A stretch of DNA of 63,570 nt, the filler included. It is 10 parts of 10 records of this genome, joined end to end, with 100 filler letters (N's around TTAATTAATTAA, not from the genome) between each part and the next. Parts side by side here need not be neighbours in the genome. Positions count along the whole stretch, not along the records: positions 11,542 to 15,574 come from SRR7504441_9292; 9 more parts are not named here. One strand, 5' to 3'. The position numbers were made by a program, and so were the translations under genes. The notes beneath the pieces were generated by a model. That model searched no databases, was not told the DNA's origin, and saw only the letters and a list, made by a program, of their open reading frames with translations. This document shows, piece by piece, positions 1 through 63,570 of the stretch. Numbering within the stretch: position 1 is the stretch's first letter; each line of letters opens with the position of its first letter.

Positions 1-2
1 GC

Positions 3-1218
3 ACTGGGTTCTTCGCTGGCTTCGGGGTGGTGTACATGGGCGGTGCCTGGCCGACATGGATGCAATTGATCGGGGACAGGTGTGCAGTACCTGATCTACG
101 TCAAAGGATTCGGGTGGCTCTTCCCAACAGCCGACAGATTCGTCCGACTGCCGTTGGCCCAGCGGCTGGCCGACAAACGTGGAATGCTCGAGGCGCTGGC
201 GCAGGTGGCTGCCGACTGCTTTGTGCACATCCCCTTCTTATACTTTCCAGCTTTCCTGTTGCTCAAAGACCTGATTCTAAACCCGGATGGCATATCAGTG
301 CACGGCCGTTCGCGGGCAGCCGAAGTGCTCCGGGAGTACGGCGACGAGTTCTGGGAGCTTAATGCGGCCACCTGCAAGTTTTTCATCCCGTCGGGCGTGG
401 TGATGTTCGGACTGGTCCCTATGCACATGCGGATCCCTTACGTGGCTTGCATTGGCCTGGTCTGGGCCTCGTTCCTGTCCTACCTCAAAGGCGACTCAAC
501 CGAGGAGGAGCAAGTCATCGACCCGCTCCGGCTGATCCCAGCGCTAGCTGAATATCGGCATGGTCTGGCGTTCAGCACGGGCGGAGTCGTATCGGAGGAC
601 CAGTTTGTGCAACTGTTCGCCCGTGTTGGGGTGGAGCAGGACGAGCAGCTCCGGTACCTGTTCCAGGCTCTCGACTTGGACCGGAGCGGCACCCTACCCG
701 CAGTAGTAGTAGACGTGCTCCTGGCGCTCCTGGCCCAGACTGCTCCGGAGATGCTGTTCGATGTGTGCGACCGGCAGGCAACCGGGCATCTCTCATATGC
801 TGAGGTGACCGGGATGCTTGGCGCACTAGTAACTGTCTATGAGAGGACGACCGGGACGCCCGTCTGGCTGTACGCTGTTGGGCCCCGGCTGCCCGGTTCG
901 TACCTACGCAGTGAGGAATACAAGCTCGAGCGCAAGGCCCAGCTTTACAGCCTATACCCAGAGATGGCCCGGAAAAACCTCTCATTGCCTGAATGCATTG
1001 CGGAGGAGGGGAAGATACTAGCCGACGGTGGCTTGCCTGGCCAGCCATTGCAGTTGATCGGGGGGACAGGTGTGTTCAAGTCTGCTGACAAGAACCAAGA
1101 CCATAAGGTGAGCCGGGCCGAGTTTGAGGCTTGGCTGCAGAGCGGGCACCCGGTTGCTGGCACCGTGCACAAGATCTACAAAAACTACCAAGTCCGGCCG
1201 GCGCTCAGCACAGACTAG
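3..1218 (+). CDS. Mpv17/PMP22-family membrane protein fused to C-terminal EF-hands (5'-partial)
   Basis: Mpv17-like segments (QVAADCFVHIPFLYFPAF; VPMHMRIPYVACIGLVWASFLS) followed by EF-hand loops (DLDRSGTL, DRQATGHLSYAE, DKNQDHKVSRAEF). GT-AG introns at 43-79 and 1028-1069. Confidence 0.8.
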
Positions 1219-1270
1219 CGCAGATATACGGCGTGCACATGTCGTGCCTTCTCTGTCACGGCTATAATTA

Positions 1271-1358
1271 AATAAATCACAATTTTTTATACTGCTATAG
1301 GTACCGAAGAGCCCCGACGTTCTAATAAATGTACTTATACACTGCTATAGGTACCGAA
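1271..1358. repeat. ~50-nt-period direct duplication in a convergent intergenic region
   Basis: ACTGCTATAGGTACCGAA at 1291-1308 and 1341-1358, each preceded by AATAAAT. Confidence 0.85.
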
Positions 1359-1500
1359 TACAATCATGTAGCGGTTATGTGATTCATTCGAATGAAGCGT
1401 GTGTCACCAATTATTCCATAACGAGTTCGTAGGCGGAGCTCAGCTGAAGCTCTCCTAGCTGGTGCCGAATACATAGGGTATCCGGCTCATTGCACGAGGC

Positions 1501-2524
1501 TCAGAGCCCGGAGCTGAGCGCTGCAATCCTCCACTCCGAACTCATCAGCTGCCCCGGACTGATCCCCTCCAACGGCTTTCTGAGCTCCGCCTTGCTCTGC
1601 GCCGCCAGCACCTTGAGCGCCTGTGCCGTGTTGACCGCCGCGGCCGGGATCAGCTTCTCCGGCAGGTGCGAATATATTCTCCGCGTGACGGTCTCGACGT
1701 CTTGCCATTCTCGCCCGCCAGCAGCGAGCGCCTTGGCCACCTGCGCCACCCTCGCCTGGCGATGCCGAATGTACTCGCTGATCAGCTGCTGGCCATCCTC
1801 CACCACCGGGCCGTGGCTGGTGTAAAGGCGGGTCGGCCGGAGCGCCAGCATCCTCTCCAGTGAGGTCAGGTACTGTGGCAGGTCTCGGAACACAGGCGTG
1901 CCGGTGCCCAGCACGTTGTCCCCGGTGAACAGCGCTCGCTCCTCCTCGAGCAACAGCACGCAATGGTCCTCCGCGTGCCCTGGCGTGTGGTGCACTGTCA
2001 GGGTCGCACTGCCGTCCTGCGTGCGGATCACTTGCCTATCTGTTAGCCGCCGGACTTCCGCGCCGGCCAGCGCCGCTTCGGGGTCCTCGTCGCCCTCCCC
2101 GGGCCAGCGGGCCTCCGCTGTGGGCGGGATCAGCTTGTGCACCGGGATGTCCCGCCCAAACGCGTCGAGGACGGCCTGCACTCCGCCGATGTGATCTCTG
2201 TGCCAGTGTGTGATCACAATCGACTCGATCGCTGGCCTTGTGCTCAGGCCGGGCGGCCAGGCCGGGCGCACCGCTGGCCCCCGCCTGGCGCAAGGCGCGC
2301 TTGAGCACCGGGATGTACTCTCGGGCGAACTGCTTGTCGCCGGTGTCGATTAGCAGCCGGGATTTGCCGGCCCCGACCAGGTATGTGTTGGTGCCACGGA
2401 GCGAGAAGGCCGACGGGTTCATACCGAGCGCCACTGTCACTAGCCCGCTCAGCCGCCCGCTGATCGGCACTGGCGGCAGGTTCTGCTGGCCCTGCTGGAA
2501 GTGGGCCACCAGCCTGCCCGCCAT
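1501..2524 (-). CDS. LACTB2: LACTB2-like metallo-beta-lactamase-fold protein
   Basis: GMNPSAFSLRGTNTYLVG, LIDTG, THWHRDHIGG, HTPGHAEDH, LFTGD, HGP motifs. One 40-nt GT-AG intron at 2232-2271 joins the two ORF-track frames. Confidence 0.88.
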
Positions 2525-2595
2525 GACCGGAACAGCTGCAGGCAAAAATCTGACAGACTGACAGATCCATGGCAGGCTGATCAGATCTGACCACC

Positions 2596-3327
2596 ATGGC
2601 AGGCCGGCTGCTGGTGCGCTGCCCCCGCGGGCCTGGCCTCACCCGTTTTGTGTGCAGCTAGCGGTGCTGCTGCTTATGGTATGCTCCGAGGTGCTCGGTG
2701 GGAGGCGGAAGAAAGGTCCAGATAAGCGGCGCCGGAGAAGCTGGGGAACCAAACTCCAGGGCGCGTGCAGCAGCAGCCTTGAACCTACAGACAAATGGAT
2801 CTTGGTGAATGACAAGGTGGGGCTCGGGGAATCTTCCCTAGCCGACCTTGAGGCCGGGCGAAGAAGGAAAAAGAAAGGGCCACCAAAGCCACCGGCATAT
2901 CTGGGTCCCCAGTTTGCCGTTGCGCAGGCTCAAGCCCACGCGTAGGCGTAAGTCCAAGCGCAGACGCAAGCCCACGCGTAGGCGAAAGTTCAGGCGTAGG
3001 CGCAAGCACAAGCGTGGGCGAAAGTTCAGGCGTAGGCGCAAGCATAAGCGTACGAGGAGCCAGCAAGATTTGCGCAAGCGTATGTGGGTGGCAGCGAGGC
3101 AAAGAAAGGCCAAAGCTGCAAAAGCACTACAAACAAGGCTCGCAAAAACAAACGAGAAATCTGTACGGAAGCGCAAGCCTGCAAACACCGACATCAGAGT
3201 TTGTGCTGTGAAGAAGATCATCTTGGGTTGTGAGCACGTGACCGTCGATAACATGGATTTTTCGTTCTCAAGCAAAAAGAACATTTGTGATCCGCGCACA
3301 TCCACGGTGGCTGCATCTTTTGCCTGA
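2596..3327 (+). CDS. Secreted, extremely Arg/Lys-rich repeat protein
   Basis: Removing a 44-nt intron (2614-2657) gives the signal-peptide-like MAGRLLLAVLLLMVCSEVLG. RRRK-type repeats follow, then a small Cys-containing C-terminus. The internal frame switch near 2890-2928 needs an intron whose donor is uncertain. Confidence 0.55.
2930..3060 (+). repeat. Coding 18-nt-unit tandem repeat (CGTAGGCGCAAG-like) encoding RRRK(S/P/F/H)(K/T/R)
   Basis: Repeated cgtaggcg(t/c/a)aag units visible directly. Confidence 0.85.
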
Positions 3328-3513
3328 GGGCGCACAAGGTCTTGACCTCTGTATAATCATAGAAAAGATCCGAATATTTTTTCTAGTAAGATGGTCACTT
3401 CTACTTTACTTTTACTTAGAATGCTACTTGGTTTGCGCATGCTACTTGTTTGTCGTTAACAAGGTGTAACATGCTGCGTAAGGCTTCAAAGCGGTGCGAG
3501 GTGCGAAGAGGTG

Positions 3514-6500
3514 ATGAACCGGTGGACGCTGCTCCTGCCGCTCTGCGCGGCCACCGTGTCTGCCAGTTACGCGCCGTGCCTCTGGCTCAACCGGCTGGCC
3601 CGGCAGCTCAACGTCTCGGACATCCCCACCGCCCGCACAAGTGCGATCTCCGCGCTCGACTCACTCGGGCCGAACTGGCGCAGGCTGGGAGTGCCGGAGG
3701 AGGGGCTCGCGGCGCTGCATGGAGCGATCCGGACACCGTGCCAGTACGACCCGTCGCTGCCCGCCGACCGGGAGGCTGACCGGCCGTGGTGGGACATGAC
3801 AAACTTGACAGCCGAGCGGGCCGCCCCGCGCCATCTCCAGCTGCTGGCCCAGACGAGCACCGCCCGGGTGATCAACGAGTACATTCCACCGGGGGCCGGG
3901 CAAGACTATTTTGCGATCTCGCGCTACTGGCTCAGGCTCAGTCGGGGGGTTCGGGTGGCCCGGCGGACACGCCGCTGCCGTGGGGTAAGCGAGCTCGGTC
4001 TGCTGGGCTGCCCCGCCGGTCGAGATGAGAGGGAGCAAGGGCGGCCGGGCGAGTGGTCGGTCCAGTTTGGCGGGCCGCACTGGCTGGAATCGTCCACGGC
4101 GCTGTCAGAGCCTGAAGGAGCGGCCAACTGCCCCAGAGCCAACTCAGGCGAGTGTCGAGGCTTCTCCTACATAATAGAGATCCGGCCCAGCGCGGACCAG
4201 GCTCGCGCCACCAGCCCGGAGACCATTCGAGCCATTCGGGACTCGTCGGTGCCGCTGGCGCGGGATGCGGTGATGCCAGCGCCAGTATTTGAGACAATGA
4301 TGGAGTCCCGATGCGATTGGCTCAACCAGATCGCCGCCGCTACCGGGTCCACGGACCTGGATCGGGCCAAACGCGCGGTCAAGGAGGCGTTTGATAGCGC
4401 CTCGGCCGGACAGTGGGCCAGTGTCAACTTGGATCCGGTGTCTATCGCCAGGATTACAGCAGGCCTCACCTCAGATCTCCCCCCAAACTGCAGCTACGAC
4501 CCTCAGACCCGGCGGGTGGATAACTTCTATCCGTGGGCCCAAATGGAGCGTCTCACGGGACACATTGCGGCCCCGTTCAACCACAAGGTGTTGTTTGAGA
4601 CTGACAAGATCCGGTGCAACAACGTCTGGCAGCCTCCTGCCCAATGGGAGCACTTCCACGCTCACCGCTACTTCAATGTTTTCATCAGCTGGGGCACCTT
4701 CCCGGCCATTCAAGACCACGACCCCACTGGCACGGTGGAGCAACGGACAGTCCCATGCAACCAGTCTGACCCGGCCTGCACTGCGATGAACCTGTCTGTC
4801 AACACTCTCAGTCCCGAGTACTTTCATGCAGCCGAGGCGTTCCCCGGGCAGGGCGCCATCCCCGGTCCGAGTGCAAACTGCCCGACTGAGCTGGCTCCGA
4901 CTGAGTGCAAGGGGTTCACGATGATATGCGAGCTCAAGCAGGCCACTTCCCAGCCTTCAAACACGCCATACCGTTTCGATTTGAACTGGCCGGTGAGCCC
5001 TCCGGCCTCGGTGTTCAATAGCAGCGCCAAGTTCACTGCAATAGCTGTGGCTGAGAGCTCGGTGCTGGCGGTGCAGCGGGGCGAGACGGCGGCCGGGCCG
5101 ATTGTTGAGTTTTACCTCAATGGGAGCTACAAGGGCCGGTGGGCACCTGCTGCCCCTGCCGAGTTGAGGAGAGCACACGGGATGCGGGTGCAGAGGGAAG
5201 GAGGCCGCGAGTTCTTATGGGTAACAGACATGGGAGACTACACTGTCAAGAAGTTTGATATTCGCACCCACCAGCTGCTGCTGACCCTCGGGACTGTTGG
5301 TACACCGGGGCAGAGCATATCGCCACTGCGGTTCGGGAATGTGTCTGATGTAGCGTTTGGCCCGGATGGCGCCCTTTTCATCAGCGACGGCGACTGTCTG
5401 TGTACGGATGGAGGGTTGAACCACAGAGTCGTGATGTTTAATCTGACCACAATGGAGGCTGTTTGGGCGGTTGGCAACAACGGGACCAGCCTGCCACCAG
5501 GCCAAAGCTTCCAGAATCCACACGCGGTTGAATACGACCGCAACCGGGGATGGGTCTGGGTAGCCGATCGCGAGCACAACCGCACAGTGGCCCTGGATGC
5601 CAAGACAGGCCAGGCTCGCGGTGCGTGGTCGTTCAACAAGTTTAGTGCTGGTGGGCTTCGCCGGCCGTCACCCAACGGCCTTCGGATCGATCAGGATCGA
5701 GACCTGCTGATCACCGCCAACATCCCAGCCCCAATCAGCTCACCGGTGGGCGAGTTCACAATGACAGTGTTTAATCTATCTGCGAGTGTGAACTCGGATG
5801 ATTTACAGCTGTCGTTTATCAAGGAGCTGCCTCATGTGGGCGCACACGAGATTGACATAGACCAGCGGGACGGATCGGTCTTCTTTGCATACTTCCACTC
5901 CAACCAGCTAGGACGAGCAGCGCCTCAGCTCCACTCAGCCCCACCAACCCAACCGCCAAGCAAGCCAATACTCATACCAGTGGGCCGGAGCTTCCTATCG
6001 ACGGAGCCGTCACTCGCTGCCCGCCACTTTGAGCAGGCATTTGGCAGCAAGCCCGCCAGCCAGAACATCACGCGAGACAGCACCTGTGCCGAGGTGGCCG
6101 CAGTGGATCACTTCGGGCAGCGTCTCGAGTTCGTTCGAGACTTCACAAAGCCGGCCGGCGTGCTGCCCCGGGATGCGTTCGCCCGAGCGGCAGCCGATGC
6201 GATGCATTCGGTCTCTGGGCGTCAGGTCAACTACTCGCGGTGGGAGGACAATCACGACGGATACATTGGGGCGTCGACCCGGCAGCTCGAAGCCCGAGTG
6301 AACGTGGATGCTGTTGTGCAGTTTGGCGGCTCAAAGATCAACTTTTATCACGAAACGCACCTGCCTCAGCCGTTAGCTCGCCGGACCGGGATCCTGCGGG
6401 TGCTGGTCCCGGGCTCCATCTCAACCACCGAGCACGCGGGTCAGTTCTCGGCACGTGACATGCGTTTGTTGGACCGGCTGGCGCTGCCGGACCCGGACGA

Positions 6501-6994
6501 CTGCAGGAACTTGAGCCAGGCCAACAACTCGCTGCCAGACGCGCAGTGGTGGTGGAAGTCGACTTACGCTAGTGCCTCGCCACAGCAGGCGGCGGACTTT
6601 GTTGTGCAGCATCTAGGGGCGATGCATGTCGAGTCGCCGTACCCATACCCGGACAGGACAGGATGCACTACGGCACGGTGGGTGCAGTTTGAGAACGGAT
6701 TCATGATGCACTTCGTTCAAAGCTGGGAATATCACGACAAACGCACGCCGAGTCCTGAAGATCGGGCGGAATATGTGCAAGAGCTGCGACAGTTTGATCG
6801 TGACGTGTTCGACACGTTCGCATATGAGAGCCTGATCTTCTGGAGCAATGACCTGACTGGTCTTGTCAGGCAGCTTGAGTCAAACCGGGTGGCTCACTTG
6901 GTTCGGCGCTGGGATGGGACGGATGGGAGGAGTACGTTTGGTGTGTTTGTGGACTTGCCTGGCAATGGGATTGTTGTGCAGATTAGGGGCAATG
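3514..6994 (+). CDS. Large secreted multidomain protein: 2x cupin-like repeat, NHL/NHLRC3-like beta-propeller, VOC/glyoxalase-like region (3'-partial)
   Basis: Uninterrupted ORF with signal peptide. Internal repeat (WLNRLA...AAPRHLQLL / WLNQIA...AAPFNHKVLFE...HFHAH). NHL motifs (HGMRV, LWVTD, DVAF, SDGD..GGLNHRV, PHAV..D..VWVADRE). Runs into the spacer. Confidence 0.75.
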
Positions 6995-7094
6995 NNNNNN
7001 NNNNNNNNNNNNNNNNNNNNNNNNNNNNNNNNNNNNNNTTAATTAATTAANNNNNNNNNNNNNNNNNNNNNNNNNNNNNNNNNNNNNNNNNNNN
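6995..7094. other. Artificial contig spacer
   Basis: 44N + TTAATTAATTAA (six-frame stop) + 44N. Confidence 0.98.
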
Positions 7095-7538
7095 TAACCC
7101 TAAATTAGGCCGTTCATTAATGCGCCGTTATGCCGACACGCATGCTCGAAGAACTGCGACAGAAAAGTGCCCGTGGCGTGGCAAGACGCAGCGTCGAGAA
7201 TATAGAAGAACGCATGGTCAAGGAGCTGTTGAACAGTGCACCGTACGATATGGAAGAACTTTTCGGCCCGGGGCCGCAGTGACGCGATTGCCGACCTCCG
7301 GTCCGAGCTGGCCTATATAAGCTTAATTGGCACTGGGCGCGCGATGCTCTTGCACGTTCTCGAGTGTTACGAGCAAGGCAAGGTGCGTTTAGTTGAGTTA
7401 AGAAATCAGCCTTGCCTACGTGTAGAACTAGACTAACCTTAATTAATTAATTGAAGGCAAGTACACTTCGTACTCAAAATGTAGATTGTGACGATGCGTT
7501 ATTATTGGAGATCTCCAATAGTGTACGCGTAACATGTG

Positions 7539-8831
7539 CTAGTCATAATCACTTGATCCGTCAGGTCGCTTTGCGGTGCAAATATTCGTGGAGCAATCCC
7601 AAGCAACACCCTCTGGGCTCGTGTACCGCAACGCTTCGGGAAGGTGAGCCATGAATGCCTGAAATTTAGGTGGCACCGGCAGGCTCGCCTTCTCCATGGC
7701 GGACCGGACCTGAGTGGCTAGATAGGTCCATGCCTTGAGTTGTAACGTCGGTAGATCCGAAGCGATCGAAGGGGACGCCATCATCTGGCGAACATAACAG
7801 CCCACCTGGCCAGCATCCTTTTCCGGCAGAGCGATTTCCATCTCAGGGTGGTATGTGAAGCCTAATGCATTGCGCTTCCCACTGAAGTGCACAGCTGCCG
7901 GGGGCTTTCCTGGCACTTCCTCGAAACGCTGGAGCACTTCCGCATCGCCAGGGAAAGTCCCGGCAGTCAACGACCCCCCGGCGTAAGCGGCGAACAGGGC
8001 TGCAGAGACATTGCTGGGATCGGACAGCCTTGCGATCACAGCGCGCCCGTCCTTCACGAATTCGCCACCCACCGGCGCCGAACCATTTCGGCCTGGGGTC
8101 TCAGCCCCAACACCAAACACTGGCCCGACCTCCATCTCGAGCAGGGACAAGGAGGTTGTGAATTCGTCAAAGGACCAGTCTTGGCCGGGGTATGTACCGG
8201 GCTTCACGTGGTTGAAACTCCTACCTCGAGAAGTGAAGTACCCAAAGCCACCGCACGACCCTACATATAGCCCGCCGCAGTCCATGAACCGCTGCAGGTG
8301 GTCGCGGGCTCCGGCGAAGCCGGCATACAGCTGTGCCTGGCCACCTGGCATCGCAAAGATCTGGACACTGCTTGCACTTTTATTGCGCAGTTGTCCGCCG
8401 CACGCTGGGTTGGCCAGATTGGCGGGGCTGAGCTCGAGCACCCTCATACCGGCCCACGAAAAGAAGGCGTGCCAGCTCTTCCACAAGGACACCGCAATGG
8501 GGTCATTGTTCCATGTGTCGTCGACCTTAAGCACAGCCACATCGGCACTCTGTAAGTCGGGGCAGGTGCGGTTGGTGTGCGCGTTCGCCCAGTCGGCGTA
8601 GAATGCCTCGTCCTGCGTCCACGATATGTCTGGGTCCGTGGCTGGGTTCGGGTTTGCCGTGATGTTTGTAATCGTCGGGAACGACTTGCCGAACGCCTCA
8701 CGCAGCTTGCGGGCGAGCTCGTCCCTCGCGGGTGGGCTAAGCCGGCCGTCCACAGCGACGACCTCAGCAAGGAGCGCGAGAAGCAGCAGCACCGCTGCGC
8801 ATCCACCGACCCGCTGCGCAGCCACCGACAT
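7539..8831 (-). CDS. Secreted BPL_N / class I glutamine-amidotransferase-like protein
   Basis: Signal peptide; MPGG, GGLYVGSCGG (nucleophile elbow) and HPE motifs typical of BPL_N; intronless. Confidence 0.72.
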   Translation of the reverse strand: MSVAAQRVGGCAAVLLLLALLAEVVAVDGRLSPPARDELARKLREAFGKSFPTITNITANPNPATDPDISWTQDEAFYADWANAHTNRTCPDLQSADVAVLKVDDTWNNDPIAVSLWKSWHAFFSWAGMRVLELSPANLANPACGGQLRNKSASSVQIFAMPGGQAQLYAGFAGARDHLQRFMDCGGLYVGSCGGFGYFTSRGRSFNHVKPGTYPGQDWSFDEFTTSLSLLEMEVGPVFGVGAETPGRNGSAPVGGEFVKDGRAVIARLSDPSNVSAALFAAYAGGSLTAGTFPGDAEVLQRFEEVPGKPPAAVHFSGKRNALGFTYHPEMEIALPEKDAGQVGCYVRQMMASPSIASDLPTLQLKAWTYLATQVRSAMEKASLPVPPKFQAFMAHLPEALRYTSPEGVAWDCSTNICTAKRPDGSSDYD

Positions 8832-9164
8832 TTTCCGTTGCGCACCGACCCGAACCAAGCAGCACTTCCCCACTCGGTCACTACCCGACTACCCAACAAC
8901 TCGTCATCGGGTGAGCTCACGAAGCCGATCACCAAGCCGATCAAGCCGACAAGCAAGCAATCGACCGCCAAACCCAAGTCTCTGGTTGCGCCTCCGGATC
9001 CGGATGCGACAACGCCGATATCGATTTATTACGACGTAGATTATTAATCGGAACTGGCAGGGAACAGAAATATCTCTTTTGATTGACTTTGACTGATTTA
9101 ATCATAAGCTCCTTTCGGCGGTTCTCGGTGTTGTATTCGGTTGATGGTGTGGAACTCGAAATGA

Positions 9165-10177
9165 TCAAATCCATTCAAAGGTCAACAGAAATCGTAGATG
9201 CGGCGGGCGGATCTCCGCAAATTCAGGGGCAAGAAACATCCGGCGGCTGATACCAGCGGTCCGGCCAGGTAGCACCTGTGGGTCGAACTAAACCCCTCCG
9301 CGTGCTCGGCAAGGCGCACCACGACTGTTGCAAAGCGCGGAACGTAGCATTTAACCACAAACTCTAGTGTGTACACACCTGTGTGAGCAGATCAGCTGTG
9401 CCTGTAAAGGCTACTCCAACCTGGTGGGATCCCTCTGATCACAAATGCGCCTACGACCACTCTAGCTTTCACTAAGACCGGCGTCCTCTCTGCATTCGCA
9501 CCACGGCGCAAAAGGACAGCAGACTTGGGGCAGACAGGGCAGCTGCATATCTTTGTGATCCTGCGCCCGGTGGACGACGACCTCAGCACGCCCTTGATCC
9601 GCCCAGTCGGAATTCCCACCGCGTAGAGCTGTGGCATGGGGACTGGTGCCACCCTTTGGCGCTGTCCCACGACTATTTTGTAAAAAGCGAGCACAGTCTG
9701 GTGCCCCTCCTTTGTGTACGTTATCTTTCGACGCCCGGTATCGCCCTGCGCTTCCCAGGTTTCCACAGATATGATGTACCGCCCGCCAGCGTCGGTGAAG
9801 GCCTGACAGCGCCCTTGCGAATGTGTGTACGAAATCTTGACCCCTGGCAGCGGCTGCCGGCCAGGGACACTGAGTACTCGGCCGTAGAGCACGCCACTCT
9901 GGGGGCCCGGCTGGCTGCCGCAGCTCACTAGGGGGACCATGGGCCCCGGCCTGACCGGGGTCTGGCTCATCAGGTTCCAGCTGCCCTCCAGCGTGTGGAA
10001 CTCGTCCCGCATCGGGATTTGGGCCCAGCCGTCAGCCAGCATCAGCCCGCCCAAACAGAGAAGCCAGGTCAGCCCGACAGGGCAGCGCCGCTCCCAGCGC
10101 CCGCCACACTGGCGCCGTCCCGACGCGTGGGCCCAGCGCGTCATCAGCCAACGATCACCAGCTCTCACACTCTCCAT
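9165..10177 (-). CDS. Probable secreted protein with carboxypeptidase-regulatory-like beta-sandwich repeats
   Basis: GRV...PLPGVKI...TDAGGRY and, after a 42-nt intron near 9378-9419, GIPPGVYTLEF. Start and end uncertain. Confidence 0.55.
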
Positions 10178-10395
10178 GGCCAGGACAGCCAGCTTCCGGA
10201 ATAAAGAATAATCAAACCTGTCGCCCGCCGTTGCTGGGGCGTATGGCTGTGCGGGCGGCACCGATCACACCCATCCAGCCGCCCGGCCCAGACAAGCTTA
10301 CACTTGACGCGGACCTGCCGCGGGTCTCGCCCCGCCGGCTGTTCAACATGCCCGGGCTGGACACCCCCGGTTCGGCTCGGCACACCCCGCGCCGG

Positions 10396-11360
10396 ATGTC
10401 TGTGAGCAGCAGGGGCTCGGCGATGACCATGGACGAGGAACGGCTGAGGGAGGAGCTGGACGCCAAGGAGCGGGAGCTGGTGGCCGCCCGGAGCACCCGG
10501 GCTTCCCTGATGGGCCAAGTACGGACGATGGGCCAGGCCACTGTCCGGGCCAATGAGGAGGTGCGTCTGAGGGGCAATGGCGGCCGGACAGGAGGCAGGT
10601 GTCCCGGCTCGAGGCCCGCATCGAGGAATGCCGAGCCCAGGCCCGAGCGCAGACGGCGCAGCACGCGGCGGTGTTGTCGATCTACCGGATGCTGGTCCGT
10701 GCTGACCGGGGCTCCAACTAAGTGCTGGTTTGACAGGGTCGGAACCAGGTGGCGCAGGTTGCTGTGTGGTCATGGCAGCGGGGCGCGCACAGTGCGCGGA
10801 TGGTGGCTGTGGCCCACCGAGGGGCTGTGATGACGATGCTGGGTTGGGTTGGACGGCAGCAGGACATAGCGTTGTGCAGGATACTGGCAGCATGGTCTTG
10901 CAGGTCGTGGCAAAGCCGTGAGCGTACTCCAGTGACCCGTGGCCGGCCGACCAACGGTTCAGTTCACGCCCCGAGCAATTCATCGGAGCCAGCCACACTG
11001 AGAGGGCACGGTCGTGGCACGGAGGAGGAAGCAACGCTGCTGCCAGAGGAGCAACGGCACACGGAGCCGGAGTCTTTGAACTCTTCATTCACCTCATCCT
11101 CTACATTAGCAGGCGACTACTATGCTGTGCTTGGGGTGTCCAAGCAAGCGACGCTCGAGCAAATTAAAAAGGCGTACAAGAAGAAGTCGCTTGAGCACCA
11201 TCCAGACAAGGGAGGTGACCCACAACACTTCAACGCCGTCTCCAAGGCCTACGAAACCCTGTCCAATCCGCAGAAGCGCGCGGCATATGCCAGGGCTCGC
11301 AGACCCCGGGTGCGAGAATCACATGAGGAAGAGCGTTGCCAAGCATGCATAATTTCGTGA
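10396..11360 (+). CDS. Coiled-coil protein with C-terminal DnaJ (J) domain
   Basis: DYYAVLGV...IKKAYKK..LEHHPDKGG...AYETLSNP. Upstream coiled-coil exons joined by ~40-nt introns. Confidence 0.8.
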
Positions 11361-11441
11361 GATTCGGACGAATCAATCGTTCATCATGATGATCAATGAA
11401 TCTTTTGCGCATGAGTGTCTGTTTATTCAAGTAAACTTAAC

Positions 11442-11541
11442 NNNNNNNNNNNNNNNNNNNNNNNNNNNNNNNNNNNNNNNNNNNNTTAATTAATTAANNN
11501 NNNNNNNNNNNNNNNNNNNNNNNNNNNNNNNNNNNNNNNNN
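11442..11541. other. Artificial contig spacer
   Basis: 44N + TTAATTAATTAA + 44N. Confidence 0.98.
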
Positions 11542-12103
11542 GATGCCGCGGACGAGCGGTATCATGCCGGCCAGGATCATCACTGCGCTAATCTTCATCC
11601 CAACAGTAGCTGCGGCCGGTGTGCCCGAAACTGCCGGCCGCTCGGGCTCCTGTTTGGAATAATCCAGCTCGGCTTGGTCGCACTCCAGCCCGGCGTTGGC
11701 AGCAGCCAGCGGCAGGTGAACCCCGGTGAACCCCGGGATCGAGTCCGAGACGAACGAGACCCAAACCCCGCCCACCACCAGCAGCTGCCCCCGGCTCGCC
11801 CCCCGCGGGGCACCCGGCGCACCTGGGCGGCCCGGCCCCAGAGTCCGTCCACACTGACACCGTTGCTGGCCAGGGCGCCCGAGAGGCCCATGAGCATGGT
11901 GGCGTGGGCCACGTGCTTGACGTGTCCGGTGAGCGCCAGCTTGGGGCTCTGTCCGGACTCTCGGGGGGGGGCGGGGTTAGGGTTAGGGTGAAGCCTACCT
12001 TGGCGATGGGTATGGTGAAGCCCTGGATCAGCCCCCCGGTGAAGACAATCACGCCGTGCGCCCCGAAGCACGCCGCCAGGTCGGCGCTGTCCATGCCCTG
12101 CAT
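11542..12103 (-). CDS. Hydroxylaminobenzene-mutase / styrene-oxide-isomerase-like 4-TM protein (3'-partial)
   Basis: Spliced product (introns 11949-11998 and 11785-11822) reads HGVIVFTGGLIQGFTIPIAKSPKLALTGHV...GGVWVSFVSDSIPGFTGVHLPLAA, resembling the family pattern GLLTGF..P...NPR.GL..HL as recalled. Confidence 0.6.
11974..11988 (+). repeat. Telomere-type (TTAGGG)2.5 repeat inside an intron
   Basis: GGGTTAGGGTTAGGG within the minus-strand intron 11949-11998. Confidence 0.8.
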
Positions 12104-12185
12104 GATGCCCAACAGGAAGGACCTCGCAAGCCGTTGGACGAGAAAAAAACTGAAAAACGGCAAAAACCGCCACATCCAAACCGCG

Positions 12186-13866
12186 ATGGATATGGCTCCG
12201 CCCAGTTCACCGTCACGCGGCCAGGAATGGCGCATCCTGAGCGACCGATCGCCCCAGCCGACCACCCCGGTCAAACGCTGGTCGGACGACCGGCAGGAGG
12301 ACGGAGCCCAGCGCTCGCCGCTCCGGCGGCTCAAGGCGCCGCCCAAGACAAAGATGAAGCAGGCCCGCAAGCCCAAGGACCGCTTCATCCCACGACGGCG
12401 CGACGTGGACATTGAAGTATCGCACTTCAATTTGACAAAGCCGGCGACGGTCCCCGGGGAGGAGGACGACTACGAGAAGGCGCTGTCTAGCTCGCTTCTC
12501 GGGGCAGGCTGCGCTGGAGCAGAAGACCCGCGGGGGCGCAAGTCGCGGGTGCTCAACTTCGGGGGTCCGGTGACTGGAGCAGGGATGTGCGACCAGCAAG
12601 GGACGGCCGGCTCGATCTGGTCGCTGGCCCGGCGAGACAGGGACCCGTTGGTCGGTGGACGCAAGCCCAAGCCTATGCGATACATCGCCCAGGTAGCCTG
12701 CGCTGGGCCCAGGCCGAACTGTGAGGCCAGGCCCCGGAGAGAATCCTGGACGCGCCCGAGCTGCTGGACGACTTTTACCTGAATCTACTCGACTGGAGCC
12801 AGAGAAATGTGGTTGCAATTGCGCTGGGCCAGACAGTATATATGTGGAACGCTGGGACTGGGGAGATCACCCAGCTGATGGAGACCACCGAAGAGGGGAA
12901 TCACATTACCTCAGTCCGTTGGGGTGGTGGGGGCGCCTACCTGGCAATAGGGACAAGCAACGCGAGTGTGCAGCTGTGGGACTCGGAGACTTGCCGGCAG
13001 GTGCGAGTGATGAGAGGGCACGAGGCTCGAGTAGGCGCGTTAGACTGGAACGAGCATTTGCTGTCCACTGGCAGCCGGGATTGCTCGATTCTAAACCACG
13101 ACGTGAGGGTGGCCAACCACGTTGTGAGCGCGGTCCACTCGCATAACCAAGAGGTGTGTGGGCTGCGTTGGAGCGGGAGCGGCACACAGCTCGCCTCGGG
13201 CGGGAACGACAATTTGCTCAGTATCTGGGACCTTCAGGGCTCTCAGACACGATATAATCTCACCCAGCACCAAGCGGCCGTCAAGGCGATTGCATGGTGC
13301 CCTTTTGAGCCAAACCTGCTAGCTTCAGGGGGCGGTACCGGCTCGGCTCCGAACTGGCTCACTGGGTTCAGGGACAAGCGATCGGACCATACGCTTCTGG
13401 AACACTCAGAGCGGAGCTTGTATGAACACAATAGATACCAAGTGACTGGCAAGCCTTGGCTGGTTTTGAGCATCCGGCAGGTCTCAGGTATGCTCGCTAT
13501 TGTGGTCCAAGAAGAACCGGGAGCTGCTTTCGTCGCATGGTGCTCCTGCCAGTGGGTGCGGACTGACCGGCTGGGCCGCAGGGTTTTCTCAGAATCAGCT
13601 GACGCTATGGAAATACCCCACAATGAACAAAGTGACAGAGCTCACGGGGCACACATCCAGGGTGCTGCACACAGCGCTGTCGGCTGATGGAACAACTGTG
13701 GTGAGCGCCGCAGCCGATGAGACACTCCGGTGGGTATGGATGACTCATACCGATGATGATGGCTGGTGGAAGGTTCTGGAAGGTGTTTGAGGACAGTTCT
13801 AGCAGCAAAGATCGAAGCAAACCTGAGAACCAGGCGCGGGCATCCAAACACATGTGCATCAGATAG
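12186..13866 (+). CDS. CDC20: APC/C activator CDC20/Fizzy
   Basis: C-box [35 protein letters not shown]40 repeats, LASGGGTSD, C-terminal IR tail. Five GT-AG introns of 37-43 nt. Confidence 0.95.
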
Positions 13867-14392
13867 TGGCAAGGTCGCAAGGCATGGGTCCAGGTAAGTG
13901 CCACAGGTGCCACGTCACTGTGATTGATTTAGCTCGTAATAGTTCAGTGGCCGCCCGGGTAAGTTCGCAGGTTTTAAGAAGAGGACCGGACCGGCGCTCC
14001 GCGGGTGGAGCTGATCTCGAGTATCTCACCAGGCATAGTAGCCAAACAGAAGGAGAATCGATCTACTCTGAGGATCTGATGAACCAAAAGGGATCATGGA
14101 GTTTAATCACGCACCCCATGGCGACCAGAACAGCCTCGCAAGAGCGTAGTAATACATGTACACCTTCCAATTGCAAGGAACCTTCAAGTTTGACGCCGAT
14201 TCCATGCCTTGATTTGTTATTGATTTGCTGACGCGTTGACTTTGCAATAAAGCGCATAAATTTCATGCATATATAGTTCATTACAATGTAAGCTTCAAGA
14301 CGTGCATTGTAAAGGTTAAAAGATGCACAATTGATCATTCCCTTGACCATGAAGCTTAATCGGACCCTGTCCGCTCATCATTGCCTTTGGGA

Positions 14393-15532
14393 TCAGCCGG
14401 CCTCCGGCAGGAGGTCAGCGGCGCATCGAAACCCGAGATTACCCGCCGCGCTATCCGCCGAGTTCTGGCTGCGTGCGGCCGTCCTGTACCGGTAGCAGTA
14501 GGATTTGTGGCACATGTAAGACCCTCCCTTCTTCACCTGCAGAGCGGTCAGCTCGCAGCCAGCCCGGCCACTGCCTTGTCAGTTGGGCCGGCCGGGTCTC
14601 CAGCTTTTGGGCCAGTCGGATTGCGCTGCCCTGAGTCAGCCCGGCAGACCAGCAGGGCTGCCTGCACTCCTGCGGCCGAATGCCTCGTAGTCCAAAAGTC
14701 AGCCACCCACTCCCAGGCATTCCCGAGCATGTTCTTGACGCCTGCCCCAGCTGAGCACCACCATGCCGCGAGCCACCGTATGCGTTCTGCGCCGGGTAAG
14801 CGTCTACTGGGGCCAGCCGTTCGTAGCCATCGTCGCCGGTGTTGTTCTTTGGGAACTCTCCGTGCCAAATGTTAGCCCGGTGCTCGCCGCGCGGGTGCAG
14901 CAGGTTGCCCCACGGGAAGGTCCGGTCTGCCCCACCGCTCATCCCCAGGCCTGCCGCCAGTCCAGCCGCCTTCCTTGCCGCCGCGAGCAGCCTTCTCCCA
15001 CTCAGCTTCGGTAGGCAGCCGGCGCCCCAGCCACTTGCAATAGGCCACCTGCAGCAGGCTGACATTGACCGGCCGGGCTGAGGCACCGCGTCGTTCCAGG
15101 ACACGTGCACCACCGGCTGCTGCATTCTGTCGGTGCCGATTACATCAGAGTCGACCCCTTCAGGGTGCCGCCAGGTCGCTCCGGGCACCTGCCCTCCAGC
15201 TCAGCCGCACCCGTCAAGCAGCAGCACCGGCAGCCACCACGGCGCGGCGGCCACGGCGTTGGTGATCTTGGCCGAGACCTCCGCCCGACTCAAAGGCCAC
15301 AGCCGGCGCGCATGCCTCGGGGCTGACGTGTGACTCAAAGACAAACGACCAACCGAAAGACTCGGATTCACTCTTGAAGCTAACCCGCGCTCAGTGGCGG
15401 CACCTCCGGCCCGGGCACCCGGTGGCGGCCACGAACGCGGCCCACTGGGCGTTGCTCGCCTGCCCCAGCTCAGCTCGGCCGCCCCGGGCCTGTCGCCTCG
15501 GTCTCTTCGATCTGGAAGCTATCCACATAAAC
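14393..15532 (-). CDS. SUMF1: Formylglycine-generating enzyme (sulfatase-modifying factor 1), 5'-partial
   Basis: [72 protein letters not shown]. Nine introns of 35-43 nt, at least three GC-AG. Confidence 0.95.
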
Positions 15533-15574
15533 CTGCCGGCCCGTCCCCCCCCCCCCCCCCCCCGGGGGGGGGGG

Positions 15575-15674
15575 NNNNNNNNNNNNNNNNNNNNNNNNNN
15601 NNNNNNNNNNNNNNNNNNTTAATTAATTAANNNNNNNNNNNNNNNNNNNNNNNNNNNNNNNNNNNNNNNNNNNN
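15575..15674. other. Artificial contig spacer
   Basis: 44N + TTAATTAATTAA + 44N. Confidence 0.98.
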
Positions 15675-16070
15675 CCAGGAGAGTCTTCAAGAGCACTGAG
15701 GATGCGGAGCGCAAGCTCAAGGCAGATGTGAGGAATCCCAAGGCATGGCTGTGAAGCCGAAGAGAAAACGTCGAAAGCGCAGGTAGCCTTCGCGGGTTTG
15801 ATCGGCGCGCCACTCCACGAAGCGACCAAGCATGGCCTCCCATTTCTTGTCATCCTGCTTAACCCCTTGTGTGCAGGGCGGCAGATCGCTACCATAACGC
15901 GCAAGCTGCAAGAGCTGCAGGCCCAAGAGCAGGAGCTCGAGGAGCTCCAGGAGCAGCTCTCAGCGGAGGCCAACGCATTGGCAGTTTGGCACAAGCGGCG
16001 GCCGACGCGAAAGCGGCAAAAGCGGCCAGCCCGTACCCCCAGCTACTGGAGGATTACGAGCCGCTTTTGA
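15675..16070 (+). CDS. 3' fragment of a coiled-coil protein gene
   Basis: Heptad-like IATITRKLQELQAQEQELEELQEQL after a CAG acceptor. Exon structure and end unresolved. Confidence 0.35.
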
Positions 16071-16228
16071 CGGTAGATGATATAGCTCGCTCACACTGGG
16101 AGGGTTGGGACTCTGGGAGGGTTGGGGCACGGAATCGATGTGAGAGCACGTGCCACTGGCTCGCGTCGGAGGGCTCAATTGCTGAATTGCAAAGAACAAA
16201 AACAACAATTTTGCGTCAAAGAAAATCC

Positions 16229-17580
16229 ATGGAGAGTGATCAGTCAGCCGTGGTCGTATTCGACGGCGGGTCACTCGATGCCCGGCTCGGACTGGCCGGG
16301 AGCCTGCAGCCGGCGCGCGTGTTCCCAAACCTGGTCTACCTGCCGCCCGACGGCCCGCGGCTCGGGTGCCCCGCCCCGGCTAGCGGCCGGCGACTGTGAG
16401 GTGCAGGCCGTGCCCGAGCGCCCGGGACGTCTGGGTGGGTACCAAGCGGTACGGTGGGCACGTGGCGGTGTCGCCAGTGCAGGGATCGCAAGTGACCGAC
16501 TGGGACGCGATGGAGCGGTGCCCAGGCCTCCCGGCGGGCTCAGCCGGCCGGCAGAGTCTACGAGCACGCCTTCCTGCGCCAGATCACAATCCCGCCGGAG
16601 GTCAGCGCCGGCCGCCAGCCCGTGTAAACCGGCCGCAGGAGACCGACGGGCTTCTGCTCACGCAGCCGGCCCAAGGCGGCACCGAGACGCTCCACAGCGC
16701 GGCGCAGCTGGCGCTCGAGCGGTTCGGATTCCCAAACTTGCACGTGCGTGCGGCGGGTGGGTGGGGCCGAACGGGCGGCAGGTGTCGGTGGGGGCGGTGC
16801 TCGTGCTCTACACGGCCGGACGGGTGACGGGGTTGGGCGTGGACTGCGGACATGGCTCGACCAGCATTGTGCTGCTGCAGCCGGCGAGCGGCGAGCGGCG
16901 GGGGCAGGTTCCAGTGTACAGCGGACACAGGCTCGGGATGGGCGCATATAGGAGCGAGCTGGCCGGAGAGCTGATTGAGACCAAGCTGCGCGAGCGGCTG
17001 CGCCAGCAGACCGAGCTGTCGGGGTCGGAGGCTCGGGCTGTGAAAGAGGCTCTGTGTCGGCTGGAGCCTGGACCGGGGGGCGATTTCGAGTTGCCCGACG
17101 GCCGGTGGGTGCATGTCGGCGCGGCGGAGGTGCGGGCCATGGGCGGTGCGCGGCGAGCCTGGCTAGGCGTCGCTGCCGGAGCTGCTGTTGGAGGGGAGTG
17201 AGGGGCTGCCGGCATTGCTTCAGAGCAGCATGGCACAGTGCGCCCGGCAGCTGCAGGGGCAGCTGGCCAACAACATAGTGCTGGCCGGCGGGACGGGAGT
17301 AGGGCTGCGTGGGCTGGACGGCCGGATCCAGCAGGCAGTTCAGGGGAGCGCGGTGGTTGAGGTGTACCTGAGGGCCAGCCAGCCCCCCAACACAGGCCGG
17401 GCAGGCCACACCGGGCGGGGCGGCTGCGTGGGTCGGCGGGTCGATCTTGGCGTCGTTGCCCACGTTTGACGCATTCTGGATGAGTGCTGAAAGGTTTGGC
17501 TCCTGTTTGTGCTAGCTCAGCCGGTCGGCAGGTGGGCGGAGAATGGAGAGAGCGCCATTCACCGGATGATCAACATTTGA
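16229..17580 (+). CDS. Divergent actin-related protein
   Basis: VVVFDGGS..RLGLAG, VTDWDAME, LYTAGRVTGLGVDCGHGST.VPVY, FELPDG, NIVLAGG, AWVGGSILASL. Multiple ~40-nt introns. Confidence 0.88.
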
Positions 17581-18110
17581 GGGCATGACTCGTGCTAAGT
17601 GCGCACGCACCTAACGTCATGATGACATTGTGATGTCCAATATAAGCGAGGCGAGTAATGCTTGAGGGGTTGATTGAGAGGGCGGTTATTACCGTACGTG
17701 GCTAACACGGAGCATCATTTCCTGCACATTCAGTCTACACACGAACCCTCTGGTTTGAGTGGGTGGGCCGGCTTCTAAGGATATTCTAGGGAGGGGAAGG
17801 CTCATAAGTAATAAGGCCCCTAAATATCGGAAATGTATCGAATAGATTTTAGACCTTAAATATCGACCGGAAATACTCGATATTCTGACAGACCCTTAGC
17901 CGGCAGCTCACACCACCGTAGCTCACACCACTGTAGCTTGATGACGATGACCTGAGCCACCCACATGTACTGTACCGCTGTACCATGAGGTGCAGGCCTG
18001 CAGTTGCAGTGCACGTCACGTCACAACTTTCATCTTTGTGCGAACGCTGCGCAGTGCCTGGCCTGCGCTGCGAGACGTTTGTGAGCCACACTGGGGAGCG
18101 CGGAGATGGC

Positions 18111-21100
18111 ATGAGTGCGGAAGCCCAGGCCTGGATCCAGGACCGACTGGTCCCGGCCGGCTCGCTCAGCCCCAAGCACGCCGGCCCGATCAATGACGTG
18201 GTGTGGCTGGCCGCGGCCGACGTGCGGTGTCCCCCTGGGCCGACCCGATGCTGGCGGGCAGGCTCTAGTCACCTGCAGCGAGGATATGACTGTCCGGCTG
18301 TGGGCCGGGCAACACGACGGCCAGTACCTCCAAGCGGCGCTGTACCAGACCGAGGCTGCCCCGTGCTCGCTGTCGTGGGATGGCTGCCGCCAATGGGTGC
18401 GCCGCCGATCGTCGCGGCGGCAGTGGACCGGGGGGCAGGTGTTTGTCGGCCTGGACAACGGGCAGCTCTCTGTGCTGGCGCTGGCCCCGGACTTTGGTCA
18501 GTTTCACCTGGTCACCTGCTTCCCGCTGCACGAGGATCGGGTCACTGCCATCCGGTGCGGCCGGTGCGCTGGCTGGGCTCACACCGACCGCAGGTTCGAC
18601 CCGGTGACCGACGCGGTGGTCACAGTCAGTCGGGACCGTGGGTTGTGCGTCTACGACATCAGCAAAGACCAGACCAGGGGAGGGCAGGTCGAGCCGGGGC
18701 CTCTGATCAGCTGCCAGCCGGTGGATGCAGGTGAGCAGCTCGTGGATCTCAGCCATCGAGCTGTACCATCCGCACCCGGACGTGCCTGTGGCGCTCTGTG
18801 CCACGTACGAGTCTGCCATACTGCTGGTCGACTGCCGGAAGCAAAATCCGAAAAGGGTGCACACACTCAACCAGCACGGAGGTTCGGTCCGCTGCCTTCA
18901 TTTCGACTTGAGGTGCCGGCTGCCGCCGAGGCGGACTGATGGTCTGGGCAGCTCCAAACTGCTATTTTCATCTGGGTTCGATATGAACATCATTCTGTGG
19001 CGGCTGGTGGGCACACAAGTCAAACTCGTCCAGCGATTGGTAGGCCATCGGAAGAAAGTCAACGGCGTGGCTTACGACTCCAAAAAGAACAGGGTGATAT
19101 CGGCGGGCGACGATGAAGCTATTTATGTTTGGGACCCGAACACGGCCAAGCCCACTTTCCACCTGCCGTTCGCGCACGAAGGGACGATAGATCACGTCAA
19201 GTGGGTTCTCGAGAAGAGGATGCTGATCACCTGCGGCGAGGACTTGCTGATCAAGCTGTGGCGATTCGAGGAAGACCTGCCCAACCCGGCGGAGATCAAC
19301 CAGAGCCTCACTTCGAGCGCGGCGCAGTGGATGCAGATGGGGGATCAGCCCGGGAGGGCAGCCACCGCCCGGAGTGATGAGCTCTTCCGTGGGTTCATGC
19401 GCGCGCTGTTGAGCTTTGTGAGTGCGGTGCTGAGTTGCCCATCGCTCACACTAGAGAATGGAAGCTGGCACGTCCAGACGCTGCTCACGGCCGTGGAGGA
19501 CCGGCTGCGAGCGAATGCGGAGGCAACTGAGGATGACGTGTACAATGTTCTGGAGCAAGCGGAAGGGTTCGTGATGTCGCGGCTGCATGCGCGAGTCTTC
19601 GCGAGCAGCAGTCACGACCAGCAGCTCGATGCTGCCTTGGACCAGAGGCTCAAGCAGCTCAGTTTCCTAAAGCCTGGACACCTAGAGATTCCTGATGACA
19701 TCTCCCTAGATTGTAGCGCCTTCCAGGAGGCAGAAAAGGCCTTGCAAGATATTAGCAGATGCACCATGCCAACGCAGATGATAGACTGCGTTGTTAAGTG
19801 TTGCAAATGCATCCACGAGGTGATCAAACATGCAAAGGAGCAGGCGTTCCTTCGCAAACACCAGATCCGAGCCGAGGAAGACAGCACAGAGGTCGACCAT
19901 GCGCAGGTGCAGCGTGACGCTCAGGCAGCTGCAGCCGGCGCCGGCGCTGATGAGTTCCTTCCGATCTTCATATATGTGGTGCTCAAGGCAAACCCACCAA
20001 AATTACACTCGAGTCTGCTGTACGTCCAGAGATTCCGTCTGCTTTCCAAGATGGGCAGCGAAGGCGGATGCTTCTTCACTCATTTGAGTAGCGCGGTATA
20101 CTTCCTCGAGAACCTGAAAGCAAGCTCATTGGCAATTGAGCCTGACGTTTTCGATTTTTACATTAACGGCTGCAAGGTGACATGCTGGGCTTGGCTTGCC
20201 ATGTTGAGCTGGTGGGGTGCAGGTAAGGGGGTTGAGAGTGGGGGAGCCTGTGATCAGGTCCAACTTGTTCCAGGAGGACGCGGATGTCAATGACACTTCC
20301 AATGCTGATGGTGGTCTGTTTGGTGATGCTGATGGTGGCCTGTTCGGCAATACAGAGAACACCCCAGCATTCAGGGGCCCTAACGCGTCTTCGAGGCGCA
20401 AAACACGAGACAACTTGTTCTCAGATCTTGATACGTCGCCATCCAGCTTGGAGACTAAGTCCAAGCTGCGCACAGGTACTGGCGGACCGGGCCAAGAGCC
20501 TCACTTGTGGCAGGGTTTGCAAATAAACAAGGATCATCTGAGCTGCTGTCGCATTTGCTTCATGCGATGGATGGGGACCTCGAGAGTGACAACCTGTTCA
20601 CATCTGCAAACAAGAATCTAGGTGCCACCCAGTCGGCTCATCGGATATTGCTCTGAGCTGCTGTGCTTGTTGAGCAGATGCCTCTCTACAAGCCAGCCCT
20701 GTCCGACCTCAGCCAGTGCAGGGCGACTCGAGTCAGGTCGCAGCAGCCGAGACGCTGCTGCGAGAGTTGGAGCTGGAGGGCGACGACGACGACCTGACCT
20801 TCCCAACTCCGGAGAGCTCGAGTCAACTTAAGCAAAAGGAAGCACCGCCGTCGCCAGCCCCGGGTGTCTTGGCGGTTTTCTGCTGGGTGTTTAATTGCTC
20901 CACAGGTGGGATTGCGCTGAAGGATGCCGCTGAGTCGCTAGCCAACTGCGACAATCCAGGTATTAGGCATTCTGTGTGATGAAACCGTGATGCCCCTGGA
21001 ACACAGGATTGCTGAATACGTGGTCTCTCCCAGCTGACAGAACCGACGATGATGATCTGCCAGTGCCAGTAGCCTGGGAGTCGCCACCACTGGAGCCTGA

Positions 21101-21621
21101 GCCAGGTCAGCTTGCCCTGTTGTGCTGCTTCTGACCAGTATGTGACAGACCACACGAGCCTGGATCCGGAGGACGAGGGCTTGCTGATTCCACCGGCGGC
21201 GGTCCTGGATGATTCGAGCAGCCCGAGGTCACCCACGGCTTCTAACACAACCAGCGACCAACCTGCGAGCAGCAGACGCAGTGCCATCACTGCCATGTTT
21301 GAGCAGAATATCGCTGCCGCAGAAGCCGAGCGGAAGACCCAGCATCAGCGGGCCAGGGAGAACAAGGGAGGGCTCGCAGAGGTCCAGCCGGAGCACGATG
21401 ATGTGTTGTTTAGTAGTGAGGAGCCTTCCGACGGCCCGGCCGGCCCGGAAGTCTCCTTTAGCGACGAACAGCCGGTCCATGTAGATGCTGGTGCTGATGA
21501 TAATGCGGAGTGCAATGGCGTGCCCGCAGAGCAGCAACCAGCTGCAGTGAGTGAAGGAGATGCCGACTCCCCGCGTGAGCGATCGGACTCGGCACGGGAC
21601 GATTTTTTTAGTGATATATAG
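18111..21621 (+). CDS. WDFY1/2-like WD40 propeller + VPS9 (Rab5-GEF) domain + acidic LF-motif tail
   Basis: SEDMTVRLW..DGQY, VGLDNG, HEDRVT (WDFY-like); GADEFLPIFIYVVLKANPP.L.S...Y..RF (VPS9). About 11 introns of 38-56 nt. Confidence 0.85.
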
Positions 21622-21823
21622 GCACGCTTGCTTGATAAAAGTAGGATATAAAGACCGAGCGGTCTCCGTTACAATCATGTAGGTCTTCGTGATCATGAAA
21701 ATTGACTCGAAAGTCTAACTAGATCGTAGTAAGATCGTAGATGGGGGCCGTTGAAGTGAGCCTAGAAGATACAATCATAGGTGTGACTTTGGACAGGGCA
21801 TTTTAAATTAAAGCTAATTTGAA

Positions 21824-23209
21824 TTAAAGCCATTGCATACGGGCCAAGTATCGTCGAAACGCTCGTGCCCTCTGTGCTTCCACAATCGCCGCCTGCTGTG
21901 CGTGCTCCGCCTTCTGCTTTCTATACCGCGTGGGGTTGTCATACTCGTCTCTAAAATCGGGATGTGGGTACTTGTGATGATCTACGCCTGGACCAAACCC
22001 TACTTCCAAATTCATCCTATGCAAGGCGGCTGCTATTGGCGCATCCATATCGCTGCCAGTCTTCGACTGCCAGCCGACATGAACAACATCATACCTTTCC
22101 TCTTCGGTCTCAGCATTTAGATAGGCTGGTGAGGTAAAAAGGGCGTGCAGTGTCACTTTGACGTGTCCGACATCCTCATGAGTCAGCCACGTTTCACTGG
22201 AGTGATCGAGCACTGGCAAAGGGCACTCTGCTACAGCGTATAAGGGCTCATAAACGACTTGATCTAGATCGGAGCCTGCGCCATCGTTCATGTACATCAT
22301 TGTAGTCTGATCCATCAGTGTGGTGCGCCGACCGTCAGGAATCAGTACAGTTACCCGAACTCTCAGCGTTTGTGGTAGGATCCACTCGCCGTTTGCACCT
22401 GGCCCATCACACAACTTTCCCTGCCAATCGTGACCGCACAACGGCCCTCCCACCGGGCTCTTGTCCCACAGCCTCAAAGCGCCGGTCAGGTCAGGATGCG
22501 ATCCACCTGGGTCTTCAGACCACTCTTTATCCAATTGAACGCATGACTCGTCCAAAACCTCCTGCGTCTGTGTGGCAATGAGTTTCCATGGCCCTGCAGG
22601 AAGCTTCTCGCGAAGGAACACGTCAACGAATAGAGTGAAATTCTCTGTCACCGGTGCCCGCAGCAGCGGACTTTCAAACATTTGGCAGACAGTGGAGCTT
22701 TGCACACGGCAGCAGTGAGTCCTCAGTGTCTCCTCACCATCCCACTCTCTCCCTAAGTGCTCCAATATCACCTCACCAGCACGATTTCCTGCAGGCGAGG
22801 CGTCCCGAAGCTCAGGGACTGTCAGCCCCATTGGCACGATATCACTGTCAGCCCAAAAGTGATGGTCTCGTGGCGTCTCTGAGAAGTGCAACTCAGTGGT
22901 CGAGTCACGGAAGGTTCGCTGCAACAGCCATCGTGCTACATACTGGCGCCAAATTGGTACTACGTCTGTCGCCCCGACCTCGACCCGCCCGATGGGCTCC
23001 AGTTTCGCCCGGTAGAGCTTCAACCACAGGGCAGAGGCTTCCTCCACGCCGCGCTTAAGTTCCTTGTCCACACAGCGAAGCAGGAGGAGCTGCCTGTCCA
23101 CGTTCCTGCCAGAGAGGTGCGTGATAATCAGTCTCGCAACGTCGTCCGGAAGGCCGGGTCCCCGGCGGTTGGCCTTTGCGAAGTAGGTGCGCAGGTGCTG
23201 CTGTCGCAT
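21824..23209 (-). CDS. F-box-like protein with unknown C-terminal domain
   Basis: LPDDVARLIITHL...LRCVDK...LWLKLY F-box pattern; intronless. Confidence 0.65.
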   Translation of the reverse strand: MRQQHLRTYFAKANRRGPGLPDDVARLIITHLSGRNVDRQLLLLRCVDKELKRGVEEASALWLKLYRAKLEPIGRVEVGATDVVPIWRQYVARWLLQRTFRDSTTELHFSETPRDHHFWADSDIVPMGLTVPELRDASPAGNRAGEVILEHLGREWDGEETLRTHCCRVQSSTVCQMFESPLLRAPVTENFTLFVDVFLREKLPAGPWKLIATQTQEVLDESCVQLDKEWSEDPGGSHPDLTGALRLWDKSPVGGPLCGHDWQGKLCDGPGANGEWILPQTLRVRVTVLIPDGRRTTLMDQTTMMYMNDGAGSDLDQVVYEPLYAVAECPLPVLDHSSETWLTHEDVGHVKVTLHALFTSPAYLNAETEEERYDVVHVGWQSKTGSDMDAPIAAALHRMNLEVGFGPGVDHHKYPHPDFRDEYDNPTRYRKQKAEHAQQAAIVEAQRARAFRRYLARMQWL

Positions 23210-23315
23210 GTGTTTTTTGACGCCGGGTGCCGGGCGGCCTGCCGTTAGACTAACGACGTCCGTTACGTAGTCTCGTCGAGGACTGCCGACGTTCGGTGGG
23301 TTACGTTTACAAGCC

Positions 23316-24716
23316 ATGTCGAGGACATGCGCCGCGCTCGCCACGCTCGCTATCACCGTGGTGGCCGGGCTGCCAGCGGAGCTCGACTGCCAGGTGGCTG
23401 TTGTGGGAGGCGGCTGGGCGGGCGTGTACGCAGCCTGGCGGCTAGCTGTGGACACCCGGTCCGTGCCCCCGCAGTCCGTGTGTGTGTTCGAGGGCACCCA
23501 CCGGTTCGGCGGGCGGACGTACTCGGTCAACCGGACACGGCACCCGCTGCTCGGTCCACTGGTGGTTGATATTGGAGCCTATCGCTACTCCAAGCAGCAG
23601 CACCTGCCTGGCGACTTGATCGCACATCTGGGGCTCCGAAGCGAGTGTTACGAGCCCGACTGCCGGCTGGACAAAGACTTCAACACGACGCTCTACAAGC
23701 TGGTGGACGCAAATGGCAACAACGCCGGGTATGTTTCGGCGGTGCAGGAGATGATCAGGCAGCTCGCGGCAGCCGGCGCAAAGCTGCTGCTGAACCACAG
23801 ACTTACTGCCCTCGGACCGGACCCGAACCAGCCCGGCGGGCTGATGCTCCAATTCGATAACAACCAGACTGCCCGGGCGCGCCAAGTGGTGCTCAATCTG
23901 CCGCGCGAGGCACTGCGAAAGCTACCAGACTCGGAGGTGTTTGACAGTTTCGAAGAAACGAGCGGCAGGCTGCTGCGGGACCCGGCCTGCCTGCCGCTCC
24001 CTGCGAGCAACTGGTCGGGCTACACGCTGCTCAAGGCGTACGCAGTGTACCAGCAGCCGTGGTGGCGGACCATTCTGCAGATTAAAGATGGATACTTCAA
24101 CGATGACACCAACGTAGCGCCTTTTTCAGGTAGATACCACGACGGCCCTATCCACAAGGCCCCCAATGGGACGGTGATTGGCCCTGGGGCGCTGGAGCTG
24201 GTCTACTCCAACTCCCCGCTCAACGTGTACTATCACCGCTTCCGAGAGGACTCTCACGAGCCTCTTAGCATCTCCCAGCACCCGCAGCTGCTAGCCGACG
24301 TGCACTCGCATCTGATGAGAATTCACCAGGCCAACTTCTCAGCACGGGGGCTGAATGCGTCCAGCATCGCTCCACCGACGTCGGTTGTATTCGGGTTTTG
24401 GACAGAGGACAGCTCGGCAATGCTTACAGCTCCCATCAGCAACAACATCGTGGCGCAGCTGCACACTGGTGTGCAGGAGCAGTGCATTGCAGGGCTGAGC
24501 CCCCACCAGTACTCGGCTGCCACTCGAGTGCCCAGCGGCAAGTACGCGCTGACCGTAGCCAACAACGACTGGTACTATACAATGTACCAAGGCACACCCT
24601 GCTGCTGGGCCGAGCAATCGCTCAAACAAGTCGAAAATAGCCTGCACAGCCAGTTCAAGCTGGACCGGCCTGCCTGGCTCGACTCCGAGTACTATAGCAA
24701 GGTGCTTTCGCTCTGA
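23316..24716 (+). CDS. Secreted flavin-dependent amine / L-amino-acid oxidase-like protein
   Basis: Signal peptide; VAVVGGGWAG, FE...RFGGR, DIGAYRY, KAYAVY..PWW, WAEQSL motifs; intronless. Confidence 0.85.
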   Translation: MSRTCAALATLAITVVAGLPAELDCQVAVVGGGWAGVYAAWRLAVDTRSVPPQSVCVFEGTHRFGGRTYSVNRTRHPLLGPLVVDIGAYRYSKQQHLPGDLIAHLGLRSECYEPDCRLDKDFNTTLYKLVDANGNNAGYVSAVQEMIRQLAAAGAKLLLNHRLTALGPDPNQPGGLMLQFDNNQTARARQVVLNLPREALRKLPDSEVFDSFEETSGRLLRDPACLPLPASNWSGYTLLKAYAVYQQPWWRTILQIKDGYFNDDTNVAPFSGRYHDGPIHKAPNGTVIGPGALELVYSNSPLNVYYHRFREDSHEPLSISQHPQLLADVHSHLMRIHQANFSARGLNASSIAPPTSVVFGFWTEDSSAMLTAPISNNIVAQLHTGVQEQCIAGLSPHQYSAATRVPSGKYALTVANNDWYYTMYQGTPCCWAEQSLKQVENSLHSQFKLDRPAWLDSEYYSKVLSL

Positions 24717-25070
24717 CGTGTCAAGTACTCTGCCTAACGGGCTGGAGCACTGCGCGTCAATCAATCAAGCCGCCTATGCACGTGCGTAGTCGTCTAGTTG
24801 AGGTTTGTAGCACTGTAATTTTTAAAGTGATGATCCCCGGTACTACCTATGCTCGTTCCATAATGCTCGGGTTTACTCTATAATACTTGCTCGCGAATGT
24901 ACCGTACTATTAAACGGTGCATGCGGCATCACTAAGGTCTATCCTCGTACACCGGTGCGCTCGACTACTGGATCCAGCGCCTCCTCCAAACACGCACCCC
25001 TCACCCCTTCACGCTCCACCGGCACGCGCGTCGTCCGCTGTGCCGGATCCGAGAGTGACTACCGCCGCCC

Positions 25071-25379
25071 TCACCGCTCGCCGCCTGAGACCTTCTTCTG
25101 CGACCGGGTCACGACAGCCGTTGGGGCGGCGGACCAGGGTAGCGGCCAGGCGGTCCACGGCCGGCTTTTTCTCGAGCAGCCTGGGCCGGCCCGATGATGC
25201 CCGCCGGAGCGGGGGACACACCGCTCGAGGTTTGCGTTCATCTTGGCAAAGCTGCCGTGCAGCATCCCGGTGACCCGCGTGAGGTCCTGCAGGCTCTGCA
25301 CAATGTCCGCGGGGATCGTCACGGTCTCCTCCGCTGCCCCTTCCCCCGGATCTGCCCCAGCCGGGGTGTCCTCCTCCAT
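25071..25379 (-). CDS. Small helical protein, possible DASH/Dam1 complex subunit (Dad4/Dad1-like)
   Basis: Two GT-AG introns (41 and 37 nt) give a 76-aa product with LQDLTRVTGMLHGSFAKMNANLERLLEKKPAVDRLA. Family resemblance is from recall only. Confidence 0.45.
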   Translation of the reverse strand: MEEDTPAGADPGEGAAEETVTIPADIVQSLQDLTRVTGMLHGSFAKMNANLERCVPRSGGHHRAGPGCSRKSRPWTAWPLPWSAAPTAVVTRSQKKVSGGER

Positions 25380-25443
25380 GACGGCCCAGCGATCCCCGGC
25401 CGGCTGCCGTTGGCCTGCCAGATCACGCTCGGCACGCGGGAAA

Positions 25444-26277
25444 ATGCGTAGAGTTGCAGGACTTGCTGCCGGGGTGGTTGGGGCTGGGGCTGCGTATATG
25501 ACCACCAAAGAGGCGCACCAGCTGCCTGCGCCGCCACCCACCCCGGTGACCAGCCCGGGGGCTGCCCTGCTGCTGCTCCTGAGCCAGGCGCAGGTGGTGG
25601 TCACCGGTCCGAGCGGGGTAGGCAAAGGCACCTTGATAGGTCGGCTGCTCGAGCAGCACCCGGACAAGGTGGGCTTCTCAGTCTCACACACCACTCGCAA
25701 GCCGCGGCCCGGCGAGGAGGAAGGGGTGCACTACCATTTCGTCTCCAAAGAAGATATGGAGGCCAAAATCGCCCGGAACGAGTTCGTCGAGTACGCTCAC
25801 GTGCAGTGCGCGCTGTGGTGCGGGCCGGGGCTGACTGGGCCGGCGCGACAGCACCAACATCTACGGTACGTCCAAGGAATCGGTCCGCAACGTGCAGGCC
25901 AAAAACAAAGTGTGCATCTTAGACATCGACACGCAGGCCGCAGCCATCCCTGACCCGGGCCTCACCTGATCGTGCAGGGTGCCAAATCCGTCAAGGCAGA
26001 TAAAGACTTTGAGGCCAGATTCATTTTCATTTCGCCACCGTCGCTGGAGGAATTAGAGGTGATCTTAGGAGTGTGTCCACGGTTGAGGGATGTGACTGTG
26101 CAGAAGCGACTCCGAGGCCGGGGCACGGAGACAGAGGAAAAGATCCAGATACGCACTGCAAATGCGAGGCACGAGATGGAAACGCTGAAGATTCCGGGTT
26201 TCTGGGACAAGGTTTTGGTGAACGCCGATCTAGAGGCCGCTAGCAAAGCGTTCAACGAGTTCATCCTAGGACAATGA
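25444..26277 (+). CDS. GUK1: Guanylate kinase with N-terminal targeting/anchor extension
   Basis: GPSGVGKGT, SVSHTTR.PRPGE..GVHYHF, NIYGTS, ILDIDTQG, FISPPS. Four introns, one GC-AG (25937-25977). Confidence 0.95.
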
Positions 26278-26382
26278 GTCTAGTATACTCATACCGTGCG
26301 TTCACTCAGCACCAAAACCTTAATCGAGAGCCACATTGACGAATAGCATAGTGGCACCATACTCGATCGTATTGAGTAAAGA

Positions 26383-26482
26383 NNNNNNNNNNNNNNNNNN
26401 NNNNNNNNNNNNNNNNNNNNNNNNNNTTAATTAATTAANNNNNNNNNNNNNNNNNNNNNNNNNNNNNNNNNNNNNNNNNNNN
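26383..26482. other. Artificial contig spacer
   Basis: 44N + TTAATTAATTAA + 44N. Confidence 0.98.
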
Positions 26483-26619
26483 AGGCCAGTTCACACCTGA
26501 GACGTCTCAGAGAAATCCACGAAAGGCTCGCGAAGTCGACGACGTCACCACCGAGGAGCGCGCCACGTGCTGGAGAGCGTACGGCTGTTGCTCAGCAGTT
26601 TTTGCAGCGGGCAGGGACG

Positions 26620-29600
26620 ATGGTGACCGGCTGGCCTTTCGCGGGACTGGCCGCCGCTGTCATGCTCTCCTGCGTCCGGGCCAACATGCGAGCGCCTGCG
26701 TTCGGCAAGCTGCGATGGTGCGTGCGCGTTGCCGTGCGGCGGTGCCGTCGATCGGCAGCCCGCAGCACGCGGTGAACTGGGCTGAGCTGCTGGCGGGGCA
26801 GGGGGCAGGACACAAACAACCTGTACATCACTGCCTTCATCCCCGGCGTCTCGGTCCACGACAGTGAGCAGGTGTCGGCGCCGGCCAGACCAGCCCGCAC
26901 GACTGCTGGCGTCGCAGGAGTTCACGATCAGCGACACACACTTCAAGTTTGTGGCGACCAACCCAAAGACAGCCGAGGTGGCCCAGTCTGGACGCGCCGC
27001 GCCCAGCCCGTCGGTCCAGGTGTACTCGCTGGAGTTCGAGTTCCGCGAGGACGTCAACGCCAGCGCCGTCGTCACGCGGCACACCACCTGGAAGGTACCT
27101 GCGCCGGTTCCGGGGGGCGATCCGACTGGGGCGGGCTGGCAGTACGGGAATGCAAACAACTCGCTATTCGCTGTGATCCCGAAGCAGGAGCCGCACCTGT
27201 TTGATCGGCTGCACTTCCAGAAGCCAGACAAAAAGCTCAAATTCGCAATCGAAAAGTGCGTGCCGGCTGCTATGGCTGGCTGTGTGGGCGAGTGCGGGGC
27301 TGCAGGGATTGGGATCGTTACACTGTGAGCGACGACATGTTGGAGGACGAGGACGACGACGACGAGGAGAACACCAAGGGTCTGGTCACGCTCACCGACG
27401 ATAACTTTGAGAGCAAAACTGCCGACAAAGAGCTAGTGCTCTACAGGGTGCATTACCCGTGGTGCTCCGAATGCAAGAAGCACGACCACTTGGTGAAGGT
27501 GCGCCAGCAGTGCCTCATACAGTGTCGCTGAACCTCGAGGGCCAGGCGGCGAGCAGCAAACGCGGCAGGAGCCTGTCCAAGAAGTACTCGGTACTGTTCG
27601 GCACTGTGGACGCGAGAGAGCAGCCGCAGATTCGAAGGTTACTAACAGTGCCAGCAGGGTCGGAGCGTGGGGGCGCAGGAGTGTGGGGGCGACCTGTAAG
27701 CCGAGGGACTCTGATGCAGTGGCACAGTGTCAGGACTATCTGTACCTGAAACGAGCTGGCCAATCTGCAGAGAAGTGGAGCCACGGGGCCACACAGAGTG
27801 TGAAGAGTCTCATACAGCAAGTGATGAGACTGGCCGGCCCAAGCCCACGTCTTCTGACAAGCGTGAAAGAGGTCAACGATTTGCAGAAAGACAGCCAGGA
27901 GGAGGTTTTGGTCGTTGGCCTCTTCGACAGGTGAGCCCCACTGGCTGAATGCACTCTGAGCGCGCTGGGCAGGTCGCACCATGGCGAGGCGGTCGCTGCA
28001 TACGAGGCTGTCGCGCAGCAAAAGCGGGACAAGTTTCTGTTTGGGATAGTAGAGGAATCCAAGCTGATCGGAAAGACTGTGGACGAGCTGCTCGCCAAGC
28101 TAGTCCCGTCGGAGTGCGTGCTTCCGGAGCAAGTCAAGGCGCCTGCTGTGCTGCTCCTGAAGAAGTTCTCCAACAGCTCCGAGGACAGTGGCTATGCTCT
28201 ATTTGGCAGCTTCACACCGCAAGCCAGGAAGGTCCTGCCTGACAAGGATGGCGAGACCGAGGTTGTGGCTGATGCGTTCACTTCGGATGCGATATCGGCC
28301 TTTTTGGAGCAAAATCAGGGCGTCAAACTGACCCGCGTGGCCTCGGGTACCAACCTTGGCACGCCTGCCGATACATCCAACGGACGGACAAGGGTCCGAC
28401 TGTTCGTGGCGGGAGCCAACAAGTCGACAGCCGAGCTCAAATCGCTCAGGTGCGCGGCACAGATGCTGCACAGGGAAGCAAACTTTGTGTACCACGACGA
28501 GGAGCACGAGACTGGAAAGCCGGTGCTTGGGGGCAACATGTCAGACTCGACCAAGACTGCGCTGAATCAGTATGGGCTAGTCGGACAGCCGCGGCCGCTT
28601 CTCGTGGTCGACCAGCTAGAGACTGACGGTACAGTGAGCCACTATGCGCTGCAAATGCTGCTCTCTGCTAATTATTTGGTCAAGCAAATCAGACGAGCGG
28701 CTGCCGGGCAGATGCATCCAGCACTGCGCTCGGAGCCGCCGCCCGAGACCGAGATAAAGCTGGGGAAAGTCGGAAATGTGGTCGGGACAACGCTTGGAGC
28801 TGCTCTGGAGCGCGCAGATACGCTGCTGCAGCTGCGCGGCGACCGGGGCGACGGTGGAGCCATTCTGAACGCACTGGAGGCAGATAAGGTGGCGCAGGCG
28901 CTCAAGACGGTGGCCTCGGAGACCCAGGTGGCCTGGATGAACTACTTGAAAAACGACTGCAACGCTTCAGCGCCCGGAGTGCCAGCCAACCTGGACTGCT
29001 CCAAGTCCGGACTGTATCTGATACCCAAGGGCGAGCAGGCGGTGCTCTACCAAGGAGTGAACTACAAGGCCTCGCCTGTGCTTCAATTCGTGAACGACAA
29101 CTTGCCGCGCAAATTTGATGTGCCTGGGGCCCAGGCGCACGTTTCGCACATGGACGAGCAGTGCACTGTAATGGTGTACGAGCATGGCTCAAGAGATGGC
29201 GTGTCGACCATCTTCCGAGTGGGCCGATATGATCTCGAAGCAATGACCGAGGCCGGTGCCAAGAACGACGACGTGTCTTCGTTAGTGGTCTCGCCCGGTT
29301 GCCAGGCAGTGCTGTTTGAGAACGGTAATTTCACTGGGTGGAACGCTACTTTCCCACCGGGGTCGTACGGAGTGGCCCAAATCCAGGATAAGGGTGCCAA
29401 GAACGACCAGACTTCCTCGATGCTTGTGGAAGTCTACGTCAAACCGAAACCTCCCGTCCAAAGCAAGGCACCAGTAGCCATCGTAGCGGAGAATGGAGAC
29501 ATCGTTGTCACCTGGGAGAAGACTCAGCCGGACCAGGCAACTGAGCCGACGCACTACGAGCTCCTTGCCAATCAAGAAACAGCCGCCACGAGCTCGGTCA

Positions 29601-29842
29601 CCAAGTACCGCTCGCCTAAACTGGAAATTGCAGATGGCCCAACGCAGACCTTCACTTTCAAACACTACGAGAAGCATCTGGAGAAGGGCCAGAAATACAC
29701 GTTCGAGGTGTTGCCAGTTTCCGCCTTCCCCGAGAGTCCTGGCTCTCGCAGTCCCAAGTCTAATGAGATTACGGTACCACCCAAGGCAGAATCCAGCGAG
29801 GCGGAAGCCGACAAGGCAGCTGCGCCAAAGGACGAAGTTTGA
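26620..29842 (+). CDS. ER-type multidomain protein: signal peptide, p23/CS domain, PDI-like thioredoxin folds, beta/gamma-crystallin, FN3, KDEV
   Basis: Spliced N-terminus LRWGQDTNNLYIT...YSLEFEF...KQEPHLFDRL...KDWDRY + acidic run (p23). LTDDNF...YPWCSECK and LRSEPPP (PDI). NDDVSSLVVSPGCQAVLFENGNFTG (crystallin). VTW..P...HYEL...LEKGQKYTFEV (FN3). Confidence 0.82.
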
Positions 29843-30207
29843 ACCGATTATTTGCCACGGAATCGGATCCGACCTTATTGACAACAATCGTGAAGCCTGC
29901 GCTTCACACTGAATACTTCAACAGTCCAAGTAAGTTACTGGGACCGTTTTATGACCCACAAGAAACTACACGTAGATACCCTTAGATTTAAGATTGATCA
30001 GCGAGACTTAATCATAGCATTCCATAAATGAAGATACTTAGCGCGCACAGACTACTACAATACAGTGCGAGTACGACTAGTATAGACGAGTAGAGTATGA
30101 TAACTCACTACTTATAGTAATTCAGTATCTGATCATTATACGAACAAAGCCGGTCAGTGCGTATCAATACTTAACATAGGCAATAGCTGAGAACTGATTC
30201 TGTTTTG

Positions 30208-30957
30208 TTAACTATGACATCCGTCGTTTGCTTGCTCGCTCTTGATCGCTACAAACTCTTTCTGGCCGCCTTTTCGCTCAGCTGCCTCACGCAGCTTTTC
30301 GTGTTTCTTCTTCTTCTTCTTGCTAGCTTTTTCGCCCTCCTGCAACTCAGCAGTCAGTAAGCAATCTTCTACACCGCTCCCACCGGCGCCAACGATCGGC
30401 TGCGCTTCTTCTGCGCCTGTGGGGTCATCCCCGCCTCCCTCGCCTTCTCCTTGAGCCTCGCGCGCCGCGCGGACGCCTTGCGCGCCTTGGCCAGCCGCAG
30501 CCTGCACCTGCATCTCACCACAACTGGCCAGGCACCACGGGCACCTCTCCGCCTTCGCGTCGTTTACACGCAGCCTGGCGTAGCTCACCGTGAGCGGTCT
30601 GCCCATCAACATCGAGCCGCACAGTCCCACCGCCGCCGTGGCCCCAGCGCTGTCCTTGAACTGCACGTAGCCACAGCCTCTGCCCGCAGGGTGACCGCCG
30701 GCCCCAGCAGGCGCGCACCTGTACTCGCCGTCTGGCGTCTGCCAGGTGATTTGCTGGACCTCGCCGCACCCGTCAAAGTGTCCCCGGAGCGCCTGCTCGT
30801 CCACGTCCCACGACATGTTCCCCACAAAAACCTTCGTCCCGCTGGTGGCTGACGGCGCCTCCGCCTCGGCGGCCGCCCTGGCCGCCTGCTGCTCTGCGTG
30901 CTGCTGCTTCTCAGCCTCCTGCTGTCGCTGCCACTTGTTCCCGCGCGGCTTGCCCAT
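30208..30957 (-). CDS. RRM-containing basic (nucleolar-type) protein
   Basis: RNP2 KVFVGNM; RNP1 RGCGYVQF restored by a 39-nt intron; Lys-rich tail; three introns. Confidence 0.85.
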   Translation of the reverse strand: MGKPRGNKWQRQQEAEKQQHAEQQAARAAAEAEAPSATSGTKVFVGNMSWDVDEQALRGHFDGCGEVQQITWQTPDGEYRCAPAGAGGHPAGRGCGYVQFKDSAGATAAVGLCGSMLMGRPLTVSYARLRVNDAKAERCPWCLASCGEMQVQAAAGQGAQGVRAAREAQGEGEGGGDDPTGAEEAQPIVGAGGSGVEDCLLTAELQEGEKASKKKKKKHEKLREAAERKGGQKEFVAIKSEQANDGCHS

Positions 30958-31449
30958 TCCACAGAGCTCAGCACCGGTCGCCGCCGGTAGCGCTCGGAAC
31001 ACAGTGACCCCACAACGGAAGCATCGACTCGGAGCGTCCATACGTCCAACGACCCTCAGCCAGCCGTACGAGCCGTATAGCTTGATTGACCGAAGGGCAG
31101 CTGTTGGTGCCGAGCTGGTCGGATGGAGCGGCACTGGACACATGGCCGGGTGCGCCGAGCGCGTTGTGCACAGTACGTATACGCGTAACTGGTGCGCGCG
31201 TGTACGCGTGCCGCCCCAGCCGGGCCGGCCGTGCGCGTCCAGGGTGGCTCTGGCGGCAGGAGCGCCAGATCGAGCGGGTTCGCTAGAGGCCCTCGAGCCG
31301 ACCCCTTTTTTCCGCGATATCGCCGGCGATCGAACTCGGGCGGATCACTGCCAGAGTTCCTTCTCGAGAGACTGAAAGTCATCCTCTTTTTACGTGTCTT
31401 GTGCCGCCTTTGTTTGGGGCGCGTAGGCGCCCCCTTAGCTCACACAGCC

Positions 31450-32073
31450 ATGTGCCGCGGGGAGGCGGCATGGCAAGAGCTGCGCGAGGAGTATGGGCGG
31501 ACGGTGCAGGTCACACGGACCAAGACCGAGCCCACAAAGCGCCGCCAGCCGGTACCGCAAGTCACAATGGCGGAGGTTGCCAAGCACAACAACGAGAAGG
31601 ACATGTGGATAGTGATCGAGGACAGGGTGTACGATGTCACCAGCTGGTTTCGAAACCATCCAGGCGGGTACGGCCCGTTGCTCGGGATGGCTGGCAAGGA
31701 CGCCACCGACATGTTCACAAACTTCCACCCGAGTTATGTCTGGACGAAGAAGCTGCCCTTCTTCCATTGCGCTAACGTGACCAAACCGGAGCGCACGGAG
31801 GAGCAGAAGGACTTTGAGGCGTTGCGGCAGTCGCTGCTGCGGGACGGGCTGTTCGAGACTCGGTTGTGGAGCTACTACCTGCCGCTATCTCTCCGGATAC
31901 TCTCGCTGCTCTGCTTGGCGGCCTACATTACGGCCAGCGCCACCGGCTGGCTCGGCCGGATGCTGGGCGCGGGCGTGCTCGGTTTCTACTTCCAGCAGAT
32001 GGCCTTCATCGGGCATGACCTCGGCCACAACTCCGTCACCCATGACCGCATGACCGATCTGTGGCTTGGGCAG
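31450..32073 (+). CDS. Cytochrome b5-fusion front-end desaturase (delta-6/delta-8 sphingolipid type), 3'-partial
   Basis: VYDVT.W...HPGG b5 motif; His box I HDLGH. Contig ends in a poly-C intron. Confidence 0.9.
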
Positions 32074-32091
32074 GTCTGCGCCCCCCCCCCC

Positions 32092-32191
32092 NNNNNNNNN
32101 NNNNNNNNNNNNNNNNNNNNNNNNNNNNNNNNNNNTTAATTAATTAANNNNNNNNNNNNNNNNNNNNNNNNNNNNNNNNNNNNNNNNNNNN
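32092..32191. other. Artificial contig spacer
   Basis: 44N + TTAATTAATTAA + 44N. Confidence 0.98.
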
Positions 32192-32620
32192 TTGCGGGTC
32201 TCGTTCCCGCTTACTCGGCGTACCCCCTGGCAGTTCATCAAGCCGGGGCCTAGGCCCCTTCTTCCCCATACCCACGCCCACCACCGGCCTGCCAGACTCT
32301 GGACACTGCTGATCACTTTGTTTAAAGTACTAATGAAGCACAATTCAAACTAGTACTAATACATCGACTCAAGTAAAAATAAAGAGAGATCAACTCGTTT
32401 ATTAGGAATTAGAAAAACCTAATACCCTCCGCCGCTAACGGTGTGAGTGACAATTGCAAGCACAAGTCTAGGGCCGTGGCCGAAGCACCCCAGGCCCGCC
32501 GAGAGCGCAGTTCAAGTAAAAATAATACATATGCTAGATTGTGTAACCGAGCGAATTCTACCTCTTGTTTGAGTATTGGGACGGAGATAGTATTAATTAA
32601 ATTATTGCACATCGCGTCTT

Positions 32621-33949
32621 TTACGAGTCTGGTTTCCGAGCGTCAAACACTTGGTCCGACTCAGTTGCCAGCATGTCTTGAGACCGCAAACTCACGCTCA
32701 CATCGAGCACTGAGTTCTGCCCAATATCTGATCCAGACTGCAAACCACCTGTTAGCCGCATTCGATCGCTGGGCACACACCTCGTCCCCAATCGAGCCAA
32801 TCGAGAGCGAGTTCTCATCCAGGATCTCAGCCTCTGACTCAAAGTCAGCGTCGTCGTAGTTGTCCGCGTCACTCTGGCCCGAAAGCTCCTCGATCTTGGC
32901 GTTGATCTCCTGCAGCCGCTGCTCGTCCGCCTCCAGACCATCGTCCGGACTGTCTGCCACGCTTGCGCTGAGTGTCCCAGCCAGCTTGCGGCCAGTGGGG
33001 CTGGTTTCCGCCCAGTTGTCTATCTCTTCTCTGTCTAGGACCCCGTCGTTGTTAGCATCGATCTTATCAAACATGGCATCGTAGTCTTTATCCTGCAACG
33101 CCCCGCTAGCTGCGCCTGCCACACAGTCGACCAGGCACCCACCCTGGCGCACACCTGTTGTACTGCCCAGGACAGTCCCGGCCAGCGGAGGCAAATCGCC
33201 CAGTCCGGAGAGCGAGGTCGGCTTGACCACTCCGGATAGCGGTCTCAGCCCGCCAGTCGGTTGTCCCAGTTTACCCAACACCGGCTTGCTCCCCAACCCA
33301 GCCGCGCTCCCGGCAGCACGCGGCGGCTCCGCAGTAGTGCTCCCCTTGGACGGCTGAGCGCTCCCAGCTGCGTCGGAGCTGGCTGACACATTGCCCGCAA
33401 CGGCTTTTGCTGGCACCCCTGCAGCCTGTTGGTCCGGAGCAGGCGCCGGCTGCGCACCGGCCGGCTGCACTCTATCCACCAGCAGCCCGAGCACTGGAGC
33501 CCGACCGGGGCCCGCATCCTTGGACAGCCCAAGCCGCGCGGCCAGGTGGGCCCGGCCAGAGAAGGAGGTCTGGACCGCCGGGCTGCAGCCGAGCGGCCGG
33601 CCGGAGGCACCTTATTGGCCTCGGCCTCGAACACGGCGGCCGTGTGCTGGAAGCCTTGGAAGTCGAGGTACTCCCGGACGATCTCAGCCAGCATCTCGCC
33701 TGGCACCGGCCTCCGGCCCAGCCCAGCCAGCCAGGCGCCTTCCGGGCCCCCATATGGCGGCACGGCGCTGCGGCTGATCCCGTCGCCACCGTCGGCCGTG
33801 TCGGCCTCTTCGACCGCTAGGATCACTTGGGAGCGGAGCTGGGCCTGCGGGGGCTTGGCGGGCGCCATCAGGGCGGGTGGCACCCGGATCTTGCTGAGCA
33901 CCCCGCGGCTCTCCAGCGTATTGCACACCACCTCCTTGAGCTTCTCCAT
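32621..33949 (-). CDS. CEP43: FOP/FGFR1OP (CEP43)/TONNEAU1-family centrosomal protein with EF-hand
   Basis: TOF motif LKEVVCNTLESRGVLSKIRAQLRSQV; LisH EIVREYLDFQGFQHTAAVFEAE; EF-hand DANNDGVLDREE. Five coding introns including GC-AG 33700-33738. Confidence 0.85.
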
Positions 33950-34123
33950 CTGCCGGCCCCGCTCAGGCTTGCACTCCGATACTGACGAACGGCGCTGCAC
34001 CTACTAGGCGCCCGGCACCGCCCGGCCAACTAAACAGGGGCCAAGCCAAGCCAACCCTAGGGGAGGTGCATGCCGCAAAATCTGTCCAAATCAAACTGCG
34101 CAAACTGAAAGTGGCACTGCGCG

Positions 34124-35751
34124 ATGAGTGGGACCGCGTTCTTCGCAAAGCAGGCGTCCACCGCCCTGGACGCGCTCAAGCAGCAGCACGCCACCAAGGA
34201 GAAGCGCTGGGCCGAGGCTGAGGAGAGCCTCCGCCGCGAGATGCACACCGGTGAGCCAGCTGCCACCGGCCGACTCCACTGAGCCGTCCGCCAGCCCGCG
34301 TGCAGGCCGCCCGGGCCGCGCAGGCCGCCGATGAGTTCCAGGAGCAGTGCCGGGCGCTACAGGAGGTGCGCTGGTGCCGTGGGCGGCTGGGGTCAGCCCA
34401 GGGCGCAGGAGCGCGACCAGCTCGTAGGCCTGCGCGAGGAGGAGCTGGCCGCGGCCCAGGCGGCCCGTGCCCAACTCGAGACCGAACTGTCGGCGGCGAG
34501 GGAAGCGGCCAACAGCGAGCGGGCCGATGCCCGGGCGAACGGTCTGCGACAGTCCCGAGAGAAAGAGGAGGCGCTGGCTGGCCTGAAGCAGGTGCCGGGG
34601 TGACGGCCGGCGGGCTGAAGCATTGGTGCAGGAGCACGCGGCCGAGCTAGTGGTTGTGAAGGCCAAGTGCAGGGCGCTCGAGAGCAACTTGGCCCGGCAG
34701 GTGGGGCCGGCTGTCTGGGCCAGGCTGAATGGCTTGAGCAGGAGCAACAGCACGCCGAGGCTGCAGAGGAGGCCAAGAGTCGACTCGATGAGCTCGCGCG
34801 CCAGGGCGAGCAGGCCACCCACCAGGCGCTGCAGCTTCACCAGCACGAGACCGGCGTGATGGACGACTGCATCAAGCGGCTCCAGGCGCAACACGACGCG
34901 GATGCCACGGGGATCGTACGAGAGCCCGCTGGGCCGCTGTGAGTGGGGCCACAGGAGGAGCAGGCACGACTCGACTTGATCCAGAAGCAAGAGATCGCCG
35001 AGCTCAGCGCCGAGCTGCAGCAGGCGCAGCGCCGATGCGGAGAGCTGCAAGAGAAGCTTGACTCGGCCGAGGGAGACGCGTTGAAGGCACACCCGGAGAG
35101 CCAGTGACTGGGTGATCGCTGCTGCAGGTGGCACAGCAGCAATGCGCTGAACTGAGGCTGAAGCTGGAGACTGAGCACAGTGAGGCGCTGGCCGCCGTCG
35201 AATCTCGGAACAAGGCAGAGGTGTGCGGCTGGGCGGGACGGGCTGAGGGTGCGGTGCAGTTGGACCGACTGCTGACTGGGCAGAGCCTCGAGGATTACAA
35301 GGAGCGCGAGAAGCTCTGCCACCAGCTGGAGACAGCCAGGCGAGCCGGCTGGCCCGGGTGGGGTTAGGGGGCGTGCGCAGGTTGAGGGAGGATAAGATGG
35401 TCCAATCGCACAGCAGTGAGTTGGATCGGTTGAAGCAAACGCTCAAAGAAGCCCATATGAGCTACGAGCAGAAAACAACGGATCGGATTGACATCCTCGG
35501 CCACAACAAGGTGCACCTGCTGGAGGGCTGTGCGCCTGGTGACCGCGAGGCAGGTGCCTAAGCCGCAAGAGCAGGTGCCTCAACCACCAGAGCCACAGAA
35601 GGAGACACAAAGCGCGAGGGCCAACTTGTCGAATAACCTGGCACAACTTACCAGCAAGCTCGATCTTGGCAGCCGACAGACCGTGCCTCAGTTTGAAAGA
35701 TCGACGGACGGAACAGTGTCGGTTCACTTTAGCCTGCCAGGCAATGCTTGA
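34124..35751 (+). CDS. Long coiled-coil protein
   Basis: E/Q/A/R-rich heptad exons joined by about nine ~40-nt introns, two GC-AG with in-frame stops (35087-35127, 35340-35380). Start uncertain. Confidence 0.7.
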
Positions 35752-36189
35752 TCAATACGTGACCTTGATTTAATACTCTTTACGCTAGCTTAATCTTGGA
35801 ATTAAACTACTGCTCTTGTAATCTATGAACAGCATCTATCGAGATTAATGTATCTATGATTACTGCACAAGACATCAGACTGCCAGCCACCAATTAGCCA
35901 CCAATGGAGATCCGACAGTAACTCACAGGTGAAGAATTCACTTGTGCCAGGAGGCTGGGGGTCTCGCGGCACACGATTCGGGGAGGCGGCCCACCCTGGT
36001 CCTACTCAAAAGGCCCTTGCCAGTGAAGGAGCTCAGGCAGAAGCTACCGGCTTGTCGCTCTGCGACTGAATTATCATTGAGTCCGTTGCGAGCTTCAAAA
36101 TTTGAGAGCCGGCGGGTGAGCAGCACGGCGGCGGAGGTCACCTAGCAGCCACCGACTACAGGGCCCGCCGAGCATCGGCACGGGTTGGG

Positions 36190-38770
36190 ATGGCGGCAAC
36201 AGCGCCCCCCAGCACACAAGATGAGCACCTCGACGAGATTCGCTCCGAGCTGGCCGATCGTAGGCGCGGCACCGGCAAGCGCGCTGGCGAAGAGAGCTGC
36301 CACATCAGGCCCTCTGTCAAGATCAAAGCAATCATCGGCCACGACAAGTGCGTCCTCCCCCTGCCTCATTGCCTCCGCGCCCCCATTCACCCAGCGCTCC
36401 CGGGCTCGGGATCACCGGCGTGGGACGGCAGGGCACAGTACTGCATATGCCGCCAGCCGGCTGACGACGCGATGCTCCAATGCTTCGATTGCAACAACTG
36501 GTTCCACATTCGGTGCGCCGTGCCGGCTGGGCGACTCGAGCCTGTTGGCAGCTGCGTCGGGTTCATAATGAAGCGCAGCCGCCGCGAGAAGTACCGGTGT
36601 GCCGAGTGCACCAGCCAGTTCAACGACGCTGAGCTCGAGCGGCAGCGACGGAGCGAAGAGGAGAAGGTGCATCGCCTCATAGAAGAGCGCGTGGGCCGCC
36701 AGCTCTGCCCGCAGCCTCGCTTGAGCCTGCCAGTTGCTGTCGCTGCGGCCAAACAGTGAGCGGGGGGTCAGGCGGTGCGGGCACGCGAGGAGGCCACCAA
36801 GAAAGCGGCTCGCAAGGTCAAGGAGAAGGCCGCTGAGGAGAAGAAGGCCCAGGTCGCCCACCACGCGCGCAGTAGGCGAGCGCGGCTCAGGTAGCGGATC
36901 CAGACCCCAAGCCAAAGCGACCGATGACCGCATGGATCCTGTACCTCAACTCTGTTCGACACGAGATCATGCGAAAGAACCCTGCTGTAGCTGGCCAGTC
37001 TGGGCTGGGCCGAGCGTGCGGGGCAGATCGACATCTGCGCGGTCACGCAGGTTGGATCGACAATGTGGCGGGTGGGTGCAAGCGAGGCTCGTGGGGCGAG
37101 CCGGACGGCAGGCGCTGGACGAGCAGGAGCGGGCTGTGTTTCTGGAGCAGGCAAGCGTGCTCAAGGAGGCGTACGATGTGGAGATGAAGAGCTACAGGAA
37201 GCGGCACCCAGAGAAGAAGGAGAAGAAGAAGATCAAGGGCCGCATGAACATCTTAATCGATCAGTACTTCCAGGAGATCAGCAAAAAGGAGAAGCCTGCG
37301 CCCAAGGCGGTGCCTACACCCGGTTAGGCTGTCGCGACCGGTGGGGAACAGAAAATCGAGTCGAGGAGCGCCAAGCGAGCCAAACTCTCTCAGCGGGATG
37401 CGAACAAGCCGATCCAAATGTCCGAGAGTCAGATGCGGGTGCCCTGCTGCGGGACGTTGCTGACGGCTGGCGCAGGAGCTGGAAGCGCAGGTGTTCAGCC
37501 TAGCCCCGATGATGCCGGACCACTCTTACATGGAGTTCACCGTGTGCCTAGCCCCGTCCAAGGACGGTGCTGACGTGGTGTCTCCTGTGGACGACATGAT
37601 AGCCACAATGCAGTGCCTGGCTCACGACTATCCTGCGCTCTCCTCGGCGTGCGAGCAGGCCTCCAGTGCCAAAAGGACGTTTGACATGAAGGCAATGAGC
37701 GACGCTGTCGAGCTGTTCAACGCCACGATGATGTTCGTAAACCCTTCCAAGGACAGCAACTCTGCGCTTGTGGCCACGCCTCCAAACGCAGCCCAGACAC
37801 TCCATCTGCAGAACCAGGTCACGACCCGAGCTGCCAGCCGCCTGAGCCGGCTGGGCAGGTGTACCACCAGGTGATCAAGAACCCGCTCGCTCTGAACGTT
37901 TACAAAGGTTTCAGCGACGAGGTACCCGAGCAGCCGTGGCTGCCTGGCCGAGCTGGCGACAGGTGTACGGAGAAGCGCAGCACCCGCTGATCAGCGAGCT
38001 GATCCAGACTGTGCCGATCACCAAGGAGATGGTGTTCGTGGACCTTGGCAGTGGGATCGGGCAAGTGGTGATGCAAGTGGCGGCTCAGGCTCAGTGCAAG
38101 CAGTCAGTTGGGATTGAGATCTCCGACACTCCGTCCAGCTACGCCGAGCAGATGGCCACGGCGTTTAGGGAGCAAATGATCCGGTACAGCAAGAGCCACG
38201 GCTCGTTCGATCTGATCCGCGGGAGCTTCTTGGACCCAGCTGTGCTCTCTTCAGCGCTGCTCAGTCAAGCAGATATTCTCTTCGTCAACAACGTGGCGTT
38301 CACAGCCGAAACCAACCAGCAGCTGCTCGAGCGCTTCAGCGCGCTCAAGGAGGGGGCGAAGATCATCTCGATGCGCTCGTTTGCCACACAGGTGGGCGGG
38401 CGGGGCCGGGTGGCCACTTCGAACAACAAGAGCTTTAAGTTCCGATGCAGCTGCGGGATGACTGGGATCTCCAAGAAGTCCCCCGACCTGGTGGATTGCA
38501 TACAGTGCGGGGTCTGGCAGCATCGCCAGTGTGCCGGAGTCTCTTCTGAGAAGGAGGCGGCTGTGTTCATGTGCAAGCAATGTCTTCACTACATGAAGGT
38601 AGGCCCACGGGCTGGCGCCGAACTGAGCTGGCTTGCAGAAACAAGTCAACATGGACGCCGGCATGTCGATGGATGTGCTGGGGCCGTTCCATTCCAAGTC
38701 GCAGAATGCTGTCTCGTGGACCTCGGCGCCGGTGAGCTATTTCATCCACACGATCCACCGGAAGTTATGA
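36190..38770 (+). CDS. DOT1: Histone H3K79 methyltransferase DOT1 with PHD finger, HMG box and a second, inserted PHD finger
   Basis: YCICRQP..MLQCFDCNNWFHIRC (PHD); PKRPMTAWILY...W.AL (HMG); QVY....P..LNVY..FSDEVYGE, FVDLGSGIGQVV, FVNN.AF, VSWT..PVSYFIHTI (DOT1). Confidence 0.92.
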
Positions 38771-38938
38771 ACATGTATTTCGACTAGATTGTAAGTTGTA
38801 AACGATCAAGTGCATTCGATTGTGTACTACAAGTTAACTACAAGTGGTGTACAAACGATGTGACAACACTCATAGTGATGTATTAATAAAATGCATGCAA
38901 GATCTAATTAGATCACCTCTCTAGAGATCACTAAGAGA

Positions 38939-40759
38939 TCACCTCATGAGCTCCTCTAGTTCCTCCAAAAGCTGCGGCTCTTTGGCCAGTTTGGCCAGCT
39001 GGTCCTCATTATACGGTCCGCCTTTGTCTTTAGTCTCAGTGATCTGCCGAAGCGTGCGCTGGATTTTCTTAATCTTCTTCTGCTTCACCAGCTCCGGATC
39101 CTCTTCCACGACCTCCTGCTCGGCCGGCGCCGGCTCTACTGCCTCCGGCTCAGGTTTGGGCGCTGCACTCTCGCCAGCCTCTGCTGCGGCTGCTGCGGCT
39201 CGCTTCTTGGCCTCCCGCTTCTTCTGGTTCTTGAGTGCAGCCTTGGACAGTGGCACGTTCGGGTCCTTCTTGTTCTCTACCTTGCGCGGGCCGACAGCCG
39301 ACGCCCCGGTGCCGCGCTCGGCATCGAGCATCTCGCGCACCCTCGCAGCGTTGGCTTCGCCACCCTTGCCGCGCGCGCTCGGGGGCACGTACTTGCCGGC
39401 CTTGGCCTGGGTGGCATTAGCATTAACTCCGGCTGCCCGGCCCGGGCTGATAGCCCGGTCTGGGTAACTGCCCCGGAGAGCTGGTGCCCAGCCCATCTGG
39501 TAAAGCTCCTCCGTGGACTGCTCATGCTCAAGCACGCCGTGGTACGAGAACATCTTGAAGCAGAAGTCGGTCCGCCGGCGAGGGGCGGTCACCGCTGTGG
39601 CCAGGTGCCGCGAGTCGGGCGACCAGCGTGCCTCGACTGCGTATCTCGAGTTGGCGGCGCCGACCTTCTTGAGACTCTTAGTGTCCCAGAACTCGATGTC
39701 GCCGTTGAGAGACCCAAAGCCGGCCAGGGCCACGAACCGGCAGTGCGGGCTCCAGAGCACCGTGTTGACCGCCATGTTACCAAACTCGAAGCGAGGGAGG
39801 CACTTTTCTCCGAACAAGGTGGCCTTGCCTGGCATGAAGCCGTAGATCACAATAAAGTCGGTGCCCGATGGCGCCCACTGCACATCGTGCACCGGGCCCT
39901 CCTTGTCCAGCGGCACCTGCTGGGTGCCCTTGCCGTCCGCCTGGATGTAGTACAGCTGGCACTCGCCGTAGTAACTCTTGTTCTGAGCATCGGAGGCGCA
40001 GTCGGCCTTGGCAATCAGCACTTTGCCGTTGGGCTGCCAGAGAAAGCTGCACATCTCGGCCCGGAAGAAGGAGGTCTGGGCCACCGGCTGCAGGTCTATG
40101 CTCACTTGGTCCAACTCGCCGAACGAGAACACCTTTACAAACGCCGGCATACCCTTGAGCGGCGGTGTGAAGGTGGCCACTTTGTACGGCTGACGGCCCG
40201 GCGCCACCGAGCAGCTGGCCACGTCACTCACCCGGATCCGGGCGTCCGGGGCGTCTGCGGGCCGGTTGGCGTTGAGGATCACTTCGTTGGTCCGGGTCCG
40301 GGCCACAATCGCCTCATCCGCGCTCCAGAAAACCTGCGGCCAGACGTCCCGCGGGCTATCGCGCGAGCTCCACCGGCTGACCGGCTCGGCAGAGGCCAGG
40401 TCCCAGGCCACCATGTTGGGCTCGGAGTTCTGTGGCGTCCAGCGAGACCAGGCCACCAGCACCGCCCCCGAGGGCGAGAACGAGAGCCCGAGCGCCCCCG
40501 GGTGCGGGATGGTCTGGATCTGCGCGACCGTGCCCGAGCTCGGGTCTGTCTCGAACACGCCGATGCTCTCAGCGCTTGCGACCGCGAGCAGTCGGCCGTC
40601 GGGCGAGTAGCTGCTCCGGGCGTGCGGGTCGGACCCGCCCGGGATCTCGGAGCAGGTCTCCACAGGCGGGGCCGCATCCCGGACCGTCGGCACCCGAAAC
40701 CCGCGGGTGCCCGACGCGCCCCGGATAAACCCAGTCACAAAAGGAGGGATCTCAGCCAT
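38939..40759 (-). CDS. EIF2A: Eukaryotic translation initiation factor 2A
   Basis: KSYYGE, LDKEGPVHDV.W.P, VIYGFMP, LAGFGSLNG.IEFWD, WSPD....TA.TAPR, YVPP.AR; intronless. Confidence 0.95.
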   Translation of the reverse strand: MAEIPPFVTGFIRGASGTRGFRVPTVRDAAPPVETCSEIPGGSDPHARSSYSPDGRLLAVASAESIGVFETDPSSGTVAQIQTIPHPGALGLSFSPSGAVLVAWSRWTPQNSEPNMVAWDLASAEPVSRWSSRDSPRDVWPQVFWSADEAIVARTRTNEVILNANRPADAPDARIRVSDVASCSVAPGRQPYKVATFTPPLKGMPAFVKVFSFGELDQVSIDLQPVAQTSFFRAEMCSFLWQPNGKVLIAKADCASDAQNKSYYGECQLYYIQADGKGTQQVPLDKEGPVHDVQWAPSGTDFIVIYGFMPGKATLFGEKCLPRFEFGNMAVNTVLWSPHCRFVALAGFGSLNGDIEFWDTKSLKKVGAANSRYAVEARWSPDSRHLATAVTAPRRRTDFCFKMFSYHGVLEHEQSTEELYQMGWAPALRGSYPDRAISPGRAAGVNANATQAKAGKYVPPSARGKGGEANAARVREMLDAERGTGASAVGPRKVENKKDPNVPLSKAALKNQKKREAKKRAAAAAAEAGESAAPKPEPEAVEPAPAEQEVVEEDPELVKQKKIKKIQRTLRQITETKDKGGPYNEDQLAKLAKEPQLLEELEELMR

Positions 40760-40954
40760 CGTCGAGCGATGGGCTGGGTTGCGTCGTCGAGCGGCGTTTC
40801 TCGCGCGCTGGAGTGATCAGATCACCAGCTGCAATAGTCTACTGGTAGCCTATACAGCCGTACGGTAGCTACCTGTAGTCTACTGGTGATGGCCAGGTAT
40901 TTTTTTTATTTACTGTGATACTCGTACCTTAGCAAAAGCATGTTTCCATCTAGC

Positions 40955-41054
40955 NNNNNNNNNNNNNNNNNNNNNNNNNNNNNNNNNNNNNNNNNNNNTT
41001 AATTAATTAANNNNNNNNNNNNNNNNNNNNNNNNNNNNNNNNNNNNNNNNNNNN
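40955..41054. other. Artificial contig spacer
   Basis: 44N + TTAATTAATTAA + 44N. Confidence 0.98.
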
Positions 41055-41290
41055 TGCGGTGTGAGGGTGTACTGAAACTACACCAGCAATTGAGATGTAG
41101 GCCGCCAACATCGTACCAACATCGGGTCTGTGGTCTGGGCAATCCAATTGACTTCACCAATGAATTCTCGGTACTTGGTGGCGTCCTCATCGGTCAGCCA
41201 CTTCTCATCCAGCTTGTCCTTGTGCATCTGCTGCAAAACCTCCTTAGTGAACGGCACCTGCCTGGGGTTGCAGTCAGCCATTCCCTTCAT
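41055..41290 (-). mobile_element. Degenerate Ty1/copia reverse-transcriptase fragment
   Basis: GMADCNPRQVP...YREFIGEVNWIAQTTDPML resembles copia GM..C.P..TP...YR..IG.L.YL...RPDI. Frame broken by a CGATGTTGG duplication. Confidence 0.7.
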
Positions 41291-41449
41291 ACGTCATGTG
41301 AAATTCCCAATACTCGAACAATGCCAGTATCCCCTCGGAGAGCAATGTGGTGTTCCGTTGACTACGCAGTGGCAAGCTCATGGCAAGCTAATGGTAGCTC
41401 CATCAACCCTCCACTCGGGATCAGAATACCTATGGACTTATAAAAATCT

Positions 41450-41891
41450 GCTTTTATCAGTTCGTCGATCTGCTGCTGCTTGGCTGCAACCTCCCAGTGA
41501 CGGCGAGCGCGTGCGGTGCGCTGACCTGCGTTATTGCATTTGGCCTTGTTGTACTGCTGTCGCAGTCTTTGGATGCTTTTGGTCGTCTTTTTGATCACCT
41601 CGTCGATAGGATCCTTCAGCCCGGCCGCCGAGCCCTGCCCGGCCCTTCAGCCAGGGACAGGCTAGGGCGCGCAAACCATCTTGAGCTTCATGAGCTTCTT
41701 CTGGATGTCCTTGTTCTCTTCCTTGGTCCGACGGGCGTCGTCCCGGTTCCGGGCCATGTCTTTCGAGAGCATATCGTACTGGGCTTTCCGGCCGCCGGCT
41801 GCCGCGCGGGTTGAGCCGGCGGGGGCGGTTGCGGCGGACCGGCCATGTGGAGCCGGGCCTGCGCATCGCTCACGTCGCCCTGGTCTGGCAT
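41450..41891 (-). pseudogene. N-terminal fragment of an outer-dynein-arm docking complex (ODAD3/CCDC151-like) gene, truncated or interrupted
   Basis: Three ~41-nt introns give DAQARLHMAAGGRKAQYD...RNRDDARRTKEENKDIQKKL. Coding character is lost after QQQIDELI, next to the copia remnant. Confidence 0.5.
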
Positions 41892-42088
41892 CCTTGGCCG
41901 ACTCTCGCCGCTCGCACCCTGGGCAGTCACAGCGCTCTACGGACGCTGTAGGAGGCCCTGGCACTGTGCCATCTTTTTATGGCTAGACGCTTGGGTGGCC
42001 CAAATTAGAAGCTGCCTTTTAGGGGAAAAGGGACCGAAGCGGAGCACGATACAGCACTACACCGGGTGGGAGGTAGAGGCAGTACGGG

Positions 42089-44968
42089 ATGCAGGAGGGC
42101 CACCGGAGTACAGGCTCCTACCGGCCTGGTGGGGCACGCCCCCCTGCACGCCACGGTGGTTCCCACGTTCTGGCGCTGCCGCTCGCGCTCGTGGTGGCGG
42201 CCTGCACCAGCGATGCCTCGGCCACGACGGTGCTGCGGCTCGGCAGCGCCACGGTCGGCGTGGACTGGGCCCTGTCGAATCGCAACGGCAGCATCCGAGC
42301 CGCTGCCCGAGTGCCCGGCTGCGCCCATACCGACCTCCTGGCCGCGGGGGTCATCGGCGAGCCGAACTTCGGGCGTAATACCGAGCTGCAGCGGTGGGTG
42401 GCGTCCGAGAGCTTTTCGTACCGTGCCTCGTTCTCGGTCCCCGCGCTCGTGCTCGCGCACCGGAACGTCGACCTGCAGCTCAGCGGGCTGGACACTGCTG
42501 TGGCCGTGGCCCTCAACCACCGGCCTGTACTCTCCGCCGCCAACATGCATCGCACTTTCCTCGTGGACGCGCACGGGCTGCTGGAGCCGAACAACACGCT
42601 GGAGTTCTCGTTCACTGGGCCGGTGCCCGCGTCGCTGGCGGCGGAGGCGGCGTGCGTGGCAAAGCACGGCCCGCACTGCGCCGATCGCGCCTGCGTCTGC
42701 CCGTCTGCCTGGGCGGGCCCCGCGCCACAGCCGCTGTTGATCAACGCCTACCTCCGCAAGGAGCAGCAGTCGTTCTCATGGGACTTCGCCCCCGCAACAG
42801 GCACGAGCGGCGTCACTGCGGAGCCGATGGTGGTGGGTTATGACACAGCGCTGCTCCGTGACTTGGTGATCGACACCCAACCGCTGACAGCCGAGCGTAC
42901 AACTGGCTGGCACGTGACCGTCGCTGTCCGGCTGTGGAGCAGTCGCGGGCCGGTGCCCGGCGCCGCTGACGCCACGCTCGTGGCTAGCATGGCCGAACTC
43001 GGCGCAAGCGCAACGGAGCCAGTAAAGATCGCTGTCGGAGAGACGGTCCAGACCCTGCATCTGACCATTGCCGCCGGCGCGGGCGTGAAGCGCTGGTGGC
43101 CGAATGGATACGGCGAACAGCACACCTACAGCCTGATCGTTTCTCTCGACGTCGGACGGAACCAGACGCAGACGAAGACGGCACGGGTCGGCTTCCGAAC
43201 CATCGTGATCGATCAGCCGGCATTGCCGGAGGGGCACGGCGACGGACACCTGTTTCGGTACGTGGTGAACGGACAGCCGATCTGGGCCCGAGGTTCAAAT
43301 TTCGTACCGGCAGAGAGCCTGCAGCCACGTGTCACTCGGCGGGAGCTGCGCCGCCTCTTCGACGCATATTCTGCGGCTCACTTCACGAGCCTGCGAGTGT
43401 GGGGTGGAGGCGTGTATGCCTCTGATGATTTCATGGAGCTGGCCACTCAGAGTGGCATCATCGTTTCGCACGACTTTATGTTTGGAGACCAGTTCTACCC
43501 AACGGACGGTGACTTTCTTCGGGACGTTGCGGCAGAGGTGAAGGATCAAGCGTGGCGCCTCGGCCATCACACATCCCTCGGCGCGTGGTTTGCGAACAAT
43601 GAGATGGCCGCGGGGTACAGCGACGACCATCATCTCTTCACCGCGCAGAGGCAGTATTCGCAACTCTACTTCGAGACCATCCACGGAAACCTCACGAGCG
43701 TTGACCCGTATCGAGTCTGGATGAGCTCCACTCCGGCACAGGGCAACGAGACACCAGCCGTACCTTACAACAGAGGTGGCTCCGAAGTGGAGCTCCGTGG
43801 CGATATGCATTTCTACGGCTTCCCGGACGACGATTGCTGGAATGTTTCTGCCTATCCGCGAGCCCGCTTCATCACTGAGTCAGGATTTGAGTCGTTCCCT
43901 TCTTTCATGACGATGGCTCCGACGCTTGCCAAAACCGATTACGGTTTCAATGCATCAGTGCCTGCGTCGCGCCAGCAGCACCCGCATGGGCAGCAGCAGA
44001 TCGCGCACAACGTCGAGTCGAACTGGCGCTGGCCGGACCGTTGGCCGAACAACAGCGCGTCGGGCTATCGAGACGAGCTCTGGATGACGCAGGTCGCGGC
44101 ATCGCAGTGCCTGACGGCCGCCGTGGAGTTCTGGCGCGGTACAAGTGATGAGTTGATCAACACCACCTACCCACTCTCACCCCTTGGCTGGGCGATGCTC
44201 GGCGGCAACGCTGGCGTGCTGTACTGGCAGGCCGATGACACCTGGCCCGGTCCGTCGTGGTCAACGATCGAGCTCGGCGGCCGACTTAAAGTGGGGCATT
44301 ACAGCATGCAGCGCGCCTTCGCACCGTTGCTGGTCGCGGGCCGGATCCACGAGGGTGTGCTGGCCGTCCGCTTCTCTAACCACGGGAGAAGGAGCCTCGG
44401 AGCCAGCGCATCTCTACGCTGCACTGCTTACAAGTGGTCAGGCGGTGTAGCGGGCACTCCGCTGACGCATACAGTTGTGCTGCCGGCAGCGCACGCTTCG
44501 TCACTGCTGCTAAGAGCAAGCCTGGCTGAGGTCTTGCGCAGCACTGGCTGTCCGGACCGCACCCAGTGCGTGCTGGCGCTGGATGTCACAACGGCCCAGG
44601 GCGATCGATTGGCGAGCAATTGGGTCTATCTGTCGCCCTTCCACCAAGTTTCGTCAATGATTGCGTCTCCGGCGCTCGCTGTGCACGGCGTGGCGCGGGC
44701 GAGCCCACCCGCGGACCGTGCAGACCTGCGCAGCTTCAACCTGACTATCGTAGCGCAGCGCATCCCTGTGGCAGTTGTGTGGCTCGAGACCAAACTGCCC
44801 GGCCGTTTCAGCGACAACGGCTTCCTAATGGTGGCGCACGAACGGCAGCTGCAGTGGACCACAGACGAGGTGGCGGTTACCGCGAGCCAGCTCGGCGCGA
44901 GCCTTTCGGTCAGATCTTTGGTCGACGTGTCACCAGGCTACACAGCCCAGGGCTCAACGCGTGCTTGA
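42089..44968 (+). CDS. MANBA: Beta-mannosidase (GH2)
   Basis: VPGCAHTDL, GLDT, RKEQQSFSWDFAP, WWPNGYGEQ, RGSNFVP, LRVWGGGVY, NNE, RFITESGF, LYWQ..D.W...SWS; intronless. Confidence 0.93.
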   Translation: MQEGHRSTGSYRPGGARPPARHGGSHVLALPLALVVAACTSDASATTVLRLGSATVGVDWALSNRNGSIRAAARVPGCAHTDLLAAGVIGEPNFGRNTELQRWVASESFSYRASFSVPALVLAHRNVDLQLSGLDTAVAVALNHRPVLSAANMHRTFLVDAHGLLEPNNTLEFSFTGPVPASLAAEAACVAKHGPHCADRACVCPSAWAGPAPQPLLINAYLRKEQQSFSWDFAPATGTSGVTAEPMVVGYDTALLRDLVIDTQPLTAERTTGWHVTVAVRLWSSRGPVPGAADATLVASMAELGASATEPVKIAVGETVQTLHLTIAAGAGVKRWWPNGYGEQHTYSLIVSLDVGRNQTQTKTARVGFRTIVIDQPALPEGHGDGHLFRYVVNGQPIWARGSNFVPAESLQPRVTRRELRRLFDAYSAAHFTSLRVWGGGVYASDDFMELATQSGIIVSHDFMFGDQFYPTDGDFLRDVAAEVKDQAWRLGHHTSLGAWFANNEMAAGYSDDHHLFTAQRQYSQLYFETIHGNLTSVDPYRVWMSSTPAQGNETPAVPYNRGGSEVELRGDMHFYGFPDDDCWNVSAYPRARFITESGFESFPSFMTMAPTLAKTDYGFNASVPASRQQHPHGQQQIAHNVESNWRWPDRWPNNSASGYRDELWMTQVAASQCLTAAVEFWRGTSDELINTTYPLSPLGWAMLGGNAGVLYWQADDTWPGPSWSTIELGGRLKVGHYSMQRAFAPLLVAGRIHEGVLAVRFSNHGRRSLGASASLRCTAYKWSGGVAGTPLTHTVVLPAAHASSLLLRASLAEVLRSTGCPDRTQCVLALDVTTAQGDRLASNWVYLSPFHQVSSMIASPALAVHGVARASPPADRADLRSFNLTIVAQRIPVAVVWLETKLPGRFSDNGFLMVAHERQLQWTTDEVAVTASQLGASLSVRSLVDVSPGYTAQGSTRA

Positions 44969-45131
44969 AATGAATTGGAACGTTTTGCACAACCTCCTTC
45001 GCCTATCCTGACCGGATCACAAAAGTATGCTAGCGTAATGTGGAACTACCTAGTATTATGCATTCAAAAATCACGCGTCCATAGATGTGTCAAATTTATA
45101 CAACACAACATGGGGGTTTTACTTTAATCCC

Positions 45132-46334
45132 CTACGCGGCATCATCGTGGTGGTGGTGGCAAAAGGAAACTCGGGGCGGAGTGGCCCCGGCATCCCAAAT
45201 TGTGTAAAAGTTCTGCAAGAAAGCATGGCCGAGGATGCTGACACTAGCAGCACCCTTGAAAGCTGGGCCAAAGCACGAGGGCTCAGGAGATTCCTTAAAC
45301 ATTGTAAGACCGGGGTTGAGGGGATCTACATATTGAGCAGGTTTGAGAATGTGTGTCTGACCACCAAACGAGAACTTGATGTCTGGGCATGAAGCCAAAG
45401 CATTGGCACCGAGGGAAACCTGGCCTTTCGCTTGACCAAAGCCAAGAATCATGAATCCTTTACTGGAAGGGAAGATTGATTCTAGGGTGGAGCGAGGTAG
45501 CATGATCAAAGAGTCTCCAGTATCAAGGATAGTGGCGCTGGCATTCGCAGGTAAGGTGTTTGAGTAGTAACAGGTTTCAGCAGCCGGTTCATTTGCCTCA
45601 ACCTTAGCCATCGAGATAATCCAGTAGCTCGGGGGTGACGTTGAGTCGGCGGTGGGTGCTGCTGCGATTGTGCTAACCCAATGTTGGGGCTCGCCAGTGG
45701 GCAACAGTGCATTGTCCCATCCACCAAGGGTTATCTGCCCGTCTGCACCTGATGCGGTACGTTTCATTGACAGTGCGAAAATACTCTTTGGCACACTCCA
45801 AGTTGACAGGACACTTTGGGCTGCTCCAGAGACCAAACCTTGGAACCCGAGCCCAAGGATGCCAGTGTCGTGCTGTCCATCAGCCGCCCCTAGATAAACC
45901 TTCCCGATGGTCTTGGTGTCTATACTCATGGTGGTCACTCCAACCCTGCCCATCACAAAACCACTGCCGTATTGTGTGAAAAAGAACGACTTGTCCTTTG
46001 GTAAGCCAGCCCACGAAGTGTCATGTGCGCTGTCAAATGCAGCCCAGGTGTTGGAAGACCCCGTGTCGCACAAAAGGACTCGCTGTTGGGGTGGTGTGCC
46101 GAGGCCCACCTTTGCGTAGAACGCGACCGGCGGCTTGCTTCCCTCCTGCACTTCTTCTGTGGTGACCAGGAGCTTCTCATCGGCTGCAGCAGGTTGGCGG
46201 TGTGGTGGGGTGCGCTGTGATGGTTGGCGCGTAAGGGGAAGATGAATTGCAAAGTCCTCCTGAATTCCTGGCAGGTTGCTAGGTTCCGCTGACGGCGTGT
46301 CGGCCGCTTGCGGGCTCGATGGAGTGCATCCCAT
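45132..46334 (-). CDS. Pepsin-family (A1) aspartic protease with N-terminal MGC acylation motif
   Basis: LGTPPQ....LCDTGSS, YGSG, GILGLG, ILDTGD, ILGHAFL motifs; no signal peptide; intronless. Confidence 0.9.
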   Translation of the reverse strand: MGCTPSSPQAADTPSAEPSNLPGIQEDFAIHLPLTRQPSQRTPPHRQPAAADEKLLVTTEEVQEGSKPPVAFYAKVGLGTPPQQRVLLCDTGSSNTWAAFDSAHDTSWAGLPKDKSFFFTQYGSGFVMGRVGVTTMSIDTKTIGKVYLGAADGQHDTGILGLGFQGLVSGAAQSVLSTWSVPKSIFALSMKRTASGADGQITLGGWDNALLPTGEPQHWVSTIAAAPTADSTSPPSYWIISMAKVEANEPAAETCYYSNTLPANASATILDTGDSLIMLPRSTLESIFPSSKGFMILGFGQAKGQVSLGANALASCPDIKFSFGGQTHILKPAQYVDPLNPGLTMFKESPEPSCFGPAFKGAASVSILGHAFLQNFYTIWDAGATPPRVSFCHHHHDDAA

Positions 46335-46388
46335 CTAAGATTGTGCTAATTTTGCCGTTAAAATTTTCCGTTTCTCATTCCAGGGCTC

Positions 46389-48806
46389 ATGGCCAGTGCG
46401 GAGAACGACGAGAAGGCCTCGGAGCAGGTGGCGCCCGGCCCGGGGGAGCCGCTCACCCCGGATGTGCTGACAGCTGCTCGATGCCCCGCCAGCGTGGGCT
46501 GCCAGCGTCACCTGGGTGGATGGCGAGTGCAGCATGACCCTCCCGGTGCGCGCTCGGGGCCTGGCCGGCCCTGACTGCCGCAGGACGCGGAATCCACGCG
46601 GGACATCACCGTCACCCCGATGCAGGAGCGGGGCCTCGAGGTCAAGGTGCGCCCACCAGCCGCTGCCGCCCGGAGCGGCTGCAGGTGAAGGAGGAGGCCT
46701 GGATCCTCCAGTTGCCCGCGCGGATAGAGGACAGCCGAATCTCGATACAGTTTGACACACACCTCCGGGTGCTCCGGGTCCGGCTCTCCGATAAGTCGGT
46801 GGAAGAGAGCGCCGGCGCCCTGGAGCGGATGAGACTCAAGGTGCCCCCCCGGCCGGCTGTGCCGACCGGCGACAGGCGGACGAGAACGCCGAGTTGGATC
46901 GGACTTGGTGCGACCGGCGGGCCATGTTTGGCGAGAGTACCCGGCGCGCGCTGGCCAGCCATCACGGGAATGGCAGTGTGTGAGTTTGTTCCACTCCGGC
47001 TTTCGCCAGACGAGCGCGCAACGCTCAAGGTGTCTCTTTCTCACGGCGCAGCCGAGGCGCTGATTGGCTCCCAGGTGGTCCAAGGCGCGCTCGAGGTGTC
47101 GGAGTACACGGATGTGGTGGATTGCTACCACGGGATGAGCCTGCAGGCCTCTGGGTACCGCGGGTTTGGCTTCCACGGCGGCGGGCTCGGATACGGGACA
47201 CGGTCGTCTTCATCGACCAAGGCCAACAAGATCGTCGCCCAGCTCGAGGACATGCTGGCCACCTGCAGCGGGCTGGAGCTGGCCAGCCATTATAAGCGCG
47301 GCAAGGCGCTGGTGTGTGGTAATTCTTTCAGGAGCAACGCGGAGTTCTTTGGCGAAGCATTCGAACTTTCCCGGAGGCGAGCACTCGTCTGATCCCGGCT
47401 GAGCCACCCGCAGGTTTAAAGTCACCAATCCGACCCAGATGCGCTCGAGCTACGGCAAGATGATGTACATGCTGCAGGATTCGCGAGCCGGCGGTGGCTC
47501 GAGCTGTGGCGTGCCTGAGCGGAGCGCAGATCCTCTCGGGTTTGAACTTGTTTACCCCCTCAGGACAGTGCATTCGCTGTTGGCCGACAAGGGCGGGCTG
47601 GAGCTCCTAGCGGATCCGGATCTGGAGGCGGCCACCACCCCGATTTTGTTTGAAGATCCGGAGCAAATGAAGCAGGAGGCTGAGCGTAAAGCCGAAGCCA
47701 AGACGAGGCTTTGCTCAGCGTACGCTTCTAATACTCTCTCCAGGCAGTGCAGCCGCGCCGGCTGGGACTCAGGCTGCCGGCTACAGCGATGACATCGAGC
47801 AGTGCCTCTACTCGATCAGCGATGGGATGACTTATGCCGCATCAAACACTCGCCCGGTGATCCTCCCGTTTGACTGCACGGATGAGCAGCTGCAGGTTGC
47901 CAAGATGATCAGCTATCTAAAGAAATACTTCGGAGGTGACGTCCCGAGCAAATACTCACTCGCCATCCGGAGCGGTTGTTGGGCATGCCTGGTCATTTCT
48001 GAGCCTTGCTCACAGGCCGGGGCGGGTCGTGTTTGTCCCACAACCACACCACGCAATACACGTTCGTGCTCCAGTCGCTCACACTGTGGCGCGAGATCAT
48101 GTCCAAGCTGTACCGGTGCTGGCACGCCGCAGACGCTGACCTGCTCTCTGCGCGGCACACATACCGTCTGGTCAACACCGGACAGGTTCCGATCAGCTTG
48201 GCCCGGGCCTGATTGCCGCTGATCTCAGGGCCTCAACCGAGTGCAGTCAGCCCCAAATGTCTCGCACTTGATGCAGTCCATATTGTCTAAAGTGCAGCGC
48301 GAGGTGAGTGATTGCTGCTGGGCGTGACTGACACGGCTGTGTCAGGCGGGGGGCTGGGTCGGGCTGAGTGTGGTTCACCTTGGGGATCGCGACGTGCCGA
48401 ACGCGCTGTGGTTTATTGACAAGTATAACCAGGTTCCGGGCCGCTAAATCGGGCCTCGAGTGCTGGGCTAGGTGCCTCTGATTCTAGGTCCGCTGGCCAA
48501 TGTGCTCGAGCAATTGGACGAACTAGCAACAGACCCCGGTGCGTAGCGGCTCACGAGCTGCCGGCTCTCACGCACGTTACAGGGGTGGCTGGATATTTGG
48601 AGCGGATGTTTGGTGGAGTTCACGAAGCCAAGATGGAGATCCTGTGCGATTTCTTCAAGCACGCGTTTGATGGGAGCGGAGACGATGGCGGGTCGTGCAT
48701 TGATGGCCGCCTGACTTCGGCATGGAACTGGTGCTCAAAGATTTCAAAGAAAAAATACTACAATGTGTTCCTGCTTGCCGGCTTTAAGTCATTCGACGGA
48801 GCTTAG
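46389..48806 (+). CDS. UPF0652/DUF2009-family protein with N-terminal HSP20/CS-like domain
   Basis: FVPLRL...ER..L....[78 protein letters not shown]. About 13 short introns link the N-terminal exons in frame. Confidence 0.88.
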
Positions 48807-49065
48807 AGAAGCTTGCGTGGAGCTTACAGGCCGCTATAGAGAAAACAAGTCTTGCACGAGTTTAAAATGTTGATTTCAATTGACTCTTTAATTAATGGTT
48901 TAATAAAATAAGACAGAGAGCATTTGTCTAGTTTACATGTACGTATCACGTGCTATCTGGTACTAATCTGGTACCATGTGCAAAGTCATGACACAACCAT
49001 TCACGTGCACGCGCTAACCCGGCGGATTATAAGCCCAATAGTGGATACCATCTTGGGCAATGTAC

Positions 49066-50496
49066 CTAGAACGGCTTGCCCATATTAACATTAGACCCCT
49101 TCTCGTTGATTGCGAAGTAGCATTTGCACCACTCACGCTTGTCCGCCTCCTTCAACGAGAGCGTTGGCATCACACTACCCCAAGTGCGTCAGTATCCCCT
49201 AAACCAGACCCAAGCTACTCACCAGCCTGTTAAATGCTTCTCCCATTTCTGCAGCTGTGCGATAAACGCTACATTTACCTGGTCCCTCCGCATCAAGCCA
49301 CCATGTGCAGTTACAGCCACCCGGAGCTCCTTCCGACGCGAGGCCACTAACTCAAACGCCTCCTTAAGACTAATTCCGCAGTGCTTCATCACGAACGCAA
49401 TCACCAAGGCCCCAGAGCGCGACTGCGGCACCCCTCAGCTCTGCCTGGGCGGCCACGGCGCCTGGCCATGCTGGCAGTGGATTAAGACCCTGGCGCGTGA
49501 GCCCATCTGCTTAATCGCATCCTCTATGTACTCGCAGACTGGCTCAAAGTACGGCTGAAGAAACGCATCCAGTGCGTCCACCTGGTTTGGCTCAGCAGAA
49601 ACTCGGGGGGCGACCGACCACATCAACAAAGTAGCTCGAGGAGCACGCGTACGGCGTGGCGAGCGGCGAGTCGTTCAGACTGAACACGACGTGGCTGAAT
49701 TGGTTGAACGGCATCTCGTCCATCATGGCCACACCCTTCCTCGAAGCTATGTACCTGCCGGGCCGCTCGGCCAGCCGATCAGATGAGCGCACAGCAAGTC
49801 GTCCAGCACGCAGTCTGGCGGGTGCACCGGCTTCTTGAACAGCCGACGCATCTGCGCCCGGGCTCACGGCAGCACGATTGCCACCGCCACCTGATTCATG
49901 GCCTGCTCGTCTTTACTCTCGGGCCGGGCCCGGGTGCTCCCGTCGGCGTTCAGCTCGAACTTGGTCAGGTCCACCCCGGCGCTTCGACTCACCTGGTGCT
50001 CCTTCTGATCCATCCTCCGGCCGTTGTTGGCTGCCGCAATCCGCTGCTGCGCCAGCGTGCACCCGGGATTCACCCCCGCCACCGGCCGCTGGTGGGTCGG
50101 CGGAGCGCGCTTCTCTCCGAATATGTCGTACGGCTGGCTGGCGTTGGCCGGCGGTTTGCGCTGGCTGGCGGCTGAGGTATTGCCCGCCGCAGATCGCTCG
50201 TTCCTGATCTCCCGGCGAAGGCCGCTGGACAGAACAGAATCGGACTGACTAGCCGGCGCTCGGGCGGCTGCCGGCTTGGCTGCTGGTTTGGCTGCGGAGG
50301 CCTTTGCGGGCTGGCGGGCTGCCGGCTTGGTTTGGGCGGGTTTGGCTGGTGCCGCAGGCTGGGCGGGCTGGCGTGCGGCGGGTTTGGCCGGGGCGCGAGC
50401 AGCAGCGCTGCGGTTGCGCGGCTTGTCGTCCAAGCCGAGCATGTCGTTCACCCGAGCTTCCCAGAAAGGCGTCAGGGGCTCTCTTTTCGGAGCCAT
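49066..50496 (-). CDS. Dual-specificity protein phosphatase with P/A/K-rich N-terminus
   Basis: Catalytic VLIHCQHGQSRS is restored only by removing GC-AG intron 49423-49461. N..F..QL..WE motif downstream. Confidence 0.9.
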
Positions 50497-50570
50497 TGCC
50501 GCTGTCGTCCCCGGTATACCGTCGGAGCAGTTGCCAACGGCAGAACGGCAAGAGTGACGAGCACAAGAGC

Positions 50571-50926
50571 ATGCACGTTCCAGTGAGGCTCCTGCTCCTG
50601 CTCACGGGCTCAGCTGCGGCCGAGCCGTTGTTCCGGGTGTTGGCGCAGTCCCCGTCGGAGGCCTATCTGAGCTGGCTCAACAGCTCTCTACTGCTCGGCC
50701 CGGCGGCCAGGCTGGTGGCCGGGCCCCCCGTCCAGCTCGAGTCGGCCGAATCCGGGTTCCGGGCCGGCGACCGGCTGCTCACGGTGCCTCGGACGATGAT
50801 AGTGACCGCCAGGTGGCCTGCTGCGCGCCTGCTCCTGACCCTGTGTTGCTGGCAGTGACATCCGGACGGAGTTACCCCAGCTGCAGCTGCTGGCGGGGGG
50901 CGGCACCGAGCTGGAGTGCCTGGCGG
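50571..50926 (+). CDS. SET-domain-like protein with N-terminal signal-like peptide (3'-partial)
   Basis: YLSWL...FRAGDRLLTVPRTMIVT resembles the N-SET of LSMT/SETD3-type enzymes; one 43-nt intron. Confidence 0.5.
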
Positions 50927-51026
50927 NNNNNNNNNNNNNNNNNNNNNNNNNNNNNNNNNNNNNNNNNNNNTTAATTAATTAANNNNNNNNNNNNNNNNNN
51001 NNNNNNNNNNNNNNNNNNNNNNNNNN
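50927..51026. other. Artificial contig spacer
   Basis: 44N + TTAATTAATTAA + 44N. Confidence 0.98.
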
Positions 51027-51420
51027 AGCAAGGGTGCCGCTGCTGGATCAGCCCAGTCAGCTCTTCCTGGTCTGCGATCCACACCCGTGTGGCCAGCCCT
51101 TCCCGGCCCTCCCCCAGCGCGTTGCGCAGCATGTCCTCCGCATACTCGCGCTCCCAGCTGCCGGTTGTCGGCCCGACTGCCGCCACAAACACGTCGGCGC
51201 GCAGCTCGGCTGCGATATTCTTCCCGATCTGATCCCAGCCGGGCCACCCGTCAGGGTTCAGCCGGCCGGAGAGCACGAGTGCTGTCTTGGGCGCGCAGCT
51301 GTAGTTGGCCGGCACCAGGTCCGCGTCAAAGAAGGTGCTGCACGGCTTGGGCCGCCCGACACAGCCCCCAAGCAGCAGCAGCAAGCTGCCCAGCACCCGC
51401 CGGGGGTCCTTGAGCAGCAT
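51027..51420 (-). CDS. Secretory-pathway protein, possibly glycosyltransferase-like (3'-partial)
   Basis: Hydrophobic N-terminus followed by KTALVLSG...NI...L.ADVF pattern. Confidence 0.45.
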
Positions 51421-51545
51421 TTCCGGACGGGAGGATTTTCGGAGAGCGATTTCGAGCGAGAATGGCAAAGCCGGACGAGAGCCAGGCCAACCCGGGGCTG
51501 TTCCAGCGGCTAGCCGAGCGGAACGGCGGGGCGCCCGAGGGGGCG

Positions 51546-52490
51546 ATGGCGGAGCAGCCGGCGGCCGCGGGGGTCCGGACCGTGCTGCGGGTCAAGCGCA
51601 AGCGGTGCGAGGAGGCCGAGGAGGTGTTCGTGCTACAAGCCGAGAAGCGGCCCACCACCCTGGCCGCCCAGCTGGACGCCGCATCGCTGCAGCCGGCCCA
51701 GCCGGGGCGCAAAGTGTTCCGCCGGGTCGTCTCGGGCGCCCACGCCGCCCGACTGGCTAAGCGCTGTGTCAAGGGCCAGACTGTGGACGGCTCACTCAAA
51801 GATTCGCAGACCGGCCGACGGGCCGGGGAGGCCGCCCGGCGCAAGCAAGCGCGCACCGCGCAGATCCGGTCGTCGCGGTACGCCCAGTGCGGCGAGACTG
51901 TGGTGACGGAGGACTCGATGCGGGTGATTGATATCGAAAAGTCCGAGGGCGAAGGGGCCAGCCGGGCGCCGGAGCTGCTCTGCAACGGGAGCCCGATGGT
52001 GCGGGAGCTGGTGGATTCGGAGGAGGCCGACGAGTGGGTGTTTGACTTCTACGAGCTGGACGAGCAGGCTGGCAGCAGGTGTGCAGGTGCCGAATGAGCA
52101 GGCCGGTGAGTGTGGGGGTGCAGTGGGGAGGTGGAGGCCGAGGTGCTGACAGTGGCCTATCTGGACGAGAACGGCGAGCTGGTGTGCGAGGACGCGGTGG
52201 ACAGCGACGACGAGCCGTTGCTCTGCGACGACGAGGATCCGGATGCCCAGGCGCGCCAAGTCGGAGGCGTGTGTTGAGCTGGGGCTGTGCAGGAATGGGA
52301 CTACCCGGATGAAGACGAGGCTGACGATGAGGAGCAGTGGTGGGGCGGCGGCGACGAGGGCGGGGCCGGGCTGTCGAGCGACGACGACGATCTGGATATC
52401 TACAAGCGCTCGATGTATAATCAGCGCGAGGAATACCACCACGAGGCATTCGATGACGCTGGCTCTGATGGCGGCATGGGCGATTATTAA
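51546..52490 (+). CDS. Iwr1/SLC7A6OS-like RNA polymerase II nuclear-localisation protein
   Basis: VLRVKRKR, EWVFDFY, acidic tail with DYPDE. Introns 52079-52123 (GT) and 52251-52292 (GC). Alternative start at 51462. Confidence 0.78.
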
Positions 52491-52814
52491 GAGCACCGGG
52501 TGGCGCCGCCTTAAAATCCAGTACACTAAAACGTAGATACACCGCCCCATCTTGTCCATTCCTGCGTGAACAGTGCAACGGGCACTCCCGCACTTACGCA
52601 CTCCTCCGTCAAATATGGAGGATGTCTTCTCAACGCTCACTTCTTCCACAACTTAGACGAGCTACTTAGATATCGTAGATAATTACGGCCTAGAGCAGAA
52701 ACGCGGAAAGCTCAATGTACAGTACGCATAGACCGGTACCTGCCGTGTAACGGAACCGGCATCATCAGGTCTCCCGGGACTGGCCGTGAGTAGCCACACG
52801 GGAGCGACTCCTCC

Positions 52815-54187
52815 ATGAAGCGCAAGCTGGGGACAGTCTGCGTGCACGCTGGGGAGCAGATCCACCCTGGGTACCCCTCGGCCCAGCCGGCCGCTCACCC
52901 GCGTGCAGCGGACACGGGGCCATCGTCACCCCGATCGTCACAGCCAGCAGCTTCATATCGCCGGGTCCCGGGTCCGACCCCGAGTTCTGCTACGCCCGCT
53001 GCCAGAACCCGACTCGGCTGGCCTACGAGACCGCGCTGGCCGAGCTGGAGGCCGGGGCGTGCTGCTGCGCCACCGCCTCGGGGCTGGCGGCAATCAGCCT
53101 GGCGCTCGACTTGTTGCCGAGTGGGGCGCACGTGCTGGTACATTCGGGGGTGTATGGCGGGACCCACAGGCTGTTCGAGACGGTCCGCCGACCGGCCGCC
53201 GGGAATCAGTTCAGCTACGTCGATTTGACCGACCTCGAGTCGGCGCGCGCTCAGGTGCGTCCCGAGACGGCGATGATATGGGCGGAGAGCCCCACAAACC
53301 CGTTGCTGCAGCTGCTGGACTTGCCAAAGATCTGCAGCTGGGCGGCCGAGCTGAGCCGGGGCCGGGCGCAGCCGATTCTGGTGGGCGTTGACAATACGTT
53401 CTGCACTGGCTGGAACCAACAGCCGCTCTCTATGGGGGCGCACCTTAGCGTGCTATCGGTGCTGCCGTCTGGCTGATAGCCCAGCTGAGCGTGCGGGACA
53501 GACCAGCAAGTATATCGGGGGGCACTCGGATCTGATCGGGGGCGCGGTGGTGGTCAATGAGCCTGAGCTCGCCGCCCGCGCCCGACAGCTGAGCAAGGCA
53601 GTCGGGGCTGTCCAAGGCCCGTTCGATTGCTACCTTGCGCTCCGTGGGATGAAGACCCTCGCGATACGGCTCGAGCGGCAGAGCAGCAACGCGCTCCGGC
53701 TGGCCGAGTGGCTCACCTCTGACGCGAACCCACTGGCTGGAAAGCTCGCCGAGGTGTGCACTGGGGGTCGGGGCGATTCGAGCAGGGGCAGGTCCGGTAC
53801 CCTGGGCTGAGCAGCCACCCTCAGCACGAGCTTTGCAAGGCCCAGATGCGGTCGGGCGGGGCGGTGGTGACTGTGCGGCTGTGGGTGGCGCCAGAGATGG
53901 CCGAGGAGTCCCAGGTGGAGTTAGTCGGGCGGTTTGTGGGTCAGCTGAAGGTGTGGACACTAGCTGAGAGCCTGGGTGGGGTGGAGAGCATGGTGAACCA
54001 TTCGGCCAGCATGTCGCACGGAGGGATGAGCAGGGAACAGCGGGCCGAAATCGGTAGCAGGCACACATGCGGGCTGGGCTGAGGGAGGTTTGCAGGGATA
54101 TTCGACACGACGCTGCGGCTGAGCGTGGGGATTGAGGACGTGGAGGACCTGATTCAAGACATCCAACGTGGCCTCGAGGCGCTCTAG
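52815..54187 (+). CDS. Cystathionine gamma-lyase/synthase family PLP enzyme
   Basis: YAR..NPTR, ASGLAAI, YGGT, ESPTNP, VDNTF, STSKYIGGHSD (PLP Lys), LRGMKTL, LAESLGGVES, LRLSVGIE; four GT-AG introns. Confidence 0.95.
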
Positions 54188-54265
54188 CCGAATAAACCTA
54201 AGTAAGCGGCATCTAAGCGGCATCCTTGGTGACGGGTGAGCACGCTCACTAGCTCGCTTACTAAG

Positions 54266-54365
54266 NNNNNNNNNNNNNNNNNNNNNNNNNNNNNNNNNNN
54301 NNNNNNNNNTTAATTAATTAANNNNNNNNNNNNNNNNNNNNNNNNNNNNNNNNNNNNNNNNNNNN
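54266..54365. other. Artificial contig spacer
   Basis: 44N + TTAATTAATTAA + 44N. Confidence 0.98.
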
Positions 54366-55884
54366 GCTGGTTGGGCACCGCGTATGGGTCCAGGGATTTG
54401 GGGCCGGTCTTGTGGAGAAGTTTGAGAAGGTATTGGCTCGCCTGAGCCCGCATTCGGCTTACTGGGCTTGTCTGGGGGTTGGCAGGCATGGGTTGGGTTT
54501 GGAACTAGTACGCACACCGTCAGATTTGACAGCGGACAAACTGAGAAGGTGGCATAGCCGCGGGCCCGCACCTGGTCACGCGTCAGTTGTAGGTCAAGCT
54601 CCGCAGGCACGGGAACGGCAAGACACCCTTCATCCTGTTAACAGCGCCCAAGTGAGTCATATGCCCCTGCTGTTCAGTAGTCTTGACTGTTTGCCTCCAG
54701 CGCAATAGCTCGGCCGGCGAAGACCGTCTTCCGATATGTCGTGGATGAAGGCTCTGAGTCTGGAAGCGAACCCGTAACCCCCTCAGAAGCCTCAGCGGTG
54801 GCACCAAATCTAATTCCCGGAGCCACAGAGGGATGCGCTGAGCCGGTGTGCCCACCTCCTGGCGCGACGTTAATGAGTTCTCTTAGATGGCTGTAGCCCC
54901 TGGGTCATTAGTAGAGCACCTCGAAGGCCAGGCATGGAACATGTGCGCACGCATTGCCGATCCTCAGGTGCTGGCTCGTCCTTACCTTGCGCTAAGGTGG
55001 TGTGTTGCAGAATCCCGCTTACGCCAGCAGCGCACTCAGCGAGAGCCTATCTGAGAGTCCTTCCTATGCTTTCAGTTGCACTCCACCCGAATCACAGCGC
55101 ATGACGACCGACTTAAGCATTCCTCAGGAGGCAAGCGACGATACGGGACCGACCAGTGGTCCGATGGATATACCTCAAGGTTGTGATGACGGAGGGATAT
55201 GTCGCGTAGACCACCTGCTATCAGAATCTGGCACCATCTTCACTCCTGGAGAGCACAAGTGGATATTGGAGGTGAGCCCTTGCCATTTTGAAGATATTGA
55301 GGTGAGGTCCTTGCCACAGGCTTCGCCACCCCAGAACGAGGCTTTCCTCAGTATGTTCCACGCTGGGCCTCCGGGCCAGACCGTTGGAGAACGGTAATCG
55401 CCTCCAAGGCACGAAAACCAAGAATAAGAAACCCGCGGATACAGTTTAGTTCGAGCTGACACTAGCATGAGAGAAGCACCCTCAAGAGAAATCTCTGTTT
55501 GTGATGTAATTTCATCAATTTCAGCACACTGCAACGCAACAATGGCGGAGCCGGTTAGGAGCCAGCTCCGCCTGCCACTCTAACAATTACGTGAGCAACT
55601 GTCGCACGGCCCACAAGGCGCGTGCCAATGTCTTATTTAGTATCATCGCTGATTGAATCATTGTATGATTTGGCACCCTCATCAAGCTTGCCGCTATTTA
55701 AGTCTACCGGTATTGATAATTTTGCAAATAGACTTGCAAGCGCACTGAATCATCCATGTGCTTGAAATGTGGTCACGTGCGCTTTGACGCGAATCGCGCA
55801 AATCATCTCAGTGGGCAGAGATAACTGCAGAGATCAGCCTCGATGCTCATCTTTATTTATATTTAGCCGTGAGTTGGGAGTTGA

Positions 55885-58719
55885 ATGGATGAACAGCAGC
55901 CTGCCGAGCCGGCGGCCCAGGAGCCGGCAGTCGAGGCGTCCGCGGCAGAGGAGCCGGCGGCAGAGGATCCGGCGGCAGAGGAGCCGGCCGCTGAGCCAGC
56001 CACTGAGCCGGCCGAGCCGTCAGCCGAGCCGGCGGGGCAGCCGGCCGGGCGCACGCTGGCCGTGGTGGAGCAGGAGCTAGCGGCGCTGGAGGCCCAGATG
56101 GCGGCGGACGAGGGCAAGCCCGGGGCAGACGAGTGGCAGGCCAAGCGGTCGGAGCTCGAGGCCGAACGGACTGAGCTTGCGGCGGCCGAGGCTGCGGCGC
56201 TCCAGAGCAAGCTGGCAGCGGCCAGGGCAGCAATGGAGGAGATGCCCGAGGGGGAGGCCAAGCAGCAGCAGCAGCAGCAACTCCAAGCGCTAGAGACCCA
56301 ACTGACCGCTCTCCAGTCAGCGGCGGAGCCCAGTGTCCCCTGTGTCCCTGCGGCGCTCGGAGCATCCGACGAGCCGGCAGTCCGGTCGCTCTGGTGGCTG
56401 TGCGAGAACGAATTGCTAACGGACGTGACCGTGATGGCCGGTGGAACCGGCGTCAAGGCGCACAGGATGATGCTCGCGGCCAAATCCAACCATTTTTACA
56501 GAATCCTGGCCGAGAACCCGGATCAGCCAATCCAGGCAGCACTCAACCGGGCAGCCAGGCCGTCCCGCAGCGATCCGCACTACGTGGGCGCCGAGCCGGA
56601 GCCGGAGCCGGAGCCGGAGCAGTTCCCAGTGGAGCAGGAGCCGGGAACGCTGCAGTGCGCCGACCCTTCCGGGGTGTTCCGTACAGCGCTCAAATGTATG
56701 TACGGAGAGCCAATCGACGTGGACGAATCGAGTGGGCCAGCCCTGCTCGAGATAGCACTCGAGCTGGACGCGCCGGAGCTGCGGGAGGTGGTGCTCAGCT
56801 ATTTTGAGGAGAGCATGCTGGCCGAGAATGCCGGGTCGCGGCTGCGTGAGGCGGAGCGGCTAGGCGATGGCAAGCTAGCAGAGATGGCACTCGAGGCACT
56901 TTGTAGCGACCTGGAGAGCATACCCGTCGAGGGGTGGCTAGCGCTGTCGCCTGGGATGGTGGCGCAGGTGATCTCTGATTATAGCCCGTGGGGCAAGACA
57001 GGGGGTAGGTGGCTGGCATGCCCGAGATAGGTGTTGCATCAGAGTACACGCTGCTGCTGGCTGCCTGCTTGTACGTTGAAGTGGCTCAGCAGGAGTTTAC
57101 GAGCCCAGGTCGGCTCGGCTCGCTGTCCTAGCTGACTGGCGGGCAGGCGGGATGGCGCGTGCAATGGCGGCAGTACGTGAGCGGATGGGTGGCGCGGAGT
57201 CTGAACAGGAGCAATACAAGCTGCGACACCTGACAGTACTGGACGCTGTGATCGGCACTGCAGCCAGCACCGGCTTCTTCTTCGAGTCGGGTGAGCCCCT
57301 GTGCCCCCTCAGTGCCGAGCCCTGTCACAGCTGGCCAAGCCGGAAAGCCTGATGCTGCGGCGGAGGCGCCAGCTGCGGAGGCAGCAGCTGCGGAGGCGGA
57401 GGCGGAGGCAGCAGCTGCTGAGCCTGAGGCGGAGGCGGAGGCGGAGCCCGAGGCTGAAGCTGAGGCGGAGGCTGAGGCTGAAGCTGACGCGGAGGCTGGA
57501 GCTGAGGCTGGAGCTGAGGATGCCGCTCAGCCGACGGCCGCAGCGCAAGCAGCAGAGATGCCACTCGGGGCATTAACAGCGCTGACTGAAAGTTTCCTCG
57601 AGGAACTATTCTCACAGGCGCTGGGCCGATTAGTCGAGCGGGCTAACGGATTGGTTTACAGATCCGGTTTCGCTTGCTCACACACGAGCAGCTGCTGCAG
57701 GTTTGCCGGCTGACTCCAGCTGAATCCTGACGGGTGCTGTAGGTATCCAGGTGCTGGTACGTTCCCAAGCAGCTAGTGGTGGACGCGATCTCCTCCAGGC
57801 TCAACCCTTACGAAGGTACACCCCCCAGCTGTGTCAAACTCAGCTAGGGCAGGCGCCCAATCATTCGAGGACTCGCTGCTGCAGGAGAGGCAGCCGCCCT
57901 CACCCACCGCGACCAATCACCCACCCAACTCTCCGGAGCCCGAGCCGTCACTGGGCGAGCCCGAGCGCACCAAGCCCGAGGCCCGATTCGTGGCTACAAA
58001 CTCGTCCAAAGCGCGCGAATTCGGGTCGCCGGAGCCGACGCTTGAGGGGAAGGACGTGCACATGTGTAGCTGGGTTTCGGACATGGACCGGAACGGGATG
58101 CTGCACTACATTGGGACCAACCACGCCCGGGCGCTCTGGGCCAATCCGAGCACCAAAGCCAGGGTGAATGTGCTCGTGTCCTCCTGTGCGCACGGCGAGA
58201 CACACGACCTTGTGAGAAGGGGCAGCCTAGCGGTGCTGATAGGGGGTGCAGGTGGGAAGGACGGTGGCCAACTTCAGAACGCGAGACGAGGCCGGCTCGT
58301 GGATGTGTGTGGATCTCGGGGAGAACCGGAGGGCGCGGTTGACTCACTATACGATCATGTCACGCCAGTTCAAGTCACACTATATGAAACACTGGGTGCT
58401 GGAGGGCTCTACGGCGGGGGCCACGTGGCATACGCTGGCTAGCCACTCGGATGATGATAGCCTGGCCGGCGGACTGGGCAAGACCCACACCTGGGAGATT
58501 AACCACGGGGCCGCTGACCAAGCCGACCTGACAAGTGCGGCGGATGCCAGCTCGGTGCGGCCCGGGAGCGGGCAGGGGGCGAAGCTGGGGCAGGTTGGCC
58601 AGCTGCCGAGCGAATTTGTGCGGTTTGTGCGGCTGAGGCAACTCGGGCCCAACTCTTCGGGCTCGCAGAACCTAATGCTCTCGTGTATCGAGCTGTACGG
58701 GTTGCTCTGCACGTTCTGA
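55885..58719 (+). CDS. BTB/POZ-BACK protein with C-terminal galactose-binding-like (F5/8C / SUN-like) domain
   Basis: TDVTV.....KAHRMMLAAKS.HF (BTB); VASE..LL and IRFRLL (BACK); DRNGMLHYIGT...WANP, WMCVDLG, WVLEGS, GPNSSG...IELYG. At least seven short introns, two GC-AG. Confidence 0.85.
57350..57530 (+). repeat. Coding (Glu-Ala)n low-complexity repeat
   Basis: GAGGCG/GAGGCT hexamer array. Confidence 0.85.
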
Positions 58720-59062
58720 GTGTGTATACTCGTAGGAACCGCATGCATGCGTACCCTAGACTGCACCCTTGTTCACCTTGAGGAACATAATAAAGTGGAG
58801 GCCTGGGTAAATTCGAATATAATAAAGTACTAATACGACGGATCCATATGTGTAGGTAAAACAAGTAACAGGGCCCTAGGTACTTCGTACTACAGCTAGT
58901 ATTGACTTACGGAATCATCAGTACTGAGCCGGACGGACCGGCTCAGTGCCGGACTCAGTAGACTACTGACCAAGGGCCGAAAACCTCTTCGACACTTGCG
59001 CGGGGCAAAAATGACGTGCCGGGTCAGATAGCCCCGGACTGAGGGCCCGTGCGGTGGCTCGA

Positions 59063-60304
59063 ATGACGAACGATGGGCGACGATCGGTGCTGGCACTGCT
59101 GGCACTCGGTTACGGGGCCTCGATGATGGCCTTCCGGCCGACGGTGATGCTCACGCTGCCGAGCCAGATGGCCGAGCTTGGGCAGCCGGTGCAGGCCGGC
59201 GGGGCGGTCGTCTCCTGGTGCCAGCTGAGCTACATGCTGGCCAAGCCGCTGCTGCTCGTCGTCTCGGACTGGTGCGACCCGAGGCGACTGCTGCTCTGCT
59301 CGCTGTGGCTCACCACTGGCTGCGTGGCCGCACTGCCTGTCGCCCGGGCACCCTGGCAATTGGCCGGGCTTTACGTGTTGCTGATGGTCGCCCAGGCCCC
59401 ACACGGGCCGGCGGTAAGCCGGCTACTTGTATACTGGTACAAGCCAGCCGAGCGCGGGCTGGCACTATCAATAGTGAATGCCACAGTCAATGTTGCCTCT
59501 TGCGGGATCCCTGTAGTGATCAGCTGGGCGCTGGCACTGGGCTCCTGGCGCTGGCTCTACGGGGCCATCGCGGCACTGATGCTGGGCACCACGGTTGTGA
59601 TCAGCGCTGGGCTGCCAGGCACACCCGGTCTGAGCCATCCCAGCCAACCCTTCTCGGCGAGCTCTCTAGTGCAGACCCTAGCCAGCCGGGCGCTGTGGCT
59701 GGTAGCGGTAGCGATGGCACTGCTGTACGCGGTCCGGTTGGGCTTTGAGGCCTGGGTGCAGCAGCTGATTGCCGCCCGGACAGTGGGTGGATTGGCTGCC
59801 GATCCTGCGACAGTCGCCACTGTGCTTGTACTTTGGAACGCAGGTGGACTGGTAGGTACTGTGTTGGCTGGCAGCCTCTCCGACTGGTCGGACGGTCGGG
59901 TGGCGGAAGTGGGGCTGCTGTACGCCCTGGGGCTGTGTGCGGGCACAGGAGCACTCCACTGCAGCAGCGGGCTGGAGGCAGTCGCCGGGGTTGCCGGGCT
60001 GATTGGAGCCTGTATATATGGGCTTCGTACGCTGCTCACGCTGCAAGCGCGCGGGGCAGTGCCAGCAGAGGCCGGCGGAGTAGGCGAGGCGCTGGTGAGC
60101 TGCTTTGGGGAGCTGGGCGGTGCGGCGGGAGGGTTGCCATTGGTCATGCTTGTAGACTGGGCCGGCTCTTGGCGAGTGTATACCATGGCGTTAGCTGGCC
60201 TGGCGAGCCTGATGCTCTGCTGCTTGACGGTGTGCGCAATAGTCACTCGGACCGCGAGGGCTAATGCTGACCACATCAAGGCAAAGGGCGATAAGAGCGA
60301 CTGA
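59063..60304 (+). CDS. MFS transporter, organophosphate:Pi antiporter (GlpT/SLC37)-like
   Basis: About 12 hydrophobic segments; WY...ERG motif; G.LSD motif A in both halves; intronless. Confidence 0.8.
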   Translation: MTNDGRRSVLALLALGYGASMMAFRPTVMLTLPSQMAELGQPVQAGGAVVSWCQLSYMLAKPLLLVVSDWCDPRRLLLCSLWLTTGCVAALPVARAPWQLAGLYVLLMVAQAPHGPAVSRLLVYWYKPAERGLALSIVNATVNVASCGIPVVISWALALGSWRWLYGAIAALMLGTTVVISAGLPGTPGLSHPSQPFSASSLVQTLASRALWLVAVAMALLYAVRLGFEAWVQQLIAARTVGGLAADPATVATVLVLWNAGGLVGTVLAGSLSDWSDGRVAEVGLLYALGLCAGTGALHCSSGLEAVAGVAGLIGACIYGLRTLLTLQARGAVPAEAGGVGEALVSCFGELGGAAGGLPLVMLVDWAGSWRVYTMALAGLASLMLCCLTVCAIVTRTARANADHIKAKGDKSD

Positions 60305-60404
60305 TCATGACTCACATCGTCGTTCATCATTAATCAATTAATTAAACAAAGAATAAATGATTGATATGAGTTAACGTAACGTGAAAAATAAAGCATTGCT
60401 AAAT

Positions 60405-60504
60405 NNNNNNNNNNNNNNNNNNNNNNNNNNNNNNNNNNNNNNNNNNNNTTAATTAATTAANNNNNNNNNNNNNNNNNNNNNNNNNNNNNNNNNNNNNNNN
60501 NNNN
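60405..60504. other. Artificial contig spacer
   Basis: 44N + TTAATTAATTAA + 44N. Confidence 0.98.
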
Positions 60505-60730
60505 GGCACTAGCCGTAGTTCCAGTTGATTTATTGCCGGCTGCGTGGGCTCGCCCTGGCGGGCTGCGCGGCTGCGGTGAGGGCGACCAGGGGCGTGGACC
60601 AGCCCAGCCGGTTGGGAGGCTGGCAGTCTGGCACCGGAGCAGTCATGCAATCGTGAGTAATTTATAACGGCAGCGGTCCTAGCCACAAAACAAACTGCAG
60701 TCGCACGCGGCGTGCTAGCTACTCGCCATC

Positions 60731-62401
60731 ATGTCCCAGCCCCGCGGCTCATTTAACTCGGAGGCCAAGTCGAGCGCCTCGTCCCGGTCGATCATCGACC
60801 GCGAGACCCCGACCGGCGCCTTCGCGGGGGTGAGCGATCGGCTGAGCAAGCAGCAGCAGCGCGAGCTGATCGAGAAGGAAGTCGGCCCGGACAGGACCCC
60901 GGAGGAGGCCGAGGCACCGGTGACCGGCGACCTGATCGCGGCCGCGTGCACCGCACTGCTGGCCGTGTTCGTGTTCGGGTGGAACAACGGCAACGTCAAC
61001 TCGCCTTCGGCCAACATCCAGGCGGACATCGGGCTCAGCCTGGACAAGGACAACGTGTGGGATCCGGACACCTGGATCTGGTCGGTGATCGTATGCCTCT
61101 TCTCTGTCGGGGCGCTGCCGGGCGCGCTGATCGTCAACGAGTTCTCCAAGGACTCGGGCCGGAAGCGGGCCATCATACTCACCTCCTGGGTGTCGATCGT
61201 CGGCGGGCTGGTCGAGGCCTCCTGCAAGTGGGTGGCCAAGTCCAGCGGCCCGGCCGCGATCGGGGTGCTCATGACCGGCCGGTTCATCTCTGGGTTCGCC
61301 TCGGGCGGCATCACCGCGGTGGTGCCGGTCTACCTAGGTGAGGTGGCGCCCGTCCACCTGCGAGGCGCCTTCGGGACGGCATTCCAGCTGGTGTGCGTGG
61401 CCTCGATGACGATCGTGCAGATTGTGGGGCTGCCCGGGGTGTTCGGCTCGTCCGAGGGCTGGCCCTGGCTGTTCGCGTTCGTGGCCGCCCCTTCCGTGCT
61501 CCAGATCTTATTGGGTAAACTAATGCTCGAGAGCCCACGCTGGCTGGTCCGGCAGGGACGCAAGGAGGAGGCCGCGGCCAACCTGGGCAAGCTGCGCGGG
61601 GCGGCGCTGCTGGGGACCAGCTCAGTGGCGGCCATGCTCGATGCAGGTATCGACGCGCCTCGCTCACACGTGGATGCCGAGCTTGCCGAAATTGAACAAG
61701 ATATCTCCCTCGAGAAGAAGCCTCTCTCGCTAAAAGAGGTCTTCACCGATAAGAAGACGCGGTTCCCGCTGACCCTGGCGCTGGTGACGATGGCTGGCCA
61801 GCAGTTTAGCGGGATCAACAATGCGTTCAACTACTCGACCACCTTTCTGAGCAACAATGGGCTCACCACAGGTACGTGCAACATTGTCATGATCGTCATG
61901 AACGTCATGAATCTACTGGCCACTGTGCTCGCAACCTTCCTCATGGACAAAGCCGGCCGGCGCACGCTACTGCTCTCCTCTGCGGCCGGCATGATTGTGT
62001 TCACTGTGTCGCTTACAGTGGCTCTCAAGGCCTCGATCACTGCCCTGTGCATTGTTTCGGTTGTGAGCTTTGTCGGCATCTTCGGGATTGGGATGGGGCC
62101 GATTCCATGGCTGGTCACTGCCGAGATTCTGCCGCAGGAGGCTCTCTCCAAGGGCGGATCAGTGGCCACAATGGTCAACTGGGGATCGAATTGCTTTGTG
62201 GCGCTGACGTTTGGTCCGCTCTCGAATGCGCTGTCCTCCTTCTCTTTTGTGCCGAACGCCGTGATCTTAGTGATGTTCTGTGCGTACCTCGGTTACAACA
62301 TGCCGGAGACCAAGGGTAAAACTCTGGATCAAATCCAACAAGAATTGGCCCGCAAGACAGGTGGCGGTTCAGAGGCCGAGCAAGGGTTGGTTAGCCCATA
62401 A
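60731..62401 (+). CDS. Sugar porter (GLUT/SLC2A-like)
   Basis: GRK, GRFISG, YLGEVAP..LRG, ESPRWL, QQFSGIN, GRR.LL, GMGPIPW, PETKG; intronless. Confidence 0.95.
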   Translation: MSQPRGSFNSEAKSSASSRSIIDRETPTGAFAGVSDRLSKQQQRELIEKEVGPDRTPEEAEAPVTGDLIAAACTALLAVFVFGWNNGNVNSPSANIQADIGLSLDKDNVWDPDTWIWSVIVCLFSVGALPGALIVNEFSKDSGRKRAIILTSWVSIVGGLVEASCKWVAKSSGPAAIGVLMTGRFISGFASGGITAVVPVYLGEVAPVHLRGAFGTAFQLVCVASMTIVQIVGLPGVFGSSEGWPWLFAFVAAPSVLQILLGKLMLESPRWLVRQGRKEEAAANLGKLRGAALLGTSSVAAMLDAGIDAPRSHVDAELAEIEQDISLEKKPLSLKEVFTDKKTRFPLTLALVTMAGQQFSGINNAFNYSTTFLSNNGLTTGTCNIVMIVMNVMNLLATVLATFLMDKAGRRTLLLSSAAGMIVFTVSLTVALKASITALCIVSVVSFVGIFGIGMGPIPWLVTAEILPQEALSKGGSVATMVNWGSNCFVALTFGPLSNALSSFSFVPNAVILVMFCAYLGYNMPETKGKTLDQIQQELARKTGGGSEAEQGLVSP

Positions 62402-62720
62402 TGATCAGCACTAGTTAGTACTCCGTATTGTTTGAAGTGCATTCGTTTTCAAAACAGTAAATTCTGCATGATTTCAATGGACATGCATGCGTAACTTGAA
62501 ACACATGCACGACTTTAATTTATAATTTTCTATTAATTTTTGACCCATCCTGGATCTAATATGGATCGTGGTACAGGTAGTAACTTAGTCTCTTAATCTA
62601 TATAACTCTGGGAATAAAGGTTACATCATCATCATCAATTTTCGACCCAAATGTCAAAACTTTGCAATTGAGGATGTTATGCTAATATCTAATTAGCAGC
62701 TTGTGACGATCTGGATGACA

Positions 62721-63293
62721 TTAATGGGTCCGGTTATATCCGAATCCATGGTTGAATTGTCCAGTGACGTGATTGCACCCAGCCGTTGGCATACACAACC
62801 AGCTTATGATGGGTCCGGCCACATCCTCGCCAAGCGCTGATTCTGGATCGTCTTCTTTAGAGTCAAGGATGGCAGAGAAGAGAACGTCTCTTACCGACAC
62901 TTCTTTCCCTTCGGCATCCAACACAAACCCATCAATCTCGCTCGTCTGCAGACCGATTACATTACAGCCAGCTATGACAAACTGGAAGATGTCGATGCGA
63001 TCGCTATCGTCGCCGCAGGCAATCGCCTGACTAAGCTCATCCCATAACTCTGTACAGCCCAACTGAAGTGCTTTCACGACGACCGAATACCAGTGCCGTG
63101 AGCGGAGTAGGTGCACAATTCCGTTGTGCTGGCCGGCTGCTACTAGCAGCTTGCCCAACTCGGATGGAGCCATCTCTGCATGCTCTTGCAACATGTCTTG
63201 GATGATATAGGATGAGCCAGGCAACTCGATCAGTTGCTGGGCAAGCTCCGGAGAACCAATGACAGCCCGAACCAGCGCCGGTGACTTCTCCAT
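62721..63293 (-). CDS. Hypothetical alpha-helical protein with degenerate Pumilio-like repeats (possibly a fragment)
   Basis: LIELPGSSYIIQDMLQ and LLRSRHWYSVVVKALQ resemble PUF repeats; the frame is closed by a stop shortly upstream. Confidence 0.35.
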   Translation of the reverse strand: MEKSPALVRAVIGSPELAQQLIELPGSSYIIQDMLQEHAEMAPSELGKLLVAAGQHNGIVHLLRSRHWYSVVVKALQLGCTELWDELSQAIACGDDSDRIDIFQFVIAGCNVIGLQTSEIDGFVLDAEGKEVSVRDVLFSAILDSKEDDPESALGEDVAGPIISWLCMPTAGCNHVTGQFNHGFGYNRTH

Positions 63294-63396
63294 CGAGCAT
63301 GCGACTGCGACGCGTGCATCCGCACCCGTCCATCGACTCTGTCAGGGGTCCCTCAAGCCATAACGGAGAGCTAACGGACATCACGTCAAATGTACA

Positions 63397-63443
63397 GTAC
63401 AAGTCCAAAGGTACTTTAATTTGTACAAGTCCAAAGGTACTTT
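63397..63443. repeat. 21-nt perfect direct repeat
   Basis: GTACAAGTCCAAAGGTACTTT at 63397-63417 and 63423-63443. Confidence 0.9.
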
Positions 63444-63570
63444 CGTAGTACCGGGCTGCCATCGCGAAGCCAAGCCTGTCCCAGCCAAACCTGCTGTGAC
63501 CAGGAAGCCTCAACTGAAGCCAGTGCATGTACTCTATCTAGCCCGGGCTGCCTGTCCGCCCGTCGCTAAA

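What the first reader, a model, noticed from the sequence alone, without database searches (positions are those of the whole stretch)
12693..15532. Genome-wide tiny, G-rich, nearly signal-less introns suggest a length-ruler spliceosome
Seen (example interval CDC20/SUMF1, but true in all intron-bearing contigs): introns cluster at 35-48 nt, maximum about 56 apart from three outliers. Donors are heterogeneous after GT (GTGCC, GTGCG, GTGGC, GTACC, GTCGC, GTTGT; GTRAG is rare). There is no polypyrimidine tract, and 3' ends are often GGGGCAG. A branch-like motif roughly 10-16 nt upstream is frequently CTGAG/CCGAG/GTGAG rather than YTRAY. Inference: recognition depends mostly on length plus branch-to-AG distance, possibly with divergent U1/U2/U6 or U2AF.
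Basis: partly seen in the sequence, partly recalled or inferred. Interest (0 to 1): 0.7.

Follow-up and report, generated by a model that had tools for sequence, protein, structure and literature searches.

The report
Uniformly tiny GC-rich introns, RNA-confirmed
A GC-rich marine protist, possibly a telonemid, breaks its genes with many real introns only about 40 bases long that have weak but recognisable splice signals and no pyrimidine tract; this is an unusual variant of a known kind of genome, not proof of a new splicing machine.

Summary
The window is 10 short contigs of a GC-rich marine eukaryote. RNA contigs from four marine metatranscriptome runs skip 10 segments of 35-50 nt in contig 3. 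Five lie in CDC20, three in SUMF1/FGE and two in an upstream gene. Eight are GT..AG and two are GC..AG.

Colinearity with an intronless bacterial homologue and with Pfam/PDB coordinates supports 14 more on contigs 3, 4, 7 and 8. The 24 supported introns average 40.0 nt (sd 3.5), and 7 have GC donors.

The signals are weak but present:
- Donor: AG|GYR.
- Branch-like motif: YTSAS, with its A 10-13 nt before the 3' end.
- Acceptor: GCAG|G.
- Polypyrimidine tract: none.

The "length-ruler / divergent snRNA" idea could not be tested. No snRNA or U2AF gene lies in the window and no genome is held.

Best reading: ordinary U2-type introns at minimal length, recognised across the intron. eIF2A points to Telonemia, but one gene conflicts. 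I found no paper describing such introns in that group. This is a new variant of a known kind, of moderate interest.

The parts
12405..13866 (+). CDC20/Fizzy gene, the part colinear with relative P0001. Exons 12405-12692, 12731-13334, 13372-13441, 13481-13539, 13582-13729, 13773-13866 (stop at the end).
   Evidence: P0001, 92% identical over exon 2, aligns across every junction; RNA contigs.
12693..12730 (+). CDC20 intron 1, 38 nt, GT..AG
   Evidence: RNA joint in run X1; boundaries fixed; P0001 colinear.
13335..13371 (+). CDC20 intron 2, 37 nt, GT..AG, CTCAC 10 nt before the 3' end
   Evidence: RNA joints in X1 and X5, two studies.
13442..13480 (+). CDC20 intron 3, 39 nt, GT..AG, TTGAG motif
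   Evidence: RNA joints in X1 and X2.
13540..13581 (+). CDC20 intron 4, 42 nt, GT..AG, CTGAC motif. Length is a multiple of three with no in-frame stop.
   Evidence: RNA joints in X1 and X2; frame read.
13730..13772 (+). CDC20 intron 5, 43 nt, GT..AAG acceptor. Spliced in one RNA contig and retained in another.
   Evidence: Joint in X2; X5 record 11 (13718-13956) runs through it.
14268..14268 (+). Probable CDC20 poly(A) addition site
   Evidence: X2 contig ends here with a loose A-run (table 7).
14393..15574 (-). SUMF1/formylglycine-generating-enzyme gene, cut by the contig end. Exons 15497-15574, 15419-15459, 15316-15379, 15228-15278, 15087-15188, 14970-15048, 14777-14926, 14662-14741, 14575-14625, 14393-14536.
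   Evidence: Successive exons map to FGE-sulfatase profile positions 71-101, 102-129, 125-176, 179-198, 217-254; PDB 1y4j_A residues 57-77 and 98-126; RNA contigs.
14537..14574 (-). SUMF1 intron, 38 nt, GC..AG, CTGAC motif
   Evidence: RNA joint in X6. The only GY..AG placement allowed by the joint is GC..AG.
14626..14661 (-). SUMF1 intron, 36 nt, GC..AG, CTGAC motif, in frame and without a stop
   Evidence: RNA joints in X1 and X6, two studies.
14742..14776 (-). SUMF1 intron, 35 nt, GT..AG, CTCAG motif
   Evidence: RNA joints in X1 and X6; Pfam positions 176 to 179 contiguous.
14927..14969 (-). SUMF1 intron, 43 nt (or 40 nt), GC..AG
   Evidence: Pfam coordinates of the two flanking frames overlap here. 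All 11 frame-keeping candidates have GC donors. No RNA cover.
15049..15086 (-). SUMF1 intron, 38 nt, GT..AG
   Evidence: FGE profile positions 101 to 102 contiguous.
15189..15227 (-). SUMF1 intron, 39 nt, GT..AG, CTGAG motif
   Evidence: The 17-residue exon between it and the next intron exactly fills the gap 78-94 in PDB chain 1y4j_A.
15279..15315 (-). SUMF1 intron, 37 nt, GC..AG as modelled (an in-frame GT alternative of 49 nt exists)
15380..15496 (-). Two further predicted SUMF1 introns (15380-15418, 39 nt; 15460-15496, 37 nt, GC donor) around a 41-nt exon
   Evidence: Gene finder only; no independent support.
11785..11822 (-). Intron of the upstream minus-strand gene, 38 nt, GT..AG
   Evidence: RNA joint in X2.
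11949..11998 (-). Intron of the upstream minus-strand gene, 50 nt, GT..AG. This is the longest supported intron.
   Evidence: RNA joint in X5.
25806..26103 (+). Guanylate kinase gene: introns 25806-25851 (46 nt), 25940-25977 (38 nt, GC donor; 41 nt is also possible) and 26059-26103 (45 nt, in frame, no stop)
   Evidence: Successive exons map to Guanylate_kin profile positions 4-73, 77-104, 105-129, 131-179.
47377..48015 (+). DUF2009-family gene: introns 47377-47413 (37 nt, GC donor, no in-frame GT alternative), 47708-47747 (40 nt, GC donor), 47975-48015 (41 nt)
   Evidence: Successive exons map to DUF2009 profile positions 18-92, 94-181, 195-244, 248-302.
52871..54095 (+). Cys/Met-metabolism PLP enzyme gene: introns 52871-52908 (38), 53459-53501 (43), 53754-53791 (38), 54054-54095 (42), all GT..AG
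   Evidence: Intronless bacterial homologue P0126 aligns 21-197 | 198-268 | 277-382, with a 14-residue gap exactly over the last intron.

Best explanation
These are ordinary major-type (U2-type) spliceosomal introns of a GC-rich, compact marine protist genome. They have been reduced to about the shortest workable length.

SHOWN:
- They are absent from mature RNA.
- They begin GT or GC and end AG.
- Their lengths are packed into 35-46 nt.
- They are dense: nine in about 1.2 kb of SUMF1, and about 1.9 per kb of coding sequence overall in my models.

INFERRED, how they are recognised. The intron is recognised as one unit across its own length (intron definition) through three short signals held at nearly fixed spacing:
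- An exon-end AG followed by GYR.
- A branch-like YTSAS motif (most often CTGAG or CTGAC) about 25-30 nt downstream of the donor.
- The first CAG lying about 10-13 nt (up to 16) beyond the branch adenosine, usually as GCAG|G.

The branch-to-AG gap leaves no room for a polypyrimidine tract. The 3' site is therefore probably chosen by distance from the branch rather than by U2AF65 binding a tract. The high GC pressure of the genome probably explains the degenerate +3 to +6 donor positions and the 29% GC donors.

The narrow length peak is most simply the result of deletion bias pushing introns down to a steric minimum. It need not be a dedicated measuring device.
For: RNA removal:
- 10 joints in RNA contigs of 4 runs from 3 studies. 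Termini are GT/GC..AG.

Reality of a further 14 introns:
- P0001 colinearity.
- Colinearity with the intronless bacterial homologue P0126.
- Contiguous exon coordinates in Pfam/PDB.

Length:
- 24 supported introns, mean 40.0, sd 3.5.
- The flat-prior gene finder peaks at 34-46 nt, binomial p about 1e-24 or smaller against a uniform distribution.

Signals:
- -1 G 21/24, +3 R 22/24, -3 C 22/24, -4 G 18/24.
- TGAGC is 5.5-fold and CTGAG 5-fold enriched in intron interiors over exons.
- The motif PWM scores 6 bits or more in 38 of 74 introns, against 7% of shuffled interiors and 15% of exon decoys. Its A lies 10-13 nt from the 3' end in 26 of those 38.
- A pattern match with A at 10-13 nt occurs in 16 of 21 supported introns.
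- Cross-validated discrimination gives AUC 0.968.

No polypyrimidine tract: Y fraction 0.44, T fraction 0.18.

Precedents:
- GC donors as a GC-pressure effect: 56-65% GC donors in Emiliania huxleyi (PMC4028052, passages read).
- Splicing of short introns with truncated tracts without U2AF: human SPF45-dependent introns (PMC8363638, abstract read).
Against: - No branch point was mapped. The YTSAS motif is a statistical inference, its PWM was trained on the same introns it scores, and most of the 74 introns were selected with splice-site PWMs built from the supported ones, so searches are optimistic.
- 5 of 21 supported introns lack a pattern match at 10-13 nt.
- The base after the putative branch A is G in 43 of 74 introns. 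In the canonical model, which I recall rather than tested, that position pairs with a G of U2. This hints that U2 or its pairing register may differ.
- Sequence plus spacing does not uniquely specify the introns. 56 of 12,295 decoys outscore the median real intron, and a simple grammar matches almost as often on the antisense strand of genes (131 against 149). Some further information source is missing from this account.
- One RNA contig retains intron 13730-13772.
- RNA support exists for contig 3 only. 'Genome-wide' rests on 63 kb.
Confidence: 0.72

Rival explanations
1. A remodelled spliceosome. The lineage has given up extended U1/U6 pairing with the donor and U2AF65 recognition of a pyrimidine tract. 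Its U2 branch-pairing box has co-evolved with a YTGAG branch site. Intron ends are paired essentially by fixed spacing.
For: - No conservation at donor +4 to +8.
- Mean 4.5 of 9 matches to the canonical donor consensus.
- G rather than a pyrimidine after the putative branch A in 43 of 74 introns.
- No pyrimidine tract.
- Both sub-distances are tightly bounded.
- The signal grammar is frequent by chance.
- Human G-rich ultra-short introns with poor sites were taken by their authors to imply an unknown mechanism (PMC4463651, abstract read).
Against: - Nothing about the machinery could be examined: no snRNA hit in the window and no genome held.
- AG|GYR, YTSAS and CAG are degenerate forms of the canonical signals, not new ones.
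- PWMs discriminate well (AUC 0.968).
- Short introns without tracts and with weak donors are handled by conventional spliceosomes in other organisms (own knowledge).
Confidence: 0.2
2. The introns are recent copies of an intron-generating mobile element (introner-like), which would explain their uniform size and shared motifs.
For: Uniform length and recurring GGCTGAGC-like cores. A bacterial-type PLP enzyme gene carries four of them, which implies intron gain in this lineage or a donor.
Against: Among 2,628 intron pairs the best ungapped identity over 30 nt is 0.67, the same maximum as in shuffled controls. Mean identity is 0.360 against 0.345. No terminal repeats or target-site duplications were noticed. 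At 40 nt the introns are far shorter than described introners (own knowledge).
Confidence: 0.04
3. The 'introns' are artefacts: assembly errors, deletion polymorphisms between strains, or products of my own and the first reader's gene modelling.
For: - The RNA evidence is assembled contigs from metatranscriptomes laid at 90% likeness or more, not raw reads from this organism.
- DNA can be present in RNA libraries (caveat printed).
- Two of my predicted introns were wrong.
Against: - All 10 skipped segments have GY..AG ends and restore the reading frame of conserved proteins.
- 3 are seen in two independent studies.
- Strain deletions would not carry splice consensus or fall at exactly the points where homologues are colinear.
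Confidence: 0.02

Closest known systems
Genomes with uniformly ultra-short spliceosomal introns (Paramecium and other ciliates about 25 nt: PMC5014332, search listing and start of abstract only; Bigelowiella nucleomorph 18-21 nt and Stentor about 15 nt: recalled)
   Same: Nearly all introns fall in a very narrow size class close to a lower limit, with GT..AG ends, no room for a pyrimidine tract, and many introns per gene.
   Different: Those genomes and introns are AT-rich with a well conserved GTA donor (recalled). Here the introns are 68% GC, about 40 nt, degenerate after GYR, and 29% have GC donors.
Human G-rich ultra-short introns (37-65 nt) and SPF45/RBM17-dependent short introns with truncated pyrimidine tracts (PMC4463651 and PMC8363638, abstracts read)
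   Same: The size range overlaps (35-50 nt). They are G-rich, with poor conventional splice or branch sites and a truncated or absent pyrimidine tract. A U2AF-independent 3' site route has been shown in human cells.
   Different: In humans these are a rare subset among long introns. Here they seem to be the only class. Whether an SPF45-like factor acts here is untested.
GC..AG-dominated splicing in the GC-rich haptophyte Emiliania huxleyi (PMC4028052, passages read)
   Same: A GC-rich genome in which GC donors are far above the <1-2% typical of animals, fungi and plants (PMC7072748, passages read). Acceptors stay AG. Intron retention was also observed.
   Different: GC donors are a majority there (56-65%) and 7 of 24 here. 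E. huxleyi introns are not ultra-short (recalled). The lineage is different.
BOC1 introns of Mamiellophyceae (small introns of the low-GC outlier chromosome region of Ostreococcus and Micromonas; recalled, and named in earlier scan notes e1-560374 and e1-562429)
   Same: Marine picoeukaryote, 40-65-nt introns at high density, with atypical signals.
   Different: Those introns are AT-rich and confined to one genomic compartment. Here they are GC-richer than the exons (0.68 against 0.63) and occur on every contig with multi-exon genes. eIF2A does not place the organism in green algae.
Intron definition of short introns in Drosophila, fungi and nematodes (PMC5762160, search listing only; otherwise recalled)
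   Same: Splice sites are paired across a short intron. The length optimum is sharp. In nematodes the introns are about 47 nt without a clear branch consensus.
   Different: Those systems keep either a strong donor (GTAAGT/GTATGT) or a strong U-rich acceptor (TTTCAG). This one has neither.

Membership tests
U2-type (major) spliceosomal introns, GT/GC-AG class | The segment is absent from mature RNA while present in DNA | tested here: met
   10 joints in RNA contigs of 4 runs. One contig retains one of the introns.
U2-type (major) spliceosomal introns, GT/GC-AG class | GT or GC at the 5' end and AG at the 3' end | tested here: met
   24 of 24 supported introns: 17 GT, 7 GC, all ending AG.
U2-type (major) spliceosomal introns, GT/GC-AG class | Branch-site adenosine in a YTNAY-like motif upstream of the 3' site | tested here: inconclusive
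   A YTSAS motif is enriched and positioned 10-13 nt from the 3' end. No branch was mapped, and the base after the A is more often G than a pyrimidine.
U2-type (major) spliceosomal introns, GT/GC-AG class | Polypyrimidine tract between the branch and the 3' site (metazoan and plant form of the class) | tested here: not met
   Y fraction 0.44 and T fraction 0.18 at -4..-15, with G preferred at -4 to -8. The tract is not universal in the class (own knowledge).
U2-type (major) spliceosomal introns, GT/GC-AG class | Removal by U1/U2/U4/U5/U6 snRNPs | not testable with these tools
   No snRNA in the window; no genome held.
U12-type (minor) introns | Extended donor RTATCCTT and a TCCTTAAC-like branch site (motifs recalled) | tested here: not met
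   None of the 24 supported donors begins GTATC or ATATC (list).
Ultra-short-intron genomes (ciliate / nucleomorph type) | Genome-wide unimodal, very narrow intron length distribution near a minimum | tested here: met
   sd 3.5 nt in 24 supported introns. Only 63 kb were examined.
Ultra-short-intron genomes (ciliate / nucleomorph type) | AT-rich introns with a conserved GTA(A/T) donor | tested here: not met
   Introns are 68% GC. +3 is G in 13, A in 9 and T in 2 of 24, and +4 shows no preference.
Introner-like elements | Families of near-identical intron sequences | tested here: not met
   Maximum pairwise identity 0.67, equal to the shuffled maximum. Window only.
Mamiellophyceae BOC1 introns | AT-rich small introns restricted to a low-GC chromosome region of a mamiellophyte | tested here: not met
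   Introns are GC-richer than exons. The best named eIF2A relative is Telonema subtile at 66%, while green-lineage hits are 40% or lower.
SPF45-dependent / U2AF-independent short introns | Short intron with a truncated pyrimidine tract | tested here: met
SPF45-dependent / U2AF-independent short introns | Splicing requires SPF45 in place of the U2AF heterodimer | not testable with these tools
   No such gene was found in the window; this needs the genome and experiments.

The most novel reading that the evidence does not exclude
A deep-branching marine lineage, possibly Telonemia, runs a spliceosome that no longer reads a polypyrimidine tract or the donor beyond GYR. It pairs a YTGAG branch site with a co-varied U2 box and selects both splice sites by fixed distance from the branch. 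This would be a natural, genome-wide version of the U2AF-independent route known only for a minority of human short introns.
Probability: 0.18. Interest if true: 0.7.

Novelty: new variant of a known kind. Interest (0 to 1): 0.5.

Why it matters
Genomes whose introns are all near a minimal length are natural experiments on how little information a spliceosome needs. The known examples are AT-rich with strong donors. This one combines about 40-nt introns with 68% GC, a donor reduced to GYR, roughly one GC donor in four, a G-rich stretch where the pyrimidine tract should be, and an off-consensus branch motif.

If the organism is a telonemid, these would be the first intron data I could find for that phylum. 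My searches found no paper on telonemid nuclear gene structure.

There is also a practical consequence. Standard gene callers that expect GT donors and longer introns will mis-annotate such genomes. My own finder missed GC-donor and in-frame stop-free introns.

Tried and rejected
- Whole-genome access: none is held.
- Rfam on the window found nothing at gathering score or at E<=1. There are no tRNAs.
Only contig 3 could be laid, so RNA support is limited to that contig. Parts of contig 3 without RNA cover say nothing.
- First gene-finder versions were useless. A codon-only model mis-joined exons. A self-training version ran away to 975 'introns' and was discarded.
- The later finder still made errors. 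It called coding sequence 14992-15034 an intron, placed a 34-nt intron where 46 nt fits, and missed in-frame stop-free introns. The 57 prediction-only introns are therefore used for trends only.
- A negative correlation between the two sub-distances was rejected as evidence for a whole-intron ruler. It follows arithmetically from the small variance in total length and from mis-assigned motifs.
- Depletion of lengths divisible by three could not be judged. 6 of 24 supported introns have such lengths, and the finder is biased against them.
- Lineage: CDC20 was uninformative. Beta-mannosidase pointed to a cluster holding a Bicosta minor (choanoflagellate single-cell) protein, which conflicts with the Telonema hint.
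- The metagenome scan for relatives of P0001 found nothing. I did not use the extra scan.
- Earlier scan notes held nothing on this genome or on look-alike sequence.
- Supplementary files of papers were not available. Supplements of PMC9903769 and PMC12768974 might list related genomes or intron statistics that I could not see.
Full report
WHAT THE WINDOW IS

The 63,570 bases are ten short contigs (3-10.7 kb) joined by N-spacers. GC content is 0.55-0.66. No whole genome is held. Parts of contig 3 occur in marine metatranscriptomes and metagenomes of several studies. The window holds no tRNA and no Rfam family, either at gathering score or at E<=1.

CHECKING THE OBSERVATION WITH RNA

Read laying accepts only N-free stretches.

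- Ten joints appeared, skipping 35-50 nt.
- After allowing for the ambiguity of each cut, eight are GT..AG.
- Two, both in SUMF1, can only be GC..AG.
- Five joints are in CDC20 (12693-12730, 13335-13371, 13442-13480, 13540-13581, 13730-13772).
- Three are in SUMF1 (14537-14574, 14626-14661, 14742-14776).
- Two are in a minus-strand gene upstream (11785-11822, 11949-11998).
- Five of the ten joints are seen in two runs and three in two studies.
- One X5 contig (13718-13956) runs through intron 13730-13772. That intron is therefore sometimes retained, or the contig is pre-mRNA or DNA.
- An X2 contig ends in an A-run at 14268, the likely CDC20 poly(A) site.

INDEPENDENT SUPPORT FROM HOMOLOGY

- CDC20: a relative's protein (P0001, 92% identical over exon 2) aligns without gaps across all five introns.
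- PLP enzyme gene at 52815-54187: the intronless bacterial homologue P0126 aligns 21-197 | 198-268 | 277-382. A 14-residue gap lies exactly over a 42-nt segment. This gives introns of 38, 43, 38 and 42 nt.
- DUF2009 gene: successive exons map to profile positions 18-92, 94-181, 195-244 and 248-302.
- SUMF1: successive exons map to FGE-sulfatase profile positions 71-101, 102-129, 125-176, 179-198 and 217-254. Two short exons hit PDB chain 1y4j_A at 57-77 and 98-126, and the 17-residue gap between them is exactly filled by a predicted 17-codon exon. One SUMF1 intron can only have a GC donor: 11 of 11 frame-keeping candidates do.
- Guanylate kinase: revised exons map to positions 4-73, 77-104, 105-129 and 131-179. 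This reveals a 46-nt intron, a GC-donor intron, and a 45-nt in-frame, stop-free intron.

THE SUPPORTED SET

There are 24 supported introns on contigs 3, 4, 7 and 8.

- Lengths are 35-50 nt, mean 40.0, sd 3.5. 23 of 24 lie in 35-46.
- 17 donors are GT and 7 are GC.
- Donor context: -2 A/C (22/24), -1 G (21/24), +3 purine (22/24), and nothing beyond.
- Acceptor context: -4 G (18/24), -3 C (22/24), AG, +1 G (15/24).
- Composition: G 0.39, C 0.29, T 0.18, A 0.13.
- Pyrimidine fraction at -4..-15 is 0.44.
- GTRAG donors: 0 of 24.
- Six have lengths divisible by three. By my reading of the frames, three of them carry no in-frame stop.

PREDICTIONS FOR THE REST OF THE WINDOW

I wrote a Viterbi gene finder.

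- With a flat length prior of 18-400 nt, 26-35 of 52-77 predicted introns fell in 34-46 nt. About 2-2.6 would be expected if lengths were uniform (binomial p about 1e-24 or smaller).
- The longer predictions were mostly composites. For example, a 184-nt 'intron' in CDC20 spans three real exons.
- With a length prior the finder gave 75-93 introns in 28-29 genes and recovered 12-13 of the 14 introns supported at that stage.
- The three remaining long calls (125, 235, 261 nt) resolve into chains of 35-47-nt introns at a looser penalty.
- The finder made known errors. The 57 prediction-only introns are therefore used for trends only.
- Intron density in these models is about 1.9 per kb of coding sequence, and 19 of 28 genes have introns.

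SIGNALS

- TGAGC and CTGAG are 5.5- and 5-fold enriched in intron interiors relative to exons. An EM-refined 7-mer converges on GCTGAGC.
- That motif scores 6 bits or more in 38 of 74 introns, against 7.3% of shuffled interiors and 15.4% of GY..AG decoys in exons. Its A lies 10-13 nt from the 3' end in 26 of those 38. The PWM was trained on the same introns, so this is optimistic.
- A looser pattern finds such a motif with A at 10-13 nt in 16 of 21 supported introns.
- In the ten supported introns with a clear motif, the 5'-to-A distance is 25-30 nt and A-to-3' is 10-15 nt. Both segments are individually bounded.
- AG dinucleotides lying 5-7 nt after the A are skipped in two supported introns, 15189-15227 and 54054-54095 (sequences printed).
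- The base after the putative branch A is G in 43, C in 20, A in 6 and T in 5 of 74. This departs from the usual pyrimidine.

HOW INFORMATIVE THE SIGNALS ARE

- PWMs cross-validated by contig separate the 74 introns from 12,295 same-length decoys in the same transcripts, with AUC 0.968.
- Yet 56 decoys outscore the median real intron.
- A regular-expression grammar of donor, spaced motif and CAG matches 347 times, against 265 +/- 15 in first-order Markov simulations. Inside genes it matches 149 times on the sense strand and 131 on the antisense strand.
- So the signals are real but of low information, and spacing contributes much of the specificity. 'Nearly signal-less' overstates it.

G-RICHNESS

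Introns are GC-richer (0.68) than exons (0.63) and intergenic DNA (0.54). G exceeds C, but exons show a similar skew. GGG and CCC runs are both about twice as dense as in exons. The distinctly G-rich part is -4 to -8.

WHAT THE INTRONS ARE NOT

- Not U12-type: no RTATCC donors.
- Not an introner-like family: maximum pairwise identity is 0.67, as in shuffles.
- Not plausibly artefacts: GY..AG ends, frame restoration and two-study support all argue against it.

LINEAGE

- eIF2A (38939-40759, a single exon) has as best named relative Telonema subtile from EukProt at 66% identity. All other named hits are 40% or lower.
- CDC20 is uninformative.
- Beta-mannosidase (42089-44968) is closest (57-63%) to unnamed marine proteins. 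One of those clusters contains a Bicosta minor single-cell-genome protein. This conflicts with the Telonema hint, or reflects contamination or gene transfer.
- I rate a telonemid or related origin at about 0.6.
- Searches for telonemid nuclear genomes or introns found no such description. PMC9903769 states that Telonemia is not represented among its Tara MAGs (passage). PMC12432456 deals with mitochondrial genomes only (passages).

COMPARISON WITH WHAT IS KNOWN

- Uniform ultra-short introns are known in ciliates (PMC5014332, listing only) and, from my own knowledge, in nucleomorphs and Stentor. Those are AT-rich with strong donors.
- Human ultra-short G-rich introns with poor sites (PMC4463651, abstract) and SPF45-dependent short introns with truncated tracts (PMC8363638, abstract) are the nearest mechanistic parallel. 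They are a minority class.
- Abundant GC donors in a GC-rich genome are known from Emiliania huxleyi (PMC4028052, passages). The usual frequency is below 1-2% (PMC7072748, passages).
- Intron-rich marine mirusviruses use CYSAC/CTGAC branch consensus, with introns peaking near 80 bp (PMC12768974, passages).
- The combination seen here is, as far as my searches reach, undescribed.

VERDICT

- The mechanism is most likely conventional U2-type splicing by intron definition at minimal length.
- The machinery-divergence hypothesis remains open and is directly testable once snRNA and U2AF genes of the organism are available.

Noticed in passing
window 15546-15574: Contig 3 ends in a run of about 16 C followed by 10 G. 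This looks like a sequencing or assembly artefact and should not be read as SUMF1 coding sequence.
   Followed up: no
window 11949-11998 (minus strand): The 50-nt RNA-confirmed intron contains two tandem copies of the telomere-like hexamer CCCTAA followed by a C-run. It is the only supported intron above 46 nt.
   Followed up: no
window 52815-54187: The Cys/Met-metabolism PLP enzyme is most similar (55-56%) to gammaproteobacterial enzymes (Yersinia, Vibrio) and to two dinoflagellate transcriptome proteins, yet it carries four tiny introns. It is possibly a horizontally acquired gene that later gained introns.
   Followed up: partly
window 13730-13772: One RNA contig (X5 record 11, 13718-13956) retains this 43-nt intron while another (X2) lacks it. 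This is intron retention, pre-mRNA, or DNA in the library.
   Followed up: no
window 13540-13581, 14626-14661, 26059-26103: Three supported introns have lengths divisible by three and no in-frame stop. Retention would insert 12-15 residues rather than truncate the protein. ORF-based gene callers cannot see such introns.
   Followed up: partly
window 42089-44968: The nearest named relative of this single-exon beta-mannosidase sits in a cluster with a protein from a choanoflagellate (Bicosta minor) single-cell genome. That disagrees with the Telonema affinity of eIF2A. It may be contamination of that dataset, gene transfer, or a wrong lineage guess.
   Followed up: partly
window 13867-14392: CDC20 and SUMF1 are convergent. 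The probable CDC20 poly(A) site (14268) lies only about 125 nt from the SUMF1 stop codon (14393-14395), which indicates a compact genome.
   Followed up: no
window 36891-37309: An HMG-box in the DOT1/PHD gene appears to be split by two predicted 40-nt introns around a 15-codon exon. Only the first part (profile positions 1-24) was confirmed by Pfam.
   Followed up: partly
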